This document shows, one piece after another, positions 1 through 38,091 of a stretch of 38,091 nt of DNA (position 1 is the first letter of the stretch; each line of letters begins with the position of its first letter). The position numbers and the translations under genes are program-made. The notes beneath the pieces are model-generated. The model was not told the origin of the DNA and did not search any database. It worked only from the letters and a program-made list of their open reading frames with translations. This DNA comes from Eubacteriales bacterium (GTDB lineage Bacteria > Bacillota > Clostridia > Oscillospirales > CAG-272): NCBI GenBank assembly GCA_045656965.1, contig JAZOSE010000118.1:1-38091 (forward strand), written 5' to 3'.

Positions 1-348
1 ATCACCAATGAGATCGTTTCTATGCAGACCAAGCTTGACCTTGCAGGCATCTCCGAGGAGGATCTTGCCAACGTCATCATCGCATACGAGCCCGTTTGGG
101 CAATCGGCACGGGTCTTACCGCAACGCCCGAGCAGGCTGACGAGACCTGCGGCGTGATCCGCGCAACCGTAGAAGAGCTCTACGGTAAGGCTGCCGCAGA
201 GAAGATCACCATTCAGTACGGTGGCTCTATGAACGATAAGAACGCAGCGGAGCTTCTTTCCAAGGAGAACGTTGACGGCGGCCTTATCGGTGGCGCATCG
301 CTGAAGGTTGATGCCTTCACCGCTATCGTAGACGCGGCAAACGCATAA
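1..348 (+). CDS. tpiA: Triosephosphate isomerase, C-terminal part (5' end lies outside the window)
   Basis: Frame 1 is open from base 1. The translation contains the TIM signature IAYEPVWAIGTG and the C-terminal GGLIGGASL motif. Confidence 0.9.
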   Translation: MTNEIVSMQTKLDLAGISEEDLANVIIAYEPVWAIGTGLTATPEQADETCGVIRATVEELYGKAAAEKITIQYGGSMNDKNAAELLSKENVDGGLIGGASLKVDAFTAIVDAANA

Positions 349-357
349 CTAAGCAAA

Positions 358-397
358 CGAAAAATCCGATCTTCCAATGAAGATCGGATTTTTTTAT
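358..397. terminator. Bidirectional intrinsic terminator between tpiA and the convergent AraC gene
   Basis: Perfect 14-bp stem AAAATCCGATCTTC / GAAGATCGGATTTT (361-374 / 379-392) with loop CAAT. It has an A-run before it and a T-run after it. Confidence 0.7.
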
Positions 398-1284
398 TTC
401 TTTTTCTTCTCAAGAAGTGCTTTTTTTCGGAAGCTACCGGGTGGGTCGCCCGTATAACGGCGAAATTCCTTTGCAAAATGGATGATATCACGGTATCCGC
501 AAAGCTCTGCCGCCTCGCGCGGATTTTTGCCCTCGGATAGAAACGTCTTTGCCGCCCGCATTCGCTGATTGATAATAGCGCGGCGCATCGTCATGCCCGT
601 TTCCTTTAAAAAGACCTTGCATAAATACGAGTGGCTTACGTGAACGATGCTACAAAGCATTTCTACCGAAAGCGTGGGGTTGCGGTAGTTCGCTTCTATA
701 AGAGAAAGAACCTCGCTGATAATGGCGCGGTGCGGGGAAGATGTGGGCTTGTCGGTCTCCTTCTTCGCCGCAATTTCCGAAATGATGCGCAAAAAAGTGG
801 ATTTCGCAAAAAGATATTCTGAAAGCGTGTCGTTTTTCGCGCGCTGGATCATATTGGAGACCAAATCGCCGATCTCCTTCTGCTTAGGCATACGGAAAAG
901 CGGCGCTTCTTTGGAAAAGCCAACCTCGGAAAGCATCTGGGAAAGAGATCCCTCCACGCCAAACCAAGCATAGCTCCAAGGATTTTCCTCGTCGGGATAA
1001 TAATTGGCAGGAACCCCTGCGGGAAGAACGAATATCCACCCTTGCGAGGCGGTGTAGGTCTTATCGCCGATCTCGATCGTTCCGCGCCCCTCCAACACGT
1101 AGTGCAAAGCGTCGTGTGTTTGTGCGCGTGGGTAAAAAGAAGGTTGCACAGTGTGGAAATCGTCGAAGCCTATGTCGATAATGTTGTCTTTTCGGCTAAA
1201 AAACAAGCGAAAAGAGCTTTTTCCAAGTTTGTTTGAGAACGAAATGACAGATCCCTCCCTTTTGAAGCTGTCTATTTTCTTCAT
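394..1284 (-). CDS. AraC-family transcriptional regulator (N-terminal cupin sensor, C-terminal HTH)
   Basis: The C-terminal part shows the AraC double-HTH pattern (EMLCSIVHVSHSYLCKVFLKETGMT ... AAELCGYRDIIHFAKEFRRYTG). The N-terminal part is cupin-like (LHYVLEGRGTIEIGDK). The ORF opens with TTG at 1311, but I prefer the ATG at 1284 (MKKIDSF). The start is uncertain. Confidence 0.85.
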   Translation of the reverse strand: MKKIDSFKREGSVISFSNKLGKSSFRLFFSRKDNIIDIGFDDFHTVQPSFYPRAQTHDALHYVLEGRGTIEIGDKTYTASQGWIFVLPAGVPANYYPDEENPWSYAWFGVEGSLSQMLSEVGFSKEAPLFRMPKQKEIGDLVSNMIQRAKNDTLSEYLFAKSTFLRIISEIAAKKETDKPTSSPHRAIISEVLSLIEANYRNPTLSVEMLCSIVHVSHSYLCKVFLKETGMTMRRAIINQRMRAAKTFLSEGKNPREAAELCGYRDIIHFAKEFRRYTGDPPGSFRKKALLEKKKK

Positions 1285-1436
1285 TGTAACAAAAATATAG
1301 AAAAAAGTCAACCCCTAAAAAATAAAAAAACACAATGAAGAAAATAAGAGATAAAAAGCGTGTACCCCCTTGCAACTTTCGCTTTTTTATGCTACAATAA
1401 GTACGTTATGATTTTTGATAAAGAGAGGATATTACA

Positions 1437-2183
1437 ATGGATAACGGAAAAATTCTTGCCAGCGTAAACGGCAAGCCGATCACGAGCGCAAAGGTGGATG
1501 AATTTATTGCTTCGCTCGGTCAAAGAGGTCAGGCATACCAGAGCGAAGAGGGCAGAGCGGCAATTTTAGAGGAGCTGATCGCACAGGAGCTCTTTCTTGC
1601 CGACGCGAAAAAGAATCTTCTTGAGTACGAGGAGGCTTTCAAGGCTGAGCTTGCTCGCGTAAAGGACCGCCTTTTGATCAATTACGCTATGGAAAAGGCA
1701 CTCTCCAAGGTCAGCGTTTCTGAGGACGAGTTAAAGAAGTATTATGACGATAACGCCGAAAAGTTTGTAACCGGAGAAACTGTCAACGCATCGCACATCC
1801 TCGTTGCTGATGAAGCAACCGCCGCCGACCTTCTTAAAAAGATCGAAAGCGGAGAGATCACCTTTGAGGATGCGGCAAAGCAGTATAGCACCTGCCCCTC
1901 GGGCCAGGAGGGCGGCGCTCTCGGCGATTTCGGAAGAGGTCAGATGGTTCCTGAGTTTGATGCGGCTTGCTTCTCTATGGCAGTAGGTGAAGTCAAGGGC
2001 CCCGTTGCGACTCAATTTGGCTTCCACTTGATCCGCCTCAACAGCAAGGGCGAGTCCTCGACGATCCCCTATGCCGAGATCAAGGAGCAGATCCGCGCAC
2101 AGCTTCTGCGCGAAAAGCAGCAAAGCACCTACCGCAGCAAGGTCAATCAGCTCGGAATCCTTTTCCCCGTTGACCGCTATTAA
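1437..2183 (+). CDS. PpiC/parvulin-type peptidyl-prolyl cis-trans isomerase (PrsA/SurA-like)
   Basis: Parvulin core: NASHILV ... GGALGDFGRGQMVPEFD ... GPVATQFGFHLIRL. RBS GAGAGGA lies upstream of the ATG. Confidence 0.85.
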   Translation: MDNGKILASVNGKPITSAKVDEFIASLGQRGQAYQSEEGRAAILEELIAQELFLADAKKNLLEYEEAFKAELARVKDRLLINYAMEKALSKVSVSEDELKKYYDDNAEKFVTGETVNASHILVADEATAADLLKKIESGEITFEDAAKQYSTCPSGQEGGALGDFGRGQMVPEFDAACFSMAVGEVKGPVATQFGFHLIRLNSKGESSTIPYAEIKEQIRAQLLREKQQSTYRSKVNQLGILFPVDRY

Positions 2184-2188
2184 AAATC

Positions 2189-2220
2189 AAAAAGGACAGT
2201 GAATTTCACTGTCCTTTTTC
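2189..2220. terminator. Bidirectional intrinsic terminator
   Basis: Stem GGACAGTG / CACTGTCC (2194-2201 / 2207-2214), with an A-run upstream and a T-run downstream. It sits between convergent genes. Confidence 0.7.
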
Positions 2221-2221
2221 T

Positions 2222-3826
2222 TTACGCATCCTTTTCCGTCTTGGACAACGCCACGGCGGGAGAAGCAGAAAGCACGGGTACGCAGGCGGCGCCCACGTTA
2301 AAGATCATAAGAAATACGAACGCTGCGCTGATGAGCGTCTTATATTCTCCGTGCAGGTGCTGTTTATATAAAATACTGATGGAAATGAGGAATACGATAA
2401 CCATCAAAAGCGCCAAAGCCGCAAATATCAGCATCATGATCTTGGAGATATATGCGCGTCTTTCACTGTTGGCTCCATGCATAAAGAAGGCAACGTTTGC
2501 CTGTAAAAGCGTCAAAGCACAAGCCATCATGCCGAACAAAACGACCGGCAAGAAGGAGAAGAGAGTAGCCATCTTGTGAAGCCCTCCTATTGCCCAAAGC
2601 TCGGAGATCATATCGGCGTTGGTCTTGATGGCAACGGCGTTGTCACCGTCTCGGTGAGGAAGGGAGTAGATGGTGGATAAATTCTCCGAAAGGCGCAAAT
2701 CTGCCTCTTCCTTTTCGGCTTGATGTAGCTCGTCCAAAAGGTCCATCTGTCTTTCTGTGTAAATAAAGGTACTAAAGGCATTGGCACCCATCGATACAGT
2801 CATATGCTTGGTTTTTTCCGGAACACTTGCAAATTTACCTGTAAATGTGCAGTTGACGATGGGAGCAAAGGCAAGAAAGAAGATGCCAAGGGAAAGTGCA
2901 ATGGCAAAAGCACGCTTGATGAGTGTGGAAGCGGAATAACGCACCTTGTAAAAAATAATGCGCGTGAGTGCAACCCATAAAATGACGGGAGCGGAAATCA
3001 GCGTCGGTAAAAGCAACGAGACGGTAATGTCTGTGCCTTGGCTGAAGGCAAAGCGGAAGCTGTTAAAGAGCGCGTATTCACTTACGGTGGGAATGGTCAC
3101 CGCGGCTTGTCCAAGTCCAAAGCTTAGTGCCGCATAGGTGAGCAGCGCCACCATCGGAACAGAAGAAAGCATAACGTAGAGCGCGAATTCCAGCCGTTTC
3201 GACGAGAACTTTGCTATACCAAGCGCACCGAGAAACGCAAAAAACGCAAGGAAGAAGAAAATAATGGTAAACGCCACGTAAAGAACGGCACATACCGCGC
3301 CGATATAGAAGGAGGGACCCAGCGCAATAGCATCGGAGCGCACCGAAAGACGGAGCGTGTAAAGCGCGAAGCTGTGAATGGCGCGCCTCTCGTTTGGCTT
3401 TAGATCCTCATAGTCGGCTTGCTCAATGCCTTTGATGCTTTCGCTTGCCTCTACGTAATGCTCAAAAACGCTATCGTCCTCAAGCTCGCTCTCGGAAAGA
3501 AAGAAAAACGAATCCGTGAAGAGCCCCACGACCTCAAAAACGTTCAGCTTAAAGTCGGCGCCCTCAAAGCGCGCATCGTTATCTGATTCAAGCGGCAGAG
3601 AGATCATTGGCAAAAACGACATCACGACCATAAAGGTGGCAAGAAGAAGCACCAGTCCCTTGGTGATGAGATTCGGGAGAATGGTAAAAATATGCCTTTC
3701 CTTTTTTGCCTTTGGTATCGCTTCATTTTCTGCAACACTTGTTTCCACGGCATAGCCGCAATGAGAGCAAAAACGTGCGCTTGCGGGCAAGCGAGTGCCG
3801 CAGTGTATACAAAACCTGTGACTCAT
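2222..3826 (-). CDS. Multi-pass membrane protein with an N-terminal zinc ribbon, function unknown
   Basis: N-terminus is CIHCGTRLPASARFCSHCG (CxxC-x10-CxxC). It is followed by roughly 10 hydrophobic segments. RBS AAAGGAG precedes the ATG. Confidence 0.7.
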   Translation of the reverse strand: MSHRFCIHCGTRLPASARFCSHCGYAVETSVAENEAIPKAKKERHIFTILPNLITKGLVLLLATFMVVMSFLPMISLPLESDNDARFEGADFKLNVFEVVGLFTDSFFFLSESELEDDSVFEHYVEASESIKGIEQADYEDLKPNERRAIHSFALYTLRLSVRSDAIALGPSFYIGAVCAVLYVAFTIIFFFLAFFAFLGALGIAKFSSKRLEFALYVMLSSVPMVALLTYAALSFGLGQAAVTIPTVSEYALFNSFRFAFSQGTDITVSLLLPTLISAPVILWVALTRIIFYKVRYSASTLIKRAFAIALSLGIFFLAFAPIVNCTFTGKFASVPEKTKHMTVSMGANAFSTFIYTERQMDLLDELHQAEKEEADLRLSENLSTIYSLPHRDGDNAVAIKTNADMISELWAIGGLHKMATLFSFLPVVLFGMMACALTLLQANVAFFMHGANSERRAYISKIMMLIFAALALLMVIVFLISISILYKQHLHGEYKTLISAAFVFLMIFNVGAACVPVLSASPAVALSKTEKDA

Positions 3827-3859
3827 AGGTAAAGTTGCTCCTTTAAGGCGATTGCTATT

Positions 3860-4234
3860 TTATTCTTCGATCTCGATCTCCGCGTCGGGAGCGTTTTCAG
3901 CAATGCTGGCAATGCCACCAAGTGCGCTCGTTTTCGTGGTGTAGCCCTGCGAAATGGATACGACCTCGCCGTTGGAGGCTTGCAGGTTAAAGCGGTATTT
4001 CTCCGCCTTGTCAAGAAACAGAACGAATTTCGGATTTTTGAGCGTTACGATCGGCTCGACCGTTGTGTCCTCAATATGCGAGAGCGCGTTGTTTTTAACG
4101 CTCATAACGCCCTTTTTGCAGTTTTGAAGTGTCGTGTAGGTCTCCGAGGTTGCGATCACACGACCGTTGGTCGCGTAGAGATTAAAATAAAACTGACCGT
4201 CCTTTGAGGACTTTATGATAAATTTAGCTGACAT
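3860..4234 (-). CDS. YegP/DUF1508 (UPF0339) family protein with two tandem repeats
   Basis: Two copies of the YegP pattern: KDGQFYFNLYATNGRVIATSETYTT and KYRFNLQASNGEVVSISQGYTT. Confidence 0.8.
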   Translation of the reverse strand: MSAKFIIKSSKDGQFYFNLYATNGRVIATSETYTTLQNCKKGVMSVKNNALSHIEDTTVEPIVTLKNPKFVLFLDKAEKYRFNLQASNGEVVSISQGYTTKTSALGGIASIAENAPDAEIEIEE

Positions 4235-4269
4235 TTTCGAGCCTCCAATATATATTTATTTACATATTA

Positions 4270-4298
4270 AGTATAACACAATATTTTTTTGTTGTCAA
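4270..4298 (-). promoter_or_regulatory. Putative sigma-A promoter for the YegP-like gene
   Basis: On the minus strand: TTGACA - 17 nt - TATACT, with TG at the extended -10 position. It lies about 30 nt upstream of the RBS and ATG at 4234. Confidence 0.5.
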
Positions 4299-4367
4299 TA
4301 TTACAGGTGTATCAAAAGGCTTCCGTGGTAAAATAATAGGGAATAACTATAAACGGAGGTTAAATTT

Positions 4368-5207
4368 ATGGAAAGAAGCTTGAGTGGAAAAGAAATAAAA
4401 GCGTTTGAAGCCTACCTTTTCGGTGAGGAACGAAGTGCGGCAACCGTAGAAAAATATCTGCGCGACGTGAAATCGCTCCTTGCCTTTCTAAACGGTAAGA
4501 CGTTGACCAAAGCCGTCGTTTTGGAATACAAAAACGGACTCTTGGTTAAATACGCGGTAACAAGCGCCAACTCAATGATTGCGGCAGTAAACGCATTTTT
4601 TCGTTTTCTCGGCTGGCACGAGCTTTGCGTAAAGCAGTTCAAGATCCAGAAATCCGCTTTTGCCACGGAGGAAAAGGAGCTTTCGCGTGAGGAATACCTG
4701 CGTCTTGTGGAAACGGCAAGGCACAGAGGAAACGACAAATTAAGCTTGATCATTCAAACCATATGCGGAACGGGCATTCGTGTCAGCGAACTAAAATATA
4801 TCACCGTTGAATCGGTGGAAAAAGGGGAGGCAACCGTCAACTGTAAGGGGAAAAACAGACGTATTTTCATCGTCTCTGCGTTAAAGCGACGCCTTTTGGA
4901 ATATATAAGGAAGCAAAAAATAAAATCGGGCTCCGTTTTTGTAACGAAAACAGGGAAGTCGGTCAATCGCCATAGCGTCTGGCGCGAAATGAAGAGGCTT
5001 TGCAAGGCAGCAAACGTTTCTCCGAGTAAGGTCTTTCCCCATAATCTTCGACACCTGTTCGCTCGCACCTTTTACGGCATTGAAAAGGATATCGCCAAGC
5101 TTGCCGATATTCTCGGACACGCCAGCATCAATACCACAAGAATTTATATCGTGACCACAGCGGTAGAGCATAAGCGCAAAATGGAAAATATGCGCCTCAT
5201 TGTATAA
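4368..5207 (+). CDS. Tyrosine-type site-specific recombinase (XerC/D-like, small 279-aa form)
   Basis: N-terminal SAM-like core-binding domain. Catalytic motifs: GTGIRVSEL (Arg), HNLRHLFA (H-x-x-R) and LGHASINTTRIY (His/Tyr). RBS ACGGAGG. Confidence 0.9.
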   Translation: MERSLSGKEIKAFEAYLFGEERSAATVEKYLRDVKSLLAFLNGKTLTKAVVLEYKNGLLVKYAVTSANSMIAAVNAFFRFLGWHELCVKQFKIQKSAFATEEKELSREEYLRLVETARHRGNDKLSLIIQTICGTGIRVSELKYITVESVEKGEATVNCKGKNRRIFIVSALKRRLLEYIRKQKIKSGSVFVTKTGKSVNRHSVWREMKRLCKAANVSPSKVFPHNLRHLFARTFYGIEKDIAKLADILGHASINTTRIYIVTTAVEHKRKMENMRLIV

Positions 5208-5239
5208 AGAAAAAAAGACCGACATTCGCCGATCTTGCC

Positions 5240-5257
5240 ACGTAACGTCTGTTATGT
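5240..5257. repeat. Recombinase-type core site A (ACGTAAC-GTCT-GTTATGT)
   Basis: Matches site B at 17 of 18 positions, in direct orientation, 54 bp upstream of site B. Confidence 0.5.
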
Positions 5258-5293
5258 TCTAAGGTTTTATACTAAAGTGAGAAGGGATGTGCT

Positions 5294-5311
5294 ACATAAC
5301 GTCTGTTATGT
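5294..5311. repeat. Core site B (ACATAAC-GTCT-GTTATGT), left inverted repeat of the candidate invertible segment
   Basis: 7-bp perfectly inverted arms around the asymmetric centre GTCT. It is the exact reverse complement of site C. Confidence 0.6.
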
Positions 5312-5373
5312 TGCACATTGCACATGAAATATGCAAAAATCCTTTCTTCACGCGGCAGACAGCAATAAAAAAA

Positions 5374-5438
5374 GCATAGCAACAGAGCCTTTTTCTTGAT
5401 TTTGTTTAAAACTACTAAAAAAGGCTTTTTTTGCTATG
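5374..5438 (+). terminator. Long imperfect hairpin with a T-tract, possibly an insulating terminator inside the cassette
   Basis: Inner stem AGCCTTTTT / AAAAAGGCT (5386-5394 / 5418-5426) is followed by T7. Outer arms GCATAGCAA / TTGCTATG pair around it. The loop is large (23 nt), so terminator function is uncertain. Confidence 0.35.
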
Positions 5439-5490
5439 TATTTTTTTTGTATTATTAAAAATTGTTTTTGTAAAAAATTAAGAAAACCTA

Positions 5491-5519
5491 TTGCTTTTTC
5501 GAAAAAACCGTGCTATAAT
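5491..5519 (+). promoter_or_regulatory. Near-consensus sigma-A promoter inside the cassette, reading toward the tetR-sipW operon
   Basis: TTGCTT (5491-5496) - 17 nt - TATAAT (5514-5519), with TG at -15/-14 (TGcTATAAT). Confidence 0.6.
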
Positions 5520-5543
5520 CTACCTCGCACGGATAAGTTTGAT

Positions 5544-5561
5544 ACATAACAGACGTTATGT
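5544..5561. repeat. Core site C (ACATAAC-AGAC-GTTATGT), right inverted repeat
   Basis: Identical arms to site B. The central 4 nt are the reverse complement of those in site B. Confidence 0.6.
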
Positions 5562-5646
5562 TGCTTAACACTGTTAGCCGCGACGGTGCCACTTTTCAAG
5601 GTAAAATATGTGGTTGTGCATGAAGTCGGCTTTCATTTTTGTCACC

Positions 5647-5666
5647 CTTGTAGCATTTGCTACAAG
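5647..5666. promoter_or_regulatory. Perfect 20-bp palindrome, a candidate operator (for example for the downstream TetR)
   Basis: CTTGTAGCA-TT-TGCTACAAG: 9-bp arms with a 2-nt centre, 127 nt upstream of the TetR start codon. Confidence 0.4.
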
Positions 5667-5743
5667 TGCGCCTTTGTTGAGCAAGATGCTTGAGAAAATG
5701 AGTATATCAAAATGAAGAATTTTCTCAATTATGTTGGCAGCAT

Positions 5744-5772
5744 ATGACTTTTGCGTTTTAAATGTTTATAAT
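5744..5772 (+). promoter_or_regulatory. Possible second (fixed) promoter proximal to tetR
   Basis: ATGACT - 17 nt - TATAAT (5767-5772), about 20 nt upstream of the TetR RBS. Confidence 0.4.
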
Positions 5773-5792
5773 ACTAAAAAAAGGGGAAGGAA

Positions 5793-6431
5793 ATGAAAAG
5801 CGAGTGGGAAATGAGAGAGCTTCTCATCGGTAATACCATACGTTTGATTGCTAAGGGCGGATTTGAAAGTGCTACCACGCGTGCCATTACCCGTGTTGAG
5901 AGCGAGCTTCCCGACATGAAGCTAAACGATGTGTACATATACCGCCTTTTCGGAAGCAAGGAAAATCTTTACCACGCAGCTTTTGAAGATCTGGACAAGG
6001 AGCTTGTTCGTAGCTTAAGCCTTTGTATCGAGGATATCGGCGGCTTTTACGGCAACGTGAAGGAAAAGCTTTATAAGCTTTTTGTAAGAACGTGGCGCTT
6101 TGTTTTGGGCAACGAGGACCGTTGCCGCTGTTATATCAGATATTACTACTCCGTTTATTTCCGCGGTGAATCCTTGCGCCAGCACAATCTGCTTTTTGAT
6201 AGGATCATTGCAGTATTTATGCCGCTTTTTAAGGAAGAGGCAGACGTAAGAAGCATTATGCACAGCGTTTTGACAACGCTTCTCGACTTTGCTGTTCGCG
6301 TGTATAACGGCGACCTTGAGGATAGCGACGTCAACGCGCCTCACGTATTCAACGTCCTTTACTGCGCAATGGTAACTTATTTTAAAGACGGTGTGTTAAC
6401 AAAAGGCGAGGAAGAATCGAGGGTCATATAG
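5793..6431 (+). CDS. TetR/AcrR-family transcriptional regulator
   Basis: N-terminal HTH: LIAKGGFESATTRAITRVESELPDMKLNDVYIYRLFGSKENLYHAAF. All-helical C-terminal part. RBS AAGGGGAAGGA. Confidence 0.85.
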   Translation: MKSEWEMRELLIGNTIRLIAKGGFESATTRAITRVESELPDMKLNDVYIYRLFGSKENLYHAAFEDLDKELVRSLSLCIEDIGGFYGNVKEKLYKLFVRTWRFVLGNEDRCRCYIRYYYSVYFRGESLRQHNLLFDRIIAVFMPLFKEEADVRSIMHSVLTTLLDFAVRVYNGDLEDSDVNAPHVFNVLYCAMVTYFKDGVLTKGEEESRVI

Positions 6432-6450
6432 AAAAATGAGGTAGCTTCCT

Positions 6451-6720
6451 TTGAATGACAACGTGAAAAAAAGAATCATTGAAACGCATTTAAGCTTTAA
6501 TACCAACACCTGCATTTGCTGTGGCGAGGAAATTCCCGAGGGCATACTTGTTTGTCCGGCGTGCGAGCGTGGGGAAGTGCCCTTTGCTTGCCAGCTTTGT
6601 GGAGCGCCTTTGCTTTGCGATGAGCAGATGTGCTCTGAGTGTCAAGCCCGTTGCTCGAAAAAAGGAAGCGGCAACAACAAGAACAAACGCTTTGCATGGT
6701 TTGCAAAGCAAAAGAGGTAA
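6451..6720 (+). CDS. Small Cys-rich (multi zinc-ribbon) protein with a basic tail, function unknown
   Basis: The 89-aa product carries several Cys pairs (CICC, CPAC, CQLC, CSEC) and ends in NKNKRFAWFAKQKR. TTG start with GAGG upstream; the start is uncertain. Confidence 0.6.
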   Translation: MNDNVKKRIIETHLSFNTNTCICCGEEIPEGILVCPACERGEVPFACQLCGAPLLCDEQMCSECQARCSKKGSGNNKNKRFAWFAKQKR

Positions 6721-6723
6721 ATT

Positions 6724-7476
6724 TTGAGCGAAAAATCAAAAAAGATATGTAAAGCCATATTAAGCACCTTGTCGGGATTGCTTTTTACGTTCTCCATTTG
6801 TATTATGGTTTTCACCATCGTTATGGTCGCCACAGTGGATAGAATAGAGAGAACGTTTCTTGGATTTCGGTTTTACATTGTGCAAAGCGATTCCATGAGT
6901 CTTTCGGAAAACAATGCACAGGATACCGTTCATTTTAACGCGGGCGATATCATTTTCTCAAAAAAAGTGAAGGACGCTTCCGCAATAGAGCAAGGAACGG
7001 TCATCTCCTTTATTTCCACGAACAGTGATAGCTATGGCAAGATACTCACTCACAAAATTCGTGACAAAAAGGTGAATAGCAGCGGTGAGTTTTTAGGATA
7101 CGTTACCTATGGCACAAATACGGGAGCTGACGACGAGGCTGTCGTTATGCCCGACCATGTGCTCGGTGAGTACGCAGGAAAGCTTGCGGGCGTTGGAAAT
7201 TTTTTTGCGTTTATGAAGACAACGCCCGGATATCTTCTTTGCATTCTTTCCCCCTTCCTTTTGCTGATCATTTATAACGCAGTAAACGTTATTCGTGCTT
7301 CTAAGGCATACAAGGCAGAGCAAAAGGCTGCTGCGGATGCCGAAAGAGCGGATATTGAAGGAAAGCTGAAGGAAAACGAGACACTCCTTCAAAAGATCGA
7401 GACTCTCAAAAGGGAGCTTGAAGAGAAGCGAGGCGGCGAGCCGTCCGAAACGTCTACCGAGGAAGCCTCGGAATAA
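6724..7476 (+). CDS. sipW: SipW-type (ER/archaeal-type, S26B) signal peptidase I with a C-terminal TM segment and coiled-coil tail
   Basis: N-terminal TM segment. Ser box IVQSDSMS and His box ILTHKI. A second TM segment (YLLCILSPFLLLIIY) is followed by a Lys/Glu-rich tail. TTG start lies 3 nt after the previous stop, with AGAGG as RBS. Confidence 0.8.
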   Translation: MSEKSKKICKAILSTLSGLLFTFSICIMVFTIVMVATVDRIERTFLGFRFYIVQSDSMSLSENNAQDTVHFNAGDIIFSKKVKDASAIEQGTVISFISTNSDSYGKILTHKIRDKKVNSSGEFLGYVTYGTNTGADDEAVVMPDHVLGEYAGKLAGVGNFFAFMKTTPGYLLCILSPFLLLIIYNAVNVIRASKAYKAEQKAAADAERADIEGKLKENETLLQKIETLKRELEEKRGGEPSETSTEEASE

Positions 7477-7545
7477 ATTACTTAGTTCTTTACGCAAAAG
7501 GCGTATCGATATTCGTCAACAAAATACTTATAGGAGGTAAAACAA

Positions 7546-14960: not shown

Positions 14961-16073
14961 TTATTGCTTTGCGTCACCCTTCAGGTACGCATTGATAAAC
15001 CCATCAAGATCGCCGTCCATAACGGCACCAACGTCGCCCGTTTCATAGCCTGTACGCGTGTCCTTGACCAGCGTGTAAGGCATAAACACGTAGCTTCTTA
15101 TTTGGGAACCCCACTCGATATTGGACTTCACGCCCTGAATATCCTCGATACGGTCAAGCTTTTCTCTTGCCTTGATCTCCATTAGCTTGGATTTGAGCAT
15201 TTTAAGCGCCGTTTCCTTGTTTTGAAGCTGGCTTCTTTCGGTTTGACAGCCAACGACGATGCCTGTGGGGATATGCACGATACGGATCGCCGAGTCGGTC
15301 TTGTTGATGTGCTGACCGCCCGCGCCGGAGGAGCGGTGCGCCGTGATCTCAAGATCCTCGTCGCGAAGCTCGATCGTGTCGTCGTCATCGTTGAATTCGG
15401 GCATGACCTCGACCGAAGCAAAGGAGGTCTGCCGTCTTCCCGAAGCATCGAACGGGGAAACGCGCACAAGGCGATGCACGCCGTTTTCACTCTTCAGGTA
15501 GCCGTACGCGTGAATGCCCTCTACCATAATGGTTGCGCTCTTGAGTCCTGCCTCATCACCGTCCAGCCAGTCAAGGAGCTTGACCTTGAAGCCGTGCTGG
15601 TCTGCCCAGCGGCAGTACATACGGTAGAGCATCGATGCCCAGTCCTGTGCCTCCGTTCCGCCCGCACCGGGGTGGAAGGAAACGATGGCATTGTTTTTGT
15701 CGTATTCGCCCGAAAGAAGCACGGAAATGCGCTGTCTTTCCTCCTCCTTTTCGATAAAGGCAAGCTCGGATTCTACCTCCTCGATAGAGCCCTCGTCATT
15801 TTCCTCAATAGCCATTTCCGCCAAAACGATGGCATCCTCAAGACGTTCGCAAAGACCGTCGTAGGTGGCAATGGTGTCCTTATAGTCGGCAAGCTCCTTT
15901 GCGATCTTGCTGCTCTTTGCCTGGTCGCTCCAGAAATTCTCAGCGTACGTGAGCTCTTCCATTTCCTTTGCCTTGGCGCGCAGCTCCTCAATGTGCAAGG
16001 AGGAGCCAAGCTCCTTCATATCCTCGCGCATAGCGCAAAGCTTGTATTTAGCGTCTTCTAATGCGATGATCAA
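14961..16073 (-). CDS. prfB: Peptide chain release factor 2 (single uninterrupted frame)
   Basis: SPF tripeptide (RVSPFDASGRRQTSF), GGQ motif (SGAGGQHINKTDSA) and HPGAGGTEAQDWA. TTG start with AAAGGA upstream. Confidence 0.93.
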   Translation of the reverse strand: MIIALEDAKYKLCAMREDMKELGSSLHIEELRAKAKEMEELTYAENFWSDQAKSSKIAKELADYKDTIATYDGLCERLEDAIVLAEMAIEENDEGSIEEVESELAFIEKEEERQRISVLLSGEYDKNNAIVSFHPGAGGTEAQDWASMLYRMYCRWADQHGFKVKLLDWLDGDEAGLKSATIMVEGIHAYGYLKSENGVHRLVRVSPFDASGRRQTSFASVEVMPEFNDDDDTIELRDEDLEITAHRSSGAGGQHINKTDSAIRIVHIPTGIVVGCQTERSQLQNKETALKMLKSKLMEIKAREKLDRIEDIQGVKSNIEWGSQIRSYVFMPYTLVKDTRTGYETGDVGAVMDGDLDGFINAYLKGDAKQ

Positions 16074-16255
16074 GTGGGAAATCCTTTCTTACAAAACGGT
16101 ACAATATTTCTTTATATAGTATAGCACACTTTTTTATTTTTGACAAGGCATACTTGCAAAAAACTCTTGCTTTTTTTAAAAAAAGGTGTATTCTATACAT
16201 ATAAAGTGCGGTAAAATATAAAAGTATACTAAATGAAACGTCAAAAGGAGACAGT

Positions 16256-17689
16256 ATGAAACGAAAAAGCGGAGTACTGATGCCCATCTCTTGTTTGCAT
16301 GGAGATTACTCGGAGGGCGGCTTTGGAAAAAGCGCTGAGGAGTTTGTGGATTTTCTTGCGGAGAGTGGCTTTGGCTATTGGCAGGTCTTGCCCTTTTGTA
16401 TGACAGACGAGCATAACTCTCCCTACAAATCGCTCTCTGCCTTTAGCGGCAATCCTTTTTTTATTGATATCTACCAGCTTTTTGAGGAAGGACTTCTTAG
16501 TGCCGAGGAGATAGAAGGCGCCCGTCAGTACGTGCCCTACACCTGTGAGTTTAAGCGTCTTTGGGAGGAAAGAATAGAGCTTCTTTTTTCTGCCGCCTCT
16601 CGCTTTGAGGATACGGCGGCGATTGCTGATTTTCTTTCGGAGCATCCGTACAGCCGCGAGTTCGCCACTTTTATGGCGCTCCGTGAGGCTAACGGACAAA
16701 AGCCCTGGTACGAATGGGAAATCAAGGAATATAGGGAAGACGTTTTTCGCGCTTGGGCATTTATCGAATATACCTTCCACCGCCAGTGGAAGCGCATTCG
16801 CTCCTACGCCAACCGCAAAAACGTCGCTATTATCGGAGACGTGCCCATCTACGTCGCCTATGACAGTGCCGACGTATATTTTCACCCCGAGATGTTCGAC
16901 CTTGACGAAAAGGGAAGTCCCCGTGGGGTCGCGGGTGTTCCACCCGATGCCTTTTCGGCAGACGGGCAGCTGTGGGGCAATCCGCTTTATAATTGGAAGG
17001 GGATGAAAAAGGATGGATATTCCTGGTGGCGTGATCGTATTCGCCATATGCTTTCCCTCTTTGACGGCATCCGCATTGACCATTTCCGTGGCTTCGACAC
17101 CTATTTCGATATTCCCGCCAATGCCAATACGGCGAAGGACGGCGTTTGGCGTAAGGGACCGGGAAGACCCTTTGTGGATATGCTGAGGGAGGAGGCGGGC
17201 GACGCGCTTATTATCGCTGAGGACCTCGGGGAAAGAATGGCTTCGGTGGAAAAGCTGCTCGCATACAGCAAATTCCCCGGTATGCGCATTTTGCAGTTTG
17301 CCTTTGACGGTGAGATCGAATCCCGACATCTGCCGCACAATTACTCTGAAAATTCGGTAGCCTATACGGGAACGCACGACAATAACACCCTTTTAGCCTA
17401 CGTTTTTGAGGCGGACGAGGGCAAAAGACGGGAGCTTTTCCGCTATTGCGGATACGAGGGCGAGAGCTTTGAGGAGGGGTGCAGATACGCCCTTCGCACC
17501 ATGCTTGCCTCACACGCCTCGCTCGTTCTTTTCCCCGTACAGGACCTTCTTCTTTTTGGCGCCGACACACGCTTCAACACCCCCGGTGTCGAGCGCGGAA
17601 ACTGGGGCTTCCGTATCACGCGGGAGCAGCTTTTTTCGCTTGACCGCGCACGTCTTCGCTCGCTTAACGAGCTATATAGACGCGTTTGA
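16256..17689 (+). CDS. malQ: 4-alpha-glucanotransferase (amylomaltase, GH77)
   Basis: SGVLMPISCLHGDYSEGGFG..., the GDVPIYV motif, IRIDHFRGF and AYTGTHDNNT. RBS AAGGAG. Confidence 0.93.
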   Translation: MKRKSGVLMPISCLHGDYSEGGFGKSAEEFVDFLAESGFGYWQVLPFCMTDEHNSPYKSLSAFSGNPFFIDIYQLFEEGLLSAEEIEGARQYVPYTCEFKRLWEERIELLFSAASRFEDTAAIADFLSEHPYSREFATFMALREANGQKPWYEWEIKEYREDVFRAWAFIEYTFHRQWKRIRSYANRKNVAIIGDVPIYVAYDSADVYFHPEMFDLDEKGSPRGVAGVPPDAFSADGQLWGNPLYNWKGMKKDGYSWWRDRIRHMLSLFDGIRIDHFRGFDTYFDIPANANTAKDGVWRKGPGRPFVDMLREEAGDALIIAEDLGERMASVEKLLAYSKFPGMRILQFAFDGEIESRHLPHNYSENSVAYTGTHDNNTLLAYVFEADEGKRRELFRYCGYEGESFEEGCRYALRTMLASHASLVLFPVQDLLLFGADTRFNTPGVERGNWGFRITREQLFSLDRARLRSLNELYRRV

Positions 17690-17694
17690 TATCC

Positions 17695-17734
17695 GCCGCA
17701 CCGAGCATTTCCGTCGGTGCGGCACTTTTTCTTT
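17695..17734 (+). terminator. Intrinsic terminator of malQ
   Basis: Perfect 10-bp stem GCCGCACCGA / TCGGTGCGGC, followed by ACTTTTTCTTT. Confidence 0.7.
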
Positions 17735-17776
17735 ACGAGCGCCGAGAAAAAATAAGGGGAGAATTGCCGAAAATAC

Positions 17777-17805
17777 TTGACATTCGGGGATACAGATGAT
17801 ATAAT
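17777..17805 (+). promoter_or_regulatory. Consensus sigma-A promoter of the LRR lipoprotein gene
   Basis: TTGACA - 17 nt - TATAAT, with an extended -10 (TGaTATAAT). Confidence 0.65.
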
Positions 17806-17880
17806 ATACAATGTCTATTTTAGTGCATTTTTGACTTTATGCGCCTCAAATGTATGAGAAAACAAAACTTGGAGGAAACC

Positions 17881-19719
17881 ATGAAAAAAACATTGCTTGT
17901 GCTTTTAACGCTTGTTATGGCATTCGGCACGCTTTTCCTCACGGCTTGCGGTGCGGACGAGGTATCACCTAAGAACGCGACCGAGGGTCTTGAGTACATA
18001 CTCAACGATACGGGTAAGGCGTACACGCTTGCCGGTATCGGCACGGCAACCGACACGAAGATCGTTATTGCTGAAAAGTATAACGGTGTTACGGTCAACG
18101 CCATTGCTCCCGATGCTTTTTCGGGCTGTACCGATATCACCGAGGTTGATATTCCCAGTGGAGTAAGAACCATTGGCGAAGCCGCCTTCGCCGGCTGCAC
18201 CTCACTCAAAGAGGTTTCCATTCCTTCGTCGCTCACCACCATCGGTGCGGGTGCTTTCTACAACTGCACCTCGCTCCAGAGCATCTCGATCCCCAGCAAG
18301 GTCAACAACATTGGCGCTTTGGCGTTCTACAACTGCAAGAGCCTTGCCGACATAGATATGAAGGGTAATATGACCGCGATCGCCGACAAGACCTTCTATG
18401 GCTGTGAGAGCCTCGCCTTCATCGTATTCCCCAAGACCGTTACCACGGTAGGCGCTTCGGCGCTTGAGGGTTGCGTAAACCTTATCGGTATCGAAGCTCC
18501 CTTTATCGGTGCTAACAAGGAGGGTGGCGCAAACGCTCATCTCGGCTACCTCTTTGGCTCCGTAAACAACAGCGGCGTTCCCGCAAGCCTTAGAACCGTT
18601 CGCTTGACCAACGCCAATAACGTAGGTGCAGGCGCGTTTTCCGGCTGTGAGGGGATTACCTCCGTTGTTCTTGATAAAGGTATTTCCATCATCGGAAACT
18701 CCGCATTCAAGGGCTGCACGGGTCTTACTGAAATGGACGTTCCCTCGACCGTTACCAACATCGGCTCCAAGGCATTTGAGGGCTGCGTAAATCTTGAAAG
18801 CATGTCCTTGCCCTTCATCGGTGCCAGCAAGGAAGAGGCAAGAAACTTCTATCTCGGCTATATCTTTGGCGCATCCAACTATCAGGAAAACGCCGATTAC
18901 GTTCCCGCAAAGCTTTCCGAGCTTGAGATCACCTCTGCAAAAACCGTTGAGACCAACGCGTTCTACGCTTGCGGCAACCTTACCTCTGTTTCCATTAATA
19001 GCGGAGTAGAGAAGATCGGCTCCGCTGCGTTTGTCGGCTGTGATAGCCTTGAAAGCCTTGTTGTTCCCTTTATCGGCGCAACCAAGACCGATAGAACCTT
19101 TAACTTCTTCGGCTATATCTTCGGAGGTCGCGGTATCAACGAGAACGAGGCAGTCGTTCCCGCCTCTCTTAAGAGCGTTGAGGTTACCGACATTGATAAG
19201 GTTCCCGCTTATGCCTTTGCAGGCTGCACCTCCATTGAGAACATCAAGCTTTGCGATAAAGTAGCAACTATCGGAAAGAACGCATTTTTAGATACGGCAT
19301 ACTTTGAAAACGAAGAGAACTGGAAGGACGGAATCTTCTATATCGAAAAGGAAGAAACCTTTGAGGAAGAGGACGCGCACGGCGAGACGCAGACTTACCA
19401 CTATTTGATCCTCGTTGCCGCAAAGGAGGATATTACCTCTTGCACGATCGAGAAGGGTACTATCTACGTAGCTGAGGCGGCATTTGAAAACTGCACCGCT
19501 CTTACCTCCGTATACGTTCCTAAGGAGGTTACGCTCATTGACCTTGGCGCCTTTGCAGGCTGTACCGCGCTTGAGTCGGTAACTCTTGAAAACGCTGTAA
19601 AGGGTTGGAAGGCAGGAAGCACCGAGCTTTCCGAGGCTGACATTGCAAGCCCCGCAAAGATGGCTGAGTTCTTCGCCGTAACCTACATCGGCACTTACAT
19701 TCATTTCTCGATTGGATAA
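17881..19719 (+). CDS. Leucine-rich-repeat (BspA-type LRR_5) surface lipoprotein
   Basis: MKKTLLVLLTLVMAFGTLFLTAC has a lipobox (LTAC). It is followed by about 10 repeats of the pattern I(P/S)..V..IG..AF.GC..L. The ORF opens at 17839, but the ATG at 17881 has RBS GGAGGA. Confidence 0.85.
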   Translation: MKKTLLVLLTLVMAFGTLFLTACGADEVSPKNATEGLEYILNDTGKAYTLAGIGTATDTKIVIAEKYNGVTVNAIAPDAFSGCTDITEVDIPSGVRTIGEAAFAGCTSLKEVSIPSSLTTIGAGAFYNCTSLQSISIPSKVNNIGALAFYNCKSLADIDMKGNMTAIADKTFYGCESLAFIVFPKTVTTVGASALEGCVNLIGIEAPFIGANKEGGANAHLGYLFGSVNNSGVPASLRTVRLTNANNVGAGAFSGCEGITSVVLDKGISIIGNSAFKGCTGLTEMDVPSTVTNIGSKAFEGCVNLESMSLPFIGASKEEARNFYLGYIFGASNYQENADYVPAKLSELEITSAKTVETNAFYACGNLTSVSINSGVEKIGSAAFVGCDSLESLVVPFIGATKTDRTFNFFGYIFGGRGINENEAVVPASLKSVEVTDIDKVPAYAFAGCTSIENIKLCDKVATIGKNAFLDTAYFENEENWKDGIFYIEKEETFEEEDAHGETQTYHYLILVAAKEDITSCTIEKGTIYVAEAAFENCTALTSVYVPKEVTLIDLGAFAGCTALESVTLENAVKGWKAGSTELSEADIASPAKMAEFFAVTYIGTYIHFSIG

Positions 19720-19723
19720 TATC

Positions 19724-19762
19724 AAAAAAGCGGAGCTCAAATGAGCTCCGCTTTTTCTTTTT
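19724..19762. terminator. Bidirectional intrinsic terminator between the LRR gene and ligA
   Basis: Stem GCGGAGCTC / GAGCTCCGC, with A6 upstream and TTTTTCTTTTT downstream. Confidence 0.75.
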
Positions 19763-19765
19763 GTT

Positions 19766-21793
<2,028 letters not shown>

Positions 21794-21858
21794 CTACATA
21801 CTATATTATACCAAAGCAAGAGAAAAAAGTCAAGCGAGAGAAGAAGGAAACGAAAAAA

Positions 21859-22758
21859 TTATACCCCCTCGGAGAGCCGTTCCAGCTCTCTTCTCAGTTC
21901 TTCAAGCAGAGCCTCGCTCGGCGGCGTGAGGGGCAAGCGAAGCGAGCCGTCGCCAAAGCCTAAAAGCGAGAGCGCGCACTTGATGGGCGCAGGGTTGGTC
22001 TCCTTAAACAAAAGCCTGTAAAGCGGCAAAAGTCTGGCATTGGCTTTTATAGCGGTTTCCTGCTCGCCCGAGCAAAAGGCGGTATATATCTTGCGCATAT
22101 TTTTCGGCAGAACACCCGACGCCACTGAGATGACACCGTCCGCACCAACGGCAAGGGAAGGAAGGAGCATCGCGTCGTTGCCTGTATAGACTGCCGCGCG
22201 TCCCTTGGCAAGTGCACATAGCTCTGCCATTTTTTCAATGCTTGCACCGGCTTCCTTTGCGCCCGTGATCATAGGGTGCGAAAAGAGCTCGTCGTAGCCG
22301 TCAAGGCTAATGTCAACCCCCGTACGAGAGGGTACGTTATATAAGATAACGGGGAGATCCGCCGCTTCTGCTATGCTTAAAAAATGCTCGCGAAGTCCTC
22401 GCGAGGTTCCCTTGTTGTAGTAGGGGGTAACGACGAGCGCGCCGTCCGCTCCAAGCTCTCTTGCACGCTTGGCGTAGCCTATCGCGTGGGCGGTGTCGTT
22501 GGAGCCGCACCCCATGATAACGGGCACTCGCCCGTCAACACACGCAAGCGCCTCCGAAAGAAGGCTGTCGCGCTCACACTCGGTGAGGGTCGGCGCCTCT
22601 CCCGTTGTGCCCGCCACGACGAGCGCATCGATTTTAGCCCCCAGCTGTATATTGATCAGGCGGCGAAACGTGAAAACGTCCACCTTGCCGTCTAAAAAGG
22701 GCGTTATCAGCGCGGTTGCCACGCCACGAAAGCTCCCCTTTTTCGTCTTTTCGTTCAT
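21859..22758 (-). CDS. dapA: 4-hydroxy-tetrahydrodipicolinate synthase
   Basis: GVATALITPF ... VVAGTTGEAPTL ... YNVPSRTG. The ORF opens with TTG at 22788, but I prefer the ATG at 22758, which has GAGAAAGG upstream. Confidence 0.92.
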   Translation of the reverse strand: MNEKTKKGSFRGVATALITPFLDGKVDVFTFRRLINIQLGAKIDALVVAGTTGEAPTLTECERDSLLSEALACVDGRVPVIMGCGSNDTAHAIGYAKRARELGADGALVVTPYYNKGTSRGLREHFLSIAEAADLPVILYNVPSRTGVDISLDGYDELFSHPMITGAKEAGASIEKMAELCALAKGRAAVYTGNDAMLLPSLAVGADGVISVASGVLPKNMRKIYTAFCSGEQETAIKANARLLPLYRLLFKETNPAPIKCALSLLGFGDGSLRLPLTPPSEALLEELRRELERLSEGV

Positions 22759-22863
22759 ATCTGTACCTTTCTCTCTTGCAATCGGCAAAAGAATGTGTTA
22801 AAATATATAGAAGACCTTACTGGTTAATATTATTATATGAAACAAAGACGGAAACGGTTAGTT

Positions 22864-23931
22864 ATGGAAATTGTAAACGAACGCATCGAAACCACCTTAA
22901 AAACCTCGGATTTTTTCTATGAGCTTCCCGAGGAGCTGATCGCGCAAACGCCCGCGGAGCGCCGCGACGAATCGCGCCTTTTGGTGCTTTCAAAAAAAGA
23001 CGGCGAGCTCTCGCACCGCCGCTTTTACGATATTATAGATTTTTTAAATCCCGAGGATATCCTTGTGGTGAATTCCTCCAAGGTCATTCCCGCGCGCCTT
23101 CTCGGCGTGACCGAGAAAACGGGCTCGTCTATGGAGCTTCTTCTTCTGCGCGCCGAGCAGGACGGTACGTGGGAAACTCTTGTACGCCCCGGCAAGCGTG
23201 CTAAGGTTGGCGCACGTTTTTCCTTTGGCGGCATTTTGGTTGCCGAGGTTATAGACGTTGTCGAGGGCGGCAACCGCCGTGTGCGCTTCTTCTACGATAC
23301 CGAAAAGTATCATAGTATATACGAGGTGCTTGACGAGGTAGGAAATATGCCGCTTCCGCCGTATATCACCGCGCGCTTAGAAGAGAAGGACAGATACCAA
23401 ACGGTTTACGCCAAGGAGGAGGGCTCGGCCGCCGCACCCACCGCGGGACTGCACTTTACCCCCGAGCTTCTCTCGCGTATCAAGGAAAAGGGCGTGGGCT
23501 ACGCTGAGGTAATGCTTCACGTCGGTCTTGGCACCTTCCGGCCCGTCAAGGAGGAGAAGATCGCTGACCACCTGATGCATGCCGAGCATTTCCGCATCAC
23601 GCAAAAGACTGCCGAGGAGATCAATCGCCGCCGTGCCAACGGAGGCAGGATCATTTGCGTCGGTACAACGTCCACGCGCGTGCTGGAAAGCGTGACGGAT
23701 GAAAACGGCATCGTGCACGCCGCCGAGGGCGAAACCAAAATATTCATCTATCCGGGCTATAAATTCAAGGCTGCCGACGCTCTCATTACCAACTTCCATC
23801 TTCCCGAAAGCACGCTTTTGATGCTTGTCAGCGCCCTTGCCGGCAAGGAAAACATTATGAACGCTTATGAAACGGCTGTCGCGGAGAGGTATCGATTTTT
23901 CTCCTTTGGCGACGCAATGCTGATTGTATAA
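22864..23931 (+). CDS. queA: S-adenosylmethionine:tRNA ribosyltransferase-isomerase
   Basis: [28 protein letters not shown] ... PLPPYI ... GLHFT ... [11 protein letters not shown]. An alternative ATG exists at 22837. Confidence 0.92.
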
Positions 23932-24127
23932 AATCCGCAATACTGCGTTGTCGGGCGACGCGGTCGGCCCGGAGTAGGTAACTCCACCGTCGCCTTCCTT
24001 GCGCCCTTACGCCTTGTCTTGCGAATTTTCTACTAACCAGCAAATTCGTCTTGATGAAAAATGAATGAAAATTTTCGCTTTGGCGAAAATCCACCGAAAT
24101 TGTTCACCATTCATTTTTCGTTATCCG

Positions 24128-24163
24128 TTAAAGAAAACAAAAAGCCCCGCGAGGCAGGGCTTA
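24128..24163 (-). terminator. Intrinsic terminator of the rlmA-like gene
   Basis: On the minus strand: AAGCCC-loop-GGGCTT, followed by TTTTGTTTTCTTT. Confidence 0.55.
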
Positions 24164-24166
24164 ACG

Positions 24167-24961
24167 CTAATTTTTTTGATAGACCAAAAGCTCAAATTCG
24201 ATCTCCGTTACAAGATGCTCCAGCTTGGAGAGCTTTTCGTGGTCTGCTTTTGATGTCTTGTAATAATACGGGGTCATTGAAAACAGCGAAACGATCTCCT
24301 CGTTTGTCTTTAAGGTGATCTCACCCTTGATGCTTTCACGAGAAAGAAGGGTAAGACCCTCAATATTCGTATCGCCCACGCGGTTTTCGTAGGGCGTGTC
24401 GTAAATAGCCTTTTTCAGCCCGAAAAGATGACGCACGCCGGGAATCGCCATAATCAAAATGCCGTGCGGCTTTAAGGCGCGCAGAATTTCCTCTCGGCAA
24501 AAGGGAGAGAATAAAAGCGTTAAACCGTCTACGCTTCCGTCAAGCACAGGCATGGCGTAAGCACTACCGACGAATAGATGCGCTCCGCATTTGCGCTTTG
24601 CTGCGCTCCTCACCGCGTCGCGCGAAACGTCAAAGCCGTAAACGGTAGCGACCTCCCTTGCCAGCGCCTCGGTGTAATATCCCTCGCCGCAACCCACGTC
24701 TAAAAGGACGGCGCCGCCAGGCAAATGCTTTTTCGCGGCACAGGCAACGGCATTTCTTAATTTTTCATAATATCCCGCCTCTAAAAAGCGGCGGCGACCG
24801 TCCAGCATCAAGCGGTTGTCTCCGTGCTGTCCCTTGGCGTTTTGAAGGAGATTGACGTACCCCTCCTTCGCCTTGTCAAAGGAGTGACCGCTCGGACAGG
24901 AAAAGCCCGTTTCACCCTCAAGGAGCGCCTTTTGGCAAACAGGGCAGGCAAGTATACTCAT
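24167..24961 (-). CDS. rlmA: 23S rRNA (guanine-N1)-methyltransferase, RlmA family
   Basis: N-terminal Zn finger MSILACPVCQ...FSCPSGHSFD and SAM motif LLDVGCGEGYYT. The ORF extends to 25021, but the ATG at 24961 fits the family N-terminus. Confidence 0.85.
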   Translation of the reverse strand: MSILACPVCQKALLEGETGFSCPSGHSFDKAKEGYVNLLQNAKGQHGDNRLMLDGRRRFLEAGYYEKLRNAVACAAKKHLPGGAVLLDVGCGEGYYTEALAREVATVYGFDVSRDAVRSAAKRKCGAHLFVGSAYAMPVLDGSVDGLTLLFSPFCREEILRALKPHGILIMAIPGVRHLFGLKKAIYDTPYENRVGDTNIEGLTLLSRESIKGEITLKTNEEIVSLFSMTPYYYKTSKADHEKLSKLEHLVTEIEFELLVYQKN

Positions 24962-25043
24962 TTTCGTTTTTCCTTTAAAGATTCTTTTCTTTATCATATA
25001 TCTTTTTCTAAAATTTGTCAAGCACGAAAGGAACGTTAATTTT

Positions 25044-25478
25044 ATGAATACAAACGAGGCTCTCCGGGGTAGAATTTTAGGTGTGGATTACGGTGACGTG
25101 CGCACGGGTCTCGCTCTGTCCGACCCCACGGGCTTTCTCGCGTCGGGCATCGGCACTATAAAGCCGGGCGGTATGCGTAAAACCGCTGAGGCGGTTGCCC
25201 TTGAGGCTGAAAAGAACGGAGCTGTTTTGATAGTTATCGGGCTTCCTAAGAATATGGACGGAAGTGAGGGCTTTCGTGCCGAGGCAGTGCGTGCCTTTGC
25301 CGCACTTTTAGGCGAATACACGACAATTCCATATATCTTCTACGACGAGCGCTTATCCACCGTTTGCGCGCATCAGTTTCTTTCCCTGACCGACGTTAAG
25401 GGCAAGCGACGCAAGGAGGTCGTGGATACGCTCTCTGCTCAAATTATTCTTCAAAACTACCTTGACGCGCAAAAATAA
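25044..25478 (+). CDS. ruvX: YqgF/RuvX putative pre-16S rRNA nuclease (Holliday junction resolvase-like)
   Basis: ILGVDYGDVRTGLALSD ... VIGLPKNMDGSEG ... DERLSTV. Confidence 0.9.
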   Translation: MNTNEALRGRILGVDYGDVRTGLALSDPTGFLASGIGTIKPGGMRKTAEAVALEAEKNGAVLIVIGLPKNMDGSEGFRAEAVRAFAALLGEYTTIPYIFYDERLSTVCAHQFLSLTDVKGKRRKEVVDTLSAQIILQNYLDAQK

Positions 25479-25578
25479 CCTTGCAGTTTTTTTATAACCG
25501 ACTTTTACCTTTCATATAGCCATCACAATATCCTTGTATACTGATGGCACAAAAGATTTTTTCCGAAGGGAATTTATT

Positions 25579-26892
25579 ATGTCAGACCAATTTGAATACC
25601 AAGACGGGCAGAGCGCGAGCGAAGCTCGCTCGGATCATACAGAAAATGGCGGCTCCTCTGTGGAATACGGTCCTCGCTTCTTCGGCGTGGACGGAGACCG
25701 ACAGGGAACGAAAAAGAACGGAAGAGTGGGCGTTATCGCACTTCTTGTTGCCGTTGCGGTGCTTTTGTTAGCACTTGTCGCCGTCGGCGGCATCCTTCTC
25801 ATGCGCGGCATAGGGAGCGGTGCAGGCTCAGGCGCGCAAGGCGGTACAGGCTCAAGCGGCGGTAGCGGCGCGGCTAACAGTGGCTCGCTCGGTGCGTTCG
25901 GTGATACCGTTGTGATGCATCAAACGAATAATAAAGCGACGATCGAGGACGGTTCGGTAGCGGCGGTTGCCGCCAAAAGCGCCGACTTTGTCGTTGAGAT
26001 CTTGACCGAAAGCGTGGGCACCCGCTACCCCAACAAAACCGTGAGCGGCGCGGGCAGCGGCGTTATTATCAGCGAGAGCAAAACGCAGGATTATACCTAT
26101 ATCGTGACCAACAATCACGTTGTGGAGGGATTTGAGACCATTATCGTCCGTACCACGAGCGGCGTGGAATATACCGCGACCGTTATCGGCACGGACTGGT
26201 TAAGCGACATCGCCGTTTTGCGTATCGGCGCAAAGGGACTGCCAATTGCAACCTACGTTAGCGCAGACGAGCCTCTCGTTCTCGGTCAGGAGGTCGTTGC
26301 TATTGGCAATCCTCTCGGTGCCTTGGGCGGCTCGGTCTCTCGCGGCATTATCAGCGGCCTTTCCCGTACGATCACGATCGAGGGAATTCCTATGACTCTT
26401 CTTCAAACCGACGCCGCGATCAATCCCGGCAACTCGGGCGGCGGTCTGTTTGATATGAATGGCAATCTCGTCGGTATCGTTAATGCTAAATCCATCGCTG
26501 AGAACGTTGACAACATCGGCTTTGCCATTCCCATCGCCACCGCGATCGATGCGGTTTCGGAGATCATAGAGAAGGGCTACGTCAGCGGCAGAGCCGATCT
26601 TGGCTTTACCTTCACCTCCTCTGCGACCACCAGCGGATTGACGGTATATAGCTACGCTTATAACAACGAGATCTCCACCCCGATTGAATCGGGATACGTT
26701 CTTTATTCCGTTATGGTGAACGGCAAGGAGCTTGTTGTCAGCTCTGCCGACAGCTATCGCAGCGTTTTGGCACATCTCACGATTGGTGAGACTGCACAGG
26801 CAAAGATCTATAAGCCCGTGCGACAGGGCATTAGCATCACCTATTCTCCCTTTACGGTCACGCTTACCGTTCACGAATATACGGCATCTTAA
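25579..26892 (+). CDS. Membrane-anchored HtrA/DegP-family serine protease (S1C) with a C-terminal PDZ-like region
   Basis: Catalytic triad contexts TNNHVV, DIAVLRI and GNSGGGLFD. N-terminal TM segment and a Gly/Ser-rich linker. I prefer the ATG at 25579 (RBS GAAGGG) over the TTG at 25534. Confidence 0.85.
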   Translation: MSDQFEYQDGQSASEARSDHTENGGSSVEYGPRFFGVDGDRQGTKKNGRVGVIALLVAVAVLLLALVAVGGILLMRGIGSGAGSGAQGGTGSSGGSGAANSGSLGAFGDTVVMHQTNNKATIEDGSVAAVAAKSADFVVEILTESVGTRYPNKTVSGAGSGVIISESKTQDYTYIVTNNHVVEGFETIIVRTTSGVEYTATVIGTDWLSDIAVLRIGAKGLPIATYVSADEPLVLGQEVVAIGNPLGALGGSVSRGIISGLSRTITIEGIPMTLLQTDAAINPGNSGGGLFDMNGNLVGIVNAKSIAENVDNIGFAIPIATAIDAVSEIIEKGYVSGRADLGFTFTSSATTSGLTVYSYAYNNEISTPIESGYVLYSVMVNGKELVVSSADSYRSVLAHLTIGETAQAKIYKPVRQGISITYSPFTVTLTVHEYTAS

Positions 26893-26918
26893 TTTTACCT
26901 GAAAGGAACGACTGAAAT

Positions 26919-27608
26919 ATGCAAAGACTTTTGATCGTCGATGATGAAGAGCACATTCGCAAGCTTGTCCGCAAGTATGCCGAGTTCGGTGGATACGAGG
27001 TCACCGAGGCGAAGGACGGTATGCAAGCCGTTCTTCTATGCAAAAAAGAAGGCTTTGATGCCGTAATTATGGACATTATGATGCCGGAGCTCGACGGCTT
27101 CTCCGCTTGCCGTGAGATCAGGAAATTTTCCTCTGTTCCGATCATTCTGTTAAGCGCGCGTGGCGAGGAATACGATAAGATCAACGGCTTTGAGTTTGGC
27201 GCGGATGATTACGTTGTCAAGCCTTTTTCTCCCCGCGAGCTGATGCTTCGCGTGGATGCCATTTTAAAGCGCGTAAAGCTTGGTCAGAGCACGCAGGCCA
27301 CCGAGGTGAAAAGCGAAATTTACACCTATCGCGGACTTTCAGTCGATTTTACCGCCCGCATCGTGACCATCGACGGGGAGATCGCACCGCTCTCTCCCAA
27401 GGAGTATGACCTTCTCTTTTATTTCGTTCGCAACCGCAATATCGCCCTTTCCCGCGAAAAGCTGATCTGCGAGGTATGGGGCTACGACTTCTATGGAAGC
27501 GACAGAACGCTTGACACGCACGTGAAGCTCCTTCGCAAGAGCATCGGCGCGTACAGCGACCTGATCGTAACTCTTCGAGGGGTGGGCTATCGTTTTGACG
27601 CACCGTAA
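26919..27608 (+). CDS. OmpR-family response regulator
   Basis: Receiver domain (LIVDDEE ... DIMMPELDG ... K) and winged-helix output domain (LSPKEYDLLFYF ... RTLDTHVKLLRKSIG ... VGYRF). Confidence 0.9.
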   Translation: MQRLLIVDDEEHIRKLVRKYAEFGGYEVTEAKDGMQAVLLCKKEGFDAVIMDIMMPELDGFSACREIRKFSSVPIILLSARGEEYDKINGFEFGADDYVVKPFSPRELMLRVDAILKRVKLGQSTQATEVKSEIYTYRGLSVDFTARIVTIDGEIAPLSPKEYDLLFYFVRNRNIALSREKLICEVWGYDFYGSDRTLDTHVKLLRKSIGAYSDLIVTLRGVGYRFDAP

Positions 27609-29070
27609 AAAAAGAAAAAATCGCGGCACGTTAAAGCGCTCCGTTTTCGGGGCCTTTGCCGCCTTTACCATCTTTATCATCGCGGTGCTTTGGGTCGCGC
27701 AGATATTCCTTTTCAGCGTCTTTCATTATTGGGACGTTAAAAACCGCATGGCGCAGGCAGCGTATCAGCTTTCCTACTATACCGACGGCGAGGAGCTTGA
27801 GGAAAAAATACAAGAGCTTGCTGAGCGCGAGCGCGCTTGTGTCGCCGTTTATAAAATTAACGAAGGCATTGCTACCGCCGTTGCGGACTATGAGGCGTCG
27901 CCCGTTTGCGTCGTGCACCGTTTAGACAGCGGCACGGTTTTAAAGATCGCTTCTCGCGCAGGAAATGGCGGCGACGTGTTTCAGATCCGCCTAAGCGACC
28001 TTCTGGATGAAAAAAATATGCAAAGCATCGGCGGTGAGGAGTTTGAAGGCGACCGTCTTGTCACCGCTCTTGTAACGAGTCGGGGGGAAGGTAATTACGT
28101 TCTGTTCTTGGATGCTTCACTACAGCCCGTAGAATCCACCGTCATAACGCTTCGCTATCAGCTGCTTTATATTTCCGTTGCGCTGATACTCGTTTCCTTC
28201 ATCATTTCCTTTATCCTTGCCAACTACATCTCCGCGCCGATAGAAAACATCAACAAATCGGCAAAGAGCCTTGCACAAGGCAAGTTTGAGACTGCGGGCA
28301 TCGACCGCTTCTACCGTGAGAGCGAGGAGCTTTCTGAAACGCTCAGCCAAGCGGCAGACGAGCTTTCTAAGGTTGACAGGCTCCAAAAGGAGCTGATCGC
28401 CAACATCTCGCACGACCTTCGCACACCCCTTACGATGATCATCGGCTATGGTGAGGTTATGCGTGACATTGAGGGCGAGAACACGCCCGAGAACGTACAA
28501 GTCATCATCGACGAGGCAACGAGGCTCTCCACTCTTGTCAACGATCTGCTTGAGATTTCGCGTATTCAGGGTGGAAACGCTGAAAGAAAGGACGAGGTGT
28601 TCGATCTTTCCTTTGTGATCAAGGAAACGGTAGAGCGCTACCGTCGCTTAAAGGAAAACAGCGGATTTGTCTTTGAGGATAAGATAGAAGAGCGGCTGTT
28701 TGTCAAGGCAGACAAGGTGAAGCTTTTACAGGTCGTTTGCAACCTTATCAACAACGCCATCAACTATTCCGACGAAAACAAGCACGTGACCGTCGCCTTG
28801 GAGGCACACGAGGGAAGCGTGCGTTGCGCGGTTATTGACCGCGGCTTCGGTATTGCCACGGAGGATATAGAAAACGTTTGGCAACGATACTATAAGGTCG
28901 ATAAGGTGCATAAACGAAGCATCGCAGGAAGCGGACTTGGGCTTTCTATCGTTCGCGAGATCCTTGAGCTTCACGGCGCGCGTTACGGCGTTAAGAGTAA
29001 GCTCGGAGAGGGAAGTGTTTTCTGGTTTGAGCTTCCGCTTTACCCCAAGGAAGAGGAAAGCCTCTCTTAA
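27595..29070 (+). CDS. Sensor histidine kinase (two TM segments, HAMP-like, HisKA, HATPase)
   Basis: H box ISHDLRTPLT, N box NLINNAINYS, G1 box DRGFGI and G2 box GSGLGLSIV. It overlaps the response-regulator gene by 14 nt. TTG start. Confidence 0.88.
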   Translation: MTHRKKRKNRGTLKRSVFGAFAAFTIFIIAVLWVAQIFLFSVFHYWDVKNRMAQAAYQLSYYTDGEELEEKIQELAERERACVAVYKINEGIATAVADYEASPVCVVHRLDSGTVLKIASRAGNGGDVFQIRLSDLLDEKNMQSIGGEEFEGDRLVTALVTSRGEGNYVLFLDASLQPVESTVITLRYQLLYISVALILVSFIISFILANYISAPIENINKSAKSLAQGKFETAGIDRFYRESEELSETLSQAADELSKVDRLQKELIANISHDLRTPLTMIIGYGEVMRDIEGENTPENVQVIIDEATRLSTLVNDLLEISRIQGGNAERKDEVFDLSFVIKETVERYRRLKENSGFVFEDKIEERLFVKADKVKLLQVVCNLINNAINYSDENKHVTVALEAHEGSVRCAVIDRGFGIATEDIENVWQRYYKVDKVHKRSIAGSGLGLSIVREILELHGARYGVKSKLGEGSVFWFELPLYPKEEESLS

Positions 29071-29213
29071 AGCCATATAAAAATTGTCTTTTTCACTTGT
29101 CAAAACGCATAAAATGTGTTATCATAATGGTGAAAGACACAGGTGCGGCAAGTCGGAGCGCGCTTTCGTGCGTCTCCTCTTGCCGTATTTTTATAAAAAG
29201 GACGATTTTATCT

Positions 29214-29918
29214 ATGAGAATGAGAAAGAAAAAGCACAGCGAGCAAAGGCTGGATGCCTGCCGTGCGCTATTGATCGAAAAGAAGGACCACCCCATTGTT
29301 TCCTCGGTGGAGGATTTCGGCAGAGAAACACCGCTTTCCCTTGAGATCGGATGCGGCAAGGGCGGATTTGCTTGCGGTATGGCGGCGAATTATCCCGACG
29401 TTTCCTTTTATGCGCTTGAGCGCGTAGAAAACGTAATGATCAACGCTCTTGAGCGCGCCGAGGCGGAAAGAGGCAATCGCATAAAGGATAATCTCCGTTT
29501 CATCATTGCCAACGCCGATACGTTAGAGGAATGGTTTGCCCCTGCCTCTCTTGATACCATCTATCTCAATTTCAGCGATCCGTGGCACAAGGAGCGCCAC
29601 GCAAAGCGCAGACTGACCTACCGCGCCTATCTTTTTAAATATTTTAGGCTCTTGAAGGCGGGTGGCACGATCCGCTTTAAAACCGACAACGTAAACCTCT
29701 TCAATTTTACGTTAGAGGAGCTTACCGCTTTGGGGCTTGCGCCCGATGTCCTCACGCGCGACCTTCACGCCTCGCCTTATGCGGAGGGCAACGTGATGAC
29801 GGAATACGAGAAGAATTTTTCCTCTCAGGGCTTCCCGATACATATGCTGGTCCTTTCCCGTCCCGACGACAGCATATTTGAAAAAGAAGAAAAGGTAGAA
29901 AGGAAAAGGCCTTTATGA
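29214..29918 (+). CDS. trmB: tRNA (guanine-N7)-methyltransferase
   Basis: MRMRKKKHSEQRL, LEIGCGKGGF and FSDPWHKERHAKRRL. The ORF opens at 29097, but the ATG at 29214 follows RBS AAAGGA and matches the usual TrmB N-terminus. Confidence 0.9.
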   Translation: MRMRKKKHSEQRLDACRALLIEKKDHPIVSSVEDFGRETPLSLEIGCGKGGFACGMAANYPDVSFYALERVENVMINALERAEAERGNRIKDNLRFIIANADTLEEWFAPASLDTIYLNFSDPWHKERHAKRRLTYRAYLFKYFRLLKAGGTIRFKTDNVNLFNFTLEELTALGLAPDVLTRDLHASPYAEGNVMTEYEKNFSSQGFPIHMLVLSRPDDSIFEKEEKVERKRPL

Positions 29919-30160
29919 AAAAGAGCTGTGCCTTAAAGCGCGTCGCCCGTGCGATCAAGGCTCGACCCGTGCTGGCGCTTCGCTACCGCTACACCACTGC
30001 GCTCTACTCAGGCGAAAACAAGGAGGAGCCCTCGCGCGTTACGGCGCATAAGGGCAGATTGAGGATCGATTTTCTTTCCTTGATCGCCACCTTTGTCACG
30101 GTGCGTGTTGCTATTGCGGCTTTATTTAAGTATTTAAAGAGAAAAAGAAAGAAAAAATAA
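29915..30160 (+). CDS. Small basic protein with a C-terminal hydrophobic segment, hypothetical
   Basis: The ATG overlaps the trmB stop (ATGA), suggesting translational coupling. No recognisable motifs. Confidence 0.4.
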   Translation: MKKSCALKRVARAIKARPVLALRYRYTTALYSGENKEEPSRVTAHKGRLRIDFLSLIATFVTVRVAIAALFKYLKRKRKKK

Positions 30161-30178
30161 CCCCTTTGGATATTCAAA

Positions 30179-31567
30179 ATGGAGAAACCAAACTATAAGC
30201 TTGGACACCGCTCGCGTGTGAAGGAAAACTTTTTAAGGCACGGCGCGGATGTCTTTTGTGACTATGAAATATTAGAGCTTTTGCTTTTTTTTACCATTCC
30301 CAGACGCGATACCAAGGGAATGGCGCACGCCTTAATGCGCGAGTTTTCAACCTTGGAGGCGGTGCTTAGTGCAAGCGAGGAGGAGCTTTGCAGGGTAGAC
30401 GGTATAGGACCCGGCACGGCACGCTTTTTGCGTTCGATTTTGCCCTTTGCCTCGTACGTGCTAAAGCAAGAGGCTCGTCCTCGCGCCTATAAGGAAAACA
30501 AGGACGTGTGCAAATTCTTTGAAAGCTTCTTTTCAAAAAATCCCGACGTACCGACGGCGGCACTTTTGCTTGATAACAGCTATCAGCCGTTAAGACTTGT
30601 GCGCTTTGACGAGATCTCCTCGATCGAGGGCTTTGCCAATGACGTTCCCACGCTCGTTTCTCAGGCATATAGCGTCAATGCTCCTATGATCGTTTTGGCG
30701 GGGCATTCCTTCGATCAGATCTCCTCTAACATCCGTCTTTTAAGCGACGTCGGCCACGTGCTTGAAAGAGAACTAAAGGATGCGGGTATCGTGCTTCTTG
30801 AGATCGTGCAGGTAAATAACGGGCAGGCAACCGCGCTTTTCCGTTATATGAAGGGTACGCTTTATGAGGCGGGCGCTTTGGATTTTATCCGCCATAATGA
30901 CGGTGAGCCTGTCTTCGGCGGAACGCCTGAGGCAAAGGAAAAACTAAGGGAGTTTTTATCGCTCGCTATCGGCAAGGAGCCTGCGCAAAATATGACGGAG
31001 CATCTTCTTTCCGTTTATCCCTCCATTCTGACGGCAAGCACTGTGCCATATTCGACCTTGACGGAGAGAGACGGTGTCCATAGCGGCGGGGCTCTTCTTC
31101 TCAGGCTTGCGCTTGACACCTATGCCAGAGCCAAGGAAACCAGCGCGTTAAAAAGCGGAAAGCCTATTCGCGCCGCGCGTGAGCTTGGTGAGATGTTTTC
31201 TGATGCCATCGGTCCTCGTGCGAACGAAACCATGGCGGTTGCCGCGTTAGATAGCAAAATGCGTCTTATAGCCATCAAAACCTTTGGAGAGGGTACGGTA
31301 AATACGGCAGTCTTTTCCTATCGCTCCATTTTGGAGGAGGTCGTCAGGCGCGGCGCGAGCTACGTTGCCGTTGCTCACAACCATCCGCTCGGTGTGACTG
31401 CTCCCTCGTCCATGGATTTTCAAATCACGGCGGACGCAAAGCGACTTTTTGAATGTATGAGAGTAACCTTTTTGGAGCATTTCGTCGTTACAGAGCGCGA
31501 ATTTCTCTACACCAACCGCGCGATTCCTAACACAGATGAGAATATTCCCGAAGACTTTTTTAAATAA
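30179..31567 (+). CDS. radC: RadC-family JAB/MPN protein, tandem duplicated (degenerate first JAB, intact second)
   Basis: N-terminal RadC HhH region (YEILELLLFF...EELCRVDGIGPGTARFL). The first JAB-like module lacks the HxH box (LAGHSFDQISS). The second module has the intact JAMM motif VAVAHNHPLGVTAPSSMD. Confidence 0.8.
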   Translation: MEKPNYKLGHRSRVKENFLRHGADVFCDYEILELLLFFTIPRRDTKGMAHALMREFSTLEAVLSASEEELCRVDGIGPGTARFLRSILPFASYVLKQEARPRAYKENKDVCKFFESFFSKNPDVPTAALLLDNSYQPLRLVRFDEISSIEGFANDVPTLVSQAYSVNAPMIVLAGHSFDQISSNIRLLSDVGHVLERELKDAGIVLLEIVQVNNGQATALFRYMKGTLYEAGALDFIRHNDGEPVFGGTPEAKEKLREFLSLAIGKEPAQNMTEHLLSVYPSILTASTVPYSTLTERDGVHSGGALLLRLALDTYARAKETSALKSGKPIRAARELGEMFSDAIGPRANETMAVAALDSKMRLIAIKTFGEGTVNTAVFSYRSILEEVVRRGASYVAVAHNHPLGVTAPSSMDFQITADAKRLFECMRVTFLEHFVVTEREFLYTNRAIPNTDENIPEDFFK

Positions 31568-31623
31568 AAAAGCCAAACTGTAATATACTGATAAAAGTAC
31601 CGCAAAAAAGAAAGGAAAGAATT

Positions 31624-32211
31624 ATGAATATTTGCGTATACGGCGCTTCCAGCAACGCCATTGACCCTAAATATATCAAGGCTATTGAGCTTTTGGGTGA
31701 AAAAATGGGCAAGCGCGGTCACGGACTCGTTTTCGGCGGCGGCGCATCGGGTGCTATGGGCGCGGCAGCTCGCGGCTGTTTGCGTGGCGGCTCTCCCTCT
31801 ATTCTCGGCATTGCTCCGAGCTTTTTCAAGGTTGACGGTGTGCTTTTTGAAGGCTGCACCGAGTTTATCCATACCAACACCATGCGCGAAAGAAAGCAGA
31901 TTTTAGAGGACCGCTCCGACGCCTACGTGATCGCTCCCGGTGGCATCGGCACCTACGACGAGTTCTTTGAAATGCTCACGCTCAAGCAGCTCGGAAGACA
32001 CAATAAGCCTATGGTCATCTTTAATATCGACGGCTACTACGACCTTATGCTCGCCATGCTTCGTCAAACGGCAAAGGAGGAGTTTATGAATGAGTCGACG
32101 ATGGATCTCTATAAGGTCCTTGACGACATTGACGAGATCCTTGATTATATCGAAAACTACGATGAGCCGATGCACGAGGTCTCCTTCTTCAAGAAGATAA
32201 ACGAGGGCTGA
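31624..32211 (+). CDS. LOG-family (TIGR00730, Rossmann-fold nucleotide-binding) protein
   Basis: VYGASS ... GLVFGGGASGAMG ... PGGIGTYDEFFE is the LOG signature PGGxGTxxE. Confidence 0.85.
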   Translation: MNICVYGASSNAIDPKYIKAIELLGEKMGKRGHGLVFGGGASGAMGAAARGCLRGGSPSILGIAPSFFKVDGVLFEGCTEFIHTNTMRERKQILEDRSDAYVIAPGGIGTYDEFFEMLTLKQLGRHNKPMVIFNIDGYYDLMLAMLRQTAKEEFMNESTMDLYKVLDDIDEILDYIENYDEPMHEVSFFKKINEG

Positions 32212-32224
32212 TAGCCTTTAAAGC

Positions 32225-32259
32225 AAAAATCCGATTTTCGAAAGAAAATCGGATTTTTT
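32225..32259. terminator. Bidirectional intrinsic terminator between the LOG and ARH genes
   Basis: Perfect 15-bp stem AAAAATCCGATTTTC-gaaa-GAAAATCGGATTTTT. Confidence 0.75.
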
Positions 32260-32268
32260 ATTTCGGAA

Positions 32269-33057
32269 TTATGCGGAATACTTTTTGTAGAAATCCTTAA
32301 CAACGCTCGAAAGCGGTGTATCAAGATAATGAAACGCCTTTTTCTTGATGCTTTTGGGAATGCCGTAAAACGCCTCGGCAACGCCACCTGCTATCGCCGC
32401 TACCGTGTCGCTGTCGCCACCGATGGATATAGCGGTGCGTACCGTGTCCTCATAGCTATCCGATTCAAGAAAAGCAAGCAGCGCCTCTGGCACAGAGCCC
32501 TGGCAGGTTTCATTGAAGCGGTAAAAGGGTCGGATGGCATCAATGGTGAAGGAAAGGTCGTAATACTTTTCGATAAATTTTCTTATCGTTTCCTTGCTTT
32601 CTCCGGTTTTGGCAAGGAAGATCGCCCCCGCCGTGGCGCACGCGCCCTTGATGCCCTCGGGGTGATCGTGCGTGACCTCGGCGCTTGCCTTGGCGAGCAA
32701 AAGCGTCTCATCAAGCGTTTTCGCGTACAATGCCACGGGGGAAACGCGCATCGCTGATCCGTTTCCAAAGCTTCCGTAGGGCTCCTTTTCGCCCCTAAGG
32801 AGCCAACGCCTGAATCTTCCGCCGTAGCCCGCGCGAGGATACTGTGCGCCGTACTTGTGCATAAGAGCAACGAGGCGCTCTTTGAAAAGTGAAATATCTG
32901 CGTCGCCATAGGTAAGAAGCGCCTCTGCCACCGCCACCGTCATCACCGTGTCGTCGGTGAAGATGCAATAGGGGCTGAAAAGAGGGAAGTCCTTGGTCTT
33001 GATGTTGTCGAACTCATAGATCGAGCCGATGATGTCTCCTAAAATCGCGCCTAACAT
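32269..33057 (-). CDS. ADP-ribosylglycohydrolase family protein (DraG/ARH-like)
   Basis: MLGAILGDIIGS ... GNGSAMRVSP ... GGDSDTVAAIAGGVAEAFYG. These are ARH metal-binding motifs. Confidence 0.88.
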   Translation of the reverse strand: MLGAILGDIIGSIYEFDNIKTKDFPLFSPYCIFTDDTVMTVAVAEALLTYGDADISLFKERLVALMHKYGAQYPRAGYGGRFRRWLLRGEKEPYGSFGNGSAMRVSPVALYAKTLDETLLLAKASAEVTHDHPEGIKGACATAGAIFLAKTGESKETIRKFIEKYYDLSFTIDAIRPFYRFNETCQGSVPEALLAFLESDSYEDTVRTAISIGGDSDTVAAIAGGVAEAFYGIPKSIKKKAFHYLDTPLSSVVKDFYKKYSA

Positions 33058-33060
33058 AGA

Positions 33061-33672
33061 TTAGTCCTCCTTTTTATCCGTCGTTTTTCTGTTTCTTCTG
33101 CGCACCGAGATCGCCTCGCTCATAACGCAATACGCCTCATCAATGCCCTTGTGCGATTGATCAAAGGACATCGCGCATTCGGGGGATATGCCCATATCGC
33201 CCGCCACGGTATCCACGTCAATATTCGCACCGAGGAAGATAAACTCCCAGCCAAGCTCTTTCTTTTTCTCAATCATTTTCTTTATGCTTGCGTGAGAGTA
33301 GTGACGGCTCGCGTTTTCATATCCGTCGGTGGCGATCACAAAAATAGTATGCTCGGGAACGTCGGTTTTACGCGCGTATTTATGAATGCTCTCAATGTGC
33401 TTGATCGCGCCGCCCACGGCGTCGTAAAGCGCGGTACAGCCACCCACGCAGAAATCCTTGACCGCCATAGCCTCCACCGATCCAAGAGGCGCTCTGTCGT
33501 GAAGCATGCGGCAATCCGTGTTAAAGAGGTATGTGGTAACGAACGCCGTGCCCTCCTCGCTCCTTTGCTTTTCTATCATAGAGTTGAAGCCGCCTACCGT
33601 GTCCGCCTCAAAGCCGTGCATAGAGCCACTCCTGTCCAAAATAAATACCAGCTCACTAACATTCCTTTTCAT
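33061..33672 (-). CDS. von Willebrand factor A (vWA) domain protein
   Basis: MIDAS motif LVFILDRSGSM with later T and D residues (GGCTALYDA ... VIATDGYEN). The stop codon lies 3 nt from the ARH start. Confidence 0.8.
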   Translation of the reverse strand: MKRNVSELVFILDRSGSMHGFEADTVGGFNSMIEKQRSEEGTAFVTTYLFNTDCRMLHDRAPLGSVEAMAVKDFCVGGCTALYDAVGGAIKHIESIHKYARKTDVPEHTIFVIATDGYENASRHYSHASIKKMIEKKKELGWEFIFLGANIDVDTVAGDMGISPECAMSFDQSHKGIDEAYCVMSEAISVRRRNRKTTDKKED

Positions 33673-33687
33673 TTTTATTTCTCCTTT

Positions 33688-33724
33688 TTAAAAAATATGA
33701 CCGCAAGGCTCTTGCCTTACGGTC
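33688..33724 (-). terminator. Intrinsic terminator after the macro-domain gene
   Basis: On the minus strand: an 11-bp stem (one mismatch) GACCGTAAGGC-aaga-GCCTTGCGGTC, followed by ATATTTTTT. Confidence 0.55.
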
Positions 33725-33772
33725 ACAGTATAGTATATATTTTTCCTTTTTGGGTCAATCGCTGATTTACCG

Positions 33773-34810
33773 TCACACGTGAGAGGATAAAAGCGGTTGA
33801 TCAAACTGCAAAAGTGTTTCCTCGATCTCAAAAATATCGTAAATTCTGCGTTTAAGGAAGAAGGAGATGATTAAATCGAATTTTATGCTTTTGGAAAGCG
33901 TGTAGCCAACCGTACCGAGAAGTGCTTGCGTTTCCTCAAAGGAAAGCTCAAGAGCGATCGCAAAGGAGAGAACGGTGTTTTTGCTTGGCTTATAGTCGGC
34001 GTCATTGAGAATTTTATACCAGGTCTGCTTGCTGACGTTTGCCTTTTTGTAGGTGGATACGTCGCTAAGACCCTTTTTGTCGATGAGCTTTAAAAGGGTC
34101 AGGGCAAAGCTCTGGTCTTGGCTTTTAAGGATATCGACCAAGGATTTGTCCTTGCGTCGCTCCGGGCGGGGCAAGGAGGCGCAGACTTTCCTTGATTCTA
34201 AGGGAAACGAAGCATCACACCGGCTTTTATAGCTTTCGTAATTTTCTGCCTCAATTTCCTTTGCCACGCAGTCATAGTGCTCCTCGACATAGGCGTCGTC
34301 TATGTAGGAGGCAACGTCAAAAAACAGCTTTTGGCTGATAGAATACGCCGTTTTATCAAAAACGACAAGGAATACCGTCATATCGTTTTCGAGCAGAAAA
34401 TCGCTGATCACGTCAACGGCGATCTTTAAAACGAGGTGCTTCGGGAAGCCGTAAAGACCCGAGGAAACGAGAGGAAAGGCAACGCTCTCGCACCCAAGCG
34501 CCAGAGCACGTGTCAGCGCAGAAAGATAGGTCGCGCGCAAAAGCGCCTCTTCGCCCTGTTCGCCGTCTATATAGATAGGTCCTGCCACGTGGATAACGTA
34601 CTTAGCAGAAAGGGCGTAAGCAGGCGTTTCCTTCGCTTCCGCGGGGGCTAAATGTCCGATTTTCCTACAAGCCTCTAAAAGCTTGTCCCCTGCTGCCTTG
34701 TGAATTGCGGCATCCGTTCCGCCCGAGGGAAAAAGAGCCTCGTTCGTGGGGTTAACGATCGCGTCGGCTACGACCTTTGTAATATCCTCTCTGATGATCT
34801 TTAACGGCAT
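33773..34810 (-). CDS. Macro-domain (MacroD/YmdB-like ADP-ribose-binding/hydrolase) protein fused to a C-terminal HTH-like domain
   Basis: MPLKIIREDITKVVADAIVNPTNEAL..GGTDAAIHKAAG ... VIHVAGP ... SVAFPLVSSGLYGFP. The C-terminus has GLSDVSTYKKANVSKQTWYKILN. I prefer the ATG at 34810 (RBS AAAGGATGG) over the ORF opening at 34900. Confidence 0.85.
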   Translation of the reverse strand: MPLKIIREDITKVVADAIVNPTNEALFPSGGTDAAIHKAAGDKLLEACRKIGHLAPAEAKETPAYALSAKYVIHVAGPIYIDGEQGEEALLRATYLSALTRALALGCESVAFPLVSSGLYGFPKHLVLKIAVDVISDFLLENDMTVFLVVFDKTAYSISQKLFFDVASYIDDAYVEEHYDCVAKEIEAENYESYKSRCDASFPLESRKVCASLPRPERRKDKSLVDILKSQDQSFALTLLKLIDKKGLSDVSTYKKANVSKQTWYKILNDADYKPSKNTVLSFAIALELSFEETQALLGTVGYTLSKSIKFDLIISFFLKRRIYDIFEIEETLLQFDQPLLSSHV

Positions 34811-34932
34811 AGCGGTTCCATCCTTTGGTTTTATGCTTCTATTATAACACGCTTTTTTCCGTTTGGCAACCCTTGCTTTTTCTTCTTTTTTATGGTACAA
34901 TATAGCGAGAAAAAGAGAAGGGAGGCGCTACC

Positions 34933-35829
34933 GTGACCGATATAGAAAAATATAGCTCTTGCACCCTCTGTCCGCGCGCGTGTCACGCCGATAGGGAAAG
35001 CGGAAAAAACGGTGTTTGTCATAGCCCCGCCACGCCTCTTGTTGCCCACAGTATGCTTCACGCGTGGGAGGAGCCCTGCCTTTCGGGAAACAACGGCTCG
35101 GGTACCGTCTTTTTCTCGGGTTGTCCTCTTGGCTGTATCTATTGCCAAAATGAGAAAATATCCCGTGGCGGCGTTGGAAGGGCATATTCTGCCGAGGATT
35201 TAGCCGCACTTTATCTTTCCCTTGAAGAAAAGGGCGCGCACAACGTCAACCTCGTTACCGCCGCGCACTACGCGCCGCACATCATCTCTTCCGTAGCGCT
35301 TGCGAGAAAAGCGGGGCTCTCCGTTCCCGTCGTTTATAACACGAGCGGCTATGAGAGCGTAGACACCCTTCGCGCACTTGAAAGCACCGTGGATATCTAT
35401 TTGACGGATTTTCGCTATTCCCGTTTTGAAACCGCGAGGGAATATTCCTTTGCCTCCGATTATCCTCCCGTTGCTGCCGCCGCGCTCGCGGAAATGGTAA
35501 AGCAAAAGCCGAAGCCCGACCTTGACGAGATGGGTCTTATGAAAAGCGGCGTTATCGTCCGTATCCTTCTTTTGCCTTCGCACCTGATCGAGGCAAAAAT
35601 GATTTTAAAGAGTGTCTTTGAGGCGTACGGAGACAACGTTTATATCAGTCTTATGAGCCAGTATACGCCCGTTAAGGAATTTCCCGAGCATCCCCATCTT
35701 TCCTCTTGCGTTAGTGCGTCGGACTATCGCTCGCTTGTGGAATATGCCCAAGCACTCGGTGTAAAAAACGCCTTTATTCAAGAGGGAAGCGCCGCTTCGG
35801 AGAGCTTTATTCCGAATTTTGAGGGATAA
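34933..35829 (+). CDS. Radical SAM protein (PflX-like putative activating enzyme)
   Basis: CxxxCxxC cluster FFSGCPLGCIYCQN, plus an N-terminal Cys motif CTLCPRACHADR..GVC. GTG start with RBS GGGAGG. Confidence 0.85.
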   Translation: MTDIEKYSSCTLCPRACHADRESGKNGVCHSPATPLVAHSMLHAWEEPCLSGNNGSGTVFFSGCPLGCIYCQNEKISRGGVGRAYSAEDLAALYLSLEEKGAHNVNLVTAAHYAPHIISSVALARKAGLSVPVVYNTSGYESVDTLRALESTVDIYLTDFRYSRFETAREYSFASDYPPVAAAALAEMVKQKPKPDLDEMGLMKSGVIVRILLLPSHLIEAKMILKSVFEAYGDNVYISLMSQYTPVKEFPEHPHLSSCVSASDYRSLVEYAQALGVKNAFIQEGSAASESFIPNFEG

Positions 35830-35865
35830 AAATGCGAACTTTTGCGAAAAAGCGTGCAAAAGCCC

Positions 35866-35894
35866 TTTACAATATTAATATTTAATGATATAAT
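35866..35894 (+). promoter_or_regulatory. Putative sigma-A promoter of mtaB-glyQS
   Basis: TTTACA - 17 nt - TATAAT, with an extended -10 (TGaTATAAT). Confidence 0.55.
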
Positions 35895-35928
35895 TACAAA
35901 ATAATGCGAGAAAAGGAGAGCGACGAAA

Positions 35929-37221
35929 ATGTATACCGTAGCACTCTCATCGCTTGGCTGCAAGGTCTCTCAATACGAGACTGAGGCGGTCAAGGAGGCA
36001 TTCCTTTCTCGCGGCTTCTCCGTGGTCGACTTTTCCGAGAAGGCGGACGTGTACGTTATCAACACCTGTACCGTCACCGCCGAAAGTGACCGCAAATGCC
36101 GACAGGTCATTCGCCGTGCGCACAGATCTAACCCCGATGCCGTTCTTATGGTCATGGGGTGCTACGCACAGCGCTCTGCCGATGAAATAATCAAAATAGA
36201 GGGCGTTTCCTACGTTTCGGGAACCAACGGAAAAATGAAAATTCCCGAAGAGGCGGAAAAGCTCTTAAAGCAAAGAGAAGAAGCCCCCGTTCTCGCCGTT
36301 ACCTCGCTTGACGGTGCCCCCTTCGAAAAAATGAGTGTATACGGTACACCGCGCACCCGCGCCTATTTAAAGATTGAGGACGGATGCGAATGTAAATGCG
36401 CCTATTGTGCCATACCGAGCGCGCGGGGCAACGTTCGCTCCAAGGCTCCCGAGGACGTGCTTGCGGAGCTGGAAACGCTCGCTATGGGCGGCACACGCGA
36501 GGTGGTCTTAACGGGCATTGAAACAGCATCGTACGGTGCCGATCTTGACGGATACCGTCTCATTGACCTGCTTGAGGATATCGACGTAAAAAGCTCCGTT
36601 GAGCGAATCCGCCTCGGTTCACTCACTCCCGAAATGATGCGCGAGGACGTGGTCCTTCGCCTCTCTCGCCTAAAAAAGCTGGTTCCGCACTTTCATCTGT
36701 CGATGCAAAGTGGCTCAAGCGGAGTTTTAAAGCGAATGAAGCGCCGTTATAACGCCGAAATGGCACTCGCCGCGCTCGAGCGCCTTCGTGCCGCATTCCC
36801 CACCGTGCAGTTTACCACCGATATGATGGTCGGCTTTCCCGGGGAAACCGAAGATGAGTTTGAAGAAACGCTTGCCTTTACCGAAAGGGCGCGCTTTTTG
36901 GATATGCACGTCTTTGCCTACTCACGAAGGAAAAACACCGAGGCAGACGAATATAAGGATCAAATCCCCGAATGCGTCAAGCGCGAGAGAAGCGCGCGCC
37001 TGATCGCTCTTGCCGCTGCCTTGCGTGAGGAGAATTTGAAGGAAATCGTGAAAAGAGGGAAGCCTCTCACCGTTCTTTTTGAAACGTACGAGGGCGGTCT
37101 TTGGCACGGTCACTCCGACGAGTTTGCCCCTGTTGCCGTAAGAAGCGACGAGGATTTACACGGAGAGATGCGAAGCGTTCTTCCGCTTTCCGCCTCCCCC
37201 ACCGAAATATTCGGTGAATGA
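35929..37221 (+). CDS. mtaB: tRNA t6A37 methylthiotransferase (MiaB-like, MtaB type)
   Basis: N-terminal UPF0004 domain ([11 protein letters not shown] ... VINTCTVT), radical SAM cluster [12 protein letters not shown] and a C-terminal TRAM-like region. Confidence 0.9.
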
Positions 37222-37259
37222 AACAGTTTATAAAAATATATCATAAATGGAGTAAAACA

Positions 37260-38091
37260 ATGGACAACAGACAGAAAACGATGGACAAAATCGTGGCACT
37301 TTGCAAAAACCGCGGTTTTATTTTCCCCGGCTCCGAGATCTATGGCGGTCTTGCCAACTCTTGGGATTACGGACCTCTCGGCGTTGAGTTCAAAAACAAC
37401 GTAAAGCGCGCTTGGTGGAAGAAGTTCGTGCAGGAGTCCCGCTACAACGTGGGTCTTGACAGCGCGATCATTATGAACCCTCAGGCGTGGGTCGCATCGG
37501 GTCACGTCGGCGGCTTCTCCGATCCTCTTATGGACTGCAAGGGCTGTAAGGCACGTCACCGTGCGGACAAGCTTATCGAGGAGTATGCCTTCCAGCACGG
37601 CACCGACGATAATCCTGCAGGCTGGACCTTTGAAGAGATGGCAGAGTATATCAAGGAAAAGGACATCGCATGCCCTGATTGTGGCGGCAAGGACTTCACC
37701 GATATTAAGAAGTTCAATCTGATGTTCAAGACCTTTATCGGTGTTACCGAGGACTCGACGAACACCGTTTATCTCCGTCCCGAGACCGCACAGGGTATCT
37801 TCGTAAACTTCGCTTCGGTACAAAGAGCAACGAGAAAGAAGCTCCCCTTCGGCGTTTGCCAGGTGGGTAAATCCTTCCGTAACGAGATCACTCCCGGTAA
37901 CTTCGTATTCCGCACCCGTGAGTTTGAGCAAATGGAGCTTGAGTTCTTCTGCAAGCCCGGCACTGACCTTGAATGGTTTGCTTATTGGAAGGATTACTGC
38001 AAAAAGTGGCTGCTCGATCTTGGCATGAGAGAGGAAAATCTCCGCTTGCGTGACCATGATCCCGAGGAGCTTGCCTTCTATTCCAAGGGCA
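37260..38091 (+). CDS. glyQS: Glycine--tRNA ligase (alpha2 type), N-terminal part; it runs off the window end and so is absent from the ORF track
   Basis: My own translation from the ATG at 37260 gives [114 protein letters not shown]. The frame stays open to 38091. Confidence 0.92.

Follow-up and report, generated by a model that had tools for sequence, protein, structure and literature searches.

Introduction

In Escherichia coli, the promoter for type 1 fimbriae is carried on fimS, a 314-bp invertible element with 9-bp repeats, which is served by the recombinases FimB and FimE. In Clostridioides difficile, numerous unlinked switches whose repeats differ, among them cwpV, flgB, and cmrRST, are served in trans by the recombinase RecV, and several of these RecV switches regulate after transcription initiation instead of carrying a promoter. 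The tapA-sipW-tasA operon of Bacillus is controlled by the repressors SinR and AbrB. This operon encodes a biofilm fiber (PMC9674648, PMC4292775), and the invertible switches of C. difficile have been detected genome-wide (PMC5903667).

Two further bodies of work are relevant here. The dif sites of Xer systems consist of two 11-bp half-sites around a 6-bp center (PMC5357621), and that of P. abyssi reads ATTGGATATAA-TCGGCC-TTATATCTAAA (PMC2958812). Among the hCom2 invertons, group 139 (invertase group 35) is reported to come from Clostridia in 32 of its 33 invertons and from 17 strains, to have inner lengths of 206–228 bp, to show read-level switching in culture, and to be the inverton group most strongly tied to an adjacent tyrosine-type recombinase (PMC11892184). 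The study gives no account of the anatomy of the sites, of terminators or nested sites, or of SipW/TasA cargo (PMC11892184). Full-text literature searches for the site sequence described below, or for inversion together with SipW/TasA, found nothing relevant and no description of the present family.

Here we describe a locus in the window, by which we mean the whole analyzed stretch of 38,091 nucleotides from an Eubacteriales bacterium, and compare it with related loci. The locus is very probably a fimS-type invertible promoter switch for a tetR-sipW-TasA-like operon.

A Layout Conserved Across Gut Clostridia

A scan for the recombinase, with one genome per species, yielded 77 loci at 56–76% identity, nearly all from metagenome-assembled genomes of gut and rumen Clostridia, while a metagenome scan gave 9 loci only, none of them from the window's species. 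About 70 of the related loci share one layout, in which the recombinase gene lies directly upstream of a site, followed by a segment of 190–255 bp and by the same site in inverted orientation. The first site (ACATAAY-NNNN-RTTATGT) lies about 30 bp past the recombinase stop codon in almost every locus.

In the window, the recombinase gene occupies 4368–5207 on the + strand. The 279-aa tyrosine recombinase that a reading of the sequence alone had placed there is a two-domain protein with matches to PF00589 (84 bits against a cut-off of 27.1) and PF02899. Its best NCBIfam matches are XerA (136.9 bits against a cut-off of 220), XerC (107.9 against 335), and XerD (106.6 against 330), and its scores with the models for FimB/FimE-type invertases are only 23.4 bits for NF007370 (cut-off 221) and 21.7 bits for NF007371 (cut-off 222), so that it is not a member of either. 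The closest solved structures are those of archaeal XerA (5hxy/4a8e), XerD (1a0p), and XerH (5jjv). Judged by these matches, the enzyme is Xer-like, yet neither an XerC, XerD, or XerA ortholog nor a member of the FimB/FimE type. The open reading frame is intact and the catalytic set is complete, with R138, K160/K162, H225, R228, H251, and Y260 conserved at 97% or more in 81 relatives. Exact look-up of the window recombinase returned no match, but a homology search found a variant that differs by one amino acid (P0001), and at least 8000 homologous recombinases at E <= 1e-40. Because the gene is always linked directly to the sites, the adjacent recombinase is the presumed catalyst of inversion.

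Recombination Sites and Their Core

Three near-palindromic 18-mers, all given here on the + strand, follow the recombinase gene. Site A (ACGTAACGTCTGTTATGT, 5240–5257) is the outer proximal site and has the variant outer arm ACGTAA; site B (ACATAACGTCTGTTATGT, 5294–5311) is the inner proximal site and reads ACATAA-CGTCTG-TTATGT; site C (ACATAACAGACGTTATGT, 5544–5561) is the distal site and the exact reverse complement of site B. These sequences and positions had been reported by the sequence-only reading, together with the relation between B and C, and all of them proved exact when the window was read again. A search with ACATAACNNNNGTTATGT, allowing up to two mismatches, returned three matches in the 38-kb window, namely A (with a single mismatch), B, and C, where shuffled sequence would give 0.08. 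The inverted repeat formed by B and C reaches 21 nt at 95% (5291–5311 and 5544–5564).

The same reading had assigned each site 7-bp arms around a 4-bp asymmetric center. The asymmetry holds but the lengths do not, as comparison across the family gives a core of ACATAA-N6-TTATGT, in which the arms are invariant and the 6-bp center is variable and asymmetric. The center is 6 bp and not 4 because core positions 7 and 12 vary (Y/R), and at times do so asymmetrically, as in ACATAAC-ACCC-ATTATGT at locus L001. The family holds 31 distinct 6-bp centers, all asymmetric, and the center differs between species; nevertheless, the centers of partner sites are exactly reverse-complementary in 72 of 75 pairs, the window's pair included. 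Invariant arms combined with a center that is free yet matched between partners are what is expected of the overlap region of a tyrosine recombinase, and this is probably what the center represents. In the locus of a divergent recombinase (L070, 61% identity), the arms are changed accordingly, to ACATTA-N6-TAATGT, and the layout is unchanged. Core geometry and inner arms are dif-like, but the locus does not have the single site of a dif system: three copies lie within 322 bp, in inverted arrangement and beside the gene.

The Invertible Segment and Its Predicted Promoter

The segment between sites B and C (5312–5543, 232 bp) contains no gene, and its contents are a predicted promoter and a hairpin. 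The promoter, TTGCTT-17-TGcTATAAT at 5491–5519 on the + strand, faces the downstream operon in the window and consists of TTGCTT at 5491–5496, a 17-nt spacer, and TATAAT at 5514–5519, with a TG at 5511–5512; the −10 element is 24 nt from site C. A generic promoter scanner did not call this promoter, because its −35 element fits at 3 of 6 positions only. Nevertheless, the near-consensus promoter noted in the sequence-only reading is present, and its extended −10 architecture recurs at the equivalent position across the family: of 73 homologous segments, 57 match the pattern TTGNNN-N14-16-TGNTANNWT, whereas dinucleotide shuffles give 3.4 matches on average and at most 10. In the family, the segment promoter always lies 24–49 nt from one of the repeats and fires outward. 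It is directed away from the recombinase in 20 loci, the window included, and toward it in 36. Both its consensus and its conservation suggest that this element acts as a promoter.

Inversion Between Samples

The variant recombinase P0001, which differs from that of the window by the single change A24V, is encoded on three contigs from three samples (L087–L089). These contigs are from the same species as the window: their recombinase DNA is 98.0% identical to that of the window, the stretch from the stop codon through site A is identical (50/50 nt), tetR is 97.5% identical, and the right flank after site C is unchanged. However, the window segment matches that of L087 (91.7%) only as its reverse complement, with collinear flanks, and in L087–L089 site A is directly followed by ATCAAACTTATCCGTGCGAGGTAGATTATAGCA, the reverse complement of window positions 5511–5543.

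A second set of contigs gives the same result at base level. The recombinase P0006 (74% identity to the window recombinase) is encoded on contigs from six samples (L091–L096). In L091–L095 the flanks are base-identical (2422/2422 and 924/924), and three samples share one sequence for the inner segment of 242 bp, of which the other two carry the exact reverse complement (242/242). The sixth contig, L096, is 128 kb long, and its end coincides with the final base of the inner proximal site, as is typical of an assembly break in a mixed population; other genome contigs that end at or inside the switch include L005, L008, L024, L030, L032, L034, L046, and L061. In addition, both orientations are found in further pairs of related loci with collinear flanks: the segment is 47% identical forward but 99% as reverse complement between L012 and L014, and 51% against 100% between L015 and L016, while L007 and L009, whose flanks are 98% and 99% identical, give 43% forward and 98% as reverse complement.

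These orientation differences are seen between samples; at that level, the inversion of the segment is real. A search of orthologous loci for the opposite orientation had been suggested from the sequence alone as a test, and its outcome is positive in the same species (L087–L089), in L091–L095, and in the other pairs. The proposal that the window holds a phase-variable promoter captured in its ON orientation is accordingly supported, as same-species contigs and those of relatives carry the segment flipped.

Extra Sites and Nested Inversion

Sites A and B are separated by a spacer of 36 bp (5258–5293). Both this spacer and site B are missing from the same-species contigs L087 and L088, which use an A-type site alone, and in all of L087–L089 the A-type site is the sole proximal site and directly abuts the flipped segment. 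In many other loci, too, the site is present in a third or fourth copy in direct orientation, comparable to site A of the window. Of particular relevance are L015, in which an extra site and a 16-bp spacer lie on the proximal side, and its close relative L010, in which both are found distally and the spacer is reverse-complemented. Inversion between an outer pair of sites would give exactly this arrangement, and the extra copies are therefore active in relatives. The same probably holds for site A. Its outer-arm variant ACGTAA is seen again in L091, and L010–L016 have it as GTTACGT, which is consistent with outer arms that are never exchanged by inversion.

Predicted Terminators Outside and Inside the Segment

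The stop codon of the recombinase gene is separated from site A by a putative intrinsic terminator on the minus strand (5208–5236; hairpin 5236–5215, followed by a T-run). Its folding energy is −10.7 kcal/mol for the minus strand and −3.2 for the plus strand, and it also appears on the list of a generic scan. Of 70 loci scanned, only 9 showed no equivalent minus-strand hairpin with T-run; the stems differ widely in sequence. Across the family, the stretch from the stop codon to the first site has a median MFE of −11.0 for the minus strand and −4.1 for the plus strand, and on the plus strand it takes the form of an A-run followed by a GC-rich hairpin in nearly all loci. By these folds, the predicted minus-strand terminator is conserved in structure and not in sequence. 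It supports the switch model, because the flipped promoter is the only plausible source of minus-strand transcription. It was proposed earlier that the flipped promoter would fire antisense into the recombinase gene; the flipped promoter does face that gene, but simple read-in is not expected, as the conserved minus-strand terminator would intervene.

A second structure lies inside the segment. The long hairpin with a T-tract that the sequence-only reading had noted there is present, and folds strongly on both strands (5362–5450, flanked by A7 and T8), with −27.4 kcal/mol (z = −5.0) on the plus strand and −25.1 (z = −4.1) on the minus strand; it is likely a two-way terminator. Throughout the family, the segments fold strongly in their promoter-distal part (median −37 kcal/mol). 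In a simple scan of 56 segments, 45 had a hairpin with T-run on one strand or on both, and 10 had it on both; the latter count is a lower bound, because the criteria of the scan are overly stringent where a hairpin is long or imperfect, and they gave the internal hairpin of the window only −5.9. The internal hairpin is likely to block read-through from the recombinase gene, which would matter most in the OFF state.

The Leader and the Downstream Operon

The leader from the switch to tetR (5562–5792, + strand) contains a hairpin with T-run at about 5620–5640, which is weak in the window (−3.2 kcal/mol), and a palindrome, CTTGTAGCA-TT-TGCTACAAG, at 5647–5666. Besides the promoter in the segment, two promoter-like sites are found here: a second, TTGTCA(5639–5644)-16-TACAAG(5661–5666), which overlaps the palindrome, and a third at 5744–5772. 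The palindrome recurs as TGTAGYR-N2-3-YRCTACA in the leaders of tetR-type loci only, and is a candidate TetR operator. A small hairpin with T-run 25–50 nt past the distal site is likewise a feature of tetR-type loci and is missing in loci without tetR. A search against Rfam at gathering threshold over 4000–11200 returned no riboswitch or known leader RNA, only tRNA. With such a leader hairpin and such promoter-like sites, the operon may be driven only partly by the invertible promoter.

All genes of the operon are on the + strand. The first (5793–6431) encodes a TetR-like regulator, whose PF00440 match of 21.7 bits is under the cut-off of 24; homologs with 53–60% identity occupy the same position in over 20 loci, and in relatives the TetR_N match improves to 3.5e-9. 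It is followed by a gene for a Cys-rich, zinc-ribbon-like protein of 89 aa (6451–6720; weak DZR match, homologs in L022, L023, and L087) and by a gene for a putative SipW-type signal peptidase (6724–7476). The best matches of the latter are both under cut-off, namely NF046067 at 73.7 bits (1.4e-20) against 190 and TIGR02228 at 44.1 bits (1.9e-11) against 51.85, and its relatives match Peptidase_S26. The next gene (7546–9387) encodes a predicted secreted protein of 613 aa whose signal peptide is of the SipW-dependent type and whose N-terminus resembles TasA/camelysin; it matches TIGR04088 at 25.7 bits (cut-off 19) and PF12389 at 26.3 bits (cut-off 22.5). The last (9423–9911) encodes a second putative SipW substrate of 162 aa, with a TIGR04088 match of 18 bits, just under the cut-off of 19; homologs of this protein also come after the large protein in L006, L020, and L074. 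Because a tRNA gene and the core genes rpsT, ylxM, ffh, and rpsP follow beyond the operon, the locus is chromosomal.

In nearly all related loci, the genes past the distal site are co-directional and start 6–280 nt after it. TetR, SipW, and TasA-like proteins are the commonest cargo, and other loci carry BspA-type LRR, DUF285, Listeria-Bacteroides repeat, or pilin-like proteins, or kinase/phosphatase/FHA sets. As the cargo varies between genomes, the recombinase-switch unit is modular.

Proposed Mechanism and Alternative Explanations

We propose that the recombinase acts on the inverted dif-like cores B and C, which would flip the 232-bp segment. In the ON state, which is that of the window, the extended −10 promoter would fire through site C into tetR, the gene for the Cys-rich protein, sipW, and the two SipW-substrate genes. 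In the OFF state, which is that of other samples of the same species, the promoter faces the recombinase gene, and the conserved structures suggest that its transcripts would be ended by the minus-strand terminator outside site A and that the hairpin in the segment would keep recombinase read-through out of the operon. Flipping between ON and OFF would make production of the secreted fiber/matrix protein phase-variable. Furthermore, site A and its spacer would constitute an extra copy that permits an alternative outer inversion, for up to four isomers, and the TetR-type palindrome together with the promoter in the leader probably forms a second, ligand-responsive layer of control.

Because near-palindromic 18-mers stand upstream of a tetR-like gene, one might take A–C for operators of the neighboring TetR-like repressor. 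This reading, which was passed over in favor of an inverton when the sequence alone was considered, has practically no likelihood left: it is excluded in that the same sites follow the recombinase in at least 30 loci without a downstream tetR, and contigs that are otherwise identical differ by a physical inversion of the DNA that the sites enclose. The earlier preference is thereby borne out. Moreover, operator binding does not require a center that varies by species yet matches that of its partner, and tetR-type loci own a separate conserved palindrome in the leader. It is also very improbable that the sites serve as dif-like attachment sites or module ends of a small cassette that is mobile in the way of Xer-dependent IMEX/pdif modules, with insertion and excision as the main reaction. 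The recombinase is Xer-like, the core geometry and inner arms resemble dif (PMC5357621, PMC2958812), extra directly repeated sites occur, and the recombinase-switch unit precedes different cargo in different genomes, all of which would suit such a cassette. However, the segment is geneless, with only the promoter and hairpin, and 72 of 75 loci have their partner sites in inverted orientation, an arrangement that leads to inversion. Exact inversion is indeed the only rearrangement observed between identical backgrounds, and neither an empty site nor an excised form was seen in 96 loci.

Two other possibilities accept the switch as such but differ on its output or its present activity. Transcripts from the invertible promoter might stop on either side of it and yield short orientation-specific RNAs, or might chiefly adjust recombinase expression, with the operon transcribed from its own TetR-controlled promoter. 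This would be in line with the hairpin and T-run of tetR-type loci, followed by a palindrome that overlaps a promoter-like site, and with the two further promoter-like sites before tetR in the window. We consider it unlikely, since the leader hairpin is weak (−3.2 kcal/mol) and is missing where tetR is absent and the first gene starts 6–250 nt after the site, and since a strong terminator is conserved only on the recombinase side, which would make that direction OFF and the other productive. Alternatively, the switch could be a fossil in the window genome, fixed ON and without turnover, as only a single orientation is visible in one assembled window and site A has one mismatch. A fossil is nevertheless highly unlikely, given an intact recombinase reading frame with all catalytic residues, perfect partner sites B and C, and same-species contigs in the opposite orientation; the ACGTAA outer arm, furthermore, also occurs in a relative whose segment is found both ways (L091). 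A functional invertible promoter serving the tetR-sipW-TasA-like operon remains the reading that we prefer.

Implications

The present analysis assigns a recombinase to its sites, and defines the anatomy of these sites, in a switch group of uncultured Clostridia from gut and rumen that is very large and has scarcely been described. It leads to the prediction that TasA/SipW-type fibers and other surface proteins of these bacteria would be phase-variable. The switch also affects metagenome assembly, in that contigs break at the sites, and the reading of strain phenotypes. We tentatively suggest, and with some reserve, that recombinase, antisense terminator, dif-like sites, and promoter together could form a self-contained and portable phase-variation cassette derived from Xer/dif, placed before many surface-structure operons in thousands of gut Clostridia, in which the 31 centers would serve as orthogonal addresses and three- or four-site versions would allow more than two states. 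Conserved arms with free 6-bp centers provide a naturally occurring collection of sites, potentially orthogonal to one another, for a single small recombinase, and such sites could serve switch engineering in Firmicutes.

Comparison With Known Systems

The locus exhibits considerable likeness to fimS, as both are short invertible elements (232 bp here) with inverted repeats, a promoter (here a predicted one), and a surface-fiber operon (here a putative one), and in both the tyrosine recombinase gene adjoins the element on the side faced by the OFF-state promoter. However, one Xer-like recombinase is found here instead of two, the cores are dif-like with a 6-6-6 arrangement, a conserved putative intrinsic terminator would insulate the recombinase gene, and extra sites permit nested inversions. 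With the RecV switches it shares a Firmicutes host, a tyrosine recombinase, short invertible elements upstream of surface or motility operons, and added control in the leader, but here the recombinase is linked in cis, one to one, and the element carries the predicted promoter.

The closest relatives in sequence and structure are the Xer/dif systems of chromosome-dimer resolution, above all those with a single recombinase (XerA, XerH, XerS; PMC5357621, PMC2958812), which have palindromic arms and a 6-bp center as well. The inner arms are ACATAA/TTATGT here against ATATAA/TTATAT in P. abyssi dif (PMC2958812), and in xerS/difSL the gene adjoins its site, as it does here. Unlike in Xer/dif, there are two or three inverted sites a few hundred base pairs apart and not one terminus site, and the product is promoter inversion and not dimer resolution. 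The Bacillus tapA-sipW-tasA operon also has a SipW-type peptidase gene (a putative one here) beside SipW-dependent, camelysin/TasA-like substrates, but it is governed by repressors and not by DNA inversion, and the main substrate here, of 613 aa, has a long unrelated C-terminal part. The dimensions reported for hCom2 group 139 are compatible with those of the present family, the likeness being one of lengths, taxonomy, and recombinase linkage (PMC11892184). Overall, the principle of the switch is itself unsurprising, and what is new lies in its details, namely the programmable 6-bp center, the conserved antisense terminator, and the nested sites.

Genes and contig ends upstream of the recombinase

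Two genes lie upstream of the recombinase gene in the window, both on the minus strand and thus opposite to it: one at 3860-4234 encoding a tandem-DUF1508 protein, and one at 2222-3826 whose 534-aa product carries a zinc ribbon at its N-terminus. This neighbourhood (2222-4234) is retained in the homologous locus L090 and is absent from most other loci. In the relative encoding the recombinase homologue P0006, a gene for a 501-aa large serine recombinase (Resolvase/Recombinase/Zn_ribbon_recom; L091-L096:1-742) precedes the Xer-like recombinase gene by about 760 bp and lies on the opposite strand.

Contigs of the window's own species also begin in this region. Position 1 of both L087 and L089, which come from different samples, lies exactly 99 nt 5' of the recombinase ATG (window about 4269), and that of L088 lies 32 nt 5' of it (window about 4336). 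These starts suggest that assemblies break at a second point, or that the DNA varies structurally, just 5' of the recombinase promoter region.

Tandem repeat at tRNA-Gly

A tandem repeat at 9977-10471 (159-bp unit, 3.1 copies, 90% identity) abuts and overlaps a minus-strand tRNA-Gly(CCC) gene at 10446-10519, and the tRNA T-arm-like sequence GGTTCGATTCC is present in every repeat unit. The array might represent leftovers of serial integrations at tRNA-Gly(CCC).

Variation among related switches

Additional ACATAA-N6-TTATGT-type sites, differing in their centre from those of the main switch, occur 0.3-3.4 kb downstream of it in three related loci (L042:7446, L045:7445 and L052:10464), and could serve as further recombination partners or as a second switch. 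In two others the centres of the paired sites fail to match as reverse complements, namely CTTC and ACAA in L058 (6897/7171) and CGGC and TTCG in L064 (6897/7220); these may be locked or decayed switches. Finally, the segment in L027 (6898-7215) is unusually long, at 318 bp, and has an outward-facing extended -10 promoter at either end, two in all, such that inversion would exchange one promoter for the other rather than toggle between ON and OFF.
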